DNA from: a phage
Sequence record: PZ386957.1
Direction: 5' to 3' (one strand)
Length of the DNA stretch: 64,000 nucleotides
Shown here piece after piece: positions 1-64,000 of this stretch; positions within the stretch are counted from its first letter, which is position 1, and each line of letters starts with the position of its first letter. The notes under the pieces are model-generated. The model was not told the DNA's origin, ran no database searches, and worked only from the letters and a program-made list of their open reading frames with translations. A program made the position numbers and the translations under genes.

Positions 1-163
1 CCCAATCAAATTTTTCTGATAAAGAAACCTGTAGACCTGTTTGCATGTCCAGCATCACCTGAAACGGATCTTTACCGTCCATAATCGCACCATGATAAGC
101 GGCGATTGCCGCATCGAGATCTTTTTCGTTAACCAGTTTAGCGCAAGAATTAAATTCTGACAT
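1..163 (-). CDS. hypothetical protein, 5' part only (gene runs off the window edge)
   Basis: ATG at 163 preceded by GAGGTG Shine-Dalgarno; frame open to position 1; same orientation as and downstream of the primase gene. Confidence 0.5.
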   Translation of the reverse strand, partial: MSEFNSCAKLVNEKDLDAAIAAYHGAIMDGKDPFQVMLDMQTGLQVSLSEKFDW

Positions 164-173
164 ATTCACCTCA

Positions 174-1202
174 TTAAAATTTACAATATTTCATAAACCG
201 CATTTTAGCCATCAGACCTTGTACGGTGTTCTCTTTGATATATTCCATGATCTGGTCGCGTGTAGCGCCCTCGTCCTGAATCATGGCGTTAACGTCTTTA
301 GAATGCCACGGGCAACGATCCCACAAAACAATCTTTTCCCCCGCATTGATAAACTTTTCCAGTCGGTGCATTGTATCGGCTGACCGTGGTTCCGCATCAA
401 GTACAAACACTCGCTGGTCTGGGAAAGGGATTTCATCTAATCCCAGAGTACCGCCAGTAATTGCACACCCGTTATCAATAAACAATGAATCGATCGGACC
501 TTCTAAGAAATACACTGGCTTACTCGGATCGGCGCGTTCAAGACCATAGACCTTACTCGCTAACTCGTGAGTTTTAATCGTCATATATTTGGTCTTTCCG
601 TAATCCTTTCTCAATGCTCGCCCCTGAATGGATTCTATCTTGTTCTCGCGGTTAAAGATAGGAATCACTAAACGCGGTTCAGGTTGTGGATTCTTGAAAG
701 TATCAGCCTTAATGTGATTTGCTACCTTTTGCCATTCTCTCGTGAAATACAGAAGATCCCATTTATCGTGGGGAATGCAACGATCACTGACATACTTTAT
801 TATAGGATGATTAGCCGGAAGAGTATCTAATCTTTCACAGAAAGGCAATGTTTGCACTTTCTTAATTTCCGGCTTTTCAACTTTTTTCAGTGGTTTAAAC
901 GTAGTGCTTTTATGATCGCCTTGTTCTTTTCGTCTTTCCATAAGCCATTCCCTGAATAGGTCCGGCTTATACTGCTTGAGGAACTCCCCTAGCGGCTGAT
1001 TATAGTTACAGTTGAAACAGCCGCATCGCAAACTATCTTTATATGTATAGATACGGAATCGCGCTTGAGTATGATTTTTCTTTGAGTCACCGCAGATCGG
1101 ACAACTTGCTACCAGTGTAAATGAGCTAGTATGCAACCGTTTAAAATTTCGTTCGCCGTATATGGCTTTTTCCGCTATTTCATAATCTGCGTAGTAAATC
1201 AT
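174..1202 (-). CDS. 61: DNA primase (T4 gp61-like)
   Basis: 342 aa; zinc ribbon CPICGDS...CGCFNC, Toprim-like EGPIDSLF and C-terminal EGAT..QIMEY.K recalled from T4 gp61; synteny next to helicase 41. Confidence 0.9.
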   Translation of the reverse strand: MIYYADYEIAEKAIYGERNFKRLHTSSFTLVASCPICGDSKKNHTQARFRIYTYKDSLRCGCFNCNYNQPLGEFLKQYKPDLFREWLMERRKEQGDHKSTTFKPLKKVEKPEIKKVQTLPFCERLDTLPANHPIIKYVSDRCIPHDKWDLLYFTREWQKVANHIKADTFKNPQPEPRLVIPIFNRENKIESIQGRALRKDYGKTKYMTIKTHELASKVYGLERADPSKPVYFLEGPIDSLFIDNGCAITGGTLGLDEIPFPDQRVFVLDAEPRSADTMHRLEKFINAGEKIVLWDRCPWHSKDVNAMIQDEGATRDQIMEYIKENTVQGLMAKMRFMKYCKF

Positions 1203-1211
1203 AATAACCTC

Positions 1212-1415
1212 TTATAGCTCAAATTTCATGAAAGTTCCCACACTTTCATTTTCATTCTCTCCGTTTTCATCTAAGCCAAATTTGTAGACACTACCATCTG
1301 GCGATGTGTAAGAGAATACACGAAAACGGCCTACCGGATCAAGTTCTTCAAGAACATATTCTTTTCCGGCTTCAAAAAGTGCATATGTGCTTTTAAGACA
1401 TTTCATCGTAATCAT
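1212..1415 (-). CDS. hypothetical small protein
   Basis: ORF track; tightly packed in the same orientation between 61 and the next gene. Confidence 0.45.
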   Translation of the reverse strand: MITMKCLKSTYALFEAGKEYVLEELDPVGRFRVFSYTSPDGSVYKFGLDENGENENESVGTFMKFEL

Positions 1416-1603
1416 TTAAGCGCCACCGACAACAGAATGAGAACTACACCAACATACATTGTGATCTCGGATAACTTTTCTGTTTTTGTTTTGTGTCCAG
1501 ATAATCCGAAAACAACAACACCGATAATAGCGGACAGCAAGCCAACGATAAACATGATGATACTAAGCACCGTCTTTCTCCTTCTTGCGTTTTTCTTTAC
1601 CAA
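1412..1603 (-). CDS. small membrane protein
   Basis: ORF track; basic N-terminus followed by a long hydrophobic stretch (TVLSIIMFIVGLLSAIIGVVVFGL). Confidence 0.45.
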   Translation of the reverse strand: MVKKNARRRKTVLSIIMFIVGLLSAIIGVVVFGLSGHKTKTEKLSEITMYVGVVLILLSVALK

Positions 1604-1735
1604 CTACACTAGGTCCACGATTGGTAATAGATCCGCTCGTTTCCCCTGCTGCGATCTTCTCAGGATTGCCGCCAGCATCGCCAGCGGTCATATCTTCTTT
1701 GAGTTTATTTTCTTCAACAAACTGTTTAAAGCCAA

Positions 1736-2110
1736 TCATAGAATAATCTCTTTCAGTAAGTCAACAATCTGGTCTTTCGTCAGTTTATCCTGATTCTCTA
1801 CAATCTTGATAACACAAGCGTTAACGTCTTTTCGAGTCACGCGGGAGATCGTTTTAATACGATGAAACGGTTCGTAGAAATATACTGCTTCATTATAGAG
1901 CGCAGCAATTTTTCGACGCATTTGATCTTTATCCGCCAGAAAAACAATTGCAGTTTTCGGATCTACACCAGCCACATCATAAAGTTCGGCGACTCCCCAG
2001 CGTCCTTCCGGTTCAACCATACCAGCATGTTTACCGTTAATGAAGATGAGAACATCCCCGTTGTTCGCGGTTTTAAATGCTACATCTTCCGGCGTAATCA
2101 TATTTTTCAT
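1736..2110 (-). CDS. hypothetical protein
   Basis: 124 aa ORF in the position of the T4 61.x small genes; no motif recognised. Confidence 0.55.
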   Translation of the reverse strand: MKNMITPEDVAFKTANNGDVLIFINGKHAGMVEPEGRWGVAELYDVAGVDPKTAIVFLADKDQMRRKIAALYNEAVYFYEPFHRIKTISRVTRKDVNACVIKIVENQDKLTKDQIVDLLKEIIL

Positions 2111-2140
2111 AATATAGTCTCCTTAGAGTTTCATTATAGA

Positions 2141-2776
2141 TCAATCGAATGTAGAAAGCAAATGTTTTGTTTCTTTCAGTTGTCGTTCAAGATCTTTGCG
2201 TTTCTCTTTAAGTTGCATTTTAGCATTATTTCGCTCTCTTGTAACCTCTTTATCAATGCTCTTATTCCACTTATCAATATCAGAATAAGTTGGCATACCC
2301 AATTCTAGACCTAATGCGGTTGGATACAGGGTAACAGTCCATAAACCGCTAATCTTCTTAAATAGGTCGGGGTGTAGTGTACTATCTACATCTTCCGGTG
2401 TCAACTCTTTTTCTTCTTTCAGTGGTGGGATCTCGTCATATGGTTCCAGTGCATTTACTTTAATATCAGATACCTCATCAAAGAATCCGCGTACATCCGC
2501 AGGAAATACACAAGCAATTTCCCAACCGTGATCACGCAGAGAAGTAATATTTTTCACTCCCCCACCATGTGTGATGATTGATGTGACATTGCCATCAAGG
2601 TCCACCGAATTTACGAGAAATGGCTTATCGTCTGTCAGATCATTATAAAACTGTGCTTCGGCTGTAGTCATCTCCAGAAACAGATCTCGGATCGGACGAC
2701 CATCAGGTGCGTTACCTTCCTTGAGAGTATAAAAGCGACTTACGATCCATTTTTGCGGTAAAGCATTAGCGATCAT
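2141..2776 (-). CDS. hypothetical protein
   Basis: 211 aa ORF between 41 and 61; C-terminal charged coiled-coil-like tail; no motif recognised. Confidence 0.55.
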   Translation of the reverse strand: MIANALPQKWIVSRFYTLKEGNAPDGRPIRDLFLEMTTAEAQFYNDLTDDKPFLVNSVDLDGNVTSIITHGGGVKNITSLRDHGWEIACVFPADVRGFFDEVSDIKVNALEPYDEIPPLKEEKELTPEDVDSTLHPDLFKKISGLWTVTLYPTALGLELGMPTYSDIDKWNKSIDKEVTRERNNAKMQLKEKRKDLERQLKETKHLLSTFD

Positions 2777-2826
2777 GTTATATCTCCTATCAAATCATTC
2801 ACCAGCGCCCCGTAGGGCGCATTTTA

Positions 2827-4239
2827 TTAGAAAGTCATGTTATTTGCTAGCTCGTCGAGTTTTTCGCGTTTCTCGGCTTGCTGTGCGCTTTGTGGTTTAA
2901 TTTGTGCGTTCTCCTGGTCGGCGATCTGGTTTGGAACTTCATACCAACGCTGATTTCCTTTTTTCACACCAACGTTAAAGCGAGAATAATAGTTCTTATC
3001 GCCGTAACGAGATTTGATCTGCTTGAGCAGTTGAACGCCCATTTTTGCAAGGTCTTCGGTTTCAATCACACCCAACATAAAATCGGCTGTAGCCGGAAGA
3101 CCTGCGGATTCAGCGGTATCACTCATGTTAAGGTCCGATGCATCCCATCCCGCGCGAGTAGTCTGTGCCGCAGTCCAGCCAACAACATCCCACTTAACAA
3201 AAAATCCTCGCAGTTCTTCCGCAATAGCCTTAACTAGTGTGTAACTGTTTTCAGAGTATACACGCAAACGAGACGATGCGCAAATCCCCAGATAGTCAAC
3301 AATTACAACATCAGGTTTAAACTGTTTCTTGAGTCGCAATTCATTCATTAACGCCTCAAAGTGGTTGGAGTTCGCGCCACCAGTCGGATATTGCTTGATC
3401 ATCAGCTTGCCGATTGGACGTTCTCCGGCTTTCTTATTCTTAACACGTTTCATACGTGCCGAATATTCAGCAAAAGAAACATTACCATTATCCAATTCAT
3501 CTAAGGTAATGTCAAGCAAGTTTGCGTCAATACGTTTTGCTACTACGTGCTCTGCCATCTCCATTGAGATATACAGGACATTATAACCACATTCCATATA
3601 ATCGGCAGCGAGAGAACATAAGCCCAATGATTTACCAACGTTTACACCAGCAAGCAACACATTCAAGGTCTTTTTCTCTGCCCCACCTTTCGTTATTTTA
3701 TTCAGACTAGGCAGCTTAAACGGGATCTTATTCGCTTTAGTCTGATATAACAAGAATCGTTTTTCAAAGTCATTAAACCAGTCATGACCTACATCAGAAT
3801 CAAACGTAATGGATAGTGCCTCCTGCATGATCTCAGGAATAGCGCCCTCGCCTGGCAATTTCTTATTCTGTTTTTCTTTTGGTAGCTGTGCGTTCGCCTG
3901 AATCTCTAGCGCCCGTGACATTGCATTATACATAGCACGGTCACGAATAAATTTTTCTGTTTCCTTCATTAACCAATCAAGGTCTTCCGGTGTATTCTCC
4001 AAAGAATCAAGAAGAGTTTTAGCCCCTTCATATGTTGTCTGATTGCCTCTCTCCTTGTCTAAAGCAATCTGTAATGCTGTAGGGGTAGGAATATTGGAAT
4101 ATTCGTCTACATGCTTTTTAATCAGCTTATAAATCAGTTTTTCTTCGTCTTCGGTGAAGTAGTCCGCTTTAAGATGAGGCCATACATTCGTGAAGAATGT
4201 GCCATTATAAATCAACTGTGAAAAGATAGTTTTAATCAT
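2827..4239 (-). CDS. 41: replicative DNA helicase (DnaB-like, T4 gp41-like)
   Basis: 470 aa; Walker A GVNVGKS and RecA-like core; size and position match T4 gp41. Confidence 0.9.
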   Translation of the reverse strand: MIKTIFSQLIYNGTFFTNVWPHLKADYFTEDEEKLIYKLIKKHVDEYSNIPTPTALQIALDKERGNQTTYEGAKTLLDSLENTPEDLDWLMKETEKFIRDRAMYNAMSRALEIQANAQLPKEKQNKKLPGEGAIPEIMQEALSITFDSDVGHDWFNDFEKRFLLYQTKANKIPFKLPSLNKITKGGAEKKTLNVLLAGVNVGKSLGLCSLAADYMECGYNVLYISMEMAEHVVAKRIDANLLDITLDELDNGNVSFAEYSARMKRVKNKKAGERPIGKLMIKQYPTGGANSNHFEALMNELRLKKQFKPDVVIVDYLGICASSRLRVYSENSYTLVKAIAEELRGFFVKWDVVGWTAAQTTRAGWDASDLNMSDTAESAGLPATADFMLGVIETEDLAKMGVQLLKQIKSRYGDKNYYSRFNVGVKKGNQRWYEVPNQIADQENAQIKPQSAQQAEKREKLDELANNMTF

Positions 4240-4241
4240 AC

Positions 4242-4553
4242 TTAGCCTCCAACTACACGCATAACAAAGGTCTTGAGTTTATACCAGAAAGTTTCTTTTT
4301 TCAACTTTTCTTCTGCTTCTTTGATCTGCGCGGTTAACGCCTTAATGACGTGAGGATATACCACATCACGATCTGACGGCGTGGAGTAGTCGACCACAAT
4401 ACCTTTAGTGTCTGGATCGTATTCAACATTATGAATATAGACAATATGATGCTCTCCCTCTTCATCAACAATTATCAGTTCCTGAATAACTGTCTTCATT
4501 GCTTCTTGAATCAAGCCGTGTGCTTCTTCTAAACTCGTTGGTTTCTTATCCAT
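4242..4553 (-). CDS. hypothetical protein in the T4 gene 40 position
   Basis: 103 aa ORF between uvsX and 41 where T4 has gene 40; GAGAGG RBS upstream; no sequence motif confirmed. Confidence 0.5.
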   Translation of the reverse strand: MDKKPTSLEEAHGLIQEAMKTVIQELIIVDEEGEHHIVYIHNVEYDPDTKGIVVDYSTPSDRDVVYPHVIKALTAQIKEAEEKLKKETFWYKLKTFVMRVVGG

Positions 4554-4576
4554 AATATAATCCTCTCTAGATATGA

Positions 4577-4597
4577 AAAAGGGGCACGTAGCCCCTT
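4577..4597 (-). terminator. hairpin after uvsX, possible intrinsic terminator or attenuator
   Basis: GGGGC-ACGTA-GCCCC stem-loop with flanking A/T run immediately 3' of the uvsX stop. Confidence 0.4.
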
Positions 4598-4608
4598 TAC
4601 TACCATTG

Positions 4609-5679
4609 TTATGCTAACATATCTTCGATTTCTTTGTCAACTGCTTCGTCGCTGATCACTTGCCCCAGCTTATAATGGTCATTGATTGCTTCGTTAAACT
4701 TATCGTTTGTCAGAAGTGGTTTCCAGAACTCAATGCTGTTGGTTTCTTTAGCACGGAACTTTCGTTCTTCGGTTTCCATCTCTCCGGTCTCAGTATTCAG
4801 GATGGAACGAGAATACCAGCCGTTTGACGGTTTCACTACCCAACCTAACTCTACAGCCAATTCTAGCAAACCGGAATAAGGATCGATACCACCGCTAAAG
4901 GTTACGCTAATCGGGAACTTAGATTTTTCTTTAACGGTTCGTGATTTTTCCGCATTCAGGATAAAATCATAACCAGTAATTTCGGTTCCTTCTTTCTGTT
5001 GACGACGACCGATAATAAAGCATTCGTTGGCGCTGTACATTGCGCCCGTACCACCGGACATAACGGTCTTGCTAAACATTTCTTGCGTTTCGTATGTGTG
5101 GTTAATCGCAATGCACGGAATGTCATTCATAGTCAGATATGGTGTAATCATACGGAACAAGCCTTTAAGTGCTTTAGCTCGCGTCATATCCTGCGCCGAT
5201 TTCTCATTAATCGCGTCTTCAACTTCTTTTTTGCTTGCTAAGTTACCGATTGAGTCAATAAAGATGATCACTTTATCTTCACGGGTAATTTGCTCAAGCT
5301 GGTTCATGATCTCAAATTTAAGTTCTTCGATGTTCTTGATTGGAACGTGTACCACGCGATCAGGATCTACACCCATAGATGACAGATATGCGGAAGTAAT
5401 ACCAAACTCAGAATCAAAGAACAAACAAGCCGCATCAGGATTCTGTTTCATGTATGCACTAACACAAGTTAATCCCATGTTTGATTTAAAGTGCTTAGAT
5501 GGACCAGCAAAGAAAATCAGACCAGATTGAAAGCCTTTTTTAAGATCACCAGAAAACGCAATATTCAGCATCGGGATCTTAGTGCGAGTATTTGTTTTTT
5601 CGTTAAAGAAGCTGGATTTAGACAGTACCGCAGTAGTTTTCAGGGTAGAGTTCTTTTTCAGTTTTTCCAGTACAGACAT
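4609..5679 (-). CDS. uvsX: UvsX recombinase (RecA/Rad51 family)
   Basis: 356 aa; near-colinear with recalled T4 UvsX (FFNEK..RTKIPM.NIA.SG, GPSK.FKSN, IAINHTYETQEMFSKTVM.GGTG). Confidence 0.92.
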   Translation of the reverse strand: MSVLEKLKKNSTLKTTAVLSKSSFFNEKTNTRTKIPMLNIAFSGDLKKGFQSGLIFFAGPSKHFKSNMGLTCVSAYMKQNPDAACLFFDSEFGITSAYLSSMGVDPDRVVHVPIKNIEELKFEIMNQLEQITREDKVIIFIDSIGNLASKKEVEDAINEKSAQDMTRAKALKGLFRMITPYLTMNDIPCIAINHTYETQEMFSKTVMSGGTGAMYSANECFIIGRRQQKEGTEITGYDFILNAEKSRTVKEKSKFPISVTFSGGIDPYSGLLELAVELGWVVKPSNGWYSRSILNTETGEMETEERKFRAKETNSIEFWKPLLTNDKFNEAINDHYKLGQVISDEAVDKEIEDMLA

Positions 5680-5690
5680 TATTAATACCT

Positions 5691-5918
5691 CTATTCAGTT
5701 AATCCGTAATACTTTAATTGCTTCATTGTTATTCGATCTTTGTAGTGCTCTTGAATTAACTTTTTCATCGCATCAACATCGATCGTCACAAATACTTCGT
5801 TGCTGTGATTTCCGTGAACTTTCTTGAAGTGCTCTATCGCGTCCTCTCGTTCACGTCTAATCTTTTCGATATCTCTCATAGTATATTTCTCACGCTGGCG
5901 GGTATCGTCACCCAACAC
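5691..5918 (-). CDS. hypothetical small protein
   Basis: 75 aa ORF; the only gene between polymerase and uvsX, where T4 carries imm, 42 and beta-gt. Confidence 0.45.
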   Translation of the reverse strand: MLGDDTRQREKYTMRDIEKIRREREDAIEHFKKVHGNHSNEVFVTIDVDAMKKLIQEHYKDRITMKQLKYYGLTE

Positions 5919-5940
5919 CCGCCATTATACACACTTTATC

Positions 5941-7380
5941 TTAAATGTCAAACAGGTCCGTAAGCGATGCCACTTTTTCATATTGCAGCTTTGCAGCCGT
6001 GGTAATGTTCTCCAGTGGTTTGACGAAAGTCTTATTGAACAACAAAGACCAGTCCAACCACTTTAACACCTCTGATTCAATTTCTGGAGGAATACGAGTA
6101 CCAGACAACCAACCAAAACAGATTTCTCCAAACGGATTTCGATCTTTGAGCGGTACGATCATAACTTTCTCGCCCTCACGAATCGGATCTAGTCCAAATT
6201 TTCGAGCATTACGATTATAACACAATACGCTCTTAACCGCATACGGACAGCCCTTAATCGGATACCCGTTTGAATCGCTGTATTTCTGTAGGTTGTTTGC
6301 AGATGATACCGCAGCAACCTCAAGATAGTCAAGTTTTCTAAATTCTTGCTCAAAAATACCGTAGTATTCCTGCAATGACTCTTCACCTTCCTGCAACATA
6401 CGACGAATACATTCTTTCAGTGATTTCTGACATGCTTTAGGTGTAGAACTACGTTGCGTTTCTAAGCCCATGATTTTTAGCTTAGGTTCAGCAAAGCGAG
6501 TTCCTTCCATATCCCAAACATTAAGAGCATAACGCTTTTTACCAGTCCAGAATCCACCGATACCCGCAGATTTCAACGGAGGACCAGCAATTGCCTCACG
6601 GTCCATAAACATCAAGTGCTCATAGTTGTTCATGTACTCGCATAACTCGCGATATCCCTTGTCGATAATAGGTTCCATTCGATGTTTACCGAAATTATCA
6701 AGGAAGTCAACAAGTTTTTCGGTATCGTCGAAACGGTCTTCCCCACCAACCTTATCAACAACATTGTTAACCAGCACATAAACGGAGTCAGTATCACAAT
6801 AACGAACATATGCAAAATCGGTTGTTCCGCAAAGTTCGTTTAAGTATTCGTTAATCTTACGCTCAATCCACTGAATTGCAAGCTGACCGAACAAAGTGAT
6901 CGCACTAGCATTACGCAGATCATACAAACGAAATTTCGGATTTCCTACATATTTTCAATGAGTCGCGCAACCAACTCACCCGCCGTTAGGCTGCTGCATA
7001 TCGCTATGCAGATAAGACTATATCACCTATCAACCGAAGTCAATAGCCCACCATTTCGAGCGCCATTAGCTTGCACCCTACACCGTTACACTCATCACGG
7101 TTAGTCGTTAGGCATTTACAGCATTATAGCTGATTTAGCACGGGATTGTCAACCAGTCCGTATACGTTGATATTCCCCGTTTAGATGGGTTTAAGGTGCG
7201 CTAGGATGTTTACGCACCATAAAGGCTGTTAATCAATACCTTTCGTGAAAGTTGGTTTGTGTTACATAGAATAGACTCGTCTTGACATATCGCTAGATGC
7301 CGTTCTAATTCCTCGATTGGTAACGAATCAAGATAGGCCAATTCTTCATCGGTGAAGTCTTTACGATGATCTATATTCAT
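5941..7380 (-). CDS. 43: DNA polymerase C-terminal subunit gp43B, intron-containing: exon 1 = 7212..7380, group I intron = 6948..7211, exon 2 = 5941..6947
   Basis: ATG at 7380 (AAGGAG RBS) overlaps the HEG stop as ATGA; exon 1 encodes MNIDHRKDFTDEEL...NTNQLSRKVLINSLYGA (motif B KxxxNSxYG); joining U7212 to U6947 reads ...LYGALGNPKFRLYDLRN, colinear with T4 ...LYGALGNIHFRYYDLRN; exon 2 carries motif C YCDTDSVYV; spliced product 391 aa. Confidence 0.82.
6948..7211 (-). ncRNA. group I self-splicing intron, ORF-less, within gene 43B
   Basis: 5' exon end GGUGCGU pairs with intron GCGCACC (P1, U-G wobble at splice site); adjacent intron CCUA pairs with 3' exon UAGG (P10); intron ends in G; internal P/Q/R/S-like elements (CGGGGAAUAUCAACG, AAUCCCGUGC, AACGACUAA, GAUAUAGUCU); two in-frame stops inside. 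Confidence 0.75.
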
Positions 7381-8198
7381 GATATATCTTTCTCCTTAAG
7401 CCGACAATTGTTAAAATGCCAGCGTTTTAAAGACTGTGCAACTCCAGATTTACCGCAATGTGGACATACAGCAATAATTTTCTTGCTTTCTTCCCAGCGT
7501 TTCTTTGCGGCTTCTTTCATCTTTTCTTTAGAGTCGTCAGACATTTTCTTACCTTTCATGCCCTTAACGCAATCTGGATTTTCTGCTATTCTAGCAAGCA
7601 TTCTTTGTCTTTGCAACTCTTTTTTCTCGTCGCTCCACCCTGCGGATATTTTATCACGTTCTTCCTGTGATAGCGTCTTACCAACTTGTTTGTGTGGATT
7701 TTTAGAATAATATTCTTTTAATCCTTTAGCGATCTTTGCCTTTGTATCATCAGAGTGAGATTTGTCAATATCTTTGTTGCTATTATACTTCTCGATGTTT
7801 CTTTTTGAAACGGCATCATAAAATTCTTTGTTTGACTTTCTCGTCTTTTTGATACCGTTAGAAACTTTGACAGCAATTACCGGATTTTTCATCGGGTTAT
7901 TGTCGCCGGAAGTGTCGATGTGATAGAAGCCACCGACACCGCCTAACGTGATGTTATATGTATCAGACCGCTTTAGAAAGTCTTCGTTTACGATCTCGGC
8001 CTCTTTGTCATAAGCGTCTTTCTCGTTATCATATTCAAACAGAATATCTTTATGGAAGTTTTCGACCCCATACTTCGCGATAGCTCGTTTGATATGAATA
8101 CCGCTACCCATATATGAATCATCTGGGTCGTCGGTCTTGTGTACACCAACATAGATCATATTGTTTATCTTATTTGTGATCCGATACACATAATACAT
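7377..8198 (-). CDS. freestanding GIY-YIG homing endonuclease (Seg-like) inserted between 43A and 43B
   Basis: 273 aa; N-terminal GIY-YIG module YVYRITNKINNMIYVGVH, repeated NUMOD3-like S..E.R.KIS segments, C-terminal CPHCGKSG zinc finger; start overlaps 43A stop (TAATG), stop overlaps 43B start (ATGA). Confidence 0.85.
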   Translation of the reverse strand: MYYVYRITNKINNMIYVGVHKTDDPDDSYMGSGIHIKRAIAKYGVENFHKDILFEYDNEKDAYDKEAEIVNEDFLKRSDTYNITLGGVGGFYHIDTSGDNNPMKNPVIAVKVSNGIKKTRKSNKEFYDAVSKRNIEKYNSNKDIDKSHSDDTKAKIAKGLKEYYSKNPHKQVGKTLSQEERDKISAGWSDEKKELQRQRMLARIAENPDCVKGMKGKKMSDDSKEKMKEAAKKRWEESKKIIAVCPHCGKSGVAQSLKRWHFNNCRLKEKDIS

Positions 8199-9685
8199 TA
8201 TTCACCTCGTCGTTTCTTTAACATCTCCTTAATCTTTTCAGCATTACGGTCACACGCCAACATCATGTTTTTGTACTGTTTACGCTGGTCGAACACCTTT
8301 TTGATTTCAATCGGTACTACACCCTGAATATCTTTTCGATACATCCAACCGTTAGGAGAACATGAGTATTCATCGCTAGGCCGTTCCGCTGTTTTATTAA
8401 TATAGTCGATCATTGGCGCGGTGTCAAATGATCCAGCTATAGTTTCCGGCGAAATGTTAACCTGTCGGATGATAGACGGATACAGACTTGTTAAGTCAAA
8501 GCTCATCATCCAACGGTAAGCATTAGGTACTGGTTCTTTTACAAAAGCACCTGGATACGTCTGCTTAGGCTGTATCTTATTTTCCGGTACTACTTTACCC
8601 TCAGCTTTCAGAGATCCGAAGATAATAGCATCCCATACCTTCATCGGGTTATACACATGGTTAAATTTAATCTTTGCATAGTAGCATAGACTATACACAA
8701 GATCGATAAATCCGCGCTTTTTATCAATCGCCAATACACGATCAACGTCGCCGATGTTATAATCGATGTAAAGTTGATGGTTGTCATCACGCAATTTCTT
8801 TAACGGACCATCATAATCAACCTTACCGATTCCTGTCTCATATTCAGCAACATAATCTAATGCATATGTTGGTTGAGTCGTAAAGCTGAATTTCTTGTAC
8901 AGGTCAATGTAATCAAGGCTTTCGATCCCCATGATCGTAAATGCTTCACGCTCGTTGCCAAAATCATCCTGTGAGATTCGGGATTTAATCTTACCGCACG
9001 GGCTTAATCGGTTTGCCGTTCGACTTCCAAACTTATTACTGATACGCTTAATGATATACGGGATATCGAATGTTTCTGTGTTCCAGCCAGTGAAACCAAC
9101 TGGTCGATTTTCCTCAAAGAATCGGATGTATTCTAACAGCAATTCATCTTCCGTATCGTAGACGTTATAAACAACACGCTCTACTATATCAGGTCGAAGA
9201 ATAGACTTTCTTGCTTCCCATATTTCACCGTTTTTGCCTTTCAAATCAAAGACAAAGAAACGATCATGTACGGAATCATAATGCGTAATTGCATCAATAG
9301 GATATTTTGCTTCTTCTGGCTTCGGGAATTCCGGCGCAGTAACCTCAATATCAACCCATGCTACACGGATTTTATTTCGGTCATATCGAATCTCACCCTT
9401 GTATGTGTCGGATAGATAGGAGATGATAAAATCATCCATTCCTAACGCCTCTTGCCCCATCTCTCCCATCTTTTTACGCCATTTGTTGGCCTCGTTCATA
9501 GATGGGAATTTTTTAGCAATGCAAGGCTTGCCATAGATATCTTTATAATTAGTAACCATACCAGGCGCGGCATGATGAAATAAAGTTGGCGTATACTCAA
9601 CGTAACGCTCTTGTTCTTGTCCGGTATCATCAATATAACGCTCGTAGATCTTATCACCTACTCTCTCACATGACAGAAAATACAT
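8198..9685 (-). CDS. 43: DNA polymerase N-terminal subunit gp43A (N-terminal and 3'-5' exonuclease domains, motif A)
   Basis: Start refined to ATG 9685 (MYFLSCERVGDKIYERYIDD vs T4 MKEFYISIETVGNNIVERYIDE); contains FDIPY, YNI.DV, DLTSLYPSIIRQVNISPET; ends with TAA where T4 gp43 continues. Confidence 0.9.
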   Translation of the reverse strand: MYFLSCERVGDKIYERYIDDTGQEQERYVEYTPTLFHHAAPGMVTNYKDIYGKPCIAKKFPSMNEANKWRKKMGEMGQEALGMDDFIISYLSDTYKGEIRYDRNKIRVAWVDIEVTAPEFPKPEEAKYPIDAITHYDSVHDRFFVFDLKGKNGEIWEARKSILRPDIVERVVYNVYDTEDELLLEYIRFFEENRPVGFTGWNTETFDIPYIIKRISNKFGSRTANRLSPCGKIKSRISQDDFGNEREAFTIMGIESLDYIDLYKKFSFTTQPTYALDYVAEYETGIGKVDYDGPLKKLRDDNHQLYIDYNIGDVDRVLAIDKKRGFIDLVYSLCYYAKIKFNHVYNPMKVWDAIIFGSLKAEGKVVPENKIQPKQTYPGAFVKEPVPNAYRWMMSFDLTSLYPSIIRQVNISPETIAGSFDTAPMIDYINKTAERPSDEYSCSPNGWMYRKDIQGVVPIEIKKVFDQRKQYKNMMLACDRNAEKIKEMLKKRRGE

Positions 9686-9717
9686 AATATAAACTCCTTC
9701 ACTTACGAAAGACACTC

Positions 9718-9746
9718 ATTATAGGGGAATCGACTTAGTTTGTCAA
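9718..9746 (-). promoter_or_regulatory. sigma70-type early promoter upstream of gene 43A
   Basis: Minus strand reads TTGACA-17 nt-TATAAT; flanked by inverted repeat ATAGGGG/CCCCTAT. Confidence 0.6.
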
Positions 9747-9767
9747 TACCCCTATCCCATCAGTATC

Positions 9768-10130
9768 TTAGCGTCCGATCTGATACTTTTCGATCAGTGT
9801 CCATTCTTCTTTCTGTTTGAAAGACAGAACACGGAAGTTATTCACTTCGGTAGTTTCAAAATCACTATCAATCAGGGTACACAGATTCCACTGCGCAAGA
9901 AGTTTTGCAATGTTATTACGGCGTAACTCATCTTCCCACGTCATTTTAACACTACGACCATCTAATTTCAATAACTCCTTGAAGTGAACGATATAATAGC
10001 GCCCTTTCTTCTGGAGAATATGACAAGATTGATACAGTGTCTTGTCTCGATTATTGGCAATGCCGCAGCGGGTTAAAGTCTCCTTAATTTTAAGGAAGTT
10101 TTCAGGATTAATCAAATTAATTTCAATCAT
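9768..10130 (-). CDS. regA: RegA translational repressor
   Basis: 120 aa; MIEI.L..PE.FLK.KETLTR.GIANN.DK.LYQSCHILQKKG.YYIVHFKE matches recalled T4 RegA almost residue by residue. Confidence 0.92.
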   Translation of the reverse strand: MIEINLINPENFLKIKETLTRCGIANNRDKTLYQSCHILQKKGRYYIVHFKELLKLDGRSVKMTWEDELRRNNIAKLLAQWNLCTLIDSDFETTEVNNFRVLSFKQKEEWTLIEKYQIGR

Positions 10131-10131
10131 T

Positions 10132-10710
10132 TTACCACCTTTCTATAATCTTTTTAAGTCGTTTCCTTTCTGTTTGGTTCTTAGTAACACCCGCCAAAAG
10201 TTCATCGGTCGCATACGGTTTAATGTGCTTCAATAACTTGTCCATATATCCCTTTTCATTAGCCAAATCGAGATAAAACCGGGCGTCATCCATATTTACA
10301 CAATATGCTTTCGCCACTGCCATTAAAACCAATTTTTGGTCCAATTCTTCTGTTAGTTTAGCCCATTTACCGTATCGTTTCCCCTTAGAAATACTCTGTA
10401 AGAGATAATCAAAATGCATTTGATCTGGGAGGCCATGACCGATTAAATTCATCACATACGCGCTATATAGGCAATCTGCGTGCTGGGAAAGAGCGGTGTT
10501 AATCCATCTCTGGTTATATGCAGAATTGTTTCCCACATTAACGTGCTGTTTATCTAAGGTGATATGATCCATCAGAGCAAATAATGCATTGTCGGTTTTC
10601 TCGGTGAATGTATCCGCTAATTCAGACACCTTTTCCCAATCACGAGAGCGCCATGCAATTTCATGCTCGTTTAATTGTGTATCATCTTCACCGAAAAATT
10701 GACCTAACAT
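10132..10710 (-). CDS. 62: clamp loader small subunit (gp62-like)
   Basis: 192 aa; QLNEHEIAW, KRYGKWAKL and C-terminal QLKK motifs recalled from T4 gp62; synteny regA-62-44-45. Confidence 0.8.
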   Translation of the reverse strand: MLGQFFGEDDTQLNEHEIAWRSRDWEKVSELADTFTEKTDNALFALMDHITLDKQHVNVGNNSAYNQRWINTALSQHADCLYSAYVMNLIGHGLPDQMHFDYLLQSISKGKRYGKWAKLTEELDQKLVLMAVAKAYCVNMDDARFYLDLANEKGYMDKLLKHIKPYATDELLAGVTKNQTERKRLKKIIERW

Positions 10711-11684
10711 TATACGAACTCCAATTCAACCATTAATTGCATTAACAAAAAGACAATGTGAATCTCTTTATCAGCCGCGTGCGCAAACATCTGATTATTT
10801 TCACCGATAATCTCAGTGAGACGAATAATAGACGCTGGCTTAACTTGAGTATACAACTCATTATAAAGTTTCTTGACAAATTGAGCGTATGTATTGGTAT
10901 AGCGTGGTGCGAGTTTACGCACATTAGCAAACTGTTTAGTTTTAAGTGCTTCCACCACATCGGTTACTTCGGTATTGCTACTTTCGATAACCATGCTCAA
11001 TACGCCAGCATCAATTTTACCATGTTTAGCGTAGCGGTCCAAAAGTTTCATTACGCGTCGGAAGTCTGGGAAGTTCTGCTTAACCAGTTCCGCCAATACG
11101 CGCATTTCTTCTACTGGCACACCTTCTTTATCAAGAATTGCTTTGCACCGGACGATCATTTCTTTCATCATGCGAAGCTGATCATCTTTAGTCGGAGATC
11201 CAAACGTGATGGGATCAAATCGAGATCGCAACGCTGGGATAATACCTTCTAGATCGTTTGCTGTGATAATGAATGTCACGTTGTTTGAGTATGCCTCAGA
11301 GAAACTACGCAAGTGTCTTTGAGCGTCAGCCAACCCCGCTCGGTCATACTCATCGATAATAACAACTTTGCCTTTTTCTCGTTTTTCTTCATCGAGTGAT
11401 ACACTCTGCGCAAAGCGTGTAATCTCATCGCGGATAAAATCAATCTTACAATCTGCGCCGTTAACAAACAGATAATCAACACCCACATCTTCGCAAAGCG
11501 CCTTAGCAACGGTTGTTTTACCAGTACCCGGCGATGGGCTATGCAGGATCATAGAAGGGATTCGGCCTTGCTTAACAATCTGCGCGAAGATCTTTTTATC
11601 TGCTTCCGGCAGAATACATTCAGAAATTGATTTCGGACGGTATTTCTGTTCCCACTGAAACTCATTTTCATTAACACTCAGCAT
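10710..11684 (-). CDS. 44: clamp loader large subunit (AAA+ ATPase, gp44-like)
   Basis: Walker A SPSPGTGKTTVAKALC, Walker B IIDEYDR; start refined to ATG 11684 with GAGG RBS; ATGA overlap with gene 62. Confidence 0.88.
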   Translation of the reverse strand: MLSVNENEFQWEQKYRPKSISECILPEADKKIFAQIVKQGRIPSMILHSPSPGTGKTTVAKALCEDVGVDYLFVNGADCKIDFIRDEITRFAQSVSLDEEKREKGKVVIIDEYDRAGLADAQRHLRSFSEAYSNNVTFIITANDLEGIIPALRSRFDPITFGSPTKDDQLRMMKEMIVRCKAILDKEGVPVEEMRVLAELVKQNFPDFRRVMKLLDRYAKHGKIDAGVLSMVIESSNTEVTDVVEALKTKQFANVRKLAPRYTNTYAQFVKKLYNELYTQVKPASIIRLTEIIGENNQMFAHAADKEIHIVFLLMQLMVELEFV

Positions 11685-11749
11685 ATAATCACCTCTCACA
11701 AATTACATCATTAAAACGGGGAGTATTTACACTCCCCACAAACATTATA

Positions 11750-12436
11750 TTAGTCGGTGTAGCTGGAGTCAAGGTCACACGCGATCATATAAGATACGGT
11801 TTCACTTGCCAGCCATACAGCCTTACGGCGAGTGAAGCTCAATTTGTAATCGCCGAAGTCGGTAGCAACCAGTTTCATGTTATCTTTACGAATAAAGAAA
11901 TGGAAGTCTGCGGTTCCGGCATATTCGCCCATATCAAGACAAAACATCTCATTCGGATTATTTTTGTCAATTTCTTCCCAACCTTTGATCATAAGACGAC
12001 CATCAATCGGTAGAAACTCAAGGCGATCCACTTTAAGCTGATTGCTCATTTTCATAAGCTGTTTCAGATCGTCGTTGCTCAGTTCGTAATCTACATCGCT
12101 TGCAGGTGGAGTAACTCGGCCTTTCGGTGATACGATAGCAGCAGCACTAGCACCAGGATAATTAATTTTCAGACGATCGTTAGACACACGAATGTTACCA
12201 GTGCGGTTATCAACCGTAATATCTGCTTCATCGCCTACCAGATTCAGGATACCCAAGAAAGAGTTAAGATCATAGATCCCGATTTCGTGTTCCAGTTCTT
12301 GATTCAGAGTCGCTTCACCATATACAACGTTTGTCATGTTTTTGGTGATCAGGACGTTTCCTTTTTTCAGGATGATACCTGGGTTAATAGCGGAAAAGTT
12401 TTTCAGGGTAGCAATGGTTTCTTTAGTCAGTTTCAT
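11750..12436 (-). CDS. 45: sliding clamp (gp45-like)
   Basis: about 228 aa; N-terminus MKLTKETIATLKNFSAINPGIILK matches T4 gp45 MKLSKDTTALLKNF...; synteny. Confidence 0.9.
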   Translation of the reverse strand: MKLTKETIATLKNFSAINPGIILKKGNVLITKNMTNVVYGEATLNQELEHEIGIYDLNSFLGILNLVGDEADITVDNRTGNIRVSNDRLKINYPGASAAAIVSPKGRVTPPASDVDYELSNDDLKQLMKMSNQLKVDRLEFLPIDGRLMIKGWEEIDKNNPNEMFCLDMGEYAGTADFHFFIRKDNMKLVATDFGDYKLSFTRRKAVWLASETVSYMIACDLDSSYTD

Positions 12437-12466
12437 CAAATCACCTTTATCATGTTAATCAATTAA

Positions 12467-12844
12467 TTACGGGTTTACTTCGTGTTCGTTACGAATCTTG
12501 AGCATTTTGTTTTGGAAGTTTTCCGCAGCTTGCTCATCAATAGTATGAGTATACTTAAATCCAATGTATGCTGTCAAGTATTGTTGCAGAGCATAGACAG
12601 TAACAGGATTCTTTGCGGTCTTCTTGCCTTCTAGATATACCAGATCACCACGAACATCAAACGCAAGTTTACGACGAATCACATTATCAACAAACTCATC
12701 AACAACAAAATGCCAAATGTTGCTATCGGTTCCAATATCAAAATTAATCACACAGCCTTGTTTGACATAATCAAACGGTATCGGGAATAGTTTATAGTCA
12801 AGTTCGATAAACATTAATTGTTCTTTTAAGCTCATACGTTTCAT
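12467..12844 (-). CDS. hypothetical protein in the T4 rpbA position (RNA polymerase-binding protein A-like, unverified)
   Basis: Immediately upstream of gene 45 as rpbA is in T4; start taken at internal Met (MKRMSL) just after the upstream stop; no motif confirmed. Confidence 0.45.
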   Translation of the reverse strand: MKRMSLKEQLMFIELDYKLFPIPFDYVKQGCVINFDIGTDSNIWHFVVDEFVDNVIRRKLAFDVRGDLVYLEGKKTAKNPVTVYALQQYLTAYIGFKYTHTIDEQAAENFQNKMLKIRNEHEVNP

Positions 12845-12848
12845 TCTA

Positions 12849-13241
12849 TCACTTCCCATCAGCAATTGCAATCAGACGAGTTACCACTACGCTAGCGGCT
12901 TCAATCAGCAGTTCATCGGTGTCAATCTGATAACCCTTTTCGAGAATATCTTTACCACGAATAGTTTTAGCGCCTTTAGCAATTGAATCATCGTAATACT
13001 TGCGCATTGCCGCGATCCATTCTTTTTGTACCATATCATCAATATGCGCGTACAGTTCAAAGCGTGCTTGCTGCGGGATAACCTTCATTTTAGCTTTCTC
13101 GCTTTCCGGCATTTGCAGTACCCACGCTTTACGGATCTTGTTCATTGCTCGGTCAAATTCGAGGCTGGTTTTCTTGTTCTGAATGTCTGCTACAGTAATT
13201 TTAGCCAGGTTTGCGGAAGTAGTCATAATATTAATCTCCAA
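12849..13241 (-). CDS. hypothetical protein
   Basis: 130 aa ORF between 46 and 45 (T4 45.x position). Confidence 0.5.
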   Translation of the reverse strand: MEINIMTTSANLAKITVADIQNKKTSLEFDRAMNKIRKAWVLQMPESEKAKMKVIPQQARFELYAHIDDMVQKEWIAAMRKYYDDSIAKGAKTIRGKDILEKGYQIDTDELLIEAASVVVTRLIAIADGK

Positions 13242-13256
13242 AATAAAATCAGTATA

Positions 13257-13487
13257 TCACGTTCTAAAGTTTGTTGCAACCCCAGCATCAGGGTAATCAA
13301 GTTTATCAAAGTTGGGGACCAGCATAAACTCATGATGACGACAAGACAACATTTTTGTTATGTCTTCATCGCTGTATATGCTGTTTTTCATATCCCCCAT
13401 ACTAACGACATATTCTTCACCGGAATATAGATTGATTAAGGTATACAATTCTAACTCCGGCTGCGTTACTCTGTCAAATGTTAACAT
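13257..13487 (-). CDS. hypothetical small protein
   Basis: 76 aa ORF; its upstream end overlaps the 3' end of gene 46. Confidence 0.4.
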   Translation of the reverse strand: MLTFDRVTQPELELYTLINLYSGEEYVVSMGDMKNSIYSDEDITKMLSCRHHEFMLVPNFDKLDYPDAGVATNFRT

Positions 13488-15156
13488 TCATTTCAGTGAA
13501 TCGCCCACGTTTAACCATCTTGAGATGACGGCTAAAATCATCAGGGTTATGGTCACGATGGCTGATAATATACACGTTATCATCTAACTTGTCAATGATG
13601 GAATCAAGTGCTTTTACGCCTTGAACGTCCGTAGCCCCATCATAAATTTCGTCGAGTACCAACAAAGAAATATTAGTACCAGATACTTTACCAGCAACAT
13701 CACGCCACGTAAAGAGCATCGCAAGATCAATACGTGCTTTTTCGCCTTGACTGAATGATGTATACGAAAACGATTCACGCCCCCGTGATTTAATTGTTTC
13801 GTTAAACTCTTCATCTAACGTAAAGATATAATCCGCTTCCATGATATCAAGATAATACGCAATCCGATCATTGAAATATGGAATATATTTCTTGACGATA
13901 GACGCCTTAACACCGGAATCCTTCAACATTTCTGTCACAAATCCACGATGATATTTTTCAAGAACTAGCTTTGATTTTTCATTAGTGATCTCTACCAGTT
14001 CGTGTTCCAGTTTAGCAAGTTCTTCGGAATTGTCAACCCTTTCTTTTTGCAATTCCTGCATTGCTTTCTGAATCTGTTTAGCACGACCTACAGATGCCGT
14101 TAAATTCGCTCTCTGCGACTCTATAGCGCGTTTAATTTCCAAGACCTTAGTTTGTGCTGTCTGGAAAGAATTGGCTTTCTCTGCGTATTCTACGCGTTTC
14201 TCGTCAATCAGAGACAGTTTATGTTCCGCTTGTGCTTTTTGTTCGCGTACAGCTTGATCATTACCTTGAATGATCGGTTGTGTGCACGTAGGACAGACCC
14301 CGCCTTTCTCATGCATATGAATAACACGGTCAAAGTTCTGGATCTGCGCACCAATCTGTGCGATAGCCGTATTAATTTTAGCCAATGCCGCGCTAGGATC
14401 TTCCGGCATAACAACAGCCAATAGCTCATCGGTCAAGCGAGTTTCTTCGGCTTTAAATGCTTTAGCCGATTCTACCTCTTTATCATACATATTCTGTAAA
14501 CGCTGGAGATTCTCGGCACTCGCCTTGCCAGCGTCTTCTATGTACTTTTTATGAGTGTTGATTTGTTGCTGAACGTGATTAGCTTTCATTTCCTGCATTT
14601 GGATATTCTGGGTTATCTCGCGCACATACGCTTTATTCAGTTTATCCATTTCGCCTAGCGTAGCAATATCAAGCAAATCCTCGACCAGTTTACGGCGACC
14701 CGCTGCCGGAAGACTCATAAACGGAACATAACCAGCAGTGCCTAAAACAACGATCTGTTTAAAGCTGGCTAGGTTCATGCCTATGATACCTTCAAAATAT
14801 TCCTGAAAGTCTTTGGTGCTTGCGCTCTCGTCGATCTTTTGACCGTCGCGATGCACTTCGAATACTTCCGGTTTTTGACCACGTTTGATGTAAAACTCTT
14901 TCCCGTCCAGTTCAAACCAGACTTCGACTAACAGTTTCTTTTTGTTGACGCTGTTAATCAATTGGCCTTTCTTGATACTACGAAACGGTTTACCGAACAA
15001 CACAAAGCAAAGCGCCTCGATCATTGTTGATTTACCAGCACCGTTAACACCAGTGATTAGTGTCTTTTTGAATCCGTCTAGCTGAATCTCAACAGGTTCA
15101 GCACCCACGCTCATTATATTTTGATAGCGCAAGGTTTTAAAATTTAACTTTGCCAT
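13474..15156 (-). CDS. 46: recombination nuclease subunit gp46 (SbcC/Rad50-like ATPase)
   Basis: 560 aa from ATG 15156 (GGAG RBS); Walker A GVNGAGKST, long coiled-coil, CPTC zinc hook, C-terminal signature and Walker B LLVLDEI. Confidence 0.88.
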   Translation of the reverse strand: MAKLNFKTLRYQNIMSVGAEPVEIQLDGFKKTLITGVNGAGKSTMIEALCFVLFGKPFRSIKKGQLINSVNKKKLLVEVWFELDGKEFYIKRGQKPEVFEVHRDGQKIDESASTKDFQEYFEGIIGMNLASFKQIVVLGTAGYVPFMSLPAAGRRKLVEDLLDIATLGEMDKLNKAYVREITQNIQMQEMKANHVQQQINTHKKYIEDAGKASAENLQRLQNMYDKEVESAKAFKAEETRLTDELLAVVMPEDPSAALAKINTAIAQIGAQIQNFDRVIHMHEKGGVCPTCTQPIIQGNDQAVREQKAQAEHKLSLIDEKRVEYAEKANSFQTAQTKVLEIKRAIESQRANLTASVGRAKQIQKAMQELQKERVDNSEELAKLEHELVEITNEKSKLVLEKYHRGFVTEMLKDSGVKASIVKKYIPYFNDRIAYYLDIMEADYIFTLDEEFNETIKSRGRESFSYTSFSQGEKARIDLAMLFTWRDVAGKVSGTNISLLVLDEIYDGATDVQGVKALDSIIDKLDDNVYIISHRDHNPDDFSRHLKMVKRGRFTEMNVNI

Positions 15157-15400
15157 TAATCCACTCCGCAATCACACATTCCATAATATTAAATGCTAAC
15201 ACATCTTCATCAATGTTGTAAACACTTGCCGCCTTCACTTTAACTAATGTGTCTCTGCGATCTGGCAGCATGATCACATAATCCAGTGTCGCAGGGTCAT
15301 ATGTCATAAAGGGATCAATGTAAATCCCTTTATTCAATGCCAGATATTCGCGAAGACCTTCTATAACCCTGTGTCTAAGGTAGGTCATCGATAGAATCAT
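15137..15400 (-). CDS. hypothetical small protein
   Basis: 87 aa ORF between 47 and 46. Confidence 0.45.
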   Translation of the reverse strand: MILSMTYLRHRVIEGLREYLALNKGIYIDPFMTYDPATLDYVIMLPDRRDTLVKVKAASVYNIDEDVLAFNIMECVIAEWINGKVKF

Positions 15401-15957
15401 TTTAGTTTATGTTCCTCTAAAAATTCTTCAATTTCACCTTGCAGGTCTTCCGCTTGCTGTTCCAGAATATCGCGAAACTCACCTACACTCAAGCGGTAAT
15501 CACATTTCACCAGTCGATGCGGGAGAATATACCCTTTATACATCGTCTCTGACGCTTCCAGGAATACCCCGCTATGCATAACAGAGATCCACCCTGTTAA
15601 CGTCAAAGGTGTATTCGGAAAATAATATTTGCTGGATTGTTTCCACTGGACGAAAGCACCATATACAATCGGATTATATTCACCGACAACACTCTTAATA
15701 ATGGATTCTACCCTGTCTTTTACAAAGTCGCCAATGTCCATAGTCACCATCAACTCTTGTGGGTGAATCACTTTAAGGTAACGACGATAATCATCATCAT
15801 AGTACAGCTTAACCACTGGTCCACCCCACATAGACGAAATATTCGCTTTCAGATATCCATAAATCGGATTCTTATCATAGGATTGTTTTAGCGTGTAGTT
15901 ATGCAACAGCGTAATAAAATGTTGCATCACCTCAACCGCGCCCGTAATCGTATTCAT
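15397..15957 (-). CDS. hypothetical protein
   Basis: ORF track 15397..15981; start refined to ATG 15957 with GGGGGA RBS. Confidence 0.5.
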   Translation of the reverse strand: MNTITGAVEVMQHFITLLHNYTLKQSYDKNPIYGYLKANISSMWGGPVVKLYYDDDYRRYLKVIHPQELMVTMDIGDFVKDRVESIIKSVVGEYNPIVYGAFVQWKQSSKYYFPNTPLTLTGWISVMHSGVFLEASETMYKGYILPHRLVKCDYRLSVGEFRDILEQQAEDLQGEIEEFLEEHKLK

Positions 15958-16276
15958 AATATGTCCCCCTTTCAATTTCATATTGTTTCAGGTCTTCTAA
16001 AAGCTCATCCATTGCTTGTTTCAGCACATGACGCAGAGTAAAGTAATAGCTTTCATCAAATTCTATTTCCGCGCGAGGGATAGAGCGAATCTTACACTTA
16101 ACGGTAGTATCAGTGAGTCGCTTTTCGACCATCATCCGAACTTCTTCATGCTCTTTGGAATACCATACATCAACGGAGATCCCCTTACGTCGAGCAAACA
16201 TAGGCAAAGCTGCATTAAATTCTACTACTTTTTGTGCAAGTGTTTTCATTTTACATACTCCACGATTCACGGGCAA
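15932..16276 (-). CDS. hypothetical protein
   Basis: 114 aa ORF, same orientation. Confidence 0.45.
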   Translation of the reverse strand: MPVNRGVCKMKTLAQKVVEFNAALPMFARRKGISVDVWYSKEHEEVRMMVEKRLTDTTVKCKIRSIPRAEIEFDESYYFTLRHVLKQAMDELLEDLKQYEIERGTYYEYDYGRG

Positions 16277-16514
16277 TCACATTCTGGGTAATATCAGCAA
16301 TCTTACGGGATACGATGTTTGTTAGCCCCTCTTTGGTGATATTTTCACGATCAAATGGGATTTCGTCATGAGTCCATAACCCAGAGTTAGACCGAAATGA
16401 TAGCATATACTGACCATCTCGTACAACCTCAAATACATGGATCTTAGTGAACTTCGCTAAACCTTCGTTGATTTTGTTCAGTGCATCAGTAATCATAATA
16501 TAACCTCCAATCAA
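16251..16514 (-). CDS. hypothetical small protein
   Basis: 87 aa ORF directly downstream of gene 47. Confidence 0.45.
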   Translation of the reverse strand: MIGGYIMITDALNKINEGLAKFTKIHVFEVVRDGQYMLSFRSNSGLWTHDEIPFDRENITKEGLTNIVSRKIADITQNVIARESWSM

Positions 16515-16552
16515 TTTTTAGAGAGTATAACGGGGATTTCTCCCCGCGTCAA

Positions 16553-17578
16553 CTAATTTTTTGCGCTATTTACTTCGGCTAAAAGTTCATCAGAAATACG
16601 CTTGACCGCCGCAAGTTCTTCCGGTTCTAGGTTTTGTTCTTCCAGATATTCATAGACCATCTGAATAGTGCTTTTAACCTCAATAACACCAGTTTCCTGT
16701 GATGCGCTACTCTCCAGCTTATGGACCACTTTTAGCTTGTGTACAACGGCCTCTAACGCGCTTTCTAACTTAGTTAACCCATTATCAGCGACCGTTGCGA
16801 TAAGACGCACACTAAGCCCCTTATAGCGTTCTACATCGATTTTATCATCTGACGGGTAAGTGATACGCACATGATAAGTTTTGTCGTTCTGGATAAACTC
16901 TTTTTTGTGTGTATCGGTATCAAATACCCAAAAACCACGCGGATCATTTTCGTCACCAGCCGTTAGTGTGTATGGTGTACCGATATACGTTACGTTACCG
17001 CCATCACTGATAGTATGAAAGTGACCAGAAAACACTTCACGGTATTTCTTGAGGAAGTCCGCGCTATAACCTTCGGATTTTAACCCTTTATAGAAATAGT
17101 AACCGGACAATTCCCAATGACCTACACAATATTCGCTAAATGAATTTTGAATAAACTCTAAAACCTCGGATTTATTGTCATCACAAAACCACGGGAACAG
17201 GTCGAATGATACCCCGTCAAAGCTAACGGTTTCCGGCTTATCAATGACCTTAATGCAATCATACTGGCTTAACACTTCACGCGGTGCGTTAGGCTGGATC
17301 TTGTTTCGTTTAAACATATCATGATTGCCTACCGTGATATAACAGGTGATTCCTGCCTCTTCCAGTAATGGGATGACCTTAGTACGGTTAAATTTCATGG
17401 TTTCATGAGTTATCGCCTTGCGGCAATCAAACCAATCCCCTGTCTGAATCCATGTCTTAATATCATGTTCTTTTGAGTATTCAACCGCTTTCTTGATGGT
17501 ATCAAGAATATAATCATGTACCCACGGATCATCGCCACCGATACCAGTATGCAGATCACCCAAAAGCAAAATTTTCAT
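16553..17578 (-). CDS. 47: recombination nuclease subunit gp47 (Mre11/SbcD-like phosphoesterase)
   Basis: 341 aa; calcineurin-like motifs LLLGDLH, GDWFD, GNHD, GHFH. Confidence 0.9.
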   Translation of the reverse strand: MKILLLGDLHTGIGGDDPWVHDYILDTIKKAVEYSKEHDIKTWIQTGDWFDCRKAITHETMKFNRTKVIPLLEEAGITCYITVGNHDMFKRNKIQPNAPREVLSQYDCIKVIDKPETVSFDGVSFDLFPWFCDDNKSEVLEFIQNSFSEYCVGHWELSGYYFYKGLKSEGYSADFLKKYREVFSGHFHTISDGGNVTYIGTPYTLTAGDENDPRGFWVFDTDTHKKEFIQNDKTYHVRITYPSDDKIDVERYKGLSVRLIATVADNGLTKLESALEAVVHKLKVVHKLESSASQETGVIEVKSTIQMVYEYLEEQNLEPEELAAVKRISDELLAEVNSAKN

Positions 17579-17668
17579 AGTCTCTTCCTCTCTTCGTTTT
17601 CGATGCTCTCACTATATCATAGAAAAATAAAAAGGGAAACCCCTTTCAGAGTCTCCCTTATAAAGCCA

Positions 17669-17956
17669 TTACAGCATACTTAATACCGTTTGACGTGTAC
17701 TAACCCACATAGCGGAAAGCAGTTCTGGAGTGTGTGGCTGTTTGTAGATATCACGTAATTTTCCGATAGCGTAGATATACGCATCACGGTTATCATCGAT
17801 GATAGCTTGTTCAGCCCACCGCTTAAGGCGTGCAATCTCTCGCGAGTTCTTACGCAAGATCTTTTCCGCTTTCTTAGCGGCTTTCGCCTCTAGTTCTGCT
17901 TGTACTTTGTCTACTTCATTCACTACAATCTGGTCATGTTGTTCATCGTAAGTCAT
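17669..17956 (-). CDS. hypothetical small protein
   Basis: 95 aa ORF in the T4 alpha-gt interval; much too small to be a glucosyltransferase. Confidence 0.45.
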   Translation of the reverse strand: MTYDEQHDQIVVNEVDKVQAELEAKAAKKAEKILRKNSREIARLKRWAEQAIIDDNRDAYIYAIGKLRDIYKQPHTPELLSAMWVSTRQTVLSML

Positions 17957-17957
17957 A

Positions 17958-18191
17958 TTATTTTCCTTCTGGGATATAGTCGATGATTAAAGAAAATTCA
18001 TCTTCTGATACATTATAGCTATGTGAGATTGTACCCGTCAAGACCTCAAGATCCGGTGACTTGATATTACACGGATCGATAATCACCGGAACGCCGCAAT
18101 CTCTCAAAAATAATTTGGCGAAATACGGCACAAGGTCAGTTTCAAACTCTGCTTCTTCCAGCAAACGGGAAATATTAATTTTCAATCTCAT
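17958..18191 (-). CDS. hypothetical small protein
   Basis: 77 aa ORF. Confidence 0.4.
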
Positions 18192-18708
18192 AGAATTGGT
18201 CCAGGCTAGGCAATTCCTCGGTCAATACATCTTCAACCTTCGGCGCTTTCGGCTTATTGACCGATTCCTCGTAATTGTTGATCTTATCGTAAATGTCCTG
18301 AATGAATGCCTCATCAGCAATCTGGCACATATCAGCGTCGCGTTCGTCATATACATGATGCACAAAATACTTATATTTTGCGGCTGTCGCTGTTCTTTCT
18401 TTTTTAATGCGCTGTACAAAGGCATTAAAGCACGCTTGCGTAATGTAAGCATGAGGATTTTTATACTTTGTCTCGTCAAAATTAATCAAACCTTTGACCG
18501 CCGCTTCGATTCCATCGTCGATCATTTCTTCGCGCCATGTTTGACTATAACCAGAAAAGTTAAAACGCCGTGATAGATTTTTAGAGATTTGCATAATTGC
18601 TAGACCGATTTGATCGCTCATTGGAACTTGTCGACCTTCGGCTGCAATTCGCTGTTTCCAACGACAAATTTCTTCGTAAAGTTCTTTATTGTTTACATAA
18701 TCAGACAC
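18175..18708 (-). CDS. 55: late-transcription sigma factor gp55
   Basis: 177 aa; [57 protein letters not shown] matches recalled T4 gp55. Confidence 0.92.
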
Positions 18709-18748
18709 TTCGCACCCTCGCTATTATTTAGGAAATAACCCTTTCGGG

Positions 18749-20221
18749 CTATCTCCATTCTCGTTTATATTTGCGGTCTTTATCAATCCACTGTTGCACC
18801 ATCTCTATTGATTCAGGATCATTTTCATCAAGGGTAAACCCTTTCTTCTTCATGCGGTATTTGAAACCATCAAATCTTTTAGCCTCATCACTGGTCATAT
18901 TATGTTTCTTTTTAAATGATTGCTTACTCTTACGTTGACCACAATCAAGCTGAATCATTTTATCAGTGATAATTTTTGCATTAGGGAAAAATTCTTTGAT
19001 GTATTCAGCCAAAGGCCAATCAGGAACATAGAGATTTACTTCCTGTGTTGATTCGTTATCACGCAAATTGCTACGGAGACACAACTGAAAAGCCGAATCA
19101 AGATAATCGGTTAAATGACGCGCATCAACAAAATCATTGACAGGAAGATCACAACTACGTGCTAATCCGCGAAGAATATCAATTTCCCACGGACGAGCGT
19201 TATAGCTATACAATACCGCAACATTAGTATGATGTATATAATAGTTAAGACCATGTGGACCATATGATAAGCGAACACCTTTACCGCGTGTTGCGTATTC
19301 ACGGTCTTTGTTTACTGTATAGATGAAATTATCACCACATTCATTTATAACCAGGTCAATCATCTTTTCAAATGTACCATTAACCTTAGATTGATTTCGT
19401 GACCATCTCTCGGAATCGGTCATCAAAATGATGTTAACCCGGTGAGTATTCTTATACTCAGTAAAATACAATCTAGATCTTAACTCACTTTCGACAAATT
19501 CGCAACCAACATAATGTTTAAGATACTTCCCGCTATATGTTCGTTCCAGTTCAGCACTTGCTATAGTGACTTTCTTGAAATTTTCCCATACATGATGCTT
19601 TGTGTCGTTCAGGAAAATAACCCGTGATCCATTTTCTCGATGGCCATCATTATGCTTCACCATAACGCGAATCTTACTATTCAATAACGCTCCATAAAGC
19701 GATGTAAGCGCACTATCGATATAATCTAACCCTTTCTTACCCTCATCTAGTTTTTGCTTGATATAGGGCGTTTCAGAAGGTTTTAGAATTAATTCCTGCA
19801 TATCTTCCGATTTATCGGCTATTGGTTCGCAATATTTCAGAATCATACCCAAATTAGATTTAAGTGCGCATTCTTCAAACTCAACCAATTTAGGAACTTC
19901 GTCAATATAAAGGCTATAATCATTGAATAGCTTAGAAGGTTCCAGCGAGGCAAGCGCGTTATGTGTAATAAACAACACATCAATATCATCTCTAAGAGAT
20001 TGAATAATAGACGCTTGCACTGTCATGTAACTTTTTAGTTTGCTGTCACTATCAATCAAGACAGCACGACCGCCTAACTTCATAAACTTATTGTAAGATT
20101 GTTCACTTAAAACACGCGTTGGTGAAGCAATAACCGCTTTTTCTTTTGTCTCTAGGACGTGGGAAAGAATTGCGTCAGTCTTCCCCGCTGCTGGTAATGC
20201 GATTAATGTTTCAATTTTCAT
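18749..20221 (-). CDS. P-loop NTPase of unknown function (possible helicase/ATPase)
   Basis: 490 aa; N-terminal Walker A ALPAAGKT and Walker B-like LYIDEVP; not assignable to a known T4 gene from memory. Confidence 0.65.
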   Translation of the reverse strand: MKIETLIALPAAGKTDAILSHVLETKEKAVIASPTRVLSEQSYNKFMKLGGRAVLIDSDSKLKSYMTVQASIIQSLRDDIDVLFITHNALASLEPSKLFNDYSLYIDEVPKLVEFEECALKSNLGMILKYCEPIADKSEDMQELILKPSETPYIKQKLDEGKKGLDYIDSALTSLYGALLNSKIRVMVKHNDGHRENGSRVIFLNDTKHHVWENFKKVTIASAELERTYSGKYLKHYVGCEFVESELRSRLYFTEYKNTHRVNIILMTDSERWSRNQSKVNGTFEKMIDLVINECGDNFIYTVNKDREYATRGKGVRLSYGPHGLNYYIHHTNVAVLYSYNARPWEIDILRGLARSCDLPVNDFVDARHLTDYLDSAFQLCLRSNLRDNESTQEVNLYVPDWPLAEYIKEFFPNAKIITDKMIQLDCGQRKSKQSFKKKHNMTSDEAKRFDGFKYRMKKKGFTLDENDPESIEMVQQWIDKDRKYKREWR

Positions 20222-20526
20222 TAGAAACCCTTACGTCGTGCTTTCTGGCATTTCTTGATCGCCTTATCCGAAATTTCACGTTTCGGGGCGATCTCTTTAA
20301 CGCCAAATGCTTTCACTCCAAATTCAGAAAGAATATATTCTACCATCAATTCACGCACACGCGCTTTACCGATATTCACACCATTATTTTTCAGATATTG
20401 CTGGCCTTCTACTTGCATAAGGTCCAGATCTGCATCAGTGATATTAATCTCTTCCATGCGTCCAAATCGAGAGTAAACCATGTGTGCGATTGCATTGTGT
20501 ACTAACATAATATATTCCTCACTCAA
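20221..20526 (-). CDS. hypothetical protein
   Basis: 101 aa ORF. Confidence 0.45.
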   Translation of the reverse strand: MSEEYIMLVHNAIAHMVYSRFGRMEEINITDADLDLMQVEGQQYLKNNGVNIGKARVRELMVEYILSEFGVKAFGVKEIAPKREISDKAIKKCQKARRKGF

Positions 20527-20529
20527 GAA

Positions 20530-20637
20530 TTACTTAATGATACTTACTTTACCAGATCCGTGACAATGAGCGCAACACCCATCACCACGCAATCCTGTTC
20601 CGTTACAGTGTTTACACTTCTTCAAAGGTAAAGCCAT
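20530..20637 (-). CDS. 35-aa zinc-ribbon mini-protein (two DnaJ-type CxxCxGxG motifs)
   Basis: Unlisted short ORF MALPLKKCKHCNGTGLRGDGCCAHCHGSGKVSIIK; two perfect CxxCxGxG motifs; no obvious Shine-Dalgarno. Confidence 0.35.
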   Translation of the reverse strand: MALPLKKCKHCNGTGLRGDGCCAHCHGSGKVSIIK

Positions 20638-20677
20638 TATGGCAAATAAAGCAATAATGAACACCGAAACTAAATTC

Positions 20678-20947
20678 TCAATAATCATAAATCGCCCTCA
20701 GTTCTTTATAGCCTCCAATGTGCTCGTTGTCAATGAATATCTGGGGGTATACAAATCGGAGGCTGTCTTTACCCAACCTCCCCGCCAGTTCTTCAATCAT
20801 ATCACGGTCGGGAATAATGTCAACCCCGACCTGCTTGAATACTGGTTTAAGTGTATACGGAATACCCAGATCATCCAGTAGCTTCATTGCACTAATACAA
20901 CCATAACAATGATAAGCCTCTTTCGGTATACCGTATATCTCGATCAT
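20678..20947 (-). CDS. glutaredoxin/NrdH-like small redoxin
   Basis: 89 aa; CxxC (CYGC) near N-terminus and C-terminal IGGY..L motif; in the T4 nrdH position. Confidence 0.65.
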   Translation of the reverse strand: MIEIYGIPKEAYHCYGCISAMKLLDDLGIPYTLKPVFKQVGVDIIPDRDMIEELAGRLGKDSLRFVYPQIFIDNEHIGGYKELRAIYDY

Positions 20948-21444
20948 TTCTCAGCCTTTAATCTTTCCAGTTCTTCTTCCAGTTCCTTGATGCGTTGTTC
21001 TCGTTCAAAATCACGCTGTAACTTAGTGGCGAATACTCGTTTAAACTGATTGTAATCATCGATTTTAAACACTTCTTCTTCGCCATAGCGACGTACAGAA
21101 ACTTCGTAGTTATTGAAGAATTGTTGCATCATTGCTTCGGATGATAGTTCTGCTGATACTACTTTAAAATATTGATCTTCTGTAGGCGAAAACCAATTGC
21201 AAGCATAAAGATAAACCTTTTCATTGTCTGGACACTGGTAAGCCTTACCATCGATTTCAATCACAGAAACATATTCAGGTATAGTAGATGAATCAATAGC
21301 TAAGACTTTAAACTGACGGTCCCCGATAAACTCGGAGATCGCACGATTCGCATCACTGATCGCAAATGCTTTACGCGCTTGTTCGTTTTTCCACTGATAG
21401 GTCATGCCAACAACAAACATATTACCAACCTCGCTCTTTACCAA
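20944..21444 (-). CDS. tandem-paralog family protein (one repeat domain plus coiled-coil tail)
   Basis: 166 aa; repeat-domain signature (G.TYQWK...F.V..ID....YVSVIEIDGKAY) shared with neighbouring genes; C-terminal charged helix. Confidence 0.6.
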   Translation of the reverse strand: MVKSEVGNMFVVGMTYQWKNEQARKAFAISDANRAISEFIGDRQFKVLAIDSSTIPEYVSVIEIDGKAYQCPDNEKVYLYACNWFSPTEDQYFKVVSAELSSEAMMQQFFNNYEVSVRRYGEEEVFKIDDYNQFKRVFATKLQRDFEREQRIKELEEELERLKAEK

Positions 21445-22255
21445 TCAAAAATTCAACTTCACGACGTTTAATGTCTTCTTGAAGGTCTTTAATCTTCTGG
21501 CGATCTTGCATGATTTCGTCCATTTTGTCAAGTGCTGCGATGAAATCATCGAAACGTTCAAAGGTTTTACCTTCATTTGCTTCGCCAAATTTAACCATTG
21601 TCAGGCCGTAACGACTACTAAACAGACGTTTCAACTGTCCAACGACCTTAGAATCATCGTTCACCTTTTCTTCTGGTTCTTTCACTGTTTCAACTTCACG
21701 AAAATATTTTCGTTCAAGCCCAACAAACCACACAGCATCAACATCATCATCAACACCCGCCGAATGAGGATTAAATGTTCCACAAGCATTATCATTATTG
21801 ACGTCGATCATAGTAACGAAACCAACAGAATCAACGGAAGATACCGTAAAAGTCTCATCTCCTATCCAATCAGCAATTTTACGGTTGATATTAGAACAGT
21901 GAGAAAACGTCACTTTTGCGTTTACATCTTTCCAAGTATAAGTTTTACCAACTTCCCATTTAGGAGGAACTTCTTCAACTTCACGAAAGAATTTTCTATC
22001 GAATGGACTAAAGAAATATGTTGATGTCCAAATGTCTTTTCCTGTAGCAGTTTTCGCCGTATGATAAACACCGTCTAGCTCTATTGCATCAATCCAACCG
22101 TTACCCTCGATCTCGATGATGGTAAATGGCTTGTCACCAATAGCTACACTAATATCGCTGTTAAGTGGAGAAAGACAACCGTCTACGTTAGTAATAAACT
22201 CAGTTTTAGCGTTTTCGTCTTTCCAAGTGTAAGTTTTACCAATTTCCCATTTCAT
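21422..22255 (-). CDS. tandem-paralog family protein (two repeat domains)
   Basis: 277 aa; internal duplication KWEIGKTYTWKDENAK... and KWEVGKTYTWKDVNAK..., each ending [DE]RK[FY]FREVE. Confidence 0.65.
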   Translation of the reverse strand: MKWEIGKTYTWKDENAKTEFITNVDGCLSPLNSDISVAIGDKPFTIIEIEGNGWIDAIELDGVYHTAKTATGKDIWTSTYFFSPFDRKFFREVEEVPPKWEVGKTYTWKDVNAKVTFSHCSNINRKIADWIGDETFTVSSVDSVGFVTMIDVNNDNACGTFNPHSAGVDDDVDAVWFVGLERKYFREVETVKEPEEKVNDDSKVVGQLKRLFSSRYGLTMVKFGEANEGKTFERFDDFIAALDKMDEIMQDRQKIKDLQEDIKRREVEFLIGKERGW

Positions 22256-22267
22256 AATATAATCCTC

Positions 22268-22747
22268 TTAACCGATTTTATCAAGTTCGTTTAATGCTTT
22301 CTCTGCTTCCTGTATAGCTTGCACCCTTTCCGGCATTTTGTCAAGAAAATCTTTCAACTCTTCAAAACTGGAGATATGACGCAAGGCGTTAGCACCGATA
22401 GCCGCATGTGATTTGCATTCAAAGCGAATTTTATAATTATCCATCGCCAACTTGAGAAGATCAATTAGTTTAGATTCTTCTGGAATAATAATTTCTTCAA
22501 ATCTGCTACGGTCATGATCCAGAAACCAACAAGATAGACCTACATCGGTTGAACTCATATAAGTTCCATCATGAAGATATACAGACCGCACGTATCCTTT
22601 TTTCGCATCAACCGACGCAACTTTAAACGGTAATCTCAGATATTTCAAATAATCAACATCATACCATTTAAAAAATTGGTTTGCATCTTTTACATCTTTC
22701 CACGCATAGGTCTTACCAGCTTCCCATTTCATAATATCATCTCTCAT
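22268..22747 (-). CDS. tandem-paralog family protein
   Basis: 159 aa; KWEAGKTYAWKDVKDANQF start of repeat domain; helical tail. Confidence 0.6.
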   Translation of the reverse strand: MRDDIMKWEAGKTYAWKDVKDANQFFKWYDVDYLKYLRLPFKVASVDAKKGYVRSVYLHDGTYMSSTDVGLSCWFLDHDRSRFEEIIIPEESKLIDLLKLAMDNYKIRFECKSHAAIGANALRHISSFEELKDFLDKMPERVQAIQEAEKALNELDKIG

Positions 22748-23276
22748 TTTTGATACGTGATTCTAATTGGATCATACGGTCGCGCGTTTGCTTGTATTCA
22801 CGGATAGCACCGATCCGGCTAGGCATACCATCTAGGACGCTCTTAATCCCTTCTAGGGTAGTGATTTTAGCAATGCTATTATGTAACCCCATCTTATCGA
22901 TCAACTGAATGTCGTAGGCTTCCATAAGCAGTCCCAGACGTTCTAAGGTTAAATCTTGTTCTTTATCTTCTTCCGATTCTGGAATCTTAGGTTCAATAGT
23001 AACTTCGGTAAAGAAACGACGCTCACCACCCCAAAACCACACACCGGAACAGTCAATAGGGGATTCTTTTAAAGTCATGGAGTCGAAATCACTACCAATA
23101 ATAGTAATTTCTCTAACATCACCATCGTCGTCAATGTCTTCTACCTTAAACGGGCGACCAGCCAACAGGTCCATAATACATCTGTTAATACCAGACGAAA
23201 ATTTAGTCAGTTCGGCTTTCGACGCTTCGCATTCAATCTTGTAAGTTTTACCAACTTCCCATTCCATAATAATCAC
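22737..23276 (-). CDS. tandem-paralog family protein
   Basis: 179 aa; EWEVGKTYKIECEASKAEL and ERRFFTEV repeat-domain signature. Confidence 0.6.
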   Translation of the reverse strand: MIIMEWEVGKTYKIECEASKAELTKFSSGINRCIMDLLAGRPFKVEDIDDDGDVREITIIGSDFDSMTLKESPIDCSGVWFWGGERRFFTEVTIEPKIPESEEDKEQDLTLERLGLLMEAYDIQLIDKMGLHNSIAKITTLEGIKSVLDGMPSRIGAIREYKQTRDRMIQLESRIKNER

Positions 23277-23277
23277 C

Positions 23278-23787
23278 TCAAATAATTTTCACTGGAATAC
23301 TATTAACAATCTTGTATTGTACTTGATTGTCAGACCCCCGCCACGGCTTCTTCGTTGGCATATCTTTAATATAACGCCCATCGATGAACATGTCAACTGA
23401 TTCTACAATTTTTCTTTGCTCATCATTCAATTGGTCAAGGGTATAACCGGACCATAGCCAAATATCTTTATTTGGCATCCATGATTTTACTTCATCGATG
23501 ATCCGCTGTACACCCTTTAAATTGCGTTTATACAGTGGATCACCACCTAAGAATGTTAGCCCCTGAATAAAATCAGGTCTAAGCAGATCCAGAATCAATC
23601 CCATTGTATCATCGGTGAATGGTTCCCCGTTCTTAGGATTGAGTAGGCTAGCATTAAAGCAACCATCACATGCGTGTGAACATCCGGTAACGTAAAGGGA
23701 GACTCTCACTCCCTCACCGTTAACCATATCACAATCTTTAATATCGGCATAGCGTAGTTTGCCGTATGTATCAGAACTCATATTCAA
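23278..23787 (-). CDS. nrdG: anaerobic ribonucleotide reductase activating protein NrdG (radical SAM)
   Basis: 169 aa; radical SAM cluster motif CSHACDGC; size and position match T4 NrdG. Confidence 0.88.
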   Translation of the reverse strand: MNMSSDTYGKLRYADIKDCDMVNGEGVRVSLYVTGCSHACDGCFNASLLNPKNGEPFTDDTMGLILDLLRPDFIQGLTFLGGDPLYKRNLKGVQRIIDEVKSWMPNKDIWLWSGYTLDQLNDEQRKIVESVDMFIDGRYIKDMPTKKPWRGSDNQVQYKIVNSIPVKII

Positions 23788-23923
23788 TTACCCCGAACTC
23801 GTTTACAATCTGCGCTTTATAGTAACCACCGCGAGATGCTAATAGATAAGCTGGGCTTAGGTATTCGTATTCACGGATTTCTACTTGTGCGTTTTCAGTT
23901 TCCCAAATCAGTAAAGTCCACAT
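23771..23923 (-). CDS. hypothetical small protein
   Basis: ORF track 23771..23998 trimmed to ATG 23923 (AGGAGA RBS) because the longer start would lie upstream of its own promoter. Confidence 0.4.
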   Translation of the reverse strand: MWTLLIWETENAQVEIREYEYLSPAYLLASRGGYYKAQIVNEFGVIEYEF

Positions 23924-23965
23924 ATTTGATTCTCCTGTAAAGTTGTATCTCGTCTTGATGAATAT

Positions 23966-23994
23966 AGTATAGGGGATCTCGCGATCCCCGTCAA
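23966..23994 (-). promoter_or_regulatory. sigma70-type early promoter
   Basis: Minus strand TTGACG-17-TATACT; spacer contains palindrome GGGGATCGCGAGATCCCC. Confidence 0.55.
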
Positions 23995-23998
23995 GCAT

Positions 23999-24547
23999 TT
24001 ATTTTAAATTTTTTCGAATGTATTCAGACCATTCCTTCCCTGTCAGTTCGGTCCCATTCTGGAAACTGAAATATTCATACGGCATCGAGTCAAGATAAAA
24101 CAGGATCATACATCGCGCCATATAATACCAATCACGATTAAAGTAAACTACGTTATCACCAGTACCATCAACCCCTTTATCATAACCATCGCTGGTACGG
24201 GCGACCCATTGAATAGTATCATTTTTCTCACGGATAGTCACAGGTTCCCAATATCCAGCACATCCAGCATGACCACACGAACAAGTAAGGAAATATTGCC
24301 CTTTTGCTTTGTTGTCATCCCATTCACGATGGATTGGTTCGATCTCGTGAAACAGTGCCAAACAATCATGATTATGCAACACTGGCTTACCATCAATCAA
24401 TGCATGGAATGTATACAAACGACCCGTAGACAAATAGCTATCCTCACGCTCAACCAGTTCAATAGCAATCTTTTTAGCTCGTTCTTTGTGTCGTTGTGCT
24501 TTACGCTTACGGTTTAATGATTTCATATTCACCTCACACATTATCAA
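23999..24547 (-). CDS. hypothetical protein (Cys/His-rich)
   Basis: 182 aa ORF between nrdD and nrdG; CSCGHAGCAGY motif. Confidence 0.55.
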   Translation of the reverse strand: MIMCEVNMKSLNRKRKAQRHKERAKKIAIELVEREDSYLSTGRLYTFHALIDGKPVLHNHDCLALFHEIEPIHREWDDNKAKGQYFLTCSCGHAGCAGYWEPVTIREKNDTIQWVARTSDGYDKGVDGTGDNVVYFNRDWYYMARCMILFYLDSMPYEYFSFQNGTELTGKEWSEYIRKNLK

Positions 24548-25083
24548 AGGTCGCGATATAGTACATTATGAAAATGAGAACTTGCATTACCAATATTGTA
24601 GATAACAAATTCTTCATCCGGCGCTTGCGCTACAAATTGAGTATGAGCAACCGCTACGACTTTAAAAATACGATCCGTGATCTTGTGCTTAATTTCTGCC
24701 CCTACTTCCATAGGAACATATTCATTTGTTTCTGTTTCAGTCGCAAAACAGCCATCTTCTTCATAAGCACGAACAAATCGGTCGCAATCAGTACGCTTAA
24801 CAAATTCAAGAGTATATAATTCTCGTGAATTGTCGGTATAGACCAATACAGAATTATTATGATAGCGAATCACATACAGGTTATTATCATCGTCAATTAC
24901 GCAAAAGCTACGGATTCCTTCGCCTTGACTCCAGCAGATATTAACCACCGTTCCTCTAATAAAAAAACTTTCCTTTAAATTAAAACTAGTCAATGTGCTA
25001 GCGTGCATTTTAACAACAACACCATCACCAATTTCCAGTTTACGAAGTTTAACTTCTTTGCTCAGTACACAAAACATCATCAT
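24544..25083 (-). CDS. hypothetical protein
   Basis: ORF track 24544..25131 trimmed to ATG 25083 (the MMMF start) downstream of the promoter at 25112-25139. Confidence 0.55.
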   Translation of the reverse strand: MMMFCVLSKEVKLRKLEIGDGVVVKMHASTLTSFNLKESFFIRGTVVNICWSQGEGIRSFCVIDDDNNLYVIRYHNNSVLVYTDNSRELYTLEFVKRTDCDRFVRAYEEDGCFATETETNEYVPMEVGAEIKHKITDRIFKVVAVAHTQFVAQAPDEEFVIYNIGNASSHFHNVLYRDL

Positions 25084-25111
25084 ATTGTCCTCTCTTTGTT
25101 TCGATGTGAGC

Positions 25112-25139
25112 ATTATACATGAGCTAATCATGTTGTCAA
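25112..25139 (-). promoter_or_regulatory. sigma70-type early promoter
   Basis: Minus strand TTGACA-16-TATAAT directly after the nrdD terminator. Confidence 0.55.
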
Positions 25140-25155
25140 CACCCCAAAACGAAAA

Positions 25156-25177
25156 AGCCGACCCTTTCGGATCGGCT
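25156..25177 (-). terminator. rho-independent terminator after nrdD
   Basis: AGCCGATCCGAAAGGGTCGGCT hairpin followed by a U-tract on the minus strand. Confidence 0.6.
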
Positions 25178-25182
25178 AAAAA

Positions 25183-27045
25183 TTACATGTGCTTAACGCG
25201 GTTTACCATCTCGGAGTGTTTCCCGTGGTTAAATGGACGCAGATCAACAGATCCAAGATATCCACTAACGCGGCGGATAACATTCATCTTTTCCAGATTG
25301 TCATTGCCGCAATCAGGGCAAACAAAACCAGACTCGGTCGCTCTCATTTCCTTATTAGATCCGCATACATGACATACATCAGAAGGAGTATTAACACCGA
25401 AGTAGTGCAATTTATCCATTGCATAGTCTACTACAGTTTCAAGACCTTTCAGGTTGTTTTTCATGTCTGGGAACTCAACATAAGAGATCATGCCACCGGA
25501 CGCCAGACAGTGATAATCTTTCTCAAAGTCGATTTTCTCAAACGGTGTAACCTTCCGGTCTACGTCAAGGTGGAATGAGTTGGTGTACCAGTCTTTATCG
25601 GTAGCACCCTTAACAATACCAAATTGCTCTCGGTCCAGTCGATTAAATCGATAGCAAAGGCTCTCGGCTGGCGTACCGTAAAGACTAAAACCAAGTCCGG
25701 TTTCGTCCTTCCATTTTTCAGTATAATGACGCAAGATCTTAAGAATATGTTTACCGTATCGCTGCGCATCTTCCGAATCAAACGGATGAACACCAAACAG
25801 GACGCTCAATACCTCATGTAAACCAATATACCCAAGAGAGATACTAGCGCGACCATCTTTCAGCACTTCCAAAATTTCATCGTTTTGATGAATACGGAAA
25901 AATGCACCTTCGGTATACAGTACAGGGGCAACATTGGCTTTAGCACCTTTTAAAGCGTCTACGCGACTCATGAGAGCATCAAAACAAATAGGCATACGAT
26001 TAGCTAGCTCTTGTTCGAATAGCTCAATTCTGCGCATTACAGACGCTTTACCAGCACGACGCGCGGCAATAAGGGCAATACGCGGAAGATTCAGAGTCAC
26101 AACACCCAAGTTATTACGTCCGTCTAATACTTCTTCGCCTTTCTCATTATGCCACACACCCAGGAAGCTACGACAACCCATCGGGCTAACCGGAACACTA
26201 GATCCGGTGATACTACGGTTATTCTTCGCAGAGATATAATCAGGGTAAAGACGCTTACTAGAACATTCCAATGCAAGTTGCTTAATGTCGTAGTTCGGAT
26301 CTTCCGGTTTAAGGTTTAATCCTTCTTCTAAGAACATCACCAGCTTAGGAAACACCGGAGTTATACCATCTTTACCTAAACCTTTAGTTCGAACTTTCAG
26401 GATCGCTTTCTGAATCAGTTTTTCTTCCCAGCTAGTACCCATACCAAAGGTTAAAGTCACAAAAGGCGTTTGACCGTTGGTGGAGAACAAAGTGTTGATT
26501 TCATATTCCAACGCTTGATACCCGTCTAAAGTTTCTTTTTCTGTCTTCTCTTGTGCATAGAGAGTATCAGCTTTGATTCCGTAGGTTTCGGCATCAGCAA
26601 GGTGTTTATGATATGTTTTCTCAACATACGGTGCTAACACCTGATCGATGTTTGCAATTGTGGTCCCGCCATATTGATGACTTGCCACCTGTGCGATAAT
26701 TTGAGCGGTTACAGCACAAGCAACGCCGATTGATCTCGGACTTTCGATTTGTGCACTACCCAATTTAAAACCATTCTCTAACATGTCCTTGAGATTAACA
26801 AGACAGCAGTTAGTAAACGGCATAGCGGGTGCATAATCCATATCATGATAATGAATATCACCGTCTACATGCGCTTTATAGATGTGCTCAGGTAACACGG
26901 TTTTAGCAATCTGTTTAGACACAGCGCCAGCAATCAGATCTCGACGTGTCGGGAATGTTCGCGCGTCTTTGTTCGCGTTCTCTTTGCTTACTTCGTTTTC
27001 TTTACCCGTTGCAATCTCTGTAATGTCTTTGATTAGTTTTTCCAT
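25183..27045 (-). CDS. nrdD: anaerobic ribonucleoside-triphosphate reductase NrdD (glycyl radical enzyme)
   Basis: 620 aa uninterrupted; C-terminal glycyl-radical motif RRVSGYLGS and CxxC...CxxC zinc site (CHVCG, CPDCG). Confidence 0.92.
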   Translation of the reverse strand: MEKLIKDITEIATGKENEVSKENANKDARTFPTRRDLIAGAVSKQIAKTVLPEHIYKAHVDGDIHYHDMDYAPAMPFTNCCLVNLKDMLENGFKLGSAQIESPRSIGVACAVTAQIIAQVASHQYGGTTIANIDQVLAPYVEKTYHKHLADAETYGIKADTLYAQEKTEKETLDGYQALEYEINTLFSTNGQTPFVTLTFGMGTSWEEKLIQKAILKVRTKGLGKDGITPVFPKLVMFLEEGLNLKPEDPNYDIKQLALECSSKRLYPDYISAKNNRSITGSSVPVSPMGCRSFLGVWHNEKGEEVLDGRNNLGVVTLNLPRIALIAARRAGKASVMRRIELFEQELANRMPICFDALMSRVDALKGAKANVAPVLYTEGAFFRIHQNDEILEVLKDGRASISLGYIGLHEVLSVLFGVHPFDSEDAQRYGKHILKILRHYTEKWKDETGLGFSLYGTPAESLCYRFNRLDREQFGIVKGATDKDWYTNSFHLDVDRKVTPFEKIDFEKDYHCLASGGMISYVEFPDMKNNLKGLETVVDYAMDKLHYFGVNTPSDVCHVCGSNKEMRATESGFVCPDCGNDNLEKMNVIRRVSGYLGSVDLRPFNHGKHSEMVNRVKHM

Positions 27046-27089
27046 TGTATCACCTATGAAAAAGCGGGATTTCTCCCGCTCGTTGATAG

Positions 27090-27584
27090 TTATTTTACCA
27101 GTTCTGCTAATTCTTTTTCCGCCGCTTCCAGTTCAGCTTTCAGTTGTTTGATCTCTTGTCGCTTCTTATTAGCGGCTTCCTGCTTACTATTTCGGATAAC
27201 CTGATCTAGATACAACTCCCAATCCTGAATATTTTTGATAATGTAGCCGTCAACATTAATTGGTCGGAGATTCAGTACAGCTTCCAGTTTAGTTGCAAAA
27301 ACTTTAATTGCTGGGGTGAAGTATTCATATTCGTTATCTTCAAACCAATAACCTAGACTTGCATTCTCAATACGAAGATGAAGTTTAAGATCAAGGTCTT
27401 TATCATCGGTATATAGGTCTTTTACACACCCCATAGAATTAACAACAACTTTAAAACGAATTTTATCTACACCACCAAAAACATCTTCAAGAATATCAGC
27501 AATTGAGCTATTAGCGCAAGATTGGTCGCTGAATGCGTCAAGGTTTTCTTTAGTTACAGTATACCAAACATCTTGTACCCACAT
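27090..27584 (-). CDS. hypothetical protein, related to the tandem-paralog family
   Basis: 164 aa; shares the VFATKL segment and C-terminal coiled-coil with the 20944..21444 protein. Confidence 0.55.
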   Translation of the reverse strand: MWVQDVWYTVTKENLDAFSDQSCANSSIADILEDVFGGVDKIRFKVVVNSMGCVKDLYTDDKDLDLKLHLRIENASLGYWFEDNEYEYFTPAIKVFATKLEAVLNLRPINVDGYIIKNIQDWELYLDQVIRNSKQEAANKKRQEIKQLKAELEAAEKELAELVK

Positions 27585-27615
27585 AATATAATCCTCTCGT
27601 TGTTAAGTGGGAGTA

Positions 27616-27643
27616 TTATAGCATACTCCCTTCGCATGTCAAG
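27616..27643 (-). promoter_or_regulatory. sigma70-type early promoter
   Basis: Minus strand TTGACA-16-TATAAT; -10 lies inside inverted repeat GGGAGTAT..ATACTCCC. Confidence 0.6.
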
Positions 27644-28817
27644 CACTAACTTTTTTCTTTACTGCTTTCACCTTCTGGCGAATTGCTCGAATCTCTTCGA
27701 TCTCTTTTTCAGTCTCTTTAACAATTTCTTTGCGATTCTGAATATCTGTATCGAGATTATCATCAAGTTTAGGCAGCATGTCAATCAAGAACTTTTTAAA
27801 GTCTTTCAGGTTTCGAATAACAGCACCTTCGCCCATTACCGCAACACCCACACCATCCGGCAGATCACCAAACAGCTTAACCAGTTCAGACAGATGATCA
27901 TGATCTTCTAGTGCTTCTTCCGGTTCAGATGGCAGTTCAACAAAGTTATAACGTTCATCATTGCTGATCAAGTGATACCAGCAAAGCCCGAAAGATTTCG
28001 GTGTATATTCTACACCATCAATTTCAACCGCGTCAACACTTCCATAATCATCTACTTTAGTTACCTTAAATCCTTGTCCCAGCTTTTGAACAATTTCAAC
28101 AACATGACTTGATACAGTTTCAGCGGTAAACCAATATGGCAAATTATGCTGATTTGGCTTGTAGCGTTCACCTACTTTAAATCTCTGACCATCCGCTTGC
28201 ATAGAATGAAATTGTTGTTTCGTGATTTCCGCGAAGTATTCAAATTCGCCACCATCAAACACACAAGCCCATTGATCACAAAAACGATCTGCCTTAACAG
28301 TTTCACCTTTCGCGGTGATCATGGTAGCTGATCCGTGCAATTCTTCTTCAACTAAAAAGCCATATTCGACAAAATCAACAAGTTTCATAGCTTCTTTGTG
28401 ATCTGGATCATGCTCTCCCCAGAATCGCTTAAATTCTTGCAAACCTTCTGGGGTAAACGAATAACATTTACCTTTTTCAAAGTAAGTCGGCATTGCATCC
28501 TCTTTCTTGTTCATCGCTTCGTATGCCTCTTTTGAGATGCGTTTAAAGTATTTACGCTCATTGTGCATAATCATAGTAGCCCAATAATCAACAATATCAT
28601 TAGCGGAATAAACTACATCTCCAGCTTCAATAGTAATAACATGACCGTGGTCATCTTTTTCTAATACTTTAAAGCCCTTTTCTACGATTTCAGCAACCCG
28701 AATATGACCACGGCGCGAAGCATCGGTCAGAATAATTGAATAGCGAGAAAAGTCTAGAAACTCATCTTTACCGCCTTCACGGAATGCATAGTAATGACCT
28801 TCAAAGAATTTAGCCAT
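27639..28817 (-). CDS. tandem-paralog family protein (three repeat domains)
   Basis: 392 aa; three internal copies of the roughly 85-aa repeat domain, each ending in an ERKYF-like motif; C-terminal lysine-rich helix. Confidence 0.65.
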   Translation of the reverse strand: MAKFFEGHYYAFREGGKDEFLDFSRYSIILTDASRRGHIRVAEIVEKGFKVLEKDDHGHVITIEAGDVVYSANDIVDYWATMIMHNERKYFKRISKEAYEAMNKKEDAMPTYFEKGKCYSFTPEGLQEFKRFWGEHDPDHKEAMKLVDFVEYGFLVEEELHGSATMITAKGETVKADRFCDQWACVFDGGEFEYFAEITKQQFHSMQADGQRFKVGERYKPNQHNLPYWFTAETVSSHVVEIVQKLGQGFKVTKVDDYGSVDAVEIDGVEYTPKSFGLCWYHLISNDERYNFVELPSEPEEALEDHDHLSELVKLFGDLPDGVGVAVMGEGAVIRNLKDFKKFLIDMLPKLDDNLDTDIQNRKEIVKETEKEIEEIRAIRQKVKAVKKKVSA

Positions 28818-28848
28818 AATATAATCCTCTCGTTGTTTAGATGGGAGT

Positions 28849-28877
28849 ATCTTACTACTCCCGTTTCATCATGTCAA
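28849..28877 (-). promoter_or_regulatory. sigma70-type early promoter
   Basis: Minus strand TTGACA-17-TAAGAT inside inverted repeat GGGAGTA..TACTCCC. Confidence 0.5.
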
Positions 28878-29440
28878 GCGTTAAATGACTTTTGGATCTC
28901 TTTCAGTTCAGCTACTTTATCGGCGCTATATTTTGCTTGATGTTCCATGCGCTTAAGCTCACCTTTGATATAGGTTTCTAGCTTAGGTTTATTCTCAATC
29001 AGAAAATCTTTCAAGTCATCGGCATTTTTAAAGTATAGCTGATTATCAAAGCTAAAATCTTCCAGCGTCAAGGATACCAAAGAAGATTTCGCAAACAAGT
29101 TAATCAGATCTTCCAGAGATTCTTCTTTCTTAACTGGTTTCATTTCTTCAAACTGCTTTTTAGTGATGCGTTTAAAGTATTTGCGCTCGTTTGCAGCAAT
29201 CAGAACAGATGCACCTTCATACCCATGAGTTTCTACCAGATACACACGCCCCATCGCATCAACAGTGAGAACTTTAAAGCCGTTACAAAGCACGTCATAC
29301 AAGAACTTATTATGTTGCGGACATCGTTTGATAAATTCTGCGGCTGTTTCTGCACTACGGAAAGTGTAATAACGACCTCGTTCAAAAGCAGCATCATTTG
29401 AAGACTTAGCCGGATACAATTTATACGTTTTCTGTACCAT
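28874..29440 (-). CDS. tandem-paralog family protein
   Basis: ORF track 28874..29458; start refined to ATG 29440 (GAGG RBS); contains NGFKVLTVDAMGRVYLVE and ERKYFKRI repeat signature. Confidence 0.6.
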   Translation of the reverse strand: MVQKTYKLYPAKSSNDAAFERGRYYTFRSAETAAEFIKRCPQHNKFLYDVLCNGFKVLTVDAMGRVYLVETHGYEGASVLIAANERKYFKRITKKQFEEMKPVKKEESLEDLINLFAKSSLVSLTLEDFSFDNQLYFKNADDLKDFLIENKPKLETYIKGELKRMEHQAKYSADKVAELKEIQKSFNA

Positions 29441-29454
29441 AATATAATCCTCTA

Positions 29455-29727
29455 TCATTTCACTAATTGAACAGCACGAAACAGAATGCGGTCACACGGA
29501 AGAAGCATAAATTCCCAACGCGGATCAAAGTCTTTAGCGGTATATGTTTTCCCATCAACCGAGATTTCACTTACATAACCAATAGGTGACACTTTAAGAA
29601 CAGTAAACCCATTCTTGATGACTTCGTAGGTATCTTTCAAACCTTCGTAGTCATCCTCTAGGAAGTCTTTACGTGCTTGCTCAGATTTAAAAACATAGGC
29701 CACACCGGATTTAAACATCTTACGCAT
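29455..29727 (-). CDS. tandem-paralog family protein (single repeat domain)
   Basis: ORF track 29455..29787 trimmed to ATG 29727 (AGGAGA RBS), downstream of the promoter at 29759-29787; NGFTVLKVSPIGYVSEISVDGKTY signature. Confidence 0.55.
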   Translation of the reverse strand: MRKMFKSGVAYVFKSEQARKDFLEDDYEGLKDTYEVIKNGFTVLKVSPIGYVSEISVDGKTYTAKDFDPRWEFMLLPCDRILFRAVQLVK

Positions 29728-29758
29728 TGTTGATTCTCCTTCTTGATTAGATGGGAGT

Positions 29759-29787
29759 ATTTTACTACTCCCATTTCTTATTGTCAA
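29759..29787 (-). promoter_or_regulatory. sigma70-type early promoter
   Basis: Minus strand TTGACA-17-TAAAAT inside inverted repeat GGGAGTA..TACTCCC. Confidence 0.5.
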
Positions 29788-29790
29788 CTA

Positions 29791-30264
29791 CTATCTTAAT
29801 CTTTGTATAAATTGTTTCTTATACTTCTTCGTGATCTCTTCTCTTGTATCAGCGTCACAGTAATCGAAACCTTCTGCGTCCATAATAGCAACCATCTCCG
29901 CGCGTGTCAAGCGTGAAAATCGTTTTACTTTATCAACAGCATATTGAGGATGTAAATGATTGTTGGTGTAGTCTCCTTTGATGTAATTAACATAGTTTGT
30001 AGCCCAAACAACGAAATCAGCACCTAAAGCACCAACACCAAACCGTTTAAAGTCTCCGGTCAACGATCCTTCTAGGCGGTTGCAACACGAATGAAGCAAT
30101 CCCCTTACGCGGCCTTGCCCTTTACCATCTAGATCGTGGTCGTGGTCAAGATGGTTTTTGCTCATATCCTCAAAAAGTGGCAATTGACAAAGGGGGCAAA
30201 TGCCCCCCTGTTTTTCGAATAGTTCTTGTTTGTACTCTTTAGCACTCTTAGCAGTCAGTAACAT
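29791..30264 (-). CDS. 49: recombination endonuclease VII (gp49, Holliday junction resolvase)
   Basis: Start refined to ATG 30264 (MLLTAK, GGAGGG RBS); CPLCQ and HLDHDHDL motifs; colinear with recalled T4 gp49. Confidence 0.88.
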   Translation of the reverse strand: MLLTAKSAKEYKQELFEKQGGICPLCQLPLFEDMSKNHLDHDHDLDGKGQGRVRGLLHSCCNRLEGSLTGDFKRFGVGALGADFVVWATNYVNYIKGDYTNNHLHPQYAVDKVKRFSRLTRAEMVAIMDAEGFDYCDADTREEITKKYKKQFIQRLR

Positions 30265-30288
30265 AAATTCACCCTCCAAAGAAGGTAT

Positions 30289-30570
30289 TTAACCATGAAT
30301 CTTGTTTTTGACTACAAAGGATCGGAACTCATCAAAGCCACCAATATAATCACCATCATAGAAAATCTGCGGCATGGTGGCAATAACTTCTACCCCTGCG
30401 CGATCCTGAATATCGGCAATGATAGAATCAATCTTTACAGGGCGACCGTTTTCGTCCACACCATCATTAACCGGAATGTAGATGTAAGGGATCTTACGCG
30501 CTTCACAAAGGCGCTTTGCATTCTGGCAATACTTACAGTTGTAACCTTCAAAACCAAAAATTTCTACCAT
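30289..30570 (-). CDS. nrdC: thioredoxin/glutaredoxin NrdC
   Basis: CKYC active site (T4 NrdC CVYC), conserved IGGFD..R.F; start refined to ATG 30570. Confidence 0.8.
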   Translation of the reverse strand: MVEIFGFEGYNCKYCQNAKRLCEARKIPYIYIPVNDGVDENGRPVKIDSIIADIQDRAGVEVIATMPQIFYDGDYIGGFDEFRSFVVKNKIHG

Positions 30571-30578
30571 GTTATACC

Positions 30579-31391
30579 TCAATCTACGTTAGTTACATAA
30601 ACTTCTTGCGTATCAGAAGACTTGCCACCTGAACGATCTAGGCAATAGGTCTTATTCAACAGGACGCAGTTTAAATCATTCCGCTTGATAAAATCAAGCA
30701 AATGGTTGTTAACTTTCCCTTTGTGGTGAGTAACATTGCTTAATCCAAACTTAGTACCGCTAGACATTAATGATTCTATCCACATGTAGAATTTAATCTC
30801 TTCTTCTTCACTCCAGAACTTATTATATTCTGCCGACGTGATCCAATATGGCGGGTCCAAATAAACGAAATCACCGGGCAAGATCTCGATCTCGTCATAA
30901 CGACCAGACGTAAAATTGATTCGACCGTCTTTGTTTTCTTCTTTAAAATTCAGGACACGCTCTACCGCGTTTTCGTTAAAAGTCCGGCGACCAAAATTAG
31001 CATTAAATTCGCCCTTTCGGTTATGGCGGTTAATGTTGCTAAAACTATGCTGAATCAGAACAAACAGAGATAGCGGATCTGGATTCTCGTTATACTTCTT
31101 GCGGAATGCCATATAAGAATCTTTATCATCACGAGACAAACCATTCTCGGCAATAATCCGCTTGATCGTAGAAACCGGATCAGGGCACTCGTCAATCGCT
31201 TTGTAAGCATCAATTAAGCGGTGATCATAGTCATTAGCCAGAACATCCCCTTCGACGTACAGAGACACGCTCAAACCGCCACAAAAGGCATCGACAAAGC
31301 GGTTATAGTGCTTAGGGAAATACTTACTAACACCTGGCAATAACTTTTCCTTATTGCCAGTATAGGGAATTAAACCTAATGCTTTCTTCAT
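30579..31391 (-). CDS. dam: DNA adenine methyltransferase (Dam, N6-A MTase)
   Basis: 270 aa; AdoMet motif FVD.FCGGLSVSL and catalytic DPPY; colinear with recalled T4 Dam. Confidence 0.88.
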   Translation of the reverse strand: MKKALGLIPYTGNKEKLLPGVSKYFPKHYNRFVDAFCGGLSVSLYVEGDVLANDYDHRLIDAYKAIDECPDPVSTIKRIIAENGLSRDDKDSYMAFRKKYNENPDPLSLFVLIQHSFSNINRHNRKGEFNANFGRRTFNENAVERVLNFKEENKDGRINFTSGRYDEIEILPGDFVYLDPPYWITSAEYNKFWSEEEEIKFYMWIESLMSSGTKFGLSNVTHHKGKVNNHLLDFIKRNDLNCVLLNKTYCLDRSGGKSSDTQEVYVTNVD

Positions 31392-31822
31392 TATCCCTTC
31401 CTCAAATAAGTTCTTTCAATTTCTACCAGTTCGAAAAATTCATCCCAATCACACGGAAAATTGCAGTTTCCGAAATGATCCTCTTTGTAAAGTTCTTTAC
31501 CGGATGGCAGCTTAATATCTGTTACGCTGTAGTATCCGCAACAATCGCAATCACCATCTGTATATTCTGTTTTGGTAGGAATATCCATCATTGCCAGATA
31601 CAAAGGTACATCGTCTTGCTCAAAGTTCATGTAACCTTCATGGTCGAATGAAACAAAGTTATCATCGCCACCGAAAGGGATATAGTGGTCATAATCGGTT
31701 ACAGGTTGACCGTGCAATTCCCATTCTACAATTTTAACATTACCGCTAAACTTGATACCCATAATTTCAACAAGAAAATGAGTATCGTCAATGTAAATCT
31801 TACTAGGAGTTGGATAAACCAT
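31391..31822 (-). CDS. hypothetical protein
   Basis: 143 aa ORF, Cys-rich C-terminus (DGDCDCCGY, CNFPC). Confidence 0.5.
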   Translation of the reverse strand: MVYPTPSKIYIDDTHFLVEIMGIKFSGNVKIVEWELHGQPVTDYDHYIPFGGDDNFVSFDHEGYMNFEQDDVPLYLAMMDIPTKTEYTDGDCDCCGYYSVTDIKLPSGKELYKEDHFGNCNFPCDWDEFFELVEIERTYLRKG

Positions 31823-31832
31823 TATATAATCC

Positions 31833-32129
31833 TCATATCTCAGAGAATAGAATCTCTGTTAGCTTCACTGACTGCTCTCTGAATGTTAGCGTATACTCGA
31901 AAGGAAAGTCAACACCCAATTTCAGAAGAGAATAGCCTACCGCCTCTTTATGCTTGTCGGTTAGGGCGATCCTAACCAATTCCCGTTGAATCTCTTTAGG
32001 CGGTGAATGGATAGTAACACGGGTATCATGCAATGTCCAGTCACCATTACGAATCAAGATTAACGGTTTATCGTCATTGAAGATCACCGACCCCTTTCCG
32101 GTCGGTGAGTGTTTTATACTAATCATCAA
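31833..32129 (-). CDS. hypothetical protein
   Basis: 98 aa ORF. Confidence 0.45.
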   Translation of the reverse strand: MMISIKHSPTGKGSVIFNDDKPLILIRNGDWTLHDTRVTIHSPPKEIQRELVRIALTDKHKEAVGYSLLKLGVDFPFEYTLTFREQSVKLTEILFSEI

Positions 32130-32340
32130 ATTCTAAGAAATATTCTGGAACGATATAACCGTTAAAGTCATTACACTTATAAAAATGTGGTGCATTTAAT
32201 GCTGGATGAGCATTAGTAAAGAGTGTACCCTCTAGAAACAGAATGTAATTAACAGGTCTGATACCGACAGAATCTGGATCTAATCCTTTTTCTCTCAGTT
32301 CAGCCAGCGTTAAAACTCGTCCAGATCGTCCCTTAGTCAT
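32119..32340 (-). CDS. hypothetical small protein
   Basis: 73 aa ORF. Confidence 0.4.
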   Translation of the reverse strand: MTKGRSGRVLTLAELREKGLDPDSVGIRPVNYILFLEGTLFTNAHPALNAPHFYKCNDFNGYIVPEYFLEFDD

Positions 32341-32626
32341 GATTTACCCCAAATTCATCAAGATTATGTCGCAGCATTTCAGAGTATTTTTCTACTTCTT
32401 TAATCTTAGTGTGGATCTCCACGATCTCATCTCCAATATCAGAAAGTTTAATGGCAATTGCGAGCGTGCTTTTACCAGCTTTCGCAATCTCTTTCAGTTC
32501 AACCAATAGATCCGCGTATTTCAGTAGCAGTTCTTCACGTCGAACATAAGCGACGGTCAAAGCCTCATCAGCGATTTCTAAAGCATTTTCAGCGACACCA
32601 ACAACCATTTTACGAGTAGACAGCAT
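32333..32626 (-). CDS. hypothetical protein
   Basis: 97 aa ORF, helical. Confidence 0.45.
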   Translation of the reverse strand: MLSTRKMVVGVAENALEIADEALTVAYVRREELLLKYADLLVELKEIAKAGKSTLAIAIKLSDIGDEIVEIHTKIKEVEKYSEMLRHNLDEFGVNHD

Positions 32627-32640
32627 AAATTCACCTCACA

Positions 32641-32949
32641 TTATTTCACGTTAACGCCGTCATCAATCCAGCCGACGCTATTTGGTTTAACAGTTTTACC
32701 ATAGGATGCATACTTAATCAAGCATGGTTTAACATCATTATCAAATCTTCCTAAACGTACTCCCAAATCAGGAATATCCATGTATGCGGCTTTATATCCC
32801 CATGTACAATATTCAGCATCAATCTCAACCGGACGGCCTTTAAAAGCATACACTACACCGTGACGGTCAACGATAACATAGCGATAGCCAGCCGGAAGAT
32901 ACACAGTTTCGCCGTAAACTTTAACTGGAGTAGCAGAAGAGATAAACAT
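32641..32949 (-). CDS. hypothetical protein
   Basis: 102 aa ORF. Confidence 0.45.
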   Translation of the reverse strand: MFISSATPVKVYGETVYLPAGYRYVIVDRHGVVYAFKGRPVEIDAEYCTWGYKAAYMDIPDLGVRLGRFDNDVKPCLIKYASYGKTVKPNSVGWIDDGVNVK

Positions 32950-33019
32950 AATATAATCCTCACATCGTTCATTTGATGCGGTTATTATAGGATAACCGCA
33001 TTTTCATATCAACAGTTTT

Positions 33020-33394
33020 TTAAAAATCTTCTTCCGGTTTATATCGACCGTCATCGACTGGTTTTGGACTGAATCCTTTATGCGTGCGCGGCTTCGCTTC
33101 CGGTTTACCAGCAATCATCAAACCAAAACATTTCAGCCCCTTATAACACATAACAATATCAACCACGGTCCACGTTATAGGCCATACGATTGCAGCAATA
33201 CAAAATGCTCCTGTATCGACCTCTTTGGTGTCCTTGTCGAATCTGGCATACAAGCAGAATACTAGATACGAGATCATTGCACCAGTAGTCCAGATATAAA
33301 GTACATTAACAATATCTTGTGTTGTCACATTGTCCTCCTTACATGTCTTGCAGTGCGTAAAAGCATTTTTCTTCGTAGTCATAGAAAATGTCAA
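33020..33394 (-). CDS. membrane protein, start uncertain
   Basis: Hydrophobic helices (MISYLVFCLYARF, AFCIAAIVWPITWTVVDIVMCY); 5' end overlaps the upstream gene, so the true start is probably internal. Confidence 0.45.
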   Translation of the reverse strand: MTFSMTTKKNAFTHCKTCKEDNVTTQDIVNVLYIWTTGAMISYLVFCLYARFDKDTKEVDTGAFCIAAIVWPITWTVVDIVMCYKGLKCFGLMIAGKPEAKPRTHKGFSPKPVDDGRYKPEEDF

Positions 33395-33617
33395 AGTATG
33401 CTTTTTCTACATACTCGCCATTGATCCAAGAGGCAGTAACAATCATAGTTGTCCAGTTAGATCCACTCTCAACAGCAAAGGTTTTGATGCCCAGCTTCGC
33501 TGCTAAGTCGAAAGCAAACCGGACGCAACCACGGCAGGAAGTGATATTGGAAGTTTTGATTTTGATGCCACCGCGAGTTTTGGAAATTTCTACTTTAGCG
33601 AAAGACAAGTTGCTCAT
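33339..33617 (-). CDS. hypothetical protein
   Basis: 92 aa; ATG with GGAGA RBS downstream of the promoter at 33651-33679. Confidence 0.5.
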   Translation of the reverse strand: MSNLSFAKVEISKTRGGIKIKTSNITSCRGCVRFAFDLAAKLGIKTFAVESGSNWTTMIVTASWINGEYVEKAYFDIFYDYEEKCFYALQDM

Positions 33618-33650
33618 TTTGATTCTCCTTAAGAAAGTGTGTTTCGTTTT

Positions 33651-33679
33651 GATGTGTGTAGTATAGGGGATACGTGATC
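33651..33679 (-). promoter_or_regulatory. sigma70-type early promoter
   Basis: Minus strand TTGACA-17-TATACT; spacer palindrome GGGGAT..ATCCCC. Confidence 0.55.
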
Positions 33680-33696
33680 CCCTGTCAACAACTTTT

Positions 33697-34026
33697 TTAT
33701 GATTTTAGTGAATTAACCACTACATCAAAATGATGTACAGAGCACACCTTACGAAACACATATTCATCATGTTTAGGAATCGCCCCTAACCGCTCTATTT
33801 CGCTTGCTGACACGATAAACTGTTTATCTGGTGCATATGCCTTGCGTGCTTCAACAACGCACGGGAAACGCGTTTCAGAGAGTTCTGGATAGTTTTCTGA
33901 ATCCATCAGGACAATGAATACCCTGTTACATTGATTGTAGAATCCTGTTTTTGATTTCATCAAGTTTTCTTCTCTGTACAATTCGTGCAATCTTCCTTTC
34001 ATGATTTCGTTGGTTCTTGTCTTCAC
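33697..34026 (-). CDS. hypothetical protein, start uncertain
   Basis: 109 aa ORF overlapping the upstream gene by about 100 nt. Confidence 0.4.
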   Translation of the reverse strand: MKTRTNEIMKGRLHELYREENLMKSKTGFYNQCNRVFIVLMDSENYPELSETRFPCVVEARKAYAPDKQFIVSASEIERLGAIPKHDEYVFRKVCSVHHFDVVVNSLKS

Positions 34027-34282
34027 AGTTTACCCATTCAACAAGATCTTTACCTAACTCGAAAGCCCATTCTCGGTCTTGCTTTACGTTTTGTAGGTAT
34101 GGACTTTCTGACACTCTACGAAGTGATGTTGTCGTAACAAGAATGATCCCAGGAATGGTCGGATGTTCCTTTCCATATACAATAGGACGAGAGTCACGCT
34201 CGACACCTTCCAAGAAGGTGTATCCTGAATCATTTAGAATCATATACATTTTCGGTTCGTTCATCACAGATTCCTCAGCCAA
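33926..34282 (-). CDS. hypothetical protein
   Basis: 118 aa ORF. Confidence 0.45.
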   Translation of the reverse strand: MAEESVMNEPKMYMILNDSGYTFLEGVERDSRPIVYGKEHPTIPGIILVTTTSLRRVSESPYLQNVKQDREWAFELGKDLVEWVNCEDKNQRNHERKIARIVQRRKLDEIKNRILQSM

Positions 34283-34518
34283 TTGTTAAAACGAGCAAAC
34301 AATGATGCTTTTCGTGCTTCTTTTACTCTACTCGCAGATAAGCCACTGAAACACCACTCATAATTATCGTGAAACTCAGGATCAACGGGAACGCCAGCTT
34401 TGCGTAATTCTCCGGTTGTTACTAAGAATCCCTCATAGTATGGCGTACCTTCAACAATAATTGGAAGGTTAACTTCATCCAAGAATGAATAACGTCGGCA
34501 GAAAATTTCAATTTTCAT
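34264..34518 (-). CDS. hypothetical small protein
   Basis: 84 aa ORF. Confidence 0.45.
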   Translation of the reverse strand: MKIEIFCRRYSFLDEVNLPIIVEGTPYYEGFLVTTGELRKAGVPVDPEFHDNYEWCFSGLSASRVKEARKASLFARFNNWLRNL

Positions 34519-34763
34519 TTTACATTGTCTCCATAGATCTTGCCATCAATATCAATCTCACCAGCACGAACATCTAAGATAAGATGCGGTAGGTGTATGC
34601 AGTTTTCCCAACCTACGCGCTTCATTTCGGCTACAGCAACGTAAGCCCATCCGTTCGCTGTAATAAAGTCTACTTCAACTTTCAGGGGAAAGCAAGACTT
34701 TTCTATGTCTTCGAATCCGACAATGTGTTTTGTTGTTGAATATGGAATGTATCCGGTAATCAT
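34515..34763 (-). CDS. hypothetical small protein
   Basis: 82 aa ORF, stop/start overlap with neighbours. Confidence 0.45.
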   Translation of the reverse strand: MITGYIPYSTTKHIVGFEDIEKSCFPLKVEVDFITANGWAYVAVAEMKRVGWENCIHLPHLILDVRAGEIDIDGKIYGDNVK

Positions 34764-35008
34764 TTTGTGATCTCCTTGTACTCAACACACCATAAGCGAG
34801 TAGCCCATGATAAACGCTCGTAACGCTGGCAGAAATCAGACCATAGGTATTGTGTACCGTCGTCCTGCATGGTTGAAATATGCGTCTTCTCTCCTACTTT
34901 CACGAATGAAGTATTCGATTTTGTGATCTCGACCGGAGTATAGCCAACTAGCGCCGCATGTACTTTAGTCTCGATTTCATCCATATCAGCCAATGTTTTA
35001 ACCTTCAT
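34760..35008 (-). CDS. hypothetical small protein
   Basis: 82 aa ORF. Confidence 0.45.
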   Translation of the reverse strand: MKVKTLADMDEIETKVHAALVGYTPVEITKSNTSFVKVGEKTHISTMQDDGTQYLWSDFCQRYERLSWATRLWCVEYKEITK

Positions 35009-35018
35009 AATTTAATCC

Positions 35019-35309
35019 TCAAATGGTAGTTTTGCGAAGATGGTCATTACATGCTTTTAATGCATCAGTCGCGGTGTCATAGCGAGTATTATCATAGCAC
35101 CAATCACCATCCGTCAACTGATAAATTAATCCATCCTTTTTAGCTTCGATGAAAGATAACTCTTTGAAAGTTTCTACTTTCTTTGCTGACACTCCACGGT
35201 CACGGCGTTTGTAAAGTTTCTTTAAAACTCTTTCCGCTTGTTCTTCTTTCTCGCCAGACAGATCCCAGATAATGCTACGGATATGTTTGATCATTTGTTC
35301 GGTGTTCAT
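35019..35309 (-). CDS. hypothetical protein
   Basis: 96 aa; AGGAGA RBS; promoter at 35339-35366. Confidence 0.5.
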   Translation of the reverse strand: MNTEQMIKHIRSIIWDLSGEKEEQAERVLKKLYKRRDRGVSAKKVETFKELSFIEAKKDGLIYQLTDGDWCYDNTRYDTATDALKACNDHLRKTTI

Positions 35310-35338
35310 CTTTGATTCTCCTTAGTTGGTATGTGCGC

Positions 35339-35366
35339 ATTATAACATTGGGATTTTCATTGTCAA
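35339..35366 (-). promoter_or_regulatory. sigma70-type early promoter
   Basis: Minus strand TTGACA-16-TATAAT. Confidence 0.55.
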
Positions 35367-35410
35367 CACCTAAAAACAAAAAGGCTATCCCGAAGGACAG
35401 CCCATAAAAA

Positions 35411-36229
35411 TTACACGCGAGCACCGTAGATCGTGCCAACTTTAGTCCATGTTGGGGCATTACCAGTAACAGCTTTACCAGCAGCACCACCAGGCCACGG
35501 AACACCAGCGCGACCAGTACCATCATACCATGAGTCGTTAGCCTTAGCACCTGCTTGACCAGCGTCACCACCGTTACCAGCATAATATATATTACCGTTA
35601 TACGATCCTCTACCCGGCGCGGTATATGTAGCAGCGGTTGACCCTATTTCCATGTTGGAATATGCACCAGCCGCACCATAAGGACGACCACCACCACCAC
35701 CCATTGACAACCCAATGATCGGATAATATGAGTAATAAGCACCGCCACCGCCACCGCCACCGCCAGCGATGACACCATTATTTGTGATGCGTAGACGTGT
35801 ACCGATACCATTATTGATAGCAGTCCCGCCAGCTTGTCCAGGACCAGTGCTGGAATTAGTACCGCCATCACCACCCTTACCACCACGACCCCAAACATGG
35901 ACACCTGGGTTAATGTTTAATGTAATATACTCATTAGCAAGATCGCTAGGAAAATCGAGACACGGAACACTAGCAGAATGAGAAACAATATCCCCGGTAA
36001 TGGTAATTACTACCGGAGTAGACCCGTGTGATCTTAGATAACTAATCAAAGTATCTTTATTGTAACTATGGTTAGACCCAATACTATAATAAACCTCTTT
36101 AGAACGTCCCACCATCGCACTCATCCAAGCCGGACGACCTAAGCGTACAGCTTCCATTGCGGCACTCATCCACCGTTGGCCTGTTTCATTAACGGCAGAT
36201 GATCCTACCCATCCAGAAGATATTGCCAT
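35411..36229 (-). CDS. glycine-rich protein of unknown function
   Basis: 272 aa; C-terminal half dominated by poly-Gly and GGxGG tracts (GGGGGGGGAYYSYY, MGGGGGRPYG, GNGGDAGQAG); locally GC-rich; hairpin terminator downstream. Confidence 0.6.
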   Translation of the reverse strand: MAISSGWVGSSAVNETGQRWMSAAMEAVRLGRPAWMSAMVGRSKEVYYSIGSNHSYNKDTLISYLRSHGSTPVVITITGDIVSHSASVPCLDFPSDLANEYITLNINPGVHVWGRGGKGGDGGTNSSTGPGQAGGTAINNGIGTRLRITNNGVIAGGGGGGGGAYYSYYPIIGLSMGGGGGRPYGAAGAYSNMEIGSTAATYTAPGRGSYNGNIYYAGNGGDAGQAGAKANDSWYDGTGRAGVPWPGGAAGKAVTGNAPTWTKVGTIYGARV

Positions 36230-36283
36230 AAAATTTCCTCACAAGAAAAGCCCCAATTAAGGGGCATTGATTAATAATATTAC

Positions 36284-36505
36284 TTAGATGATCTCTGCTT
36301 CAACATTCAGGAAGAAAGACCATGTTTTGTTTGGGTAACGAAGCGCCCAAGATTCGGCAGTTTTAACACCAACTTCGAACAATTGACGGCTGGTTACTTT
36401 AGCCATACCATCTTCGATGATAACGTTTTCAATAATCATCGGGTACTTAGCTCCACGCATGAAACCAAAGCCAGCAGATGATTTGATGATTTTAACAGTT
36501 GCCAT
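36284..36505 (-). CDS. hypothetical small protein
   Basis: 73 aa; ATG with GGAGA RBS downstream of the promoter at 36544-36572. Confidence 0.5.
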   Translation of the reverse strand: MATVKIIKSSAGFGFMRGAKYPMIIENVIIEDGMAKVTSRQLFEVGVKTAESWALRYPNKTWSFFLNVEAEII

Positions 36506-36543
36506 TTTGATTCTCCTAGAAAGTGTCGTGTTTCGATGTGTGC

Positions 36544-36572
36544 ATTATGATATATCCAGATCCGGCTGTCAA
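36544..36572 (-). promoter_or_regulatory. sigma70-type early promoter
   Basis: Minus strand TTGACA-17-CATAAT. Confidence 0.55.
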
Positions 36573-36591
36573 CACTTTCTAAGAAAAATTT

Positions 36592-36876
36592 TTAAATTAA
36601 TCGAATGTAGCCCAAAATTTCAGCACTTTTAGCCAGACCTAAAACTTCCCATTCAAGGTCGCCGTAGTCATAATTTGCAACCATCAGTTCACCGTTTTTC
36701 ATACAGCAATCATGAGAGAAAATTTGCCCCGCATAAACCACGATAGTGATAAACTTTCCTGATTCTGGCGGTGTGGAAGACAAAGCGACCATATGACCAT
36801 TCAGTTTAGTCACAAGTGATGGAACAATAAAATTCGGGTTTACCTGAATCCCTTTCAATTCGTTAGTATCTTTCAT
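36592..36876 (-). CDS. hypothetical protein
   Basis: 94 aa ORF. Confidence 0.45.
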   Translation of the reverse strand: MKDTNELKGIQVNPNFIVPSLVTKLNGHMVALSSTPPESGKFITIVVYAGQIFSHDCCMKNGELMVANYDYGDLEWEVLGLAKSAEILGYIRLI

Positions 36877-37253
36877 GCCATACCTCTTAAAACACTAATA
36901 GCATAATCATGCTGGTTATTCATAATATCGATTGCATTGTGGTAACGAGCTAAACCATCGAGGATAAATTCTTGTTTATCCTGTTTCAGCTTAGTATCAC
37001 GCGCAGCCATCAGAGCATCAAGGACAGGTCCAAAGTGATTGTCTAATTCATATTCGGTCGCAATGTTTCCTATGGCCTCATCGATCCGTGATTCCAATGC
37101 TTGTTTTTCGTTGATCACTTGCTGGGTATATTCCAACACATCAAGAATATCGCGGGTAACATCGCCGTGATAAGGTATTCCCGCGTGAAGGTGATCAATT
37201 AGTCTTTGAATATCAATGTTCAATTGTAGCCCTCCTCTGAAAGTACATCCCAA
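36873..37253 (-). CDS. hypothetical protein
   Basis: 126 aa ORF. Confidence 0.45.
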   Translation of the reverse strand: MGCTFRGGLQLNIDIQRLIDHLHAGIPYHGDVTRDILDVLEYTQQVINEKQALESRIDEAIGNIATEYELDNHFGPVLDALMAARDTKLKQDKQEFILDGLARYHNAIDIMNNQHDYAISVLRGMA

Positions 37254-37558
37254 ATCGTTGCGTCAAGATGCATTAAGTTCCACATAATAGAGTCATAACT
37301 ACCGAAGCCAGAAGTAAAAATTACATCACACTGTCGATAGGTCTTATGAAAATCGGTGGCTGTCTCTGCATCAATCGGCATATCGTCACCGGAAAGCACC
37401 AGACATTTAAGAATCATAACTCTGTTAGCCGTCGGCGCTTGCTTAGTCTTTTCAGCATATTTTTCGATGATCCGTTTTGCCTTTTCTTCTTTGATACGTC
37501 CAGACATAATCCGGTTTTGGTATTGATTCATAATAACTTCAATTACATCATTTTGCAT
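37220..37558 (-). CDS. hypothetical protein
   Basis: 112 aa ORF. Confidence 0.45.
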   Translation of the reverse strand: MQNDVIEVIMNQYQNRIMSGRIKEEKAKRIIEKYAEKTKQAPTANRVMILKCLVLSGDDMPIDAETATDFHKTYRQCDVIFTSGFGSYDSIMWNLMHLDATIWDVLSEEGYN

Positions 37559-37757
37559 TCTTCACGGTCTCCATAATTGTTTTGTAAGCCAGTTTAAGAT
37601 GATCACCGAAAAACTTTGCGGTATTACCTTTCGGATCGCGAAGCATTGTTTCTACGATCTCGTCAGCAGTAACAATTTCTCCTTTCTTTGCGGCATGTTC
37701 TACCATATACTTCAAAGTTTCTTCGGAAGCAAGTGCTGCGGCTACTGGATTAATCAT
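37548..37757 (-). CDS. hypothetical small protein
   Basis: 69 aa; AGGAGA RBS; promoter at 37787-37815. Confidence 0.5.
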   Translation of the reverse strand: MINPVAAALASEETLKYMVEHAAKKGEIVTADEIVETMLRDPKGNTAKFFGDHLKLAYKTIMETVKNAK

Positions 37758-37786
37758 TTTGGTTCTCCTTTGTTGTCGATGTGTGC

Positions 37787-37815
37787 ATTATGCTATACCT
37801 TATTCTTGTTGTCAA
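37787..37815 (-). promoter_or_regulatory. sigma70-type early promoter
   Basis: Minus strand TTGACA-17-CATAAT. Confidence 0.55.
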
Positions 37816-37831
37816 CACCTAAAAACGAAAA

Positions 37832-37854
37832 AGCCACCCTTTCGGATGGCTTTT
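37832..37854 (-). terminator. rho-independent terminator after the 715-aa gene
   Basis: AGCCATCCGAAAGGGTGGCT hairpin followed by a U-tract on the minus strand. Confidence 0.6.
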
Positions 37855-37863
37855 GATTACATT

Positions 37864-40011
37864 TTATTCTCGTCCATTTGTATAGTAGTGTTTGAATCGC
37901 CCATAGCCAGTTTCAATAGACATATCTTTCTGTCGGACAATCGCCCAATAGCCATTGCATGAATCTTGCAAATACAGATCCTTACCTTTTAGGAACTCGT
38001 TAAAGATCGTAATCTGCCAATCATAATAGACGGCATCAGCGAGACTATCCATCCAACCATGTGGATCATCCATCAGTTCGACAAGCTCATCGATAACCCA
38101 ATATGGACACGGGCTAAATTTACCTTTACTAAAATCATTGAACAAGGTAACAAGTTTAACTTCCGGTCGCGGTTCATCCGGCTGCACAGGTCGTTTATTA
38201 ACCACAACCTGTACATATTTCGTATACCCGATGATTTCGCCGGAGTCAAGAGTATCGTTATTGTTCTTATCTGCATAAGCCACAAAACGATAAACACCGG
38301 AATCATTTATTGTTGCATTAGCTTTACGGTAAATCGGCACGCGAGAATCAGCAATAGGTAATTTAACACCAGCTTTGCTAAACTCATAGGTAGGTACATA
38401 ATCAGCCGGAGGCTTCAACATGGTAGCCTCAAGAACAAGCGGTTCACCTTCCGTAATCTGTACCGGATGCGGACCATCAAATTCCATATTAGGCACTACC
38501 TCAACATGGTAGGTAGCGCGTGCTGCAATATCGTAATCGGTATGCGCACTATATGGATCTTTACTCGGACTATCGCGGTATTCATGCGACCAGATACCGT
38601 TATGGTCTCGGTCTGCGGAATCAGTGATCTTATACTCTTTCGCTTCAATAGGCAAATCTGCGACTTTAACATCATTTTTCAGAATTACTAATGAACGCGT
38701 TTGAGTCGGATCACCGCTTGCTGGCGGTTCTGGATCGACGATCTTAATTACAATCGGTTCACCAATCTCAATATTACGATAATCATATTCTTTATCGTAA
38801 ATGTCAAGCATACGGCGGTCATAGAACAAAGGACGTCCGGTCGGTGTTCTCTGCGGATCATCATCACGCGCGGGAGCCACCAACAGTTGAAGTGCTACGC
38901 TATCGTCATATTGCAATTCATTAAGCGTAATGCGGTCATATCCCGGATCACCGTATTTCTTGCTTTGGAGTTGCTTACCGCCTAGCATCCACGTAAAGTA
39001 AACATTATTTGCAAGCATACCATAATGGCGGTTCCATGAGTTATCCGCTGGTAATACTGGCATATCAAAGTTTACTTCCGATCCAGAAGGATAACGAAAT
39101 TCGATTGCTGCAAAGTCATTACGGAAAAATTCGTTTTCCTTAACTTTGACAGTAAATCGGTGTCGCTGCCCTTCAATGAATGATTCACCAGCACCAGGTC
39201 CATTAACCACTTTATAGGAGCGAACGCAAGCTACATATTCACCTGCATCATTTTCGGTAGCATGTTTGGTTGCATAGAGTGTTTTGTTGGTAGACTCATA
39301 AACAAGAGTACCGTCGCCACGCTCTAAGCGATACCTTACAATGGTATGCTCTGCGTCATTAGGCGCATCATCTTCTACCGTGAAATAAGCTGGTGCATAT
39401 TTCTGGACATTGAATACTGCGGGATTTTCCTTAATATCGGCAACAAACGGATAAACAAATTTAACGTCGCCGTGTTCGTCGCTCAATTCCATTCGGTAAT
39501 TACCGGAAAATTCAGGCCATGCAAATTTTGCAATTTTAAATTCACGATGGTCTAATCCCAGATCACCATCAATGGAATCAACGAGGCCATTATTATAATA
39601 CAGGTCAACCGAAATATTAGCCGGAATATTACTACGGAAAACAATTTTTGCTTTAATTTCATCACCAATATCAAAAGACGTTGGAGGATGAACATATTCG
39701 ACAAAGACATTATCGAATAAACTAAAGGTAAAGTTTTCCGTGCCGATATCTACGGATTCGCCAGAAAAATTTTCATCATCTTGCGCATAACCACGAAGGT
39801 TAACAGACCATCCGGTTTTATCCTCTTCTTTCACTGAATCCAATACATAGGAAGGAGTTGCAGTAGTCGCAATGACCTTATTGTCTTTCTTCCACGTAAA
39901 ACCCTTTTTAGGTTTAGTTGGTTCAGGGGATTCCCCAGCAAGGGAACAAGCGAAAGTATGAGGAAGCCAAATGGTAGTATTAACGCTAGTATCTTTATTT
40001 TCTACTGGCAT
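37864..40011 (-). CDS. large protein of unknown function with Ig-like-looking repeats
   Basis: 715 aa; repeated D.G.Y.C/F-type motifs (ENDAGEYVACVRS, INDSGVYRFVAYA) suggestive of Ig-like beta-sandwich domains; no signal peptide or catalytic motif recognised. Confidence 0.65.
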   Translation of the reverse strand: MPVENKDTSVNTTIWLPHTFACSLAGESPEPTKPKKGFTWKKDNKVIATTATPSYVLDSVKEEDKTGWSVNLRGYAQDDENFSGESVDIGTENFTFSLFDNVFVEYVHPPTSFDIGDEIKAKIVFRSNIPANISVDLYYNNGLVDSIDGDLGLDHREFKIAKFAWPEFSGNYRMELSDEHGDVKFVYPFVADIKENPAVFNVQKYAPAYFTVEDDAPNDAEHTIVRYRLERGDGTLVYESTNKTLYATKHATENDAGEYVACVRSYKVVNGPGAGESFIEGQRHRFTVKVKENEFFRNDFAAIEFRYPSGSEVNFDMPVLPADNSWNRHYGMLANNVYFTWMLGGKQLQSKKYGDPGYDRITLNELQYDDSVALQLLVAPARDDDPQRTPTGRPLFYDRRMLDIYDKEYDYRNIEIGEPIVIKIVDPEPPASGDPTQTRSLVILKNDVKVADLPIEAKEYKITDSADRDHNGIWSHEYRDSPSKDPYSAHTDYDIAARATYHVEVVPNMEFDGPHPVQITEGEPLVLEATMLKPPADYVPTYEFSKAGVKLPIADSRVPIYRKANATINDSGVYRFVAYADKNNNDTLDSGEIIGYTKYVQVVVNKRPVQPDEPRPEVKLVTLFNDFSKGKFSPCPYWVIDELVELMDDPHGWMDSLADAVYYDWQITIFNEFLKGKDLYLQDSCNGYWAIVRQKDMSIETGYGRFKHYYTNGRE

Positions 40012-40032
40012 ATTATCCCCTTATTGCTGACA

Positions 40033-40431
40033 CTAAGCCAGCTTAGTGAGTTTATAGATGGTTTTAAAGCATAGAACTTTAATATCGTCTAAAACGCTCT
40101 GTAGAGAGCTATCAACATCATTATAAATCTCACTTGCCATTTGCGCTAATTCCTGCAAATAGGCAACTTCGCTAATCTCCTTTCGGACGACCAACGTCGG
40201 TTGATATCTTCCGGTAATACCGATATTAGTTTCCGTGAAAGTATCAACCAATTCTTGCATTTCAAGATAGAACTCTTCTAGCGCCTTATGTTTTGCGTAA
40301 GACCCCGGACCAGTTACCCCAAAATGCGCAGAATGCATATAAGTAACGCTCATTAGGCATTCACCAATAAAGCGGTCCACATTATTAGCCTTTCCTTCAT
40401 CGGAAGTTTTTCTAAATTCGCTGAATTTCAA
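40033..40431 (-). CDS. hypothetical protein
   Basis: 132 aa ORF. Confidence 0.5.
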   Translation of the reverse strand: MKFSEFRKTSDEGKANNVDRFIGECLMSVTYMHSAHFGVTGPGSYAKHKALEEFYLEMQELVDTFTETNIGITGRYQPTLVVRKEISEVAYLQELAQMASEIYNDVDSSLQSVLDDIKVLCFKTIYKLTKLA

Positions 40432-40721
40432 TTTCGTCGATTCTCCACATTATAAGCAACTACAAATTGCTTCGCAGCATATTCGCCCATCATAAAACAT
40501 TGTCTTGCATCCATACACCTACTACGTGCATATGTTTTCATTAAATGCTCATGAAATTTTTGGCTAGTTTCAACGGATGGTTGGATCTTGCTTATATAGA
40601 CAATCATCGCACCATCAAAATAATCGGTAAAATCACCGACTGGATTATTTTGGTCGGCACTTACACTACCGACTGCCATTAGACAAAATGCTGCGGTTAA
40701 AGTTTTACGAATAAATGACAT
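40428..40721 (-). CDS. small secreted/periplasmic protein
   Basis: 97 aa; N-terminal signal-peptide-like sequence MSFIRKTLTAAFCLMAVGSVSA; TATAAATA-like element upstream. Confidence 0.5.
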   Translation of the reverse strand: MSFIRKTLTAAFCLMAVGSVSADQNNPVGDFTDYFDGAMIVYISKIQPSVETSQKFHEHLMKTYARSRCMDARQCFMMGEYAAKQFVVAYNVENRRN

Positions 40722-40783
40722 AAGTCATTCCCCCAGATTAAAAAAGTTCAAGTATATTTATAATCTAGGGTATATTTTAACCC

Positions 40784-41380
40784 TTATTGGGTAGTACCAT
40801 CAGTAAAATGTTTACGACAAACAGAAACATATTTATCCTCGGCACCGACTTCTATTTGAGCACCATCACGGATAACGTTTCCATCTTTATCAACACGAAG
40901 GACCATTGTCGCTTTCTTGCCACAATGACAGATACCCTTCATTTCGACCAGTTTATCAGCCAATGCCATTAATGCCGCAGATCCTTCAAATAAATTTCCC
41001 TGAAAGTCGGTGCGAAGTCCATAGCACAAAACAGGGATATTGGCATCATCAACCAGTGCACATAAGCCTAAAACATGTTCTTTAGTCATAAATTGGGCTT
41101 CATCCACAAATACAGCATCAGGACGCCAGCGTTCCGGTCTACGCTTACCTAGTGATTCACGGTACACAAGGTCGAAAAGATCATCAGATTTAGTGAATGT
41201 GATCGCTGGAGCACTTAGACCAATCCGTGAAACAACTTCACTTTCTGAATCTCGATTATCAATCGCTGGTTTAAGAATTAATACTCGCATATCACGTTCT
41301 GTATAGTTATAAGCACTTTGTAACAGGGAAGTAGACTTACCAGCGTTCATAGATGCATAGTAGAAATATAGTTGCGCCAT
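40784..41380 (-). CDS. tk: thymidine kinase
   Basis: 198 aa; P-loop AQLYFYYASMNAGKST, FVDEAQF, C-terminal zinc-binding Cys pairs. Confidence 0.92.
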   Translation of the reverse strand: MAQLYFYYASMNAGKSTSLLQSAYNYTERDMRVLILKPAIDNRDSESEVVSRIGLSAPAITFTKSDDLFDLVYRESLGKRRPERWRPDAVFVDEAQFMTKEHVLGLCALVDDANIPVLCYGLRTDFQGNLFEGSAALMALADKLVEMKGICHCGKKATMVLRVDKDGNVIRDGAQIEVGAEDKYVSVCRKHFTDGTTQ

Positions 41381-41673
41381 TAATTAATCTCCAAAAATCC
41401 AGCAAGACCTAAACCGATATAAGTCCAGATACCAATGAAAAAGATGTTAATACTCATGGCAAGGATAAACCCTTTTAGCGTTTTAGGATACCCAACCCAA
41501 TATTCCCGACCATCTTCTAACCGGATCAGTTTATTGCCTTGCGAGTCCATATCAACTACAACATGTTTATTTCGAGATTGCAATAGATATTGGTTTACAA
41601 TCTCTACACCAGCCATAATACAAATAACGAAAAGAAAAGTCCACACAACAAGATTAATGATAGTCTCAAGCAT
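41380..41673 (-). CDS. small membrane protein
   Basis: 97 aa; two hydrophobic helices. Confidence 0.45.
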   Translation of the reverse strand: MLETIINLVVWTFLFVICIMAGVEIVNQYLLQSRNKHVVVDMDSQGNKLIRLEDGREYWVGYPKTLKGFILAMSINIFFIGIWTYIGLGLAGFLEIN

Positions 41674-41920
41674 TTTCTATCACCTCAACCCAATCCGGTA
41701 GTTCTTGAAAGACTCCATCGCCTTCATGATGTTTACAGCCTTTATTGGTGCAATACATCCACCAATCCCACATTCCCCACGGTAAACGCTGCATATCGTC
41801 GTTGCAGCAAGTGAAGATAATAGGCCAACCACATCTAACACATCGGCAGTTTTCCTTCATGTGAGCGCTATTAGGCTTCATATTCCACCACCACAATATT
41901 GATATCCGGCGTAAAATCAT
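41666..41920 (-). CDS. Cys/Trp-rich small protein, start uncertain
   Basis: 84 aa ORF; CRCVRCGW and CTNKGCKHH motifs. Confidence 0.4.
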   Translation of the reverse strand: MILRRISILWWWNMKPNSAHMKENCRCVRCGWPIIFTCCNDDMQRLPWGMWDWWMYCTNKGCKHHEGDGVFQELPDWVEVIENA

Positions 41921-42326
41921 TAATGATTTCTTCTACGCATTCCCATTCTAGGCCGCCAATCCCACAACCAATTTTAGGAATATAGAACGGCTTAACAGTA
42001 CCTTCAAATGCGAAGTTAAGTTGTTCGAATCCACGGATGATAGCGGAATATTCAGCATTTGGTCCTGGACGGAATTGCGTATAAAGATTAATACCCATCC
42101 AGTTATAACCATTAACGGTATGATGCCAAACATTAAACTCGCCTAGCTTACTAGCCGTTCCTCTCGGTGTCTTTTTGTCAGTAGCCAATGCTTGTGGGAA
42201 CTCTTTTGCGATCTTTGCAGCAATACCAGCGCCCATAGTATGAAAACAATTACAACCATGAATCAAATGACCGTTTCCTTGTTTAAACAGGGCGATGAGA
42301 TCGCCCTTTACAGTATCAATAATCAT
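41871..42326 (-). CDS. macro-domain-like protein (possible ADP-ribose binding/hydrolase)
   Basis: 151 aa; HGCNCFHTMGAGIAAKI motif recalled as typical of phage macro-like domains; assignment from memory only. Confidence 0.5.
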   Translation of the reverse strand: MIIDTVKGDLIALFKQGNGHLIHGCNCFHTMGAGIAAKIAKEFPQALATDKKTPRGTASKLGEFNVWHHTVNGYNWMGINLYTQFRPGPNAEYSAIIRGFEQLNFAFEGTVKPFYIPKIGCGIGGLEWECVEEIINDFTPDINIVVVEYEA

Positions 42327-42341
42327 AATATAAACCTCTCA

Positions 42342-42701
42342 TTAGTCACGGGAAGACAACCCAGCCATAAAACGGCTTAAAAGCGTGTCACGATAAGCAA
42401 AGCATAATTGCTTATCAGGGGCAGTATCACACAGGTTGCGTTTTGTTTTAGCAAAGCTGGCAATACTCAGATCCCATGCTCGATTTTTTCGTTTTTCGTC
42501 TCGGCCTTGTTTGTAGGCTTCGTCGAGTTCAAGTGCGATAAAATCGCTACACATGTTATCATCATCACAGAAGGTTTTAATGATCTTTTTGTTGATCTCA
42601 AATCCTTTGTATTCGAATTTTGGATAAGGTCGCTCATTACTAGCAAGCGCACCAGCAGAGAACATCATAGCAATCATAGCAATTATTGTCAACTTTTTCA
42701 T
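42342..42701 (-). CDS. secreted/periplasmic protein
   Basis: 119 aa; signal peptide MKKLTIIAMIAMMFSAGALASN. Confidence 0.5.
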   Translation of the reverse strand: MKKLTIIAMIAMMFSAGALASNERPYPKFEYKGFEINKKIIKTFCDDDNMCSDFIALELDEAYKQGRDEKRKNRAWDLSIASFAKTKRNLCDTAPDKQLCFAYRDTLLSRFMAGLSSRD

Positions 42702-42708
42702 ATATTCC

Positions 42709-43299
42709 TCAATAGCGTTTAGTTTTAAGGATGCCTTTACTCTTTAAATGGTTAGCCTTTTTTAGTACATCATCAGCATAACCCAATCCGGCTTTATAGT
42801 TCCATCCAGCATTGTAAGAAGCTAGCGCGAGTCGGATATTACCGTTTCGAACATCCAGCCAGTATGCTAACTCATCCATCGCGTAGAATGCAGAAACCTC
42901 GCGATTCATGATAAAGTTAATTGTCTGGCGATCACTCATTTTAACACCGCGCTTTGCATTTTTCGCTTTCACCGTTTTAAGGTAATTTTGAAATAATCCA
43001 TAAGCATGATGATTTTTCTTTGGTGCTAAGTTTGCACCCGCGCTTGATTCTTGCCATGCGATACCCGCCAGGATGTGACCTAAACCCTTTCCGTTATAGC
43101 GAATATTCGGATGGTCATTTTTCAACTTACCGCTTTTCTCGAATTGTTCGCCGTATTGATAGGCGAAATGTAAATTATCTAGTTGGTGTGCTGTAAAGTT
43201 GTCTATCGGCGCTTTTTTGATCGGTGCGCTAGTCGATGCGTGTGCAGCACCAACGGCTAGTGACAGACTCAATACTATCGCTTTTAGAACTTTTAACAT
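42709..43299 (-). CDS. secreted lytic transglycosylase-like protein (SLT domain)
   Basis: 196 aa; signal peptide; SLT-like catalytic AWQESS and GLFQ, AYN motifs. Confidence 0.7.
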   Translation of the reverse strand: MLKVLKAIVLSLSLAVGAAHASTSAPIKKAPIDNFTAHQLDNLHFAYQYGEQFEKSGKLKNDHPNIRYNGKGLGHILAGIAWQESSAGANLAPKKNHHAYGLFQNYLKTVKAKNAKRGVKMSDRQTINFIMNREVSAFYAMDELAYWLDVRNGNIRLALASYNAGWNYKAGLGYADDVLKKANHLKSKGILKTKRY

Positions 43300-43384
43300 T
43301 AATTTCTCCTGTTTGGCTTAACTTTCTGATTCCATAATATAGCCCTATCACCAGAAAGTCAAGCATTAATTTAACCAATTTCCA

Positions 43385-43807
43385 TTATTGGTCCACTTTC
43401 AAAACAACCGCCGACATTTTACCAGCCAGTCGTTTTGGATTCTCTATAATCATTCGGCAGCATAGACCGTGATACGGTTTACCCTCTTCGATTAGATCTA
43501 CTGTCATCCCGATCCACATGTTATTGTCAGTGATTTCTAATCGATTAGGTCGGTCTTCCATTTTCAGGAAGTCGAAGATCTCTGGCAAACGAGTTTCAAT
43601 CTTATTGAATAGTTCCATCGTTTTATGTTCATCAATATGACGATCTGTTAGTCGATCAATCATGTGTGGACTAAAACGAATGAAAATATATTCACCGTAA
43701 CCATCATTCAAGCATTTTTCTTTAATCTGCGCGTTAGTCTTACGCATTTCGGTTTCGAAGAATCTGCGCAGCTTGCTACGGCGAACGTGTACGTTAATTG
43801 TTTCCAT
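43385..43807 (-). CDS. regB: RegB site-specific endoribonuclease
   Basis: ORF track 43385..43849; start refined to ATG 43807 (METINVHVRRSKLRR vs T4 MTINTEVFIRRNKLRR); conserved RLEITD and CRM.I.N.RL.GK. Confidence 0.85.
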   Translation of the reverse strand: METINVHVRRSKLRRFFETEMRKTNAQIKEKCLNDGYGEYIFIRFSPHMIDRLTDRHIDEHKTMELFNKIETRLPEIFDFLKMEDRPNRLEITDNNMWIGMTVDLIEEGKPYHGLCCRMIIENPKRLAGKMSAVVLKVDQ

Positions 43808-43808
43808 T

Positions 43809-44120
43809 TTATTCTCCTTTCTTAAACAAATTGTGAAGCCAGTATACAAACGGGATTTCTTTAAACTTGAACTTACCCATATTGAGCATATTCACGCCGA
43901 CACTTAAATCCCATAATTCTTTTGGGGTGATAATATGCCATTGATGGTCATGAAGATAAACACAACCGTGGCCTTTTGCAATAATAACATCAACCCAAAT
44001 GCCTTGTTTTGTTCTAACTTTTGCGGTAATGCCATCCCCATTATCAATGGCAGCATAAGGTTTAAACGCTTCGAAATATCGGCTTCCGTCGTAATTTGTA
44101 TAAATCAAAATTTCTTTCAT
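43809..44120 (-). CDS. hypothetical protein
   Basis: 103 aa; GGGAGA RBS; promoter at 44148-44177. Confidence 0.5.
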   Translation of the reverse strand: MKEILIYTNYDGSRYFEAFKPYAAIDNGDGITAKVRTKQGIWVDVIIAKGHGCVYLHDHQWHIITPKELWDLSVGVNMLNMGKFKFKEIPFVYWLHNLFKKGE

Positions 44121-44147
44121 TTGGTTCTCCCTTGTTTCGATGGGGGT

Positions 44148-44177
44148 ATATTACTACCCCCCGTTTCATGTTGTCAA
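44148..44177 (-). promoter_or_regulatory. sigma70-type early promoter
   Basis: Minus strand TTGACA-17/18-TAATAT inside inverted repeat GGGGGTA..TACCCCC. Confidence 0.5.
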
Positions 44178-44438
44178 CTACTTTTTCAAGAATTTTTTAA
44201 TTGCGTTCCAAAGACCTTTATTCTCAGGTTGTTTTGGTTCTTCGATCAGTGTCCATGTTCGACCGTCTAAGTGTGCACAATTTTTAAGGCAAATAAAAAT
44301 CTGGTGTCCCTTATCATCACGGATATAACCACTATTCGCAAATCTTTCATGTGGTGTATATTCATACAGTGTATTTGGTGTAATATACTTGCGGTTACTA
44401 TAAGGTGTCATCACATACATCATGGTATTAACTCCCAT
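44178..44438 (-). CDS. hypothetical small protein
   Basis: 86 aa ORF. Confidence 0.45.
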   Translation of the reverse strand: MGVNTMMYVMTPYSNRKYITPNTLYEYTPHERFANSGYIRDDKGHQIFICLKNCAHLDGRTWTLIEEPKQPENKGLWNAIKKFLKK

Positions 44439-44614
44439 TTATCACCGCGAAGATGAGAACATCCACCATCAAGAAGTATCGTAATACGATAACCTATATC
44501 ATCTTTGATGTAACCGATTGTCGGTGGATTTTCGTCGTCTCGTGTCGGGGTAAAATCATACATCTTTCCGGGCGTAATATCTTGTCCTTTATTGCTATTG
44601 GTATAAACTTGCAT
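44420..44614 (-). CDS. hypothetical small protein
   Basis: 64 aa ORF. Confidence 0.4.
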   Translation of the reverse strand: MQVYTNSNKGQDITPGKMYDFTPTRDDENPPTIGYIKDDIGYRITILLDGGCSHLRGDKWELIP

Positions 44615-44635
44615 TTTCTTAATCTCCTATATTAA

Positions 44636-45334
44636 CTAACCACGTGTATAGTGTTCCAGAACAACGGTCAGATGAATATCTTCTAATAAATCTTTCCAAA
44701 AGTCAACATATGGTTCTTCCGGCATACCGTTTTTCTTTGCCTCTTCACGCGCGAGTTTAACACGCTCGTAGAGATCTTTCAATTCTTCCCGCACATCATC
44801 AAAGGTTCTTTCGCCCATCTTACATGCTAAGATAGAATCACGTTGAGATAGCGGGAATTGTAGATCACCTGTCTGATAGATTTCAAGTAGCTGATAACCA
44901 ACACGCAGAGCATGAGAAAGATCTTTCCAGTTACTGAAATACTTTTCAGATTTGGCTACCTGTTTCTTGAGATAACCAGACAAACCCCACATCCCAACAT
45001 GATAGAATTTATCGCGATGTGTTCGGATGTATTCCCATTCTCTGGAGGATTCAATCAACATGTTACTAGGCGCGTGCACCATGTCAATAGCGCCAATATC
45101 ACCTTTACATGCCAGATTGATAAACCGTTTTAGACTGAACATATTAACGTCAATATCGTCTTTGGTGTTCTTGATACCTTGACCGCTAGTGCTTTGGTCA
45201 TAGTGTTCTTTCATCGATCCTAAGATAATTTCTTTAGCAGTCGGAACAAAGATACCACGATAATCTTTATCGGAATTTTCAGTATTAAGGCCGTATAAGT
45301 GAGATCCGAAGACCATTTTAACCATTGTATGCAT
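44636..45334 (-). CDS. Pol-beta-superfamily nucleotidyltransferase-like protein
   Basis: 232 aa; N-terminal GS-x10-DKD (GSHLYGLNTENSDKDYRG) plus downstream acidic DIDVNM, matching the minimal nucleotidyltransferase signature. Confidence 0.6.
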   Translation of the reverse strand: MHTMVKMVFGSHLYGLNTENSDKDYRGIFVPTAKEIILGSMKEHYDQSTSGQGIKNTKDDIDVNMFSLKRFINLACKGDIGAIDMVHAPSNMLIESSREWEYIRTHRDKFYHVGMWGLSGYLKKQVAKSEKYFSNWKDLSHALRVGYQLLEIYQTGDLQFPLSQRDSILACKMGERTFDDVREELKDLYERVKLAREEAKKNGMPEEPYVDFWKDLLEDIHLTVVLEHYTRG

Positions 45335-45387
45335 AATTAAACCCTCAGTTGATTAAGAGATTGCATCATATCATCATAAAAAGAAAA

Positions 45388-45410
45388 AGCCAACCCTTTC
45401 GGATTGGCTT
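45388..45410 (-). terminator. rho-independent terminator after the GrcA-like gene
   Basis: GCCAATCCGAAAGGGTTGGC hairpin followed by a U-tract on the minus strand. Confidence 0.55.
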
Positions 45411-45415
45411 AGAGT

Positions 45416-45832
45416 TTACATTGATTCCGTAAAGGTTCGAGTAATAATATCTAATTGTTGCTCACGAGTTAAGCTATTGAAGCGGCAAGCATAGCCCGAA
45501 ATTCGTACAGTTAGCGACGGGTATTTTTCAGGATTTTCCAGCGCATCCAGAAGAAGATCGCGATTCATTACGTTGACATTGATATGTTGAGCACCGCGAT
45601 TAGTTCCGATCTCACCGTCAACCATCACCGAACGGAAGCTAGTTGTGTGCAGTGCCAGCGAATCTACGTCTTCGGCAGTGATCACATGGTCTTCTGCGAA
45701 AGTCTTACTAACAATTACTTTAGCACCGATCAGTGCTTTCGGTTCTGATACCAGAATCATAGGCGCGAAGTGTCCACCAATAACAGTACCTTTATGCTCA
45801 CCTTTCATGATTTGAATTGCTTTAAATTCCAT
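45416..45832 (-). CDS. grcA: autonomous glycyl radical cofactor (GrcA/YfiD-like)
   Basis: 138 aa; C-terminus QHINVNVMNRDLLLDALENPEKYPSLTVRISGYACRFNSLTREQQLDIITRTFTES nearly identical in pattern to recalled E. coli YfiD glycyl-radical domain. Confidence 0.85.
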   Translation of the reverse strand: MEFKAIQIMKGEHKGTVIGGHFAPMILVSEPKALIGAKVIVSKTFAEDHVITAEDVDSLALHTTSFRSVMVDGEIGTNRGAQHINVNVMNRDLLLDALENPEKYPSLTVRISGYACRFNSLTREQQLDIITRTFTESM

Positions 45833-45967
45833 AATTCACCTCTTATAGATCAGGACGTTCGTCATTAATTTTACCAACCAAAACCCCATAGAGTTTATCA
45901 GGTTGGACTTTACGATTCTTTTTAATTGTAGCACGAAATCGACGAGCTACGCTATCTTTATTTTTCA

Positions 45968-46459
45968 TCAGTTGATACCTAAGCCAATGAAAATAGGTTG
46001 GTCTTCTACATTACCCATCCCAACACTAAGTCGATTTACTTCTAAAAACTGCAATACGCTGTCAGTAAATCCGCGCATGGTAGTATCTAGGATAAAAATT
46101 GTTTTGTCAAGCCGACGACCTCGCCATGTAATCGGATTCAGGAAAGTTCGGATAGACGTGCAATCTATATTTGAAATGTTGATATTTTCACCACGACCGC
46201 GATCTCGGATCGTTTTGGCATGTTCCCGCGTCGTTGAAACGATAAAGACACTATAGCCTTTTCGCGTATAATGGTCATATAACTTGATTGTAGCGTCTGT
46301 ATGCCCTGTTTGACGTCCTAAATTGATTGAGACGATGGAATCTAGGTCATCAGCAAAATTGCGCTTCTTACGGCGTTCTATGATGCCATTTACGGAAGAA
46401 ACACACATAGCATAAATCAAATCTTTACTTTCTAATTCTAAATCAATGTCAATATTCAT
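45968..46459 (-). CDS. hypothetical protein
   Basis: 163 aa ORF. Confidence 0.5.
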   Translation of the reverse strand: MNIDIDLELESKDLIYAMCVSSVNGIIERRKKRNFADDLDSIVSINLGRQTGHTDATIKLYDHYTRKGYSVFIVSTTREHAKTIRDRGRGENINISNIDCTSIRTFLNPITWRGRRLDKTIFILDTTMRGFTDSVLQFLEVNRLSVGMGNVEDQPIFIGLGIN

Positions 46460-46519
46460 AATAAGTCTCCAGTAAACGGGGAGAGATCCTTAGATTGTCT
46501 CCCCATTGATGGTTAATAA

Positions 46520-46909
46520 TTATTTTGGATCTGGGTAAGCAGAACTCAGCAATTCAAAATGCACACCGTCTTTGAATGCCAAAAAATCCCCGCCCCATTT
46601 AATCGGAATATTCAATTCCTTACTAGCTTGTTTAAATGCATCAGCGATCATTCGGTAATATTTCATGTTCCATGTATCCTTATCTTTCGGATACGCTACA
46701 ACATCAACCGCGAAGCCATGAAGATGGCGAGATTTCATAGTCTTAGACTTACCTTCCGCAAAATATTTCTTCTGCGTTTCCAGACTGCGCACACCTTCCG
46801 TAATGCCAAAATCTACAGGAGTTAATTCAAGTGCGCGAGTCGCCACCTTAACCAGATCTGGATGCACACCAACAAGTCGGTCTTTACTTCTTTGAGATAA
46901 TTTAAACAT
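46520..46909 (-). CDS. peptidase M15-family cell-wall hydrolase (T5-type L-Ala-D-Glu endopeptidase, candidate endolysin)
   Basis: 129 aa; zinc-ligand motifs SRHLHGFAVD and GVHFEL; resembles recalled phage T5 endolysin. Confidence 0.78.
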   Translation of the reverse strand: MFKLSQRSKDRLVGVHPDLVKVATRALELTPVDFGITEGVRSLETQKKYFAEGKSKTMKSRHLHGFAVDVVAYPKDKDTWNMKYYRMIADAFKQASKELNIPIKWGGDFLAFKDGVHFELLSSAYPDPK

Positions 46910-46937
46910 TATTCACCCCCTTTGTGAGTGATAATAT

Positions 46938-47129
46938 TTAGATTCCGGTGATCCTGCATAGAGTTCTTGTATTAGCACCAATCAGGATAGCATTAACGAC
47001 AACCATTCCCCAATCAACCCACGGATTATTATAAATGCTGAATCCGTTTGCAAGGCCAAATACAAGCATTCCGGTACACATACTCAGAGCAATAATCAAC
47101 ATCACGGTAAAACCAAATGCAAATTTCAT
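46938..47129 (-). CDS. small membrane protein
   Basis: 63 aa, two hydrophobic helices; directly upstream of the M15 peptidase gene. Confidence 0.45.
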   Translation of the reverse strand: MKFAFGFTVMLIIALSMCTGMLVFGLANGFSIYNNPWVDWGMVVVNAILIGANTRTLCRITGI

Positions 47130-47130
47130 A

Positions 47131-47361
47131 TTATTTTCCTTTTCTCTGTTTACGTTTATAAAAGTAATACATTACCTCATCGCGTCCGGTGATCCAACAT
47201 GCTAGGGCAGTAAACAAGTTTACAATTCCCAACACACCTACGGATGCGGCGCTATCAACGGACATAGGAACAGTAAAGGCCATAGCTAGCATCGCAACGC
47301 CACAAATGATATTAAGCACCATTATAATAAGACCGAAGAAAACCATTGTCAATCCTCCCAA
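47131..47361 (-). CDS. small membrane protein
   Basis: 76 aa, hydrophobic, basic C-terminus. Confidence 0.45.
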   Translation of the reverse strand: MGGLTMVFFGLIIMVLNIICGVAMLAMAFTVPMSVDSAASVGVLGIVNLFTALACWITGRDEVMYYFYKRKQRKGK

Positions 47362-47540
47362 ATAAGAAAACCAACAATCACACCCATAATAAGAGAGGAT
47401 GCACCACTAATCAAGCAACCCGCGCCAAGTGATTCCCACCAGATCAGGGAAGCGACAATAACGCAAAATCCCCAGACTACCGCAATTATAACATAGACAA
47501 ACATAATCCAAAATAGATACTTGTTCATAATAAATCCCAT
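47349..47540 (-). CDS. small membrane protein
   Basis: 63 aa, hydrophobic. Confidence 0.45.
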   Translation of the reverse strand: MGFIMNKYLFWIMFVYVIIAVVWGFCVIVASLIWWESLGAGCLISGASSLIMGVIVGFLIWED

Positions 47541-47713
47541 TCACCAATCAAATATGAAAATAGCCAAATAAACAGAAACGAGACAATTGATCCAGCAAGC
47601 AAAATAATATTAGAGAATCCGCCGTTTATCCAGTCGATCAAACAGAATATTCCAGTATAGAAACACAACCCAATTACAAAACAGACGATAAGCAACCATA
47701 GGTAAAACGCCAT
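47525..47713 (-). CDS. small membrane protein
   Basis: 62 aa, hydrophobic. Confidence 0.45.
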   Translation of the reverse strand: MAFYLWLLIVCFVIGLCFYTGIFCLIDWINGGFSNIILLAGSIVSFLFIWLFSYLIGEWDLL

Positions 47714-47774
47714 AGAAAGCCCTCCAGTGAGCTAAATTAGTGCGGGTAGTACATTCTCCTACCCGCGTTGTTAA

Positions 47775-47933
47775 TCATCGTATAGCGTGTTCTATGGCGA
47801 CTCCTACAAGGCCACTAACAACACCAGTACAGAAAGCAACTAGAGCATTCATTCGGTCTTTAGGGATCATTGCAAACAGTACAACACCCACACAGAAAGC
47901 CATCACCATTGAAGTTAACATTTGTTCCATCAT
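47775..47933 (-). CDS. small membrane protein (52 aa, not in ORF track)
   Basis: ATG immediately after the upstream stop; hydrophobic MMEQMLTSMVMAFCVGVVLFAMIP...; antisense to plus-strand ORF 47740..47955. Confidence 0.4.
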   Translation of the reverse strand: MMEQMLTSMVMAFCVGVVLFAMIPKDRMNALVAFCTGVVSGLVGVAIEHAIR

Positions 47934-47935
47934 TA

Positions 47936-48274
47936 TTACACCTTTAAAGTCATAGACGCATAAACATTAATACCAGGCCAATTGGGATCACAATTATACT
48001 CAACATCCCACAAATAAAGCGGTTTGGATGTATCAGCCAAGTTTTTAAAATCTTCTACCCACATTTCAAGGCTATAGGATGGATAAACTAGGCTATCATA
48101 TCCACCGTAACGTTGGCCTACTGGTCTGTCAGTAAAAACTACCTCAAGATCCGGTAATTCTTTTTCTAGGATAACCGCCAGCGCATAAATCAGGCGGTCT
48201 TCCTTGTTACGCTGCCGTAGGACCGTTGTCAGTTGGTTCTTCTGGTTCACTAGCAAGTACCTCCACATTTTCAC
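47936..48274 (-). CDS. hypothetical protein, start uncertain
   Basis: 112 aa ORF with non-ATG first codon; overlaps the upstream gene. Confidence 0.4.
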   Translation of the reverse strand: MKMWRYLLVNQKNQLTTVLRQRNKEDRLIYALAVILEKELPDLEVVFTDRPVGQRYGGYDSLVYPSYSLEMWVEDFKNLADTSKPLYLWDVEYNCDPNWPGINVYASMTLKV

Positions 48275-48527
48275 AGAATGAAATTTTCACGGACACAATT
48301 TTACCATAAGTGAAGAATGAATATACATTATCGAGATATTCAACATCACCTACAATCACATCAAACTGCGGGTCAGCCACTGCCGCAACATATTCTACCA
48401 GTTCATCAAGAGAATGCAACTTAATTTCATCAATTCGGCTATATTTGGTTGCATCTTTAATTTTAAAACCACGTTCTTTCAGCTTATCAATCAGAATTTC
48501 ACGCGGAGTTTCAAACAGTTTGCTCAT
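48207..48527 (-). CDS. hypothetical protein
   Basis: ORF track 48207..48545; start refined to ATG 48527 (GAGG RBS). Confidence 0.5.
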   Translation of the reverse strand: MSKLFETPREILIDKLKERGFKIKDATKYSRIDEIKLHSLDELVEYVAAVADPQFDVIVGDVEYLDNVYSFFTYGKIVSVKISFCENVEVLASEPEEPTDNGPTAA

Positions 48528-48549
48528 AATATAATCCTCACACAATTAA

Positions 48550-48744
48550 TCAATGGTCAATAATCTTACACATTACAATTGAAAGAACAAAGACAGCAAC
48601 CCACATATAGATCCCAGCAATCAGGGCAATTTCAATCTCACAGTATCCAAGAAGTACAACAGGAATAAAAACAAACATACAGACCAGCGCAAAGAAACTA
48701 GCAAAGGCGCTCGAAAATCCGATGGCAGTATTAGTAATCTTCAT
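48550..48744 (-). CDS. small membrane protein
   Basis: 64 aa, hydrophobic. Confidence 0.45.
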   Translation of the reverse strand: MKITNTAIGFSSAFASFFALVCMFVFIPVVLLGYCEIEIALIAGIYMWVAVFVLSIVMCKIIDH

Positions 48745-48750
48745 ATTAAG

Positions 48751-48948
48751 TCATCTCACAGTTTTATAAATGAAAACAATAAAATCCCAGACAAAAAAGA
48801 CAGTGAAAATAATCATCGTCAAGACAGTAAACACTGTCAGATTTTCATCGTTAGTTAATTCATAGTCGCCCATCCATACAATCACAAGATATAGCATTGA
48901 AAGAACGGAAGCACCTACGAAGTTGAAAAACATATTCTTGAGCGTCAT
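48751..48948 (-). CDS. small membrane protein
   Basis: 65 aa, hydrophobic. Confidence 0.45.
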   Translation of the reverse strand: MTLKNMFFNFVGASVLSMLYLVIVWMGDYELTNDENLTVFTVLTMIIFTVFFVWDFIVFIYKTVR

Positions 48949-48949
48949 A

Positions 48950-49132
48950 TTAACAATCCTCGCGGCTTAAGTCAACTGCAATTGCATACAGCATAATGAA
49001 TATGCTAGCAGATCCTAGAATCAATGCACCTTCACATGTTGTAACCCGCTCGTCAAAGTATAGCATCAGCCATCCGAGGATGTTAAAGGCGCATACAGCG
49101 CCTATGTTGGCTAACCAATTAATCTTTTTCAT
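48950..49132 (-). CDS. small membrane protein
   Basis: 60 aa, hydrophobic. Confidence 0.45.
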   Translation of the reverse strand: MKKINWLANIGAVCAFNILGWLMLYFDERVTTCEGALILGSASIFIMLYAIAVDLSREDC

Positions 49133-49140
49133 ATTGTACC

Positions 49141-49467
49141 TTAGAAAGAAACTGTTTTCAAGAAATCCAGATTTTCAGTGCCGAAAGTAGAAAAGTAGTG
49201 TTTTCCTTTTTCGGTTTTAGAGAAAGCGATTGTCTTCTCTACATGGTGACGGAAGCCAGACAGACGATCACCCAGATCAAGGCGGCAAGCGTAAGTAGTG
49301 CCGTTTTCGAAAGTAACCTCGATTTGAGTTTTGTCATATTCGCCTTCATAGGCTTTTGCTGCGGCGTCCTGTGCTTTACGCTCGAAGTCTTCGAAGTGGA
49401 ATACTTCGTTTGCGTTAGCGAATACGGAAGATTCAGAGAAGATAACTTTAACAGATACTGGTTTCAT
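49141..49467 (-). CDS. hypothetical protein
   Basis: ORF track 49141..49536 trimmed to ATG 49467 (AGGAG RBS), downstream of the promoter at 49505-49533. Confidence 0.5.
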   Translation of the reverse strand: MKPVSVKVIFSESSVFANANEVFHFEDFERKAQDAAAKAYEGEYDKTQIEVTFENGTTYACRLDLGDRLSGFRHHVEKTIAFSKTEKGKHYFSTFGTENLDFLKTVSF

Positions 49468-49504
49468 TTTGATACTCCTTTGTGTGTTTCGTTTCGATGG
49501 GTGT

Positions 49505-49533
49505 ATTATGCTATACACCCTATCGTATGTCAA
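49505..49533 (-). promoter_or_regulatory. sigma70-type early promoter
   Basis: Minus strand TTGACA-17-CATAAT. Confidence 0.55.
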
Positions 49534-49540
49534 CAACTTT

Positions 49541-49729
49541 TTAGTCTTTTTTCATAATTTCTAGGGCAGCTTCTACCGCACCTTTCCAACCTTCCCACAT
49601 GATGGACATGGTAAGGAAGTTAAAGCACCCGCAGGAATCGGCCTTTTTAGAAATAAACCATTCTACAAACTCTGTGCTAATGCCATTCTCTTTAGCAGAT
49701 TCGCGCAGTTGTTCAATCTGGTCTTCCAT
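49541..49729 (-). CDS. hypothetical small protein
   Basis: 62 aa ORF. Confidence 0.45.
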   Translation of the reverse strand: MEDQIEQLRESAKENGISTEFVEWFISKKADSCGCFNFLTMSIMWEGWKGAVEAALEIMKKD

Positions 49730-49738
49730 AGTATCACC

Positions 49739-49927
49739 TCAACACTTAACGTTATTCAAACGGTTTTGAAAATAAACATAACATGCATAATTCTGTTTTG
49801 GCTGTACCGTATCAGATAAGCACGCTTTTACCGCTTCGCGATCCGATGGATCTACACCCTCAGCTTTAAGTAGTGCTAAGATCTGGTAGTAGCGTTCTCT
49901 CAGTTGCGCTAATGGTTTCTCTCCCAT
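49739..49927 (-). CDS. hypothetical small protein
   Basis: 62 aa ORF. Confidence 0.45.
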   Translation of the reverse strand: MGEKPLAQLRERYYQILALLKAEGVDPSDREAVKACLSDTVQPKQNYACYVYFQNRLNNVKC

Positions 49928-49936
49928 AATACCCCC

Positions 49937-50158
49937 TTACAGTTGATCAGCAATGTAAGCATGACAAGCTCGAAGTTTCATTAATGCACTACCTTTCACT
50001 TCGCCTACGATGTTCATAACTTCTAAGCGGTCAGATGGATTCATTTTAGAGCACCAGATCTGGTTAGCCAGTTCCAGCTTGCTCATATTAGGTTCCATCT
50101 CAAACAGTTCACGCTCAAAGTCGATAATTTCTTTTGCTGCTTCTTTAAAGTTGATCAT
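49937..50158 (-). CDS. hypothetical small protein
   Basis: 73 aa; GGGAGA RBS; promoter at 50188-50216. Confidence 0.5.
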   Translation of the reverse strand: MINFKEAAKEIIDFERELFEMEPNMSKLELANQIWCSKMNPSDRLEVMNIVGEVKGSALMKLRACHAYIADQL

Positions 50159-50187
50159 TTTGATTCTCCCGTTCAGTTGATGGGTGT

Positions 50188-50216
50188 ATTGTAGGGGAGT
50201 TGTCCTCCCCTGTCAA
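50188..50216 (-). promoter_or_regulatory. sigma70-type early promoter
   Basis: Minus strand TTGACA-17-TACAAT; spacer inverted repeat GGGGAGG..CTCCCC. Confidence 0.55.
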
Positions 50217-50226
50217 CACTTTTTTA

Positions 50227-50412
50227 TTAGAAATATGCAATATAGTTTGCCAGTCCTACAGAGTCATCATTCGGCATTGCTTTTACTGCCAGTTCAAATC
50301 CTGCTTCAACTTTCTGTTTAGCGGATTCTTCGTTATAACCCCAGATCACCAGAATAGCTACTACGTTTTCTTTGCTTACTGCTTTCAGTGCTTTAGTGAT
50401 GCGACGTGCCAT
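50227..50412 (-). CDS. hypothetical small protein
   Basis: 61 aa; AGGAGA RBS; promoter at 50459-50487. Confidence 0.5.
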   Translation of the reverse strand: MARRITKALKAVSKENVVAILVIWGYNEESAKQKVEAGFELAVKAMPNDDSVGLANYIAYF

Positions 50413-50458
50413 AATTTGATTCTCCTAGTTAGAAAGTGTATCTCGTTTCGATGGGTGT

Positions 50459-50487
50459 ATTATGCTATAGACCGGATCTGGTGTCAA
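50459..50487 (-). promoter_or_regulatory. sigma70-type early promoter
   Basis: Minus strand TTGACA-17-CATAAT. Confidence 0.55.
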
Positions 50488-50514
50488 CAACTTTTTTAAA
50501 AAAATTTAGGTAAT

Positions 50515-50540
50515 AAAAAAGCCACTCCGAAGAGTGGCTT
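50515..50540 (-). terminator. rho-independent terminator
   Basis: GCCACTC-TTCGG-AGTGGC hairpin followed by a U-tract on the minus strand. Confidence 0.6.
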
Positions 50541-50542
50541 AT

Positions 50543-50690
50543 AGGGAAGGTAGCGAATCTTCCTTGTCTCCAACCTGCTAGCGGCCTAGCAAGTGAATGC
50601 TTTAGCGTACCGGATTACCCCCATACGCTGTAATAAATGCGGCTAGGTGACGTCCAAATCATTCTAACCGCGCTGTTTTTAGTTCACTAT
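50543..50690 (-). ncRNA. candidate small structured RNA (speculative)
   Basis: About 150-nt GC-rich ORF-free interval between a TATAAATA late-promoter-like element (about 50683-50690) and the terminator at 50515-50540; three predicted hairpins; no tRNA T-loop. Confidence 0.25.
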
Positions 50691-50908
50691 TATTTATATA
50701 GCTTTCTATCGCTACGTTTCCGGTCTTCTTCCTTGATACAATTAAATGCATCAAACAGACACATACCGCTGATAGTGAACATGATCAGGTTTTCGACGAT
50801 ATCCCACGTTTTAGCCCCTGTGCAGATATTCCAAACAGTCATAAAAGCAAATAGTGCAGAAGAGATCACAAGCATGATACTTGCTAAGATATAAAAAGTC
50901 ATTTTCAT
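50690..50908 (-). CDS. small membrane protein
   Basis: 72 aa, hydrophobic. Confidence 0.45.
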   Translation of the reverse strand: MKMTFYILASIMLVISSALFAFMTVWNICTGAKTWDIVENLIMFTISGMCLFDAFNCIKEEDRKRSDRKLYK

Positions 50909-51099
50909 GGTTTTACCTCAATTCTTCGATATTCATCACACATCCACGCAGTAAGCAAGAATCCCATCACATAAGCAACAAAATACGTTAATGCTTCTTC
51001 TGGTTCGGTGCTATGCGCCATCATCAGACCAGCGAGAAAGGTCTTAACAATTACATTTAAAATAATTAGCCACGCAAATAATTTCATCGTTTGCCCCAT
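50905..51099 (-). CDS. small membrane protein
   Basis: 64 aa, hydrophobic. Confidence 0.45.
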   Translation of the reverse strand: MGQTMKLFAWLIILNVIVKTFLAGLMMAHSTEPEEALTYFVAYVMGFLLTAWMCDEYRRIEVKP

Positions 51100-51308
51100 T
51101 TCGGACGAGATTTTTCAAATTTATACATTCCGTAACAATCTCGGATCATCCACGTAACAAGAGCACCAGTCAATACAGAAAGTACACAGAAAAAGTAAAA
51201 CGGTCCAGTTGCATTGTCAACATGAGCAAGCCAGGTAAAGAAAGCACATGCTAAGAACGTAAAGAACATCATAAAACACAGGAAAGCGAAATATTTTATG
51301 CTACTCAT
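51084..51308 (-). CDS. small membrane protein
   Basis: ORF track 51084..51326; start refined to ATG 51308 (MSSIKYFAFLCF). Confidence 0.45.
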   Translation of the reverse strand: MSSIKYFAFLCFMMFFTFLACAFFTWLAHVDNATGPFYFFCVLSVLTGALVTWMIRDCYGMYKFEKSRPKWGKR

Positions 51309-51411
51309 AGCGCCACCATACAACAAATCATAAGAAAGCCCAACGCAATAAGAATTGCATCAAATTTAGTGAACTCCGGTCCACCTATCAACATCATTCG
51401 TTCTATCTCGT

Positions 51412-51657
51412 TCATAGCGTACATACCCATCTGAAAGCTCCACATAAAGCGATCAGTAGACTAGGTATAAACGAGACTAAAACAAGATAACAAAAATCAT
51501 CTAAGGTAACACCGGAATAGCTACCAACTGTAATCACACCGATGATCAGACACAGAAAGAAAACAAATGCAATCAGAAACAAAGTATTGCTAAACAGTTT
51601 AGTGATCATTAGACACCCCACGACGGTCAATTTCAAAAACTTTCTTATCACCAACAA
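51412..51657 (-). CDS. small membrane protein, start uncertain
   Basis: 81 aa hydrophobic ORF overlapping the upstream gene. Confidence 0.4.
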   Translation of the reverse strand: MLVIRKFLKLTVVGCLMITKLFSNTLFLIAFVFFLCLIIGVITVGSYSGVTLDDFCYLVLVSFIPSLLIALCGAFRWVCTL

Positions 51658-51808
51658 AGCAGGTCACTACCGCCTCGTTGACTTCCGCAAATTGTTGTGT
51701 TACCCACTTAAGGTCATTGCGCATCAATGTTTTATTAATAACAAATGTTGTGCCTTTCTTATCCTTACCCATAAATTTTGCTTTAACCACATCAAAATCA
51801 TATTCCAT
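51599..51808 (-). CDS. hypothetical small protein
   Basis: 69 aa ORF with GGTGA RBS. Confidence 0.45.
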   Translation of the reverse strand: MEYDFDVVKAKFMGKDKKGTTFVINKTLMRNDLKWVTQQFAEVNEAVVTCFVGDKKVFEIDRRGVSNDH

Positions 51809-51817
51809 ATTATCACC

Positions 51818-51988
51818 TTATTTGCTAATCGCTAAACCCAATCCAAAGAGAGCACCCGATGCTACAGTATATCCGAAAGTTTCAAGGGCAGTAAAGATAT
51901 CGAAGCCACCAGCTAACAGAGTTGCAGCAAACATAGAGCCACCTGCGAACATAAACACATTTCCAAAAGTTTTAGCAATAATTTTCAT
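51818..51988 (-). CDS. small membrane protein (56 aa, not in ORF track)
   Basis: ATG 51988 with AGGAGA RBS downstream of a promoter at about 52015-52048; hydrophobic MKIIAKTFGNVFMFAGGSMFAATLLAGGFDIF... Confidence 0.4.
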   Translation of the reverse strand: MKIIAKTFGNVFMFAGGSMFAATLLAGGFDIFTALETFGYTVASGALFGLGLAISK

Positions 51989-52054
51989 GTTGATTCTCCT
52001 CTCGTTTGTTTGTGGGGGTATCTTACTACCCCCGTTTCATGTTGTCAATTGTTT

Positions 52055-52432
52055 TTAAGAAAATTTTACTTCGTCTACAATGTCTTTCATGACATTGATT
52101 TCCATTCCGGTCAGAACACGTTGGAACATGTGCTGCACATACGCTTTCAGGTATCCATTTGATGGCTTGCTATCAAAAGTCTTTTTAGTGTAGTAGTCAT
52201 CACCGAAAGCTACTGTAATTACATTTTCGTCGTCGTTCCAAGCGATATAAGCAAATTTGCCGTTATCCCAGAAGCGAGCACTAATTGCTACTTTTGTTGA
52301 ATCGAATCCTACTTCGCTGTGAGATTCAAGAACTACTTGCGTGCCAGTTTCTTTATGAATGTAGTAGCGGGATACTAAGTCAAAGTTACGGGTGTAGTGA
52401 CATTCGAAGTTATCTTTAAACATCATCATCAT
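52055..52432 (-). CDS. hypothetical protein
   Basis: 125 aa; AGGAGA RBS; promoter at 52471-52499. Confidence 0.5.
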   Translation of the reverse strand: MMMMFKDNFECHYTRNFDLVSRYYIHKETGTQVVLESHSEVGFDSTKVAISARFWDNGKFAYIAWNDDENVITVAFGDDYYTKKTFDSKPSNGYLKAYVQHMFQRVLTGMEINVMKDIVDEVKFS

Positions 52433-52470
52433 TTTTGATTCTCCTAAGTGTGTTTCGTTTCGATGTGTGC

Positions 52471-52499
52471 ATTATGCTATAGTCGTTTATGGTTGTCAA
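52471..52499 (-). promoter_or_regulatory. sigma70-type early promoter
   Basis: Minus strand TTGACA-17-CATAAT. Confidence 0.55.
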
Positions 52500-52516
52500 C
52501 ACCTAAAAACAAAAAA

Positions 52517-52534
52517 CCCCGAAAAAATTCGGGG
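52517..52534 (-). terminator. rho-independent terminator after the 2H-phosphoesterase gene
   Basis: CCCCGAA-AAAA-TTCGGGG hairpin followed by a U-tract on the minus strand. Confidence 0.6.
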
Positions 52535-52541
52535 TATAGAA

Positions 52542-53012
52542 TTACAGTTTGGTCGTCCACTCCAGATCTAGATCTTCGACATACTCATGAGATCGGACAA
52601 TCTCTAAATCGAACTCTAGGTCAGTGCCAAATTTACGCGCACCAACATCATAAGAAAGCGTGATATGCGGTACATATTCAGGATAATCCCACGTCGCACC
52701 TAAAGCAGTTCCGATATCGTGTCTGAATTGCATGTAGTCGCTTTCAAATGCCAGCACAAGTGCATTAGTACCGGATTGAGTTTCAAACACTTTCAGATGG
52801 CATAGAGAGCCTAAGAACTTCTCCCCTTCTTCTGGGATAAACGGAACATAAACACGAGAATATAAGATAGTGCTATGCAGTTTATCACGAGGAACGGCAT
52901 TAGGAAGATCGTAGAACTCTTGCAATTTTTCAATGCGGTCTAGTGTATCCTCAGTGAATTTAACCGCCGCATATGTACCTTTAACGGATTCTTTGAACGG
53001 GGTCATAATCAA
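52542..53012 (-). CDS. 2H-phosphoesterase (two HxT/S motifs), probable Acb1/gp57B-like cyclic-nucleotide phosphodiesterase
   Basis: 156 aa; HSTI and HITL motifs at positions typical of the 2H fold; sits immediately upstream of 57A-like and gene 1 as 57B does in T4. Confidence 0.65.
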   Translation of the reverse strand: MIMTPFKESVKGTYAAVKFTEDTLDRIEKLQEFYDLPNAVPRDKLHSTILYSRVYVPFIPEEGEKFLGSLCHLKVFETQSGTNALVLAFESDYMQFRHDIGTALGATWDYPEYVPHITLSYDVGARKFGTDLEFDLEIVRSHEYVEDLDLEWTTKL

Positions 53013-53275
53013 GCCTCCGTGATCAGTTCTACTTCCTCTTTAGCGTCTTCCGCTGCTTCGTCTTTAGAGAGAAGTGCTTTTACTTCTTCAACAATTGCAT
53101 CAAGGGAAACAGTGCCATTTTCATCTGGCTGAATACCCAGAATACGCACCAATTCCATCAAGACGCGCTCACGATCTTTCAGTTGGCCTTCTAAGAATGC
53201 GGCTTTTTCTTGAGTGTCAAACAGACGTACTTTCAGGACATTAATCATTTGTTCATGCTGATTGGACATATTCAC
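53009..53275 (-). CDS. 57A: gp57A-like small chaperone (tail fibre assembly), by position
   Basis: 88 aa acidic coiled-coil ORF between the 57B-like gene and gene 1. Confidence 0.55.
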   Translation of the reverse strand: MNMSNQHEQMINVLKVRLFDTQEKAAFLEGQLKDRERVLMELVRILGIQPDENGTVSLDAIVEEVKALLSKDEAAEDAKEEVELITEA

Positions 53276-53301
53276 ATCTCCTACTTGTTGATAACTTTTT
53301 A

Positions 53302-53958
53302 TTAAATGTTCGCGAGAATCGCGCTTTCAAATTCTTCTAATGTACCATTATTTATGATAATGGTTTCACCGTCAATAGGCAAAATTCCTTTTTCGGTGGA
53401 GTGAGTCGATACAATACCAGTATCACGCTGAATATGCAACACCTTAGCACCCATAGCACGCATGAGAGCAATTTCAATAGGCTGACGAACATCAACCACT
53501 ACAAAATACCCTTCTTCATTTTTGCGCTTCATAAACTCATTCACGAAGAGATTACACCAGTAAAGCGGATTAATCAAGTTAACCATTATATCAGTACCGA
53601 GAGTGGTTAACATGAGACGAATAGACCAGACGTTATTATGTTTTTCGCCGATCTCATTAACGACCTTGTAAATCTCAACCAGACGGTCACACGTAAAGGA
53701 ACTACCGCCACACTTCGAATCTAGCATAAGAAGACACTGGATAAACCATTTATGCGCTGTGTAGGTATCAATACCTAGATCGGCTTCTCTGTCACGCCCT
53801 AGCCCATCAAAATCAAGATACGTTAGACCTAAATCCGGTTGACATTCACATAAGACTTCTTTGATCGGTGCTGCTAGTTGATAACTATGACCATCAATGA
53901 TTAACGCGGCAGTATCTTTCCCCACTCGTTTTTTACCACAAAGTGCAATCAATTTCAT
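53302..53958 (-). CDS. 1: deoxynucleoside monophosphate kinase (gp1)
   Basis: 218 aa; N-terminal P-loop MKLIALCGKKRVGKDT matches T4 gp1 MKLIFLSGVKRSGKDT. Confidence 0.85.
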   Translation of the reverse strand: MKLIALCGKKRVGKDTAALIIDGHSYQLAAPIKEVLCECQPDLGLTYLDFDGLGRDREADLGIDTYTAHKWFIQCLLMLDSKCGGSSFTCDRLVEIYKVVNEIGEKHNNVWSIRLMLTTLGTDIMVNLINPLYWCNLFVNEFMKRKNEEGYFVVVDVRQPIEIALMRAMGAKVLHIQRDTGIVSTHSTEKGILPIDGETIIINNGTLEEFESAILANI

Positions 53959-53973
53959 AATATAATCCTCGTA

Positions 53974-54564
53974 TTACTTTCTAAAAGCTGGATGCATTGC
54001 TTTGATACCCTCAACCCTCTGGCGGTCAGCCGCCTGAATTGCCGGACGAGGAACGATCAATTGTCCATCCCGTTCAATGCTCATTGTTTTAAATGGAAGA
54101 ATTGCAGTACATACCAGAGATTCATGCATATCATCGGTGTATGTTAACTCAAGTTCTCCTAATTGGGAACACCAACAACCATAAAAGTTAAATGTGCATA
54201 CAATGTTACGGCGTTCATTGTCCATCATGTGAACTTGAACGGCTTCCGGCATTGAATCCTTCCACGCAGTGGAGTTCCCGTTATTGTAGTCTACTATAGA
54301 AAGCATCCAGGTGTAAAGGTTTAGATAGCTTTCTAGATGTTCATCGACAATAAACCGGACTACCAACGGATCAAACTCTACATGACTAGAAGGATAGTCT
54401 GCCATAGCCAAACCATATTGACCAGCAACTTGTTTAGTCGGTGGAATTGTTATAGCAGGAAGTGTAACACCTTGACAGTTTAAAGTAAAGCCTTTTGTTA
54501 GTTGACCATCTGGAATGGTTATTTGCCAGTTACTAGGATTAGCATAGTTAAAGAGATTAGACAT
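53974..54564 (-). CDS. 3: tail completion/sheath stabiliser protein (gp3), by synteny
   Basis: 196 aa ORF between gene 1 and gene 2 in T4 order; sequence not verified from memory. Confidence 0.55.
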   Translation of the reverse strand: MSNLFNYANPSNWQITIPDGQLTKGFTLNCQGVTLPAITIPPTKQVAGQYGLAMADYPSSHVEFDPLVVRFIVDEHLESYLNLYTWMLSIVDYNNGNSTAWKDSMPEAVQVHMMDNERRNIVCTFNFYGCWCSQLGELELTYTDDMHESLVCTAILPFKTMSIERDGQLIVPRPAIQAADRQRVEGIKAMHPAFRK

Positions 54565-54769
54565 GTTAATACCTTCTTAAATGAAAATATTTATCAAATA
54601 GTATCGCTTCGCGAGTGCCGGAGGCACTATTTTTGTTATTATTTTTGATGATTAATTATTAATCAAACGTGTATCTTTCAGGATAATAAAGATCACCGTT
54701 TTGGTGCTTTTTTAATCACTACCTGTAAATTTATACAGTAATAAATAAAAGGGATAAACCGTTAGAGTA

Positions 54770-55030
54770 TTGCTTATGTCAGAAGATATTTTGTTAAAAC
54801 TCTATGATCGATTAGATAACGAGTTAGCAACATTACGTGGTGAAGTTCTCTATTTGTCTAAATGTAATCAGGATCTGCTTAAGCAGATTGCAGAAAGGGA
54901 TGACCAAATAAAATCCCTTTCCGGTGCATTACGTGATCGTGACAAGGCATTAGAGATTTTACAGCGTGTAACCAATAAAGAAGAATTGAAAGATTTTCTA
55001 CATGGTTATGCTCACGCCATCGATCTATAA
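54770..55030 (+). CDS. hypothetical coiled-coil protein
   Basis: 86 aa plus-strand ORF between genes 3 and 2; AATAAATA late-promoter-like element about 20 nt upstream, hairpin terminator just downstream; weak RBS. Confidence 0.4.
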   Translation: MLMSEDILLKLYDRLDNELATLRGEVLYLSKCNQDLLKQIAERDDQIKSLSGALRDRDKALEILQRVTNKEELKDFLHGYAHAIDL

Positions 55031-55031
55031 T

Positions 55032-55056
55032 AAAAAAGCCCGTCAATGACGGGCTT
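55032..55056 (-). terminator. bidirectional hairpin terminator (strongest on minus strand, after gene 2)
   Basis: AGCCCGTC-AATG-ACGGGCT hairpin with a T-run on the minus strand and a weaker one on the plus strand. Confidence 0.55.
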
Positions 55057-55069
55057 AATTGTATGTAGT

Positions 55070-55897
55070 TTAAAACAGTTTCCAGACTTTTCGAGCGTCG
55101 TAATTTTTTCCTTTGGACAAAAATTTATAGGTCGGAAGATATACTGCCCTAGCCCAATCTTTTGGCGATATCTCTATCAGTTTTGTCCTGATATGTCCTG
55201 GCAAATATGCTTTGATCATGTGATCACTTCCACGCATACCCTTTACGTCGCTCCATTTGATTTTTAAGCGAGTTTTATTGCTTAGACTAGGGGTAGATGC
55301 GTATTGCTTTAAAAGTGCTTCTAAGAACTGTTGACGCGCTTTAGGAGGCGCATAGTGCAAGTTCAAGCCTAACATGATCGTATTACCCGCTTTACTGGTT
55401 CCTTCACCTAGACAGATGATCAACGGAAAAGCATCGTAAAATTCAAGAGTATTCTTATATTTTGGGTCATATGCATAAGTATAGATCCGGCCTACTTGTG
55501 GTTTTACTACCTGGTGACCTTTTACTCCTGCTTTGATAGTCTTCATAAACCATTCTTGCGACTTCTCTTTAGGTCGGGATACTTTAGCCATATCCCGGAG
55601 GGACGCACGAAAATCATTAATAAGCATCATAGCACGTTGTTGCTTATTCAAACCTTTAGCACTTTTACCCTTTAATCGTGCAATCTCAATTGCTTGTTTA
55701 ATCTCTCCTGAATAACGAGACATACTCTTAGTGAATGTGGTATAGGGTATTCCTTTTTCTTGAGCAAATGCTTTAGCTGTAATGCCTTTTGCTTTCGCTT
55801 TAGCGAACTCTATACCCAGGTCAATCCACTGTTTAGCCTTTCTTTGTTGTGGCGTTTGCTTAACGTCTTCTTCTGTGATTATTTCAAATACGCTCAT
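55070..55897 (-). CDS. 2: DNA end-protector protein (gp2), by size and synteny
   Basis: 275 aa (T4 gp2 about 274 aa), basic; between gene 3 and gene 4. Confidence 0.65.
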   Translation of the reverse strand: MSVFEIITEEDVKQTPQQRKAKQWIDLGIEFAKAKAKGITAKAFAQEKGIPYTTFTKSMSRYSGEIKQAIEIARLKGKSAKGLNKQQRAMMLINDFRASLRDMAKVSRPKEKSQEWFMKTIKAGVKGHQVVKPQVGRIYTYAYDPKYKNTLEFYDAFPLIICLGEGTSKAGNTIMLGLNLHYAPPKARQQFLEALLKQYASTPSLSNKTRLKIKWSDVKGMRGSDHMIKAYLPGHIRTKLIEISPKDWARAVYLPTYKFLSKGKNYDARKVWKLF

Positions 55898-55908
55898 AAT
55901 ATTATCCT

Positions 55909-56385
55909 CTATTTGTTAAGCCCTTTAAACCCGAATACTTTCTTTAATGCATGTTCGGTGATGATCTTAAACTCCATGTTATTTTTCTTACATAGTTCCA
56001 CCGCCGCAGCCCATTTTTCTGTATTCACTGTGTATGTGTAACATTCTTGCATATATCTTTGCTTAGTCTTTGCCGTTATTCGTTTTGGTTTTTGTGGTGG
56101 CATTGTTTCTTTTGCTGGTTTTATTTCCCATAGATACTCCTTACCATCATCAAATTTAACTGCGATATCCATATAATAACGGCGTTTCTTGTTATCGGCG
56201 CTGGACCAGTATGGAATTACTACCGTCTCAGATCCCCACCTAACCACATGTGGATTGCGGTCGAGCCAACGGAAAATGTGCAGCTCCCAAGATGACCGAT
56301 ACGTGATTTTATGAATGTTGGGACCGCGATACTTCTCAGGATTTTCTGGCTTAAATTTGCCCTTGTAAGTGTTAGATCCTCCCAT
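55909..56385 (-). CDS. 4: head completion protein (gp4)
   Basis: 158 aa; position adjacent to and divergent from gene 53 as in T4. Confidence 0.75.
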   Translation of the reverse strand: MGGSNTYKGKFKPENPEKYRGPNIHKITYRSSWELHIFRWLDRNPHVVRWGSETVVIPYWSSADNKKRRYYMDIAVKFDDGKEYLWEIKPAKETMPPQKPKRITAKTKQRYMQECYTYTVNTEKWAAAVELCKKNNMEFKIITEHALKKVFGFKGLNK

Positions 56386-56400
56386 TTTAGCACCCTTTCT

Positions 56401-56408
56401 TATAAATA
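56401..56408 (+). promoter_or_regulatory. T4-type late promoter (gp55-dependent) for gene 53
   Basis: Exact TATAAATA about 30 nt upstream of the gene 53 start codon. Confidence 0.6.
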
Positions 56409-56440
56409 CATAATACTATTTATTAATTGGAGTGCGAAAA

Positions 56441-56995
56441 ATGCTCTTTTCTTTCTTCCCAGCCGTAGAATACAATGGCAAGATGATTACTGACATTGTG
56501 CGAAATTATCGCGCCTACTTTAATTCTATCATCTCAGATTATAATATTCAAACTTATTACATTCAGGGTAGCCCACGACCGGAACAAGTTGCATATGAAG
56601 TATACGGAAATCAGCAATTATATTGGATCTTGTTGATGTTAAATGACGTATATGATCCGTTCCATGACTGGATCACCGATCAGGAGACTGCCTATGAATC
56701 AGCCGAACAGCGTTACTCCCGCGTAGGAGGAAATCAGGTATTATATCACGTTGACATTGACGGAAACAAGTATTGGAACTTAACAGAATATCCGAAGGGA
56801 TCAGAGAACTGGTATGATAAAGGCGATATTCATCACCGTCATTTGCAGTTTCATGGTGCATTGTCGGCAGTCGATACACTAGAAGATGCAATTCTTCGTA
56901 ATGAGGAACGACGCAAGATTAAAATTATCGATCCGACTCAAATTAAACAATTCATTAACGCGTTTATTCGTGAAATGGAAAAGGCTGATGTGTAA
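56441..56995 (+). CDS. 53: baseplate wedge protein gp53
   Basis: Start refined to ATG 56441 (MLFSFFPAVEY vs T4 MLFTFFDPIEY); YYI.GSPRPE, GN.QLYW.LLM.ND.YDP, VGG.Q..YHV, GAL.AVDT, R.IKII all match. Confidence 0.88.
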   Translation: MLFSFFPAVEYNGKMITDIVRNYRAYFNSIISDYNIQTYYIQGSPRPEQVAYEVYGNQQLYWILLMLNDVYDPFHDWITDQETAYESAEQRYSRVGGNQVLYHVDIDGNKYWNLTEYPKGSENWYDKGDIHHRHLQFHGALSAVDTLEDAILRNEERRKIKIIDPTQIKQFINAFIREMEKADV

Positions 56996-57004
56996 GGTGA
57001 TAAC

Positions 57005-58804
57005 ATGTTAATGATTAATAACTCCGTTAAATGGTTTACCGGGATTGTGGAAAACAGGGAAGATCCATTGATGTTAGGACGGTTACAGGTCCGTATTCAT
57101 GGTGTACACCCTTCATTATCCGCTCACGGTGATATACAAGGTTTACCGACCGAAGACCTGATATGGATTACTCCAGTACAAGATATTACAAGCGCGGCGA
57201 TCTCCGGTATAGGCCAAAGTCCTACTGGTATTGTTGAAGGTTCAATGGTATTTGGTTTAGCCTTAGATGAACGTTATTTGAATTGCCTTATTCTGGGGAC
57301 AATTGCAGGACAATATACAGAGCAACCATTAACAACCGAGGGATTTTGTGATCCGTCCGGTGCATATCCTCGCTATATCGGCAACGATGTTAATATTCTT
57401 GCTCGCGGCGGGGTTAATCCATCAACGGGACAAACAACAAAACCTGATAGTGTCTATATTCGAGATGAAAACACTGGAGTTGCCGTAAATCCAGACGACG
57501 AGCCATTAGACCAAATTCCGGTTGACGATAACCCAGAATACACAATAGAAAAAATGTTGCGGGGCGATGAGGGATATCGCGAGAAATGGTATCTTGATTC
57601 AGAAGGATATCCGACAATAGGCATCGGGCATTTGATCATTTATAAGAAAACCAGTGATCTGGGTATTATCAATAATGAACTTTCTAAGCTGGTAGGGCGT
57701 GAAGTTACAAACGGAAGACTTACCGCCGAAGAAGTTAGTAAAGTATTTGCTGACGATATAGAAAAGACTCGTCGTGATATGCGCAAACATCCACGAATTG
57801 CACCTGTCTATAATAAATGTAATGCCTCACGTCGTATGGCATTAGAAAATATGGCGTTTCAAATGGGTGTTGGTGGATTGGGTAAATTTAAGAATAGTCT
57901 TGCTGCAATGCTGGCGGAAGAATGGAAACAAGCCTATGATGGATTACGTCAATCTGTATGGGCTAATCAAACTCCAGGACGCTCCAGCCGTGTTTCTAAA
58001 ATTATTTTAACTGGTAACTTAGAATCATATGGCGTAATTGCTCCAAAGAAAGAGGAATCAATTTCGGATGATCCGCGAGCACGTTTAAGAAATGCCCGTA
58101 TTGCTGCCTATAAGACACAGAGAGCAGAAGAAGACCCAGAAGCACCGTTTACCCCACAAGACACACGAATCATGTTTAAAGAGCCTAAGAGTTCGTATTC
58201 TGCAAGGTATCCTTATAACCATGTGTACGAGTCAGAGAGCGGTCATATTATCGAGATTGATGATACTCCTTCTCATGAGCGATATCATCGTAAACATCCT
58301 TCTGGTACATTTGAAGAAACCAGACCGGACGGAACGAGGGTAGAAAAGATTGAAGGCGATGACTATTTGATCGTTAAACAAGGCCGGAAAGTAAACGTTA
58401 AGGGTAATTTGCAAGTTGTTGTTGAAGGTGACGCGCAAGTTTATTATATGGGTAATGTTATGCAAACCGTTGATGGTAACGTCACTGAATTTATTCGTGG
58501 CAATGTTAATCAGACCGTTGAAGGCACTGCTAACATGCATGTTGTCGGTGATGTTATCGCACAGCTTGACGCTAATTTGACGGCTAATGTCAAGGGTAAT
58601 GCTGAATTAATGATCGAGGGTAACACTACAGAGACAATTAAAGGTAACTATGATTTAACCGTTGAGGGTAATTTTAATATGACCGTCAATGGCACTAAAT
58701 CAGATCAGGTTAATGGTGACTGGTCCCGTAATTGTGGTGCAAGCGTTAAAGATATTGCATCTGGTACAGTTAAAATTGATGGTAGCCGTATTGATCTTGG
58801 GTGA
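57005..58804 (+). CDS. 5: baseplate hub/central spike with lysozyme domain (gp5)
   Basis: 599 aa; internal T4-lysozyme-like DSEGYPTIGIGHLI; C-terminal beta-helix repeats (VEGN...VKGN...). Confidence 0.9.
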   Translation: MLMINNSVKWFTGIVENREDPLMLGRLQVRIHGVHPSLSAHGDIQGLPTEDLIWITPVQDITSAAISGIGQSPTGIVEGSMVFGLALDERYLNCLILGTIAGQYTEQPLTTEGFCDPSGAYPRYIGNDVNILARGGVNPSTGQTTKPDSVYIRDENTGVAVNPDDEPLDQIPVDDNPEYTIEKMLRGDEGYREKWYLDSEGYPTIGIGHLIIYKKTSDLGIINNELSKLVGREVTNGRLTAEEVSKVFADDIEKTRRDMRKHPRIAPVYNKCNASRRMALENMAFQMGVGGLGKFKNSLAAMLAEEWKQAYDGLRQSVWANQTPGRSSRVSKIILTGNLESYGVIAPKKEESISDDPRARLRNARIAAYKTQRAEEDPEAPFTPQDTRIMFKEPKSSYSARYPYNHVYESESGHIIEIDDTPSHERYHRKHPSGTFEETRPDGTRVEKIEGDDYLIVKQGRKVNVKGNLQVVVEGDAQVYYMGNVMQTVDGNVTEFIRGNVNQTVEGTANMHVVGDVIAQLDANLTANVKGNAELMIEGNTTETIKGNYDLTVEGNFNMTVNGTKSDQVNGDWSRNCGASVKDIASGTVKIDGSRIDLG

Positions 58805-58812
58805 GGTAACTA

Positions 58813-59379
58813 ATGGTTGAAATTCTTCCGATGAGTTCAAAATTGGAGGATATCAGCGAGCGAGAACTCTTTGAGGTGGTGTTCTCTTATAAAGCAACGC
58901 CACCGGATGCAAATACCACATACACGATTAAAGAGTTTAAGATCAGCGAGTATCGCCCTAATAAGGGCGTTACCGTTGAAGAAACTAAAATATCTGGTGA
59001 GTATCTGGATAGTTTTTCGCTTGGCGCGGATTCTCTTAAATATATAACGAAAGATCGAATTAAAAAATCTGCCGGAAGTTTTGATGATTTACCAGATCCA
59101 ACTACCGCAGATCTATATTATTTTAACGCTCCTACACGTCTACAGGAGGTTTATACTTATAAAGTAACCCTAACCTATATCCAATCTGTTTCAGAGTCTT
59201 CTGGGGGTTCTGGTGAAGGAAATAGTGGTGGTTCCAATAGCCGAGAGGGTGCTGGTGAAACTAATCCGCCTCCGGTAGTAACAGAGCACACAATAGAGAA
59301 AGTTTATACTCAAACCGTTTTTGGAAATTGGGATGTGTGGGCGCAACAACTAAGAGACTATGTACATAGGGGTGTTTAA
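58813..59379 (+). CDS. baseplate-associated protein (gp5.1-like), by position
   Basis: 188 aa ORF between gene 5 and the PAAR-like gene; Gly/Ser-rich linker. Confidence 0.5.
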
Positions 59380-59672
59380 TGGCTGGATTATCATATGACA
59401 AAGCACGAACAACCGGACATGAACAATTTCCACCCACGATAATTAATGCATCACAATCTAAGGTATTCGTTGAAGGTATTCCGGTATTAGTGGAAGGTGA
59501 TTCTATAATTCCACATACACGAACAGTTAAGCCCTATGATACACACGGAGGAACTACCGTAGCCAGTACCCCGAAAGTATTTGTTACCGGAAAGAAAGCA
59601 ATTCAAATGGCAGATCGTATTAGCTGTGGCGATACCGTCGCTATGGCATCTTCTAAGGTTTATATAAGGTAG
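59379..59672 (+). CDS. 5.4: PAAR-repeat spike-tip protein (gp5.4-like)
   Basis: 97 aa; position after gene 5; N-terminus [14 protein letters not shown] resembles recalled T4 gp5.4. Confidence 0.7.
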
Positions 59673-59676
59673 TAAC

Positions 59677-60231
59677 ATGAAAGAAAACGTCATTCATTAC
59701 ACAGAAGAAGACCGTAATTTTTATAACGAACTTCATAATGCTTTCGTCTATGATGATGGTATTCTTTATTGGAAACATACAAGATCGAATCGTATAAAAC
59801 CCGGCGACATTGCAGGTGTGTTATGGACAAACAATAAAACCGGATATTCTAGTTGGAAGATCGGATTTAATGGCAAGAAATATCATCGGTCATTACTGGT
59901 TTATGTTATGCACTATGGACATATACCAACGGCTTCTCAAGTTATCGACCATATAAACAACACATCAACGAATGACAGAATAGAAAATTTGCGGGTCACA
60001 ACCCAGCATCAAAATACTCAGAATAAGTCGAAGGCGAGAAATAAAACCAATGGAAAATACAAGGGTGTGTTTTTAACCAAAAACGGAAGATGGAAAACCC
60101 AGATTGTCGTGAATGGTCGATGTGTTTACTTAGGAACATTTGACTGTGAAGAAACCGCCGCAAAAGAATACAACAAAGCTGCAACTCATTATTTTGGTGA
60201 GTATGCGAAATTGAACGAATTAAGGGTATAA
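59677..60231 (+). CDS. freestanding HNH homing endonuclease with AP2 DNA-binding domain
   Basis: 184 aa; HNH core IDHINNTSTNDRIENLRVTTQHQN; AP2-like YKGVFLTKNGRWKTQIVVNGRCVYLGTFDCEETAAKEYNKAA; inserted between 5.4 and 6. Confidence 0.85.
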   Translation: MKENVIHYTEEDRNFYNELHNAFVYDDGILYWKHTRSNRIKPGDIAGVLWTNNKTGYSSWKIGFNGKKYHRSLLVYVMHYGHIPTASQVIDHINNTSTNDRIENLRVTTQHQNTQNKSKARNKTNGKYKGVFLTKNGRWKTQIVVNGRCVYLGTFDCEETAAKEYNKAATHYFGEYAKLNELRV

Positions 60232-60232
60232 A

Positions 60233-62137
60233 ATGACAAAGCAAAAGATTACACAAATTCCTGATATTTTTAATGCTGCTACATTCGATGAAATTAAAAG
60301 CGCATTAACAGACTGGATGAGAAACCAGGAAGAATTTAAAGATTTTGATTTTAATGGTGCTGGTATTAACGTATTGATGGACTTGCTTGCATATAACACT
60401 CTGTATATTCAGCAATTCGCTAACGCCGCTCTATATGAATCTTTTATCAGAACGGCAATTAAGCGTAGTTCAGTTGTTCAAGCCGCGCAAGATTTAGGAT
60501 ATTTGCCAGCGAGTAAAACTAGTGCATCAACTACTATTATGTTGCACGTATCACATCCGCGAAATCCGGCAAGTATTCGAATCCCACGAGGAACTAAATT
60601 TATTGCAAGTGTGGATCGCCAGACTTCTTACCCATTTGTTACTACAGAAGACGTTGTGAGCGTTTTAGGTTCAAATGGTTTATATACGCCTATGCTTAAA
60701 GTCGCACAAGGTCGTATCGTTAGAACAGAAATGTTATTCGATCCTAAAAAGCAAATTCTGATCCGCGATCCAGATATTGACCGCGCTCAGGTTAAATTGT
60801 GGGTGGATGGTGCTGAATGGAAAGACTGGACACGAGAAAGTATTGTTAATGCAACTGGCGCTAGTAATATTTTCTATATGCGCGAAACCGTAGACGGACA
60901 TACAGAAATTTTCTTTGGTGAAGGTGAATCAACTTTATCTGCTGCTGGCGGTGCACTGGAAGCAAATTATATTGGTGGACTTAAGCCGTCAACTGGTGCT
61001 AATATTGTTATCGAATATATCAGCACTAAAGGCGCGGAAGCTAACGGATCTGTCAATTTCACATACGCGGATACATTGTCATCTATCTCTATTGTTAAAA
61101 TTATTGAGAATCCGACAAATGATCGTGATTATGTCGGTGCTGATGGTGGCGGTGATCCTGAATCAATCGAACGTATTCGTGAACTTGCTCCGGTAATGCG
61201 TGAATCTCAGCGTCGTTGTGTAACTGCTTCCGACTATGAGGCTTTTGTTTCAAGCCGATTTGGTAGTATTGTTCAGGCGGTACAATGTTTCACCGATCGA
61301 GAAAAACCTGGTTATGCTTTTGTTGCTGTTAAGCCTAAATCTGGTTTGCGCTTGACAACTGTTCAAAAAGAAGATATGCGGGATTATCTGGCAAAATATA
61401 ATCTTGCTCCTATCACGCCGAGCATCATTGACCCTAACTATCTGTATATTAAACAGAATATTAAAGTTTCCTATTCAATCAATGACTTGTCAGAATCAGA
61501 GCAGTGGTTGCGCGGTGCGGTTATTGATCAGATTGATGCATACTATACCGATGAAGTGGAAATTTTTAACCAGACCTTTAGTAAGTCTAAAATGCTTGCG
61601 CGTATTGACAAAGCCGATGTTTCTGTGATAGGTTCTAGTGCAGAGATTGAAATGGTGCGTGAAATTGACAATTTCTATAAAGCGCCTATGGCTGGCATCA
61701 AATTTTTAAACCAGTATAAGAGCGGTGTTAAATCAAGTTCGTTTAACTTTGAGAAAGACGGGAAGCAATATCCGATCCACTATGTGAGCACCGAAATGGA
61801 CACCGAAAGCGGATTGGCTAAAATGCTGGTTGGACCATTCCCTGTAGGGGCAACAATAGCATTACCTCATTATGACGGCACTGATTTTGATAAAGAGACT
61901 ATCGAAGGTGCGGATCTTTACTTTGTGGTAGGTGAAGTTGACCATTACAATGATTTAATCTCATGGGATCTGGGTAGACTTAACATTCATTCCGATTTCT
62001 TCACTGGTTCTTATATTGAGTTGACAGCGAAGCCAATCGCTGATAACATCTTTACAAGAGACGGGTCATTGATTGTATTCGAAAATGATCTTCGTCCGCA
62101 GTATACAACTATTAGTCTGGAGGCAATTGCTCAATGA
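60233..62137 (+). CDS. 6: baseplate wedge protein gp6
   Basis: 634 aa; position and size match T4 gp6; stop overlaps gp7 start (ATGA). Confidence 0.88.
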   Translation: MTKQKITQIPDIFNAATFDEIKSALTDWMRNQEEFKDFDFNGAGINVLMDLLAYNTLYIQQFANAALYESFIRTAIKRSSVVQAAQDLGYLPASKTSASTTIMLHVSHPRNPASIRIPRGTKFIASVDRQTSYPFVTTEDVVSVLGSNGLYTPMLKVAQGRIVRTEMLFDPKKQILIRDPDIDRAQVKLWVDGAEWKDWTRESIVNATGASNIFYMRETVDGHTEIFFGEGESTLSAAGGALEANYIGGLKPSTGANIVIEYISTKGAEANGSVNFTYADTLSSISIVKIIENPTNDRDYVGADGGGDPESIERIRELAPVMRESQRRCVTASDYEAFVSSRFGSIVQAVQCFTDREKPGYAFVAVKPKSGLRLTTVQKEDMRDYLAKYNLAPITPSIIDPNYLYIKQNIKVSYSINDLSESEQWLRGAVIDQIDAYYTDEVEIFNQTFSKSKMLARIDKADVSVIGSSAEIEMVREIDNFYKAPMAGIKFLNQYKSGVKSSSFNFEKDGKQYPIHYVSTEMDTESGLAKMLVGPFPVGATIALPHYDGTDFDKETIEGADLYFVVGEVDHYNDLISWDLGRLNIHSDFFTGSYIELTAKPIADNIFTRDGSLIVFENDLRPQYTTISLEAIAQ

Positions 62138-64000
62138 TTAAAGCGCCTAGTGTTACCAGCTTGACAATTGAAAAATTGTCTGCAAATCAGGCGTATATCA
62201 CATGGGATGACGTAGGCGAAAACTTCTTTTATTTTGTGGAGTTAGCCGAAACCAGAACTCAAGACGGGGAGGAAATCCCCGTCGAGGAATTGACATGGGT
62301 CAATCTGGGATATACAGCCGATAATAACTGGTTTGAAGATAAAAACTTATTCCCTGAATATTTTTACAAGTTCAGGGTAGCTGTTGCCGCAGAAGGGTTT
62401 GAACAAAGCAAATGGATCGAAACAGAAGAATTTCAGACATTTGCGACCAATGCTTATAACTTCTCTATGATGCGTGAATTTAATCTCGCGAATGAGTTTG
62501 TTAAACAAAAATTTACTTTGGATAATCGGGATTATATCAAGTTTAATACTGACTTGATTCAAGCGTCATTGATGAAAGAAGATTTTATCTTTAGTCCAGA
62601 ATATGCGAATATTACAAATATCGCCGATAAAATCATTGTAGATGAGAACTTTCATGAGATCCAAGATCACATAGAAAAAGTCTGTACAGACATTAACCGC
62701 ACTATGTTAGCGGAAATGAACGGCGTGCTATATCTCTTCGAACGTTTTCAGCCGATTGTCAAAGTATCCAATGACAAAGGTCAGACATGGAAAGCATATA
62801 AGGCATTCAATGACCGTGTAGGCAATCCAGTTTCCAGAACATGCGTTTATCAGTCTAAGACGACTACTTACGTGCTAGGGTATGACCGTATATTTTATGG
62901 ACGACAAGCAAGCGATACTCGCTGGAGTGCCGACGATGTGCGGTTTAGTGATGATACTATCACATTTGCTAAAATTGGCGATGAGAATGACTTAGGCTTT
63001 GATGTTGAAGTCTTTGGTGTGTTTGCTCGATTGACTGGCGATACCACGAAATACGCCGAAGCAATGGCGTGTAATGACGCTTATTTGTGGGTTGGTGCTA
63101 AAGACATTATCCGTCGTATTCGTCTTACTAATACCCCGGTCGATACCGTGCAAGGATCACCGACTTTCGGGGAGAAGATATTCGATCCTGATGTTATTCG
63201 TGTTACTGGTAATGATAAAGCAGTAATTCAGAAAATGGATGTGGTAGACGGGCAATTATTGGTCTTTGTTACTGGTGAAGTAAAACAGAGATATCAAGAT
63301 CCGACTAAACCGGAAAACGTGATTCCGTCCGAGGATGCTGGTGTATATCTTATGGTTGAAGATGGTCTGTCTTTTATTCGTGTATTCGGGAATACCCCAG
63401 AAGAACGTGAATACATTCAGCACGGATTTAGTAACATGTCAACCAATGGTGATGAGGCGTTTATTAGCCATTATAATCATCATTTCGGGGCAATATTACC
63501 TGATCCAGAAACTGCCGCAAAATATGACGGGTTAAGTGCTGCTGTAAAATATTCTCAGGAGCCAACTTATCTAACTGATAAGAAAATTCATCAAACGACA
63601 TTCCGCGCAAGCTACGATGACCTGCGTATGTGGCAATTAGGACCGCAATCCTATTACAATGAGGCCGATTATACATGGATGCGTCGAAATGGTGTGCGAG
63701 TATGGATCACTAATGATAATAGACCACTGGTTGTTTATCCAGAGGTAGTGTACACTCAGGAAGTAGATCCAACTGGTATTGCTGATGAAAACAGAATTAA
63801 TAAAGAAGTTTACGATAAAGGAACAGTCACCTGCTACCTGAATAATGTTAAATTTGAAGGATTCAAACAATATGCATCCGGTGTAATGTTCCATAAGAAC
63901 ACAGGGGAGATCATAGGATTCTATCAATTTAACTATCGTGTTCGCGACCAAGTTGGTGTATACTGGAAGCCTACTAATGTTGCATTCATCGCAGAATTGC
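62134..64000 (+). CDS. 7: baseplate wedge protein gp7, N-terminal part (continues beyond window)
   Basis: Frame open from ATG 62134 to the window end; MIKAPSVTSLTIEKLSANQAYITWDDVG...YLFERFQPIVKVSNDKGQTWKA...SADDVRFS closely matches recalled T4 gp7. Confidence 0.9.
   Translation, partial: MIKAPSVTSLTIEKLSANQAYITWDDVGENFFYFVELAETRTQDGEEIPVEELTWVNLGYTADNNWFEDKNLFPEYFYKFRVAVAAEGFEQSKWIETEEFQTFATNAYNFSMMREFNLANEFVKQKFTLDNRDYIKFNTDLIQASLMKEDFIFSPEYANITNIADKIIVDENFHEIQDHIEKVCTDINRTMLAEMNGVLYLFERFQPIVKVSNDKGQTWKAYKAFNDRVGNPVSRTCVYQSKTTTYVLGYDRIFYGRQASDTRWSADDVRFSDDTITFAKIGDENDLGFDVEVFGVFARLTGDTTKYAEAMACNDAYLWVGAKDIIRRIRLTNTPVDTVQGSPTFGEKIFDPDVIRVTGNDKAVIQKMDVVDGQLLVFVTGEVKQRYQDPTKPENVIPSEDAGVYLMVEDGLSFIRVFGNTPEEREYIQHGFSNMSTNGDEAFISHYNHHFGAILPDPETAAKYDGLSAAVKYSQEPTYLTDKKIHQTTFRASYDDLRMWQLGPQSYYNEADYTWMRRNGVRVWITNDNRPLVVYPEVVYTQEVDPTGIADENRINKEVYDKGTVTCYLNNVKFEGFKQYASGVMFHKNTGEIIGFYQFNYRVRDQVGVYWKPTNVAFIAEL

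Follow-up and report, generated by a model that had tools for sequence, protein, structure and literature searches.

A double-length relative of Hoc, encoded downstream of rI.-1 in an RB49-like Krischvirus, as a putative second head-decoration fibre

RB49 is the phage whose Hoc was crystallised. [quoted passage not shown] Neither a long Hoc nor the presence of two Hoc-like proteins in one phage is new. The conserved Hoc C-domain is carried on variable strings of up to 10 Ig domains; Serratia phage Muldoon has a 1174-aa Hoc with 10 Ig domains as well as a second Hoc of 314 aa, and Enterobacter phage PG7 likewise has two Hoc-like proteins (PMC10385173). The contact and structural residues of T4 Hoc have been named by Fokine 2023 (PMC10385173). 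The capsomer centre is occupied by the loop Glu355-Ser356-Arg357-Asn358-Gly359, which lies between strands 3 and 4 with Gln354 and Tyr360 on either side of it, and the motif V-H-P-[IL]-P-x-R holds the highly conserved residues Tyr293, His295 and Arg300, the last of which forms a salt bridge with Asp336 of gp23 (PMC10385173).

The DNA analysed here, a 64-kb stretch that we refer to as the window (record PZ386957.1), comes from an RB49-like Krischvirus. Its longest ORF (37864..40011, minus strand; runners-up, 634 and 620 aa) is complete, starts with ATG and encodes a 715-aa protein of 81.5 kDa and pI 4.84, putatively a long Hoc-like decoration protein; the large gene of the original prediction was therefore confirmed. 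A Shine-Dalgarno sequence (AAGGGG, 40017..40022, minus strand) lies 6 nt 5' of the start codon, and the gap between the ORF and the stop codon of rI.-1 (40033..40431) is just 21 nt; upstream of rI.-1 lies rI (40428..40721), both genes being on the same strand. Phage JK32 and a relative with only 60% identity have the same gene order, tk-rI-rI.-1-ORF. Thus, whereas hoc lies near the head genes, between inh and gene 24.3, the 715-aa gene follows tk, rI and rI.-1 and does not share this synteny, which is typical of Hoc but does not define it. As set out below, the protein is made up of about six Ig-like domains, a short Pro/Glu-rich linker and a Hoc-homologous alpha/beta C-domain of ~90 residues. 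We concluded that the gene is an unannotated, double-length relative of hoc and not a new kind of system.

The original prediction had assigned the gene to the early strand and given it a terminator of its own. The first label is misleading, since the canonical hoc genes of T4 and RB49 lie on the same strand and a conserved late box is present 750 nt upstream of the ORF, before rI. This box (TATAAATA, 40755..40762, minus strand) matches the T4-type late promoter consensus, lies 33 nt upstream of rI in the window and is conserved in all of the relatives examined (40 to 41 nt 5' of rI in six related loci, where it is the sole such box). Judging from its sequence and position, it is probably the start of a late rI/rI.-1/715-aa transcript. 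A late promoter directly 5' of the ORF was considered and rejected, the candidate TATAAACT within rI.-1 having two mismatches to TATAAATA. As to the terminator, the hairpin itself is real: an 11-bp GC-rich hairpin with a U-run forms an intrinsic terminator (37819..37854, minus strand) 10 nt 3' of the stop codon, the stem (37854-37829) being followed by UUUUUCGUUUUU, and none of 200 shuffled sequences was as stable (−16.9 kcal/mol; z = −4.5). It is not exclusive to the 715-aa gene, however. Phages without the gene, among them RB49, in which it has been deleted, retain the hairpin, and we therefore concluded that the hairpin ends the tk-rI-rI.-1 transcription unit and does not serve the 715-aa gene alone.

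Repeats of the motif D-x-G-x-Y-x-[CF]-x-A had been taken to hint at Ig-like beta-sandwich domains. In its exact form the motif occurs only once (DSGVYRFVA, aa 570-578), but degenerate versions are indeed repeated: D-x-G-x-Y is present in two copies (aa 255 and 570; 0.22 expected; P = 0.02) and G-x-Y-x-[CFAM] in three (P = 0.006), and the predicted F-strands of six domains carry a degenerate form (DKTGWSV, FSGNYRM, DAGEYVA, DDSVALQ, HNGIWSH and DSGVYRF). The Ig-like reading itself is backed by structure prediction. In the AlphaFold2 model (mean pLDDT, 78), aa 1-605 are all beta and divisible into about six sandwich domains, and a Foldseek search with this model retrieved the multi-Ig proteins contactin, sidekick, neurofascin and titin (E = 3e-20 to 1e-9), the six-Ig contactins being best, together with viral Ig-domain proteins. 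All on the minus strand, the predicted domains are D1 at the distal tip (aa 1-100; 39712..40011), D2 (aa 101-194; 39430..39711), D3, with DAGEYVAC (aa 195-293; 39133..39429), D4, the largest, a modelled beta-sandwich whose boundaries are the least certain (aa 294-406; 38794..39132), D5 (aa 407-507; 38491..38793) and D6, with the one exact motif (aa 508-606; 38194..38490). There follow the Pro/Glu-rich linker, which has a low pLDDT (aa 607-620, KRPVQPDEPRPEVK; 38152..38193), and the Hoc-type C-terminal alpha/beta domain, the putative capsid-binding domain (aa 621-709; 37885..38151). No signal peptide or hydrophobic segment was found in the protein sequence.

The Ig assignment rests on this predicted fold. 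By sequence, the Pfam Ig families (Ig_2, Ig_3 and I-set) did not reach threshold (22.7 bits for Ig_2 against a cutoff of 27), and the 16 family members gave subthreshold matches to Ig_2 in 8 cases and to Ig_3 in 3. D1 alone produced a near-threshold Ig_2 match, along with matches to the Ig repeats of giant proteins, and D6 matched Hoc-like PHROGs as well as Ig domains from decoration and tail proteins in the PDB. Assignment to a Pfam- or NCBI-style family was rejected, Pfam yielding only the subthreshold Ig matches and having no model for the Hoc C-domain. We also dropped the idea of internal sequence repeats because comparison of domain with domain by hhalign gave nothing significant (the best pair, D5-D6, was weak, with E = 8e-4 and a probability of 24%). 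Decoration proteins of the T5 pb10 type, like contactin, sidekick and titin, have the same beads-on-a-string fold as the N-terminal 600 residues but are only 9 to 14% identical to them and have other anchoring domains; no common ancestry beyond the Ig-like fold is implied.

No counterpart in the equivalent T4 region had been noted for the gene, and clear homology to a characterised protein had been named beforehand as speaking against the original prediction. The equivalent T4 locus is indeed empty of any similar gene, but the C-terminal ~90 aa proved to be homologous to the capsid-binding domain of a characterised protein, T4 Hoc, which is encoded elsewhere in T4. An HMM made from 38 Hoc C-domains, without any member of the 715-aa family, found the 715-aa ORF as its sole match among the 613 six-frame ORFs of the window (28.3 bits; E = 5e-8; next best ORF, E = 0.36). 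When the C-domain of the family was compared with seven Hoc C-domains by hhalign, the probability was 96.6% (E = 5e-10 over 60 columns), and the family profile matched residues 302-361 of T4 Hoc among PDB sequences, with the common pattern C..WV.DE...W...YY...Q.S.NGY. In addition, aa 514-698 matched the C-terminal end of the profile PHROG 1149 ("Hoc-like head decoration"; E = 7e-8). The alignable part of the Hoc C-domain is the equivalent of T4 residues ~302-362 only, within a capsid-binding domain spanning ~281-376.

BLASTP of the 715-aa protein against RB49 Hoc was not significant, and BLAST from T4 Hoc failed to reach the C-domain of the family (E about 2), which is too diverged. With the T4 Hoc C-domain as the query, a word-indexed search returned only short fragments, and a second search, for which a Hoc alignment was the query, returned short C-domain proteins that were used for the profile. 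By tblastn, the last 99 aa matched hundreds of hoc genes, weakly. The closest C-domain was that of Slopekvirus Hoc (Klebsiella phages KLB15, Matisse and others; 35% identity over 57 aa; E = 2e-3), for which a tblastn match over aa 503-688 showed 26% identity (E = 1e-5). Slopekvirus Hoc differs from the 715-aa protein in that it is shorter, is encoded at the canonical hoc locus beside inh and uvsW, and retains VHPIPWR and the ESRNG/DSRNG loop. The Slopekvirus hoc locus bears an additional ORF that consists of a C-domain only. Structural confirmation of the C-domain failed, because a Foldseek search of the PDB with a dedicated model gave no match below an E value of 0.48 and missed T4 Hoc (chains in PDB 5VF3, 8T1X and 8T9R); the order of secondary-structure elements in the model agrees with the published description of T4 Hoc (PMC10385173). 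We rejected the idea of a tail fibre or whisker: the labels "whisker protein" and "tail protein" either stood on Hoc genes of the inh-hoc locus that are misannotated or came with matches to Ig domains only.

The 715-aa protein has the general layout of T4 and RB49 Hoc, with six Ig-like domains rather than three, and shares with them a set of C-domain elements (C..[WY]WV.DE, W, YY, Q-[ED]-S-x-N-G-Y and ETG), two of which read C635-P-Y-W-V-I-D-E and Q682-D-S-C-N-G-Y. It is also acidic like Hoc (pI ~4-5), with a pI of 4.84 for the whole protein compared with 4.57 for RB49 Hoc, and of 4.58 for the C-domain. Among the named residues of T4 Hoc, W309/W310 are kept as Y637/W638, D313 as D641 and Q354 as Q682, and E355, S356, N358, G359 and Y360 as D683, S684, N686, G687 and Y688. 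Y637, W638 and D641 are invariant in the family, and helix 1 of the model begins at residue 637. The stretch Q682-D683-S684-C685-N686-G687-Y688 is invariant in 16 sequences and forms a loop between two strands in the model, so that six of the seven positions of the capsomer-centre loop are retained or conservatively replaced. The exception is Arg357, which is replaced by Cys685 (by Lys in the distant member P0016), making the Arg357-Asp313 salt bridge of Hoc impossible even though Asp641 is retained; Cys685 and Cys635 are the two invariant cysteines of the domain. The N-terminal part of the Hoc C-domain cannot be recognised in the family, and the motif V-H-P-[IL]-P-x-R is absent: the corresponding segment reads VTLFNDFSKG, with no His-Pro or Arg, and positions 1-18 of the HMM are unaligned. 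With both this motif and Arg357 lost, the site and mode of the putative capsid binding are unproven.

The gene is accessory, and most Krischvirus genomes, including that of RB49, hold only remnants of it. Of 64 matched GenBank records of related phages, just 5 have it intact (JK32, Brandy, SSG23 and G2248 are carriers), and about 46 of the 52 phage records matching the 715-aa protein have deletion remnants only (RB49, Phi1 and JSE among them), with at least two distinct deletion endpoints. The family is very small, with 2 full-length clusters among 1.84 billion representatives; its 16 intact full-length cluster representatives are 60 to 98% identical and free of frameshifts. The protein is under purifying selection (overall dN/dS, 0.10, with synonymous sites near saturation), the tip domain evolving fastest and the C-domain slowest: D1 is the most variable (63% mean pairwise identity; dN/dS, 0.23) and the C-domain the least (87% mean identity; 64% invariant columns; dN/dS, 0.03). 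We found no description of the gene in the literature retrieved, which included the JK32 and SSG23 papers.

All five carriers have a normal hoc at the usual locus, as does RB49, so that the 715-aa protein accompanies canonical Hoc and does not replace it. There is no canonical hoc within the 64-kb window, and by analogy with the five sequenced carriers the source phage would be expected to have one. As in Muldoon and PG7, each carrier thus has two proteins with a Hoc-type capsid-binding domain, and there is variation in how many Ig-like domains are present; carriers differ from those phages in their genus (Krischvirus), in the very small size of the family and in the position of the second copy away from the hoc locus. 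No difference in the capsid between carriers and noncarriers was found: gp23 is 93 to 95% identical between them, and its Hoc-binding loop is identical in the carriers JK32 and G2248 and in the noncarrier RB49.

We think it likely that the gene encodes a second, long head-decoration fibre of the Hoc family, transcribed late and docking through its C-domain at the centre of the gp23* hexamer. Late transcription would start at the box before rI, run through rI.-1 and end at the hairpin 3' of the ORF, and the monomer would dock, like Hoc, at the centre of expanded gp23* hexamers. Docking there would mean sharing, or competing for, ~155 sites with the ordinary 404-aa Hoc. The outcome would be a mixed coat, in which fibres of ~300 Å (an estimate scaled from the T4 Hoc figure) extend past a Hoc layer of ~180 Å and the variable distal Ig-like domains may, as has been suggested for Hoc, have surface glycans or other ligands as binding partners or influence how virions disperse. 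Weighing against this reading are the loss of V-H-P-[IL]-P-x-R and of Arg357, the failure of the structural search to find T4 Hoc, the presence of a canonical Hoc for that site in these phages, and the distance of 750 nt between the late box and the ORF.

Alternatively, the protein might be a Hoc-derived virion component that binds away from the hexamer centre, to gp24 pentamers, to another capsid or neck surface, or to Hoc itself, and so would not compete with Hoc. The loss of V-H-P-x-P-x-R with Arg300 and the change of Arg357 to Cys point this way, as in T4 these residues make or stabilise gp23 contacts, and an intact canonical Hoc is always present alongside. Even so, constraint on the protein is strongest in the C-domain, which must therefore bind something conserved. 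We regard off-centre binding as rather unlikely, however, given that the T4 capsomer-centre residues are kept (the [E/D]-S-x-N-G loop, Gln354, Tyr360 and the aromatic pair of helix 1), that the gp23 loop is unchanged in carriers, and that two Hoc-like proteins also occur together in other phages (PMC10385173).

Nor does the protein need to be part of the virion. It could be an intracellular or released Ig-like factor, acting at the host surface, in exclusion or against host defence, whose Hoc-like C-domain is an evolutionary relic; the gene does lie in an early/accessory block (tk, rI, rI.-1 and small ORFs), distant from hoc and the head genes, has no late box immediately 5' of it, and is dispensable, having been lost from most relatives. 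Yet canonical hoc is just as dispensable and on the same strand, the operon is headed by a conserved late promoter, and the block also contains a late adhesin gene, g38. Together with the strong conservation of the C-domain, unexpected of a relic, and the lack of a signal peptide or hydrophobic segment, these observations make a nonvirion role quite improbable. The prevalence of remnants and the different deletion endpoints could also mean that the ORF is decaying, or nonfunctional and heading for loss, as happened in RB49, but such a fate is very hard to reconcile with 16 intact representatives and with synteny held in the 60% identical relative, and the selection analysis largely refutes it.

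We consider it unlikely that the remodelled C-domain, without V-H-P-x-P-x-R, with Cys for Arg357 and with its two invariant cysteines, gives a binding mode or site distinct from that of canonical Hoc. Were it to do so, Krischvirus carriers would have a two-tier coat, in which short Hoc and the long fibres sit at separate sites or have regulated occupancy, and the repeated loss of the gene from most lineages would represent a niche-dependent trade-off, for example between gut mucus and laboratory or sewage hosts.

Our sequence-based analysis offers a putative function for a gene labelled "hypothetical protein" in all of its GenBank copies. Carriers and noncarriers are otherwise ~90% identical and do not differ in the Hoc-binding loop of gp23, which makes them a natural pair in which to test how a longer Ig-like fibre on the capsid affects adsorption, adherence to mucus, the dispersion of virions and immunogenicity, and in what way a single binding site is shared between two proteins of the Hoc type. 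Such a fibre, with seven modules and an anchor like that of Hoc, may also be of interest for phage display. RB49 itself still carries the remains of a second Hoc-like gene, longer than the first, which some of its wild relatives have kept intact.

The sequence under study comes from a Straboviridae phage of the RB49-like “pseudo-T-even” type, a Krischvirus, and its DNA is ~90% identical to that of phages JK32, Brandy, RB49, Phi1, and JSE. The 715-aa open reading frame (ORF) lies at 37864 to 40011 on the minus strand, exactly as originally predicted, and begins with ATG; a ribosome-binding site (RBS), AAGGGG, is found 6 nt upstream, and the gene before it ends with a stop codon just 21 nt from the ORF. 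It had been singled out for its size and for having its own terminator. It exceeds all other ORFs across the whole window, and a strong terminator-like hairpin (an 11-bp stem followed by UUUUUCGUUUUU; folding energy, −16.9 kcal/mol; z = −4.5) lies 10 nt past the stop codon. On the far side of this hairpin is a near-consensus sigma-70 promoter (TTGACA-17-CATAAT) serving the next gene. The 715-aa gene is downstream of tk, rI, and rI.-1, an order that is unchanged even where the homologue is only 60% identical. About 1.6 kb further downstream, a 272-aa glycine-rich ORF with GGGGGGG runs (35411 to 36229, minus strand) is the counterpart of the gp38-type tail fiber adhesin for which JK32 and RB49 have an annotated gene at the corresponding position, which places a late virion gene within an otherwise early-type block.

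The protein had been described as carrying repeated D-x-G-x-Y-x-[CF]-x-A motifs reminiscent of Ig-like domains. The exact pattern occurs only once (aa 570), but shorter forms recur (D-x-G-x-Y twice and G-x-Y-x-[CFAM] three times), all of these counts being above those in shuffled sequence, and the predicted F-strand of every domain bears a degenerate form. When the domains were compared with each other, no sequence repeats were detectable, and Pfam returned nothing above threshold for the 715-aa sequence (Ig_2 and Ig_3 were sub-threshold only). An AlphaFold2 model based on an alignment of 16 family members (mean pLDDT, 78) is all-beta from residue 1 to ~605, with approximately six sandwich domains of 94 to 113 residues each, followed by a disordered Pro/Glu linker and a poorly modeled C-terminal helix-plus-sheet region. 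The best Foldseek matches in the PDB were contactin Ig1-6, sidekick, neurofascin, Robo, and titin (E values from 3e-20 downwards); among viral models, Foldseek found the family's own G2248-type homologue along with numerous phage proteins that contain Ig, FN3, or Big domains. The predicted structure thus supports the Ig-like reading at the level of the fold, although that reading is incomplete.

By homology, the C-terminal domain appears to be the capsid-binding domain of the head decoration protein Hoc, and five independent comparisons concur. The C-terminal end of the PHROG 1149 (“Hoc-like head decoration”) profile matches aa 514 to 698 (E = 7e-8), and a family profile searched against all PDB sequences matches T4 Hoc residues 302 to 361, the two having C..WV.DE...W...YY...Q.S.NGY in common. 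Alignment of the family's last 110 residues with seven diverse Hoc C-domains by hhalign gave a probability of 96.6% (E = 5e-10), and an HMM of 38 Hoc C-domains, built without any member of the 715-aa family, matched this ORF alone among the window's 613 six-frame ORFs (28.3 bits; E = 5e-8). With the last 99 aa as the query, tblastn matched hundreds of hoc genes, weakly yet consistently, the best being a Slopekvirus Hoc (E = 2e-3); that gene is labeled “whisker protein,” and we identify it as Hoc because it lies between inh and other hoc-locus genes. A second AlphaFold2 run on aa 601 to 715, its alignment supplemented with Hoc C-domains, reached a pLDDT of ~85 over aa 631 to 700, and the predicted order of elements agrees with the published T4 Hoc C-domain; a Foldseek search of the PDB with this model found nothing significant and did not retrieve T4 Hoc.

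Hoc-type C-domains also occur in other settings. In the Slopekvirus Klebsiella phage vB_KM5a1_KLB15, a 91-aa ORF consisting of a Hoc C-domain alone (VHPIPWR...ESRNG) comes after the hoc-locus gene labeled “whisker protein” (Hoc; L005, 3593 to 4817). A sizeable class of 90- to 180-aa proteins (P0065 to P0090; e.g., in Yersinia phage JC221, Escherichia phage EcS1, and Klebsiella phage Metamorpho) has an N-terminal Hoc capsid-binding domain plus an ~70-aa extension, and these “mini-Hocs” suggest reuse of the anchor domain as a display module.

Hoc, an acidic protein, occupies the center of gp23* hexamers as a bound monomer (Fokine et al., PMC10385173). The 715-aa protein shares the Hoc architecture, is likewise acidic (pI 4.84), and has a Hoc-like conservation gradient, identity within the family rising from 63% in the distal tip domain D1 to 87% in the C-domain. 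Where present, the gene is under clear purifying selection (dN/dS, 0.10 overall, 0.23 for D1, and 0.03 for the C-domain). Several T4 Hoc residues, among them contacts listed by Fokine et al. (PMC10385173), have counterparts: Trp309/Trp310 (Tyr637/Trp638), Asp313 (Asp641), Gln354 (Gln682), Glu355 (Asp683), Ser356 (Ser684), Asn358 (Asn686), Gly359 (Gly687), and Tyr360 (Tyr688). In contrast, the highly conserved Hoc segment V-H-P-x-P-x-R (Tyr293, His295, and Arg300) is missing, and Arg357 is replaced by an invariant Cys685 (Lys in P0016, the most distant member). The residues kept, together with these two departures, mark the protein as a divergent member of the Hoc family with a putative mode of capsid docking. 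The C-domain has two invariant cysteines, Cys685 and Cys635 (37936 to 37938 and 38107 to 38109, respectively). In the alignment with T4 Hoc, Cys635 falls on Cys307, and Cys685 stands in place of Arg357.

The family is tiny, with 15 cluster representatives (60 to 98% identity) among 5.8 billion clusters. A set of 1.84 billion 50%-identity representatives held only two full-length clusters and one 118-aa fragment, the remaining matches being generic Ig repeats or ordinary Hocs. The 118-aa metagenomic ORF (P0018) joins an unrelated 55-aa N terminus to the family's last 63 residues and is probably a further deletion or fusion remnant. Within the phage collection, the gene is intact only in JK32, Brandy, SSG23, SFHK24, and G2248, uniformly annotated “hypothetical protein,” and all five carriers also encode canonical Hoc (~404 aa) at its usual locus. 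Carrier and noncarrier gp23 proteins are 93 to 95% identical, with identical Hoc-binding loops (T4 Gly326-Arg344). Nearly all of the 42 amino acid differences among the gp23 proteins of RB49, JK32, and G2248 (L010, L011, and L012) fall within residues 132 to 256, which we infer to be a surface insertion domain.

Some 46 other Krischvirus records retain only remnants. Those of RB49 (L002, 4968 to 5190), Phi1 (L006, ~1400 to 1700), and JSE (L007, ~1470 to 1800) lie between rI.-1 and the terminator, which is still present. The RB49 and JSE remnants comprise roughly codons 1 to 28 and 704 to 715 (protein-level similarity extends to about codon 41), with the start codon gone and an in-frame stop; the Phi1 remnant, on which a 42-aa ORF084.1 is annotated, comprises roughly codons 1 to 28 and 653 to 715. 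Since the 3′ end points differ (codon 704 versus codon 653), there are at least two deletion architectures. The distribution of remnants shows that the gene is ancestral to the genus, dispensable, and lost in most of its members.

The gene does lie on the early strand, as first noted, but this does not speak against a structural role, because both T4 and RB49 have canonical hoc on the same strand. The 64-kb window contains just three exact T4-type late boxes (TATAAATA), one of them 33 nt upstream of rI; in JK32, RB49, Phi1, JSE, and the 60%-identity relative, the sole box of each locus is 40 to 41 nt upstream of rI. As no terminator-like site was found ahead of the post-ORF hairpin in the stretch scanned (37400 to 40600), the simplest reading is that a single late transcript would span rI, rI.-1, and the 715-aa gene. 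The rI leader (40712 to 40775, minus strand) can form a 10-bp hairpin (CCCUAGAUUA...UAAUCUGGGG; −21 kcal/mol; z = −5.6) that encloses the late box and pairs with the rI Shine-Dalgarno sequence GGGGG; box and flanking arms are kept in JK32, RB49, Phi1, JSE, and a distant relative. The rI leader looks like the classic T4 device of genes e, soc, 49, and I-TevI, in which the RBS is concealed in early RNA that reads through from upstream and is freed in late RNA begun inside the loop.

Taken together, these comparisons point to a probable second, double-length Hoc-like decoration protein. The original prediction was therefore largely right about the ORF, terminator, and Ig-like fold but overstated the exact motif and left the Hoc relationship unnamed. 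The literature searched contained no mention of the gene. There is precedent both for long Hocs and for phages that encode two Hoc-like proteins (PMC10385173), so the gene would add a member to a known class, and its interest, which is moderate, lies in its unusual locus, its altered set of capsid-binding motifs, and its survival as a pseudogene in the reference phage RB49.

Follow-up and report, generated by a model that had tools for sequence, protein, structure and literature searches.

A Krischvirus orthologue of T4 tk.4 (adfM) encodes a stand-alone, glutamine-type macrodomain with a probable role against DarTG2

The stretch of DNA analysed here (the window) comprises 64,000 nucleotides of the phage sequence record PZ386957.1 and is a Krischvirus (RB49/JSE-like) genome; the 2.4 kb around the gene described below are 92-95% identical to Krischvirus RB49, JSE, Phi1 and GEC-3S, with LF73P4 being the closest. 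At positions 41871-42326 a sequence-only reading had placed a macro-domain-like protein within the tk-regB accessory region. This interval is the exact extent of a 151-codon open reading frame (ORF) on the minus strand, and Pfam locates thymidine kinase and RegB on either side of it, as that reading had claimed. All of the neighbouring genes detected by the Pfam scan, from rI through RegB, are on the minus strand, and the features of the locus are as follows:

40428..40721, minus strand: rI antiholin (Pfam scan of neighbours)
40784..41380, minus strand: tk, thymidine kinase, the downstream synteny anchor (Pfam TK, 5.8e-52)
Between tk and the 71-aa zinc-binding ORF, minus strand: ORF of 97 aa (neighbour scan)
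41666..41881, minus strand: phage zinc-binding protein ORF, 71 aa (Pfam PF23895, 3.3e-32)
41871..42326, minus strand: tk.4/adfM-like gene, an ATG-to-TAA ORF of 151 codons for a single-domain macrodomain protein of 151 aa
42335..42340, minus strand: Shine-Dalgarno sequence GAGAGG, read from the sequence, 8 nt 5' of the tk.4-like ATG (42326..42324) and directly past the vs stop
42342..42701, minus strand: vs, valyl-tRNA synthetase modifier homologue, immediately upstream of the macrodomain gene (ORF, and JSE/T4 annotation of the syntenic gene)
42709..43299, minus strand: Vs.1, SLT domain (Pfam scan of neighbours)
43385..43849, minus strand: RegB (Pfam scan of neighbours)

The stop codon of the macrodomain gene shares bases with the ATG of the next ORF (ATGAAGCCTAA), that of the zinc-binding protein, and this overlap suggests translational coupling. 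In JSE an additional 195-nt ORF (4882-5076) lies between tk.4 and the small zinc-binding ORF; it is absent from the window (41881..41920). Promoter and terminator scans around the macrodomain gene returned counts that are not clearly above the shuffled expectation, and no transcription unit is therefore defined from them. There is one sigma-70-like site at 42664..42692 on the minus strand (TTGACA, a 17-nt spacer and TATGAT, 11/12 matches, with an extended-10 TG), which lies inside the first vs codons and, the DNA being AT-rich, may have arisen by chance; transcripts from it would include tk.4 without the vs start codon. The N-terminus of Vs resembles a Sec signal peptide both in the window (MKKLTIIAMIAMMFSAGALA) and in T4 (MTKILVLCIGLISFSASASA, 4887-5234), which is odd for a supposed modifier of a cytoplasmic enzyme.

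The macro-domain assignment of the sequence-only reading is upheld by a Pfam profile, by a sequence search of PDB chains and by a fold search with a confident model. With the Pfam Macro profile (PF01661), whose gathering cutoff is 22 bits, the protein scores 27.4 bits and spans the profile completely (profile positions 1-118/118), while PHROG 335 ('phosphatase') is matched at E=1e-61. Together with the number of phage records that carry homologues, given below, these scores exceed by far what chance would produce. Among PDB chains, the protein retrieves macrodomains of one class only, comprising SCO6735, 5M3I (the macrodomain of M. tuberculosis DarG, deposited under the name 'RNase III inhibitor'), Poa1p from yeast, BT1257 and human TARG1/OARD1, and a profile built from 53 homologues improves these matches to 8e-16 through 6e-10. 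The modelled structure has the three-layer alpha/beta/alpha arrangement of the macro fold. When structural neighbours are compared, members of its own class score 18.5 (M. tuberculosis DarG), 18.5 (BT1257), 17.9 (Poa1p), 17.3 (TARG1) and 17.2 (T. africanus DarTG), against 14.4 for the best macrodomain outside the TARG1/DarG group, the HCoV-229E X-domain. The nearest structural and sequence neighbours thus all belong to the ALC1/TARG1-like class (TARG1, DarG, SCO6735 and Poa1p), set apart from other classes. Neither profile nor structure searches found a fold other than macro, so the outcome that the sequence-only reading had named as its refutation, assignment to a different fold, did not arise.

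Within this class the protein resembles the catalytic portion of DarG. DarG is a protein of ~330-340 aa with a macrodomain and a C-terminal DarT-binding domain, whereas the window protein has 151 aa and is macro only. The NCBIfam antitoxin_DarG model aligns over positions 2-144/338 (52 bits against a 250-bit cutoff) and the PADLOC DarG model over positions 3-144/329 (E=5e-15). Because both models align through their N-terminal macro half only, the window protein is, as judged from its sequence, a stand-alone ALC1/TARG1/DarG-like macrodomain, a counterpart of the enzymatic half of DarG that has no DarT-binding domain. Membership of DarG in full was considered and ruled out, since the macro half alone aligns and there is no adjacent darT, the neighbours being vs and the zinc-binding ORF.

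The window protein was aligned with its JSE counterpart, T4 Tk.4, SCO6735, BT1257, TARG1, Mtb DarG and PhiKZ gp104 using MAFFT, giving an alignment that is consistent with HMMER pairwise comparisons, and conservation was counted over 121 sequences (the window protein and 120 homologues, down to ~40% identity). At the sequence level, both glycine-rich loops of the ADP-ribose cleft and the adenine-contacting N-terminal Asp are present and conserved in the family, with D9 of the window protein aligning with TARG1 D20. The predicted active-site segments and residues are:

42210..42260, minus strand: loop 1, H23-G-C-N26-C-F-H-T-M-G32-A-G34-I-A-A-K-I, putative first Gly-rich ADP-ribose/phosphate-binding loop
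42072..42089, minus strand: N80-L-Y-T-Q84-F motif, predicted beta-strand end, with Q84 at the catalytic-Lys position
41952..41978, minus strand: loop 2, P117-K-I-G-C-G-I-G124-G125, putative second Gly-rich diphosphate-binding loop
H23: equivalent to SCO6735 H24, TARG1 H32 and Poa1p H23
N26: equivalent to PhiKZ AdfM N23, SCO6735 N27 and the DarG Asn
Q84: equivalent to SCO6735 Q85 and the BT1257 Gln; Lys in TARG1 (K84), DarG (K80) and PhiKZ gp104
G124: occupies the position of TARG1 D125

The peptide that had been quoted as resembling an ADP-ribose-binding loop (HGCNCFHTMGAGIAAKI, residues 23-39) is the first of these loops and aligns with TARG1, DarG, SCO6735, Poa1p and PhiKZ gp104. Three of its residues, G24, N26 and G34, are invariant (121/121); elsewhere D50, N80 and Y82 are each conserved in 120 of the 121 sequences and P117, G120 and G122 in 119, while Q84 is kept in 118 and H23 in 116. 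The catalytic lysine of the TARG1/DarG class is absent, with Gln84 in its place, and Q84 aligns with the essential glutamine of SCO6735, Q85. Given that Q84 is near-invariant (118/121), the Tk.4 family is by its sequence a glutamine-type member of the TARG1/DarG class, unlike the lysine-type PhiKZ AdfM.

Comparison with the characterised members of the class clarifies what is shared and what is not. Human TARG1/OARD1 (4J5R/4J5S), which reverses thymine- and uracil-linked ADP-ribosylation, resembles the model of the window protein in fold (TM 0.77), loop architecture and size at 27% identity, but its catalytic dyad K84/D125 is replaced by Q84/G124. Likewise, the catalytic Lys80 of the DarG macrodomains (M. 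tuberculosis 5M3I, T. aquaticus 5M31/5M3E and T. africanus 7OMU) is Gln in the window protein. The glutamine is shared with two bacterial proteins of ~22-26% identity, SCO6735 from Streptomyces coelicolor (PDB 5E3B) and Bacteroides BT1257 (2FG1/2AFC); in the alignment, the 6-7-residue 'mobile loop' inserted after the Gln of these proteins, which in SCO6735 is linked to its high DNA activity, is absent from the window protein, as are SCO6735 Lys34 and Lys89, implicated in DNA binding.

The gene order tk ... tk.4, vs, vs.1, regB on one strand is the same in the window as in T4, T6 and JSE, and the syntenic gene in those phages is tk.4, labelled 'Tk.4; contains A1pp phosphatase motif' or 'phosphatase' in GenBank. 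The window protein and T4 Tk.4 share 43% identity (66% positives, 151/155 residues, E=1e-45). Both are single macro domains that align end to end (151 and 155 aa), both are encoded on the same strand in the interval from tk to vs, and their H-G-C-N-C-F-H-T-M-G and N-L-Y-T-Q-F motifs are identical, whereas 57% of residues differ and loop 2 contains G-A-G-I-G-K in T4 as against G-C-G-I-G-G in the window. A tblastn search with T4 Tk.4 finds this locus alone, indicating a single copy, and searches with PhiKZ gp104 and TARG1 likewise revealed no second macro-domain paralogue in the window. Sequence identity and synteny together identify the gene as the orthologue of T4 tk.4 (adfM) in Krischvirus.

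Homologues are present in 2,728 of 50,697 phage records (tblastn, E<=1e-5), the carriers being phages of Escherichia, Klebsiella, Salmonella, Pseudomonas, Vibrio and Acinetobacter, and this count fits the previous estimate that ~41% of myoviruses encode macro domains (PMC9503650). The window protein is 66-67% identical to macro proteins of rV5-like phages (~135-140 kb), which is closer than its relationship to T4 Tk.4 (43%) and suggests exchange between phage groups. A chromosomal homologue of 43% identity was also observed in Pelagimonas phthalicica (SOAP01000002.1, 6001-6459; P0078), where it lies alone among housekeeping genes, so its context yields no functional clue; it has no DarT-like neighbour and resembles the stand-alone arrangement of SCO6735.

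When compared with the JSE allele, 57 of the 95 nucleotides that differ occupy the third position of their codon, and codons 121-130, which cover most of loop 2 (residues 117-125), carry seven synonymous and no non-synonymous changes, which together indicate that the frame is under purifying selection. The differences are unevenly distributed: codons 1-40 contain only 3 and codons 41-151 contain 92, many of them synonymous, such that protein identity to JSE is 100% over residues 1-45, 66% over residues 46-113 and 89% over residues 114-151. This mosaic pattern suggests a recombination junction within the gene. Among the Krischvirus alleles, the active site is fixed but surface patches on either side of it vary (residues 48-79 and 94-113), and these patches might reflect surface diversification in an arms race with toxin variants.

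Published work provides a function for the T4 gene. T4 lacking both adfA and adfN stays resistant to DarTG2, from which its authors predicted another factor (PMC11825919). A preprint reports that tk.4 was the sole significant T4 match under DarTG2 in HIDEN-SEQ and that a clean tk.4 knockout makes T4 sensitive to DarTG2, a DarTG2-specific phenotype; the gene was renamed adfM, and removal of ADP-ribose from DNA was proposed for its product on genetic evidence (bioRxiv 10.1101/2025.11.20.689424). These genetics agree with the suggestion of the sequence-only reading that the protein might reverse ADP-ribosylation imposed by host toxins or defence systems, and the gene, being the long-annotated tk.4 with a published counter-defence function in T4, is already known rather than new. 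The anti-DarTG2 role itself has been shown for T4 only. Literature searches combining DarTG with Krischvirus or RB49 found nothing relevant, and the CmdTAC paper contains macrodomains in its reference list alone, with no link to Tk.4.

The biochemistry comes from other members of the class. The name AdfM, for anti-DarT factor Macrodomain, was independently given to PhiKZ gp104 (Cell Rep 2026), which is reported to free a TNTC oligonucleotide of DarT2-placed ADP-ribose in vitro and to rescue the toxicity of DarT2, with activity reduced in the N23A mutant (PMC13309987). Like the window protein, gp104 belongs to the DarG/TARG1-like class and is an orphan macrodomain of a phage, and its N23 is kept as N26. 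Unlike the window protein, to which it is 27% identical, gp104 has a DarG-type lysine (P-T-K as against Y-T-Q), and it is imported into the phage nucleus, a structure that T4-like phages do not have; the PhiKZ and T4-type AdfM proteins appear to be separate recruitments under one name. SCO6735, in turn, cleaves ADP-ribose linked to thymidine, leaves that linked to guanosine intact, and shields E. coli from DarT (PMC9411070). It has no TARG1/DarG catalytic residues, and its Gln85 is essential, as both Q85A and Q85E abolish activity; nevertheless, it was the most active dT-ADPr hydrolase among the three enzymes compared (PMC9411070).

When these lines of evidence are combined, we consider it fairly likely that the window protein is an ADP-ribose eraser with the substrate and role of T4 AdfM, neutralising DarTG2. 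The fold, class, orthology to T4 tk.4, synteny and active-site conservation are observed; the substrate and role are extrapolated, with reasonable but not high confidence, from T4 genetics and from the biochemistry of SCO6735 and PhiKZ gp104. According to this proposal, the protein would be made during infection from the tk-regB transcription unit, with no partner toxin carried by the phage, and its two glycine-rich loops would form the binding site for the ADP-ribose moiety. Its substrate would be ADP-ribose placed by host DarT2 on thymidine (in TNTC motifs) of single-stranded phage DNA, and hydrolysis of the thymine N3-ribose (base-ribose) bond would restore replicable and transcribable DNA, thereby neutralising the abortive DarTG2 defence. 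In its chemistry the protein probably resembles SCO6735, with Gln84 positioning the substrate and a water molecule in place of the catalytic lysine of DarG, TARG1 and PhiKZ AdfM. For T4 Tk.4, too, the enzymatic activity is an assumption, since the evidence from T4 consists of genetics alone, reported in a preprint. Points that count against the proposed function are the 43% identity to T4 Tk.4 and the absence of both the DarG/TARG1 lysine and the SCO6735 mobile loop.

The strongest competitor to this proposal concerns the substrate. TARG1, DarG and SCO6735 can, in addition, remove ADP-ribose that is linked to uracil in RNA (PMC13036486), and because enzymes of this class act on proteins as well as on RNA-linked ADP-ribose, DNA need not be the sole or main target. 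The window protein could therefore be mainly a protein or RNA de-ADP-ribosylase that erases the marks of other host toxins or defences or tunes the modifications made by the phage's own Alt, ModA and ModB, in which case reversal of DarT2 modification would be no more than a side activity. The two closest characterised proteins, SCO6735 and TARG1, hydrolyse ADP-ribosylated PARP1 E988Q and uracil-linked RNA ADP-ribose (PMC9411070, PMC13036486), the related phage JSE encodes a ModB annotated as an RNA-polymerase ADP-ribosylase, and the presence of macro domains in ~41% of myoviruses (PMC9503650) exceeds what a single defence system might account for. We nevertheless regard this as unlikely, since in the T4 preprint tk.4 is the sole significant match under DarTG2 and the knockout phenotype is DarTG2-specific, and insertions in adfN, another anti-defence gene, are tolerated on plain K-12 (bioRxiv 10.1101/2025.11.20.689424); moreover, the Tk.4 family has no member with a demonstrated protein or RNA substrate.

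It is somewhat less probable still that the protein works on small molecules, as a Poa1p-like ADP-ribose-1''-phosphate phosphatase or an O-acetyl-ADP-ribose deacetylase, and so removes by-products that RNA repair or sirtuin-type defences generate from NAD. It is Poa1p-type activity that underlies the database label 'phosphatase', but such labels are homology transfers and not tests. Yeast Poa1p (6LFQ, an ADP-ribose-1''-phosphate phosphatase) differs from the window protein in having extra insertions (~166-180 residues) and a Ser at position 84, the conserved Gln of the family, and of the residues altered in its mutant structures H23 is conserved in the alignment while S30 becomes T30 and F152 becomes G124, a glycine. 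An enzyme of this kind would also leave the DarTG2-specific phenotype reported in the T4 preprint unexplained.

It is very improbable that the protein is non-catalytic for want of the lysine, whether as a stoichiometric inhibitor that binds DarT2 or as a reader or sponge for ADP-ribose: although Q84 and G124 replace the DarG/TARG1 Lys and TARG1 D125, and catalytically dead SCO6735 Q85A still inhibits DarT through interaction (PMC9411070), SCO6735 shares the Gln and yet is highly active, Q84, N26 and both glycine loops are near-invariant to ~40% identity, as an enzyme active site predicts, and the DarG C-terminal DarT-binding domain is not part of the window protein.

Assignment as a Tk.4-type eraser of DarT2 modification would mean that RB49-like phages carry the orphan-antitoxin counter-defence gene of T4, which helps to predict which phages escape DarTG2-carrying E. 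coli. Relative to the two AdfM papers, as far as their available text extends, the replacement of the catalytic Lys by Gln in T4-type AdfM is a modest addition for which SCO6735 is the precedent. With Gln at this position, the DarG mechanism and the inhibitor and mutant designs based on it (such as 'K-to-A dead' controls) should not be carried over to Tk.4-type proteins, for which Q84A and N26A would be the sensible control mutants. More speculatively, and with less than even confidence, Tk.4-type macrodomains (>2,700 phage genomes) may constitute a lysine-less, glutamine-dependent subclass that was recruited against DarT2 independently of PhiKZ AdfM, which would make these two mechanistically different erasers under one name; or DarT2-modified DNA may not be their main substrate, which could instead be, for example, uracil-linked ADP-ribose on RNA.

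An RlaP-family nucleotidyltransferase (RNA-repair pathway, DNA polymerase beta-like) is encoded at 44636..45334 on the minus strand, ~2 kb from the macrodomain gene, and likely corresponds to the gene that is annotated nrdC.11 in JSE. The gene for a Gp38-type tail-fibre adhesin (35411..36229, minus strand; Pfam GP38, 1.6e-70) lies in the early-gene region, distant from the tail-fibre module, and a JSE early-region gene 5' of rI, annotated 'tail fiber protein; host specificity', may be its equivalent. Just upstream of rI.-1/rI there is an ORF of 715 aa (37864..40011, minus strand) with no Pfam domain above cutoff and a weak Ig_2 match only, whose C-terminal third is ~26% identical to Hoc/whisker-like proteins of Klebsiella phages. 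Full-length homologues of this ORF (77-83% identity) occur in only 6 phage records, compared with 59 records that match the tk.4 region, and matches of any kind in 52, all annotated 'hypothetical protein'; it is a variable accessory gene.

Follow-up and report, generated by a model that had tools for sequence, protein, structure and literature searches.

A short NrdC.11-type nucleotidyltransferase of the RlaP family, lacking the T4-type insert, in a Krischvirus phage

T4-like phages possess the classic tRNA-repair system, in which Pnkp and Rnl1 act against PrrC. For the RlaP family of nucleotidyltransferases (Pfam PF10127), an activity in vitro has recently been described and a function has been proposed in print. 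Two RlaPs from Pseudomonas add one or two NMPs (or dNMPs) to the 3'-OH ends of RNA, are most active with Mn2+ and accept neither DNA nor E. coli proteins as substrates (PMC12776372). Given a mimic of cleaved tRNA, these enzymes act on the 3' end at the break in preference to the natural one; they partly restore the aminoacylation of a tRNA that was missing a nucleotide before ligation, and they also label full-length tRNA and rRNA-sized species, with little NTP specificity (PMC12776372). The role proposed for them is that of countering RloC-like nucleases (PMC12776372); RloC excises the wobble nucleotide, so that simple religation is defeated (PMC3458546). It should be considered that, as the authors concede, unselected nucleotide addition would restore just a fraction of the tRNAs (PMC12776372). 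Jumbo phages show parallel distributions of RlaP and RNA ligases (PMC7824862). The family owes its name to gene neighbourhoods with an RNA ligase (RtcB or a 5'-phosphate ligase) and other repair genes, a setting that is found for some members only.

Among T4-like phages, orthologues of nrdC.11 were matched to the COG3541 nucleotidyltransferase domain in 2006 (PMC1524935), and a preprint of December 2025 assigned T4 NrdC.11 to PF10127/RlaP and, within the similarity network of the family, to cluster 5, whereas the RlaPs tested belong to cluster 1a (PMC12776372). T4 nrdC.11 is dispensable for laboratory growth (PMC9825161). Here, we analyzed a 64,000-nt stretch of phage DNA (the window), in which a preliminary description had pointed to a minimal, standalone nucleotidyltransferase (NTase) of the Pol-beta type encoded next to GrcA.

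Identity of the gene and earlier annotation

The gene is present in the ORF list of the window as an uninterrupted frame of 232 codons on the minus strand, from an ATG start to a TAG end, and the coordinates of its features are collected in Table 1. Its product starts with MHTMVKMVFGSHLYGLNTENSDKDYRG and contains G10-S11, followed after ten residues by D22-K-D24, with D60 and D62 located 36-38 residues past the DxD. Both the G-S-x10-D-x-D signature and the third acidic residue some 40 residues later, on which the preliminary description had based its assignment, can thus be read in the translation, the latter as D60/D62, where a predicted beta strand begins. The assignment itself holds in the family searches as well. 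The protein matches PF10127 ('RNA repair pathway DNA polymerase beta family') with E=3.2e-14 and 53.7 bits, above the gathering score of 23 bits for this model, such that residues 7-191 cover profile positions 24-198 of 249, and it matches PHROG 388 ('nucleotidyltransferase') with E=2.2e-78, the match being split into two stretches. Together with the conservation seen among 155 homologues (below), these matches rule out a chance occurrence of the motif.

The family is large. A search of 5.8 billion proteins found 317 homologues of the 232-aa protein, with PF10127 being present in 120 of the 120 listed, and HMMER, run exhaustively against 1.84 billion cluster representatives, returned 3745 matches at E<=1e-3. 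A match to the protein is found in 1614 phage records, and the ORF is matched over its full length, at 95-99% amino acid identity, in 59 Krischvirus records; NrdC.11 of RB49, JSE and Phi1 is 96-97% identical to it. NCBIfam and PADLOC returned no match to the NTase protein (PADLOC-DB 2.0.0, which may predate Hailong), and searches of PDB chains with the 232-aa protein and two family profiles returned solely spurious weak matches (haemoglobin, a SAM sensor). We identify the gene as the orthologue of T4 nrdC.11 in Krischvirus; it encodes an RlaP-family nucleotidyltransferase of the Pol-beta superfamily.

As such, the gene is already known. The RefSeq orthologue in Phi1 is annotated as nrdC.11 with the product name 'nucleotidyltransferase', and the names nrdC.11 or nucleotidyltransferase have been in use in RB49-type phages since 2006-2007. 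Given this annotation, the COG3541 report and the RlaP preprint, the present identification is therefore a rediscovery of an annotated gene; its value for annotation is small, and the insert-less architecture described below is a modest new detail. When database names are consulted for this family, it should be noted that many GenBank/UniRef records name NrdC.11 homologues 'thioredoxin' (P0016, P0023, P0038, P0046 etc.; H29, H30, H37-H40) and that one record is named 'HNH homing endonuclease'. No domain match backs either name, and the naming looks like a mistake inherited from the gene name nrdC.

Table 1 Features of the nrdC.11 locus in the window. Residue numbers refer to the 232-aa protein.
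Feature	Position	Strand	Basis and remarks
nrdC.11-type CDS, RlaP-family (PF10127) nucleotidyltransferase, 232 aa	44636..45334	-	TAG included; ORF list, Pfam and PHROG matches, 96% amino acid identity to Krischvirus NrdC.11
N-terminal Pol-beta-type NTase domain, about residues 1-96	45047..45334	-	
Catalytic codon G10	45305-45307	-	
Catalytic codon S11	45302-45304	-	
Catalytic codon D22	45269-45271	-	
Catalytic codon D24	45263-45265	-	
Catalytic codon D60	45155-45157	-	
Catalytic codon D62	45149-45151	-	
C-terminal all-helical domain, residues 116-232, HEPN/KNTase-C-like bundle	44639..44989	-	
Codon of invariant K137, C-terminal domain	44924-44926	-	
Codon of invariant H141, C-terminal domain	44912-44914	-	
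Codon of invariant R144, C-terminal domain	44903-44905	-	
Deletion junction K128...W136, 'KSEKYFSNW'; insert site of T4-type NrdC.11	44927..44953	-	Alignments, insert lengths in 155 homologues, Pfam coordinates, T4-type model
Shine-Dalgarno GAGGG, ATG 7 nt downstream	45342..45346	-	Direct reading of the sequence
Intrinsic-terminator-like hairpin closing the vs.6/GrcA-like gene	45387..45410	-	10-bp stem, GAAA loop, T-run; consensus scan, pattern match only
Sigma-70-like promoter candidate TTGGCT, 17 nt, TG-TATGAT	45365..45393	-	Consensus scan, pattern match only

Active site, fold and the missing insert

For conservation statistics we used an alignment of 155 homologues, which consists mostly of representatives of 50%-identity clusters. 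G10, S11, D22, D24, D60, D62, K137, H141, R144, P161 and K172 are conserved at 97-100% in this alignment and are all kept in the window protein. The G10-S11 and D22-x-D24 motifs are conserved at 98-100%, while of the two downstream aspartates D62 (98%) is placed on a predicted strand (E61-67) and D60 (97%) just ahead of it. An AlphaFold2 model of the 232-aa protein, built from a 39-sequence alignment, reached a pLDDT of 92.4 and a pTM of 0.88 and presents an N-terminal alpha/beta domain, followed by a C-terminal helical domain with a long terminal helix (H210-230). The alpha/beta NTase core of the Pol-beta superfamily is recognisable by structure comparison, and the neighbours of the model in a library of viral structures are phage and giant-virus 'nucleotidyltransferases', with TM values of 0.6-0.84; the predicted fold is that of the Pol-beta nucleotidyltransferase class. 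Two outcomes had been named in advance as speaking against the NTase reading, namely, active-site residues that vary among homologues and a fold assigned elsewhere. The catalytic residues are conserved and the fold as modelled is of the Pol-beta class, so that neither objection applies. The protein was also correctly called standalone, as it contains no other domain.

The gene is under purifying selection, with a dN/dS of 0.17 relative to Phi1 nrdC.11 (23 nucleotide and 8 amino acid differences), and the short form is retained in the same genomic slot of a divergent relative whose protein (P0002) is 56% identical.

What distinguishes the protein is its length. NrdC.11 of T4-like phages usually comprises ~336 aa, and among the close matches listed, only a Krischvirus cluster (P0001; 232 aa, 149 members) and P0002 (234 aa) are short. 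The alignments place the difference between K128 and W136, where ~95-110 residues are absent: the junction segment measures 10 residues here, whereas 150 of the 155 aligned homologues have 70-133. The long-form segment opens with a nearly invariant KYGxKGSR and closes with YGERAR...DWKALSHALR. A model of the T-even-type protein P0016 (pLDDT 87.5) predicts a helix at the start of residues 137-235 and a long helix at their end, flanking five beta strands that are interrupted by a short helix; the insert of T4-type NrdC.11, when searched alone, gave no significant Pfam match. Short forms run collinear with the Pfam profile, residues 6-221 of P0002 covering positions 23-229, while long forms exceed it by ~96 residues: in P0004, positions 19-174 are covered by residues 3-254. 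The insert is therefore specific to the NrdC.11 clade and, with the insert lost, the 232-aa protein has the canonical RlaP domain layout. Accordingly, the word 'minimal' in the preliminary description is apt next to T4-type NrdC.11 and inapt with respect to the RlaP profile, along which the protein is collinear.

Only five of the 155 homologues are without the insert, namely, the window protein, P0002, P0152, P0158 and P0248, and their junctions differ. A neighbour-joining tree, which should not be taken as a robust phylogeny, spreads them over at least four separate branches. In the same tree, the window protein and P0002 cluster with a long form, P0121 (327 aa, 46% identity), which kept the insert but in which the KYGxKGSR and YGERAR motifs are degenerate. 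P0121 is encoded at 6001..6984 of a metagenomic Krischvirus-like contig (L009), a long form in the vs.6-regB slot that is occupied by the short form in the window. It looks like a transitional state between T4-type NrdC.11 and the short form. The short form is derived and the loss of the insert is a lineage-specific deletion; the likely history is that nrdC.11 moved to the vs.6-regB slot, where the insert was relaxed and then deleted. As the lost insert holds motifs that are near-invariant in the long forms, the choice of substrate may differ from that of the T4 enzyme. The absence of the insert is the sole unusual trait of the Krischvirus protein, and the sole new point that it offers.

Genomic setting

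The 3.2 kb around the gene are 92.6-93.8% identical to 59 phage records, among which Phi1 and RB49 are classed in the genus Krischvirus, and the JSE protein is matched at 96% identity. The window belongs to a Krischvirus, a T4-type phage of the RB49/Phi1/JSE kind, and is collinear with Phi1 coordinates ~10.0-72.3 kb. In Phi1, vs.6 lies upstream of nrdC.11, and two small ORFs, a further ORF and regB follow on the downstream side. The slot shared by the window and by the genes for P0002 and P0121 reads endolysin, vs.8, vs.6, NTase and two small ORFs, with regB next where the sequence reaches that far (the window and the P0121 contig). The T6 orthologue, on the other hand, adjoins nrdC.10 and the mobD region, not vs.6.

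The GrcA-like neighbour named in the preliminary description exists. The upstream gene (45416..45832, minus strand) encodes Vs.6, a 138-aa protein that matches the Pfam glycine-radical domain and GrcA models, below their curated cutoffs. Against the NCBIfam GrcA model it scores 107.6 bits, where the cutoff is 170, and the match lies mainly in the C-terminal ~60-100 residues, so that the N-terminal part has diverged from bacterial GrcA. The functional emphasis that was given to this neighbour found no support, and a functional link between the NTase and vs.6 was rejected, since the two genes adjoin only within the Krischvirus-like lineage, have a terminator-like hairpin between them and, in some relatives, are kept apart by a homing endonuclease gene.

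The spacer between vs.6 and nrdC.11 (45335..45415, 81 nt) contains that hairpin and a promoter-like site. The promoter candidate agrees with the consensus at 9 of 12 positions and has the extended -10 TG; it overlaps the tail of the terminator, ~30 nt 5' of the NTase start. At this spacer, the phage G37-3 and the contig L008 carry an HNH/NUMOD4 homing endonuclease gene, and probably the same insertion is found in pEJ01 and AV108, where the region is matched in three pieces. These insertions in relatives suggest that the spacer may serve as a homing site.

Immediately past the 3' end of the NTase gene lie two small ORFs that overlap in tandem (44178..44438 and 44420..44614, both on the minus strand; 86 and 64 aa, respectively). 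They match each other's PHROG families (15978 and 6261) and, by these matches, look like a paralogous pair; a pair of similarly sized small genes is found at the equivalent position in the related contigs L008 and L009. Between this pair and regB, there is a 103-aa ORF (43809..44120, minus strand) with no Pfam or PHROG match. As positions 43871-44127 have no megablast match to Phi1, this appears to be a variable cassette in an otherwise collinear region.

Proposed function, alternatives and comparison with known systems

The preliminary description had offered nucleic acids, proteins and signalling nucleotides as possible substrates. Of these, the biochemistry of the family would favour the first, in the form of RNA 3' ends. 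With moderate confidence, we propose that NrdC.11 adds one or two NMPs to the 3'-OH of RNA and takes part in tRNA repair together with Pnkp and Rnl1; we infer the RNA substrate, the addition of one or two nucleotides and the connection to tRNA repair by homology. In the proposed mechanism, D22, D24 and D62 (and/or D60) would hold two divalent metal ions, probably Mn2+, and the NTP would be bound in the cleft where the NTase and helical domains meet, with the invariant K137, H141 and R144 supplied by the helical domain. One or two NMPs would then pass, template-free, to the 3'-OH of an RNA end, so as to replace anticodon-loop nucleotides removed by base-excising host anticodon nucleases of the RloC type, after which the phage Pnkp and Rnl1 could reseal the full-length tRNA. 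If NrdC.11 does restore RloC-excised nucleotides, the tRNA-repair pathway of T4-like phages would be complete.

Phi1 encodes both pseT (polynucleotide kinase-phosphatase) and rnlA (RNA ligase 1), ~75 kb from nrdC.11. The genus therefore possesses the partner enzymes, so that a role in tRNA repair is the best reading here, by homology only. In the phage to which the window belongs, the two genes would lie outside the window, and we infer their presence from relatives at ~88-95% nucleotide identity. Several points weigh against the repair reading: the RlaPs of measured activity fall in cluster 1a and T4 NrdC.11 in cluster 5, nrdC.11 adjoins no RNA ligase or kinase gene in the phage contexts read, the lost insert may affect substrate choice, and unselected addition would mend only a fraction of the tRNAs. 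Phi1 also contains a second, small 'polynucleotide kinase' ORF of 158 aa next to nrdB (ORF229; L004 18041..18517, outside the window), which could be relevant to RNA-end healing in the genus.

The same 3'-end chemistry could instead act on mRNA, on small RNAs or on the 3' CCA of tRNA, and modulate stability, decay or aminoacylation during takeover of the host, a use that we regard as unlikely. No linkage of nrdC.11 to rnlA or pseT is found in any of the T4-like genomes examined. Indeed, no RNA ligase or kinase gene adjoins the nrdC.11 homologue in T6 or in the mycobacteriophages Aziz and UPIE, and the gene in the window is also without a ligase neighbour, having vs.6, small ORFs and regB nearby. 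In the Krischvirus lineage, the gene is thus clustered with that of an mRNA endonuclease, regB, and the labelling of full-length tRNA and rRNA-sized species by the Pseudomonas RlaPs, with little NTP specificity (PMC12776372), would also fit a use outside repair. However, the tested RlaPs favour the break end of the cleaved-tRNA mimic over the natural 3' end (PMC12776372), the presence of RlaP follows that of RNA ligases in bacteria and in jumbo phages, and the proximity to regB is not conserved, as the T6 gene lies elsewhere.

Nucleotidylation of a protein or small molecule, for instance to neutralise a host toxin or defence effector, is improbable. The models for such an activity would be the MntA antitoxins, which AMPylate HEPN toxins, and the aminoglycoside and lincosamide nucleotidyltransferases; only weak superfamily-level fold matches point in this direction. 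In more general terms, it is very unlikely that the insert-less Krischvirus enzyme has a substrate or product other than that of its RNA-repair relatives, be it oligo(d)A directed at Hailong channels or a nucleotidylated host defence protein, although either, if true, would constitute a new kind of phage counter-defence enzyme. The first of these would make the protein a HalB-like polymerase of oligodeoxyadenylate or another short oligonucleotide, possibly self-primed, serving as a decoy that keeps DNA-gated channels of the Hailong type closed. Among solved structures, HalB is the top match of the model, but at 15% identity over 122 aligned residues and a TM of ~0.43 overall, HalB is not found by profile searches of PDB sequences, and the tested RlaPs stop after one or two additions and require an RNA 3'-OH; we give this version scarcely any weight.

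Finally, that the loss of ~95 residues has left a dead protein or a pseudogene in the making is hardly credible and was rejected, for although a module with near-invariant long-form motifs is missing and T4 nrdC.11 can be deleted without loss of laboratory viability (PMC9825161), the short form keeps all catalytic and other invariant residues at a dN/dS of 0.17, is found as a full-length ORF at 95-99% amino acid identity in 59 Krischvirus records, is also short in the 56% identical P0002, is collinear with the canonical RlaP profile and folds confidently in the model, and forms without the insert are found on at least three further branches.

The comparison with known systems places the protein as follows. 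Kanamycin nucleotidyltransferase ANT(4'), related antibiotic NTases and the JCSG structure 3c18 combine, like the window protein, a Pol-beta NTase domain with a helical bundle. Hailong HalB (PDB 9dbh/9dbi/9dbj) has no detectable sequence relationship to the window protein; it is part of a bacterial defence system, makes oligo-dA processively from a tyrosine primer and is paired with the HalA channel, whereas the phage gene is without such a partner, the window ORF list containing no transmembrane partner gene beside it. Pseudomonas RlaP shares with the window protein the GS/DxD motif with conserved Asp residues downstream and, as described from the crystal structure of PfRlaP, an N-terminal NTase domain and a C-terminal helical domain; in PfRlaP, the two domains form a cleft and the last helix packs back against the NTase domain. 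The gene in the window does not lie in an RtcB/RtcA operon or another ligase operon. The T-even-type NrdC.11 proteins are 41-48% identical to the 232-aa protein over the shared parts and have the invariant residues in common with it, but they carry between 'KQAAK' and 'WKALSHALR' the insert that the window protein is without, and their gene in T6 is found in the nrdC.10/mobD region rather than in the vs.6-regB slot. The Krischvirus short form, the long form P0121 in the same slot and the T4 enzyme together provide a natural comparison for the role of the insert.

Follow-up and report, generated by a model that had tools for sequence, protein, structure and literature searches.

A Krischvirus ortholog of T4 Vs.6, a predicted glycyl radical spare part with a divergent radical-domain cassette

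Bacteriophage T4 protein Y06I and E. coli YfiD (GrcA) are radicalised by PFL-AE and restore oxygen-cleaved pyruvate formate-lyase (PFL), according to Wagner et al. (2001) as reported in PMC8683613, and the same source presents the pair as the only two biochemically validated spare-part proteins. YfiD's N-terminal half is needed for binding the cleaved PFL (PMC8683613). In T4, the gene vs.6 lies between regB and vs.8, and its RefSeq name is 'autonomous glycyl radical cofactor GrcA'. We equate T4 Vs.6 with Y06I on two grounds: no other GrcA-like gene occurs among the T4-type records listed, and the gene falls within the regB–denV interval. A Gly_radical domain was described in vs.6 in 6/6 genomes, those of T4 and five T4-like phages, and a part in nucleotide metabolism was suggested on the basis of the shared Pfam domain (Nolan et al. 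2006, PMC1524935). Formate, a product of PFL, is the reductant of one group of anaerobic ribonucleotide reductases (RNRs), a use first demonstrated with the enzyme from E. coli (Mulliez 1995, as cited in PMC11226230).

We describe a vs.6 gene in the window, the whole analyzed stretch of phage DNA (64,000 nt, sequence record PZ386957.1). The window is that of a Krischvirus, an RB49/Phi1-like relative of the T-even phages, and the 4 kb around vs.6 are 90–92% identical to KFS-EC, kvi, Phi1 and RB49. The gene, its two halves and its expression signals are located as follows:

45416–45832, minus strand: vs.6 (grcA-like) coding sequence, 138 aa, predicted autonomous glycyl radical cofactor, by synteny and sequence the ortholog of T4 Y06I
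45635–45832, minus strand: vs.6 codons 1–66, phage-lineage-specific N-terminal half
45416–45634, minus strand: vs.6 codons 67–138 and stop, linker and PFL-type glycyl radical domain
45494–45496, minus strand: Gly113 codon GGC, predicted radical site in the motif R-I-S-G-Y-A-C, aligned with PFL Gly734
45837–45844, minus strand: Shine–Dalgarno element AAGAGGTG, read from the sequence, 4 nt 5' of the vs.6 ATG
45377–45410, minus strand: intrinsic terminator with 10-bp stem AAGCCAATCC/GGGTTGGCTT, GAAA loop and T-run

The vs.6 reading frame is real: its ribosome-binding site is strong, and so is its intrinsic terminator, which begins 6 nt past the stop codon. The gene vs.8, a 41-aa ORF and vs.6 follow one another on the same strand with stops and starts that overlap or nearly abut, and vs.6 probably closes a small transcription unit. 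Nearly all ORFs of the 64-kb window lie on the minus strand (39 of the 46 with at least 150 aa), as in the early regions of T-even phages, which suggests early expression of vs.6; a motif scan found no T4-type late promoter TATAAATA near the gene. Across the whole 64,000-nt window, no tRNA genes were found by a tRNA scan and no Rfam families at gathering threshold. A sigma-70-like promoter with an extended –10 element overlaps the tail of the vs.6 terminator.

The C-terminal half of the protein carries an intact glycyl radical domain. A preliminary description of this DNA had pointed to a C-terminal glycyl-radical motif, and profile and alignment evidence bears this out: the motif RISGYACRFNSLT occupies residues 110–122, Pfam Gly_radical (PF01228) matches at 53.4 bits (E = 4e-14, cut-off 22.2), and Gly113 aligns with Gly734, the radical site of PFL. 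The best phmmer matches among PDB sequences are E. coli PFL residues 699–759 (E = 2e-26) and GrcA/YfiD, 6owr (E = 1e-24). NCBIfam models rank in the order GrcA (TIGR04365, 107.6 bits), GrcA3, GrcA2 and then PFL, and other glycyl radical enzymes fall at least 45 bits below the PflB and GrcA matches, both in NCBIfam and among PDB sequences. In its final 60 residues the protein is identical to PflB at 46/60, to TdcE at 42/60 and to GrcA at 40/60. The GrcA-like surroundings claimed for the motif are therefore right as to the PFL/GrcA type of domain, but by sequence identity the domain is slightly closer to PflB than to GrcA. The protein is not a full-length PFL: PFL models match only residues 77–138 of a 138-aa stand-alone protein, and the full-length PFL model TIGR01255 gives 83.4 bits against a cut-off of 994, covering profile positions 683–744 only.

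The reference for the GrcA family is TIGR04365 (InterPro IPR011140), with a curated equivalog cut-off of 170 bits that the window protein, at 107.6 bits, does not reach. Control sequences scored 151.1 (T4 Y06I), 133.8 (Phi1), 117.8 (RA40) and 234 bits (E. coli GrcA); the cut-off tells little about phage members, because the validated T4 Y06I also lies below it. An AlphaFold model built with 61 homologs has a mean pLDDT of 79, rising to about 90 in the C-terminal domain, and a fold search with this model returned the NMR structure of YfiD (6owr) at the top, followed by PFL (2pfl). All 21 invariant columns of 61 GrcA-like proteins are kept in Vs.6, including R110, S112, G113 and Y114. At eight positions Vs.6 departs from a residue that E. 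coli PflB, TdcE and GrcA all share: E79R, G81A, L84I, E92D, I109V, V111I, V116C and V129I. Most of these substitutions are conservative (I/V/L, E/D); E79R is a charge reversal, and V116C lies three residues past the radical glycine.

The N-terminal half of Vs.6 is phage-specific and unrelated to PflB. Within Krischvirus, codons 1–66 are nearly invariant, with 96–100% nucleotide identity and dS of 0.02–0.33. Compared with YfiD, 15 of 52 residues of this half are identical, and the HMMER alignment reaches back to residue 37 of Vs.6 (residue 29 of YfiD). AlphaFold predicts the half to be partly ordered, with beta-strands and a pLDDT of about 80, whereas NMR shows a disordered N-terminus in E. coli YfiD (PMC8683613). 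As regards the strand ahead of the radical domain in YfiD (y-beta1), at least 90% of the 61 proteins keep R67, and a strand is predicted at residues 66–69 of Vs.6. For the N-terminal half, fold searching gave only weak, low-probability KOW-like matches.

T4 vs.6 has its syntenic ortholog in the window gene, judged by gene order and sequence. The common order runs from regB through nrdC.11, vs.6, a small ORF and vs.8 to the endolysin gene. The window series of nrdC.11, vs.6, the 41-aa ORF, vs.8 and endolysin recurs in Phi1; there the gene bears the name vs.6 and, lying downstream of regB, is flanked by nrdC.11 and vs.8. PHROG 1209 is matched by residues 3–138 along its whole profile (positions 1–121 of 121; 148.5 bits, E = 1.8e-43), and identity to T4 Vs.6 is 46% over the whole length. 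These results uphold the earlier reading of the protein as a phage GrcA-like 'spare part'. The novelty that this reading implied is not sustained: T4 Y06I was characterized in 2001, and the Krischvirus GenBank records kvi, kaaroe, PHB13 and JK32 already annotate the gene as autonomous glycyl radical cofactor. By tblastn the vs.6/GrcA-like family is matched in 1579 phage records, including T5-like phages, and an exact lookup returned no database record of the window Vs.6 protein sequence. The gene-level finding is already known, and the sole new detail, a modest one and apparently undescribed, is the cassette polymorphism of the radical half. We know of no mutant phenotype for vs.6. Its downstream neighbour, nrdC.11 (44636–45334, minus strand), encodes an RlaP-family PF10127 nucleotidyltransferase, with the family label 'RNA repair pathway DNA polymerase beta family'.

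The window also encodes an anaerobic RNR and its activase:

25183–27045, minus strand: nrdD, anaerobic class III ribonucleotide reductase, 620 aa, 879 bits to NF006732, with IRRVSGYLGS
23278–23781, minus strand: nrdG, NrdD-activating radical SAM enzyme, 167 aa, with the cluster motif CSHACDGC, 166 bits to TIGR02491

As previously noted, NrdD is full length and has its own RRVSGYLGS; it is of the E. coli/T4 type. The statement that vs.6 stands 'alongside' nrdD and nrdG is correct insofar as all are in one genome; they are not adjacent, and since 18–22 kb separate them they share a genome rather than a locus. NrdG shows a weak resemblance to PflA (27 bits). Upstream of nrdD are two adjacent paralogous ORFs (27639–28817, 392 aa, and 28874–29458, 194 aa, both on the minus strand) with a repeated module of ~100 aa containing NERKYFKRI(S/T)K, of which the 392-aa protein has three copies.

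Comparison with other Krischviruses reveals a divergent cassette in the half of vs.6 that encodes the radical domain. Nucleotides 1–198 are 96% identical to Phi1, TB34 and phiS; for nucleotides 199–417 the values are 62% (Phi1), 63% (TB34) and 75% (phiS). When a sliding comparison is run along 2.7 kb, a single divergent block with sharp edges stands out at about 45400–45635, and on either side of it most windows are 93–100% identical. Between deep Krischvirus allele classes, codons 67–138 display dS from 0.9 to saturation and dN of 0.18–0.33; because dS is near or at saturation while dN is low, the block alleles are much older than their flanks and have been under purifying selection. Positive selection in codons 67–138 is unsupported, dN being well below dS. 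Among 16 Krischvirus-type proteins, the median pairwise identity of the C-terminal domain is 46/60 (minimum 34/60) and that of the N-terminal part 63/66; the GrcA proteins of E. coli and Vibrio are also 46/60 identical. The alleles are mosaic: KFS-EC/JSE, G2248, kvi and Phi1 form a series of stepwise chimeras, and two further proteins (P0060 and P0061) join a Phi1-type 5' part to a JK32-type 3' part.

An allele 96% identical in nucleotides to that of the window is on a Logan contig; its protein, P0056, was found in two Logan assemblies by a full-length search of a 5.8-billion-protein collection and is a 97% relative. A search of the phage collection for a donor of the window block found none, the best DNA match being 80%, over part of the block only. 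Recent capture of the window radical domain from E. coli was rejected, as in 5394 E. coli genomes neither tdcE nor pflB nor grcA exceeds ~70% nucleotide identity; at third codon positions the block is 33–38% identical to the E. coli genes. A search of the same protein collection with the C-terminal domain alone gave 55 candidates, none above 80% identity, and is uninformative because it missed the Krischvirus proteins. The IMG/VR scan returned a single locus, with a Phi1-type allele.

Exchange with host DNA can be traced in T4 itself, in the following segment:

NC_000866 (locus L002), 5558–5745: grcA-like segment of T4 vs.6, compared with E. coli K-12 grcA

Beginning at the EGGQ codons and running to the stop, the final ~185 nt of T4 vs.6 match K-12 grcA at 97% nucleotide identity; elsewhere in the gene no DNA similarity to it is detectable. 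The segment is therefore direct evidence of phage–host exchange of exactly the radical domain, and its high identity indicates that the exchange was recent. We hold with moderate confidence that the radical-domain coding sequence, which is strongly conserved, is a recombination substrate, exchanged both with host genes and between phage alleles.

Mobile genes insert next to this cassette. Two unrelated HNH_3/NUMOD4 homing endonucleases occupy one and the same spot, directly past the vs.6 terminator and before nrdC.11; among the Krischvirus records listed, 14 have an endonuclease there, nine of the G37-3/JK32 type and five of the phiS/JSE type. In the comparison loci, the endonuclease genes are at:

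L005, 3501–4028: homing endonuclease gene
L011, 1326–1919: homing endonuclease gene
L017, 905–1435: homing endonuclease gene
L018, 616–1209: homing endonuclease gene

At this spot the window has only an 81-bp spacer (45335–45415), and like the P0056 contig it has no endonuclease; the spacer to nrdC.11 measures 81–82 bp in the two. Both endonuclease types adjoin non-Phi1 block alleles, and the neighbouring endonucleases probably promote allele exchange through co-conversion. A strict linkage between allele and endonuclease was rejected on two counts: KFS-EC has the JSE-type allele without an endonuclease, and phiS and JSE have one endonuclease type with differing alleles (72% in nucleotides). 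It is conceivable, though we hold it only tentatively, that the polymorphism is actively maintained. Endonucleases might target the conserved radical-motif DNA, so that resistant alleles would spread by co-conversion, or 'phage-type' alleles (RISGYA[C/T]...REQQLDII) might differ in function from 'host-type' ones. If either were true, vs.6 would be a natural system in which to study how homing or the host reshapes a radical cofactor domain. In the gap between endolysin and vs.8 (~46460–46551), TB34, G2248 and phiS have a 576-nt ORF that the window and Phi1 lack; its annotation is HNH endonuclease in G2248 and ERF-type transcription factor in TB34. The gap is likely a second insertion site for mobile genes, less than 1 kb from vs.6.

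We consider it likely that the window Vs.6 is the Krischvirus counterpart of the T4 Vs.6/Y06I spare part, a protein of the GrcA/YfiD kind that would restore oxygen-cleaved host PFL, and orthology with T4 Y06I supports a PFL-rescue function for this allele. In the proposed sequence of events, oxygen would cleave host PFL at its radical glycine, Gly734, and the 138-aa phage protein would bind the damaged enzyme. The host activase PflA would install the radical on Gly113; the activase must be that of the host, because the window encodes no PflA, only NrdG. The C-terminal domain of the phage protein would then replace the lost radical domain of PFL, and conversion of pyruvate to acetyl-CoA and formate would resume. 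The phage may benefit because infection shuts down protein synthesis by the host, and neither damaged PFL nor host GrcA could then be replaced; the restored PFL could supply ATP via acetyl-CoA, and formate as a reductant for the NrdD of the phage. The sequence shows the identity of the gene, its domain and orthology, an intact motif, purifying selection and expression signals; the steps that involve PflA and cleaved PFL are extrapolated from the T4 and E. coli proteins, and the gain for the phage is itself inferred. Several points speak against the spare-part reading: the TIGR04365 score below the cut-off (although that of validated T4 Y06I is also below it), the eight changed positions, an N-terminal half that matches YfiD at only 15/52 and is predicted to be partly ordered, the biochemical nature of the evidence considered for T4 Y06I, and the need for a host activase.

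Other explanations have to be weighed against this reading, and the presence of NrdD and NrdG raises one of them. Oxygen also cleaves the class III RNR NrdD at its radical glycine. A phage that encodes both NrdD and NrdG might therefore have a spare part for its own anaerobic RNR, or Vs.6 could be a degenerate C-terminal fragment of NrdD, and the speculation on nucleotide metabolism (PMC1524935) points the same way. The sequence comparisons make this scarcely credible. Identity to the C-terminus of the window NrdD is 8/37, as against 46/60 to PflB; BLASTP between the two window proteins finds only chance matches of 5–9 residues (E ≥ 0.08); no NrdD model is among the NCBIfam matches of Vs.6; and the Zn-ribbon and RRVSGYLG context typical of NrdD is absent from it. 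Alignment and BLASTP thus essentially rule out an NrdD fragment, and the preliminary description was right to set the motif apart from the NrdD version. Alternatively, vs.6 could be a passenger without function, a fragment of host pflB or grcA that was gained by recombination and is of no use to the phage. Many ORFs in the early regions of T-even phages are dispensable, and the radical domain is demonstrably exchanged with host DNA, as the T4 segment attests. A passenger would hardly be expected to keep an intact ORF with its own Shine–Dalgarno sequence and terminator, a nearly invariant N-terminal half that has no counterpart in PflB, and dN far under dS in codons 67–138. The gene is moreover present in all six T4-like genomes of Nolan et al. 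(PMC1524935) and matched in the phage records counted above, and T4 Y06I is biochemically active according to PMC8683613. We regard the passenger explanation as very improbable.

A subtler alternative accepts a GrcA-like protein but gives it an altered role: it might serve TdcE, complement PflB that is inactive without being cleaved, or act as a sink for PflA, and the alleles would reflect different partners. The spread of alleles within one phage genus, as wide as that between E. coli and Vibrio GrcA, fits such a role, as do the eight altered host-invariant positions and the similarity to the TdcE C-terminus, which nearly equals that to PflB. GrcA is reported to restore inactive full-length PflB in vivo (a 2022 J Bacteriol study, as cited in PMC13450708), and some GrcAs have been speculated to repair other glycyl radical enzymes (PMC8683613). 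Against this, PflB and GrcA are always the best matches, with other glycyl radical enzymes well behind; most substitutions are conservative; and near-saturated dS with low dN/dS marks old alleles under purifying selection and not adaptive change. An altered role therefore appears unlikely, and repair of oxygen-cleaved host PFL remains our preferred reading.

Phage GrcA-like spare parts have been known since the work on T4 Y06I in 2001, and at the level of the gene the window adds nothing new. It brings to mind the small anaerobic toolkit of T-even phages that infect gut bacteria: NrdD, NrdG and a PFL spare part, which can sustain the supply of formate and ATP. The modest added value lies in population genetics: recombination swaps exactly the radical domain. 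In T4 the partner is host grcA; in Krischviruses the exchange is among deep alleles that adjoin homing endonuclease sites. The resulting natural variants, V116C and E79R among them, would be useful for probing the tolerance of PFL and PFL-AE.

Among the closest known systems is T4 Vs.6/Y06I, the ortholog of the window protein. Both are encoded in the early region from regB to vs.8, belong to PHROG 1209, start with MxxKAxQIxxGxHKGT and end in a PFL-type radical domain. They differ in length, T4 Vs.6 having 120 aa and the window protein 138 aa, with ~18 extra residues in the N-terminal half, and in the radical domain, which in T4 nearly equals that of host GrcA (59/60 aa, 97% of nucleotides), whereas the window allele is a divergent 'phage-type' one with 39/60 identity to T4. 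E. coli GrcA (YfiD, 6owr) is likewise a small stand-alone protein whose C-terminal half duplicates the PFL radical domain; it aligns over residues 29–127 with residues 37–138 of Vs.6 at 50% identity, and its motif is RVSGYAV where the window protein has RISGYAC. E. coli PflB 699–759 is the sequence closest to the window radical domain (46/60), with MNRx-LLDA-EN, ITRTFT and a terminal SM in common, but PflB is a 760-aa enzyme with a Cys418/Cys419 barrel that the phage protein lacks. In T5-like phages (Demerecviridae, Salmonella phage RA40 for example) and in Aeromonas T4-like phages, the GrcA-like proteins also have a C-terminal Gly_radical domain, with 40–41/60 identity, and that of Aeromonas phage phiWae14 shares the RISGYA...REQQLDI signature with the window Vs.6; they differ in having other N-terminal halves and another genomic context, which in the T5-like phages is a tRNA region.
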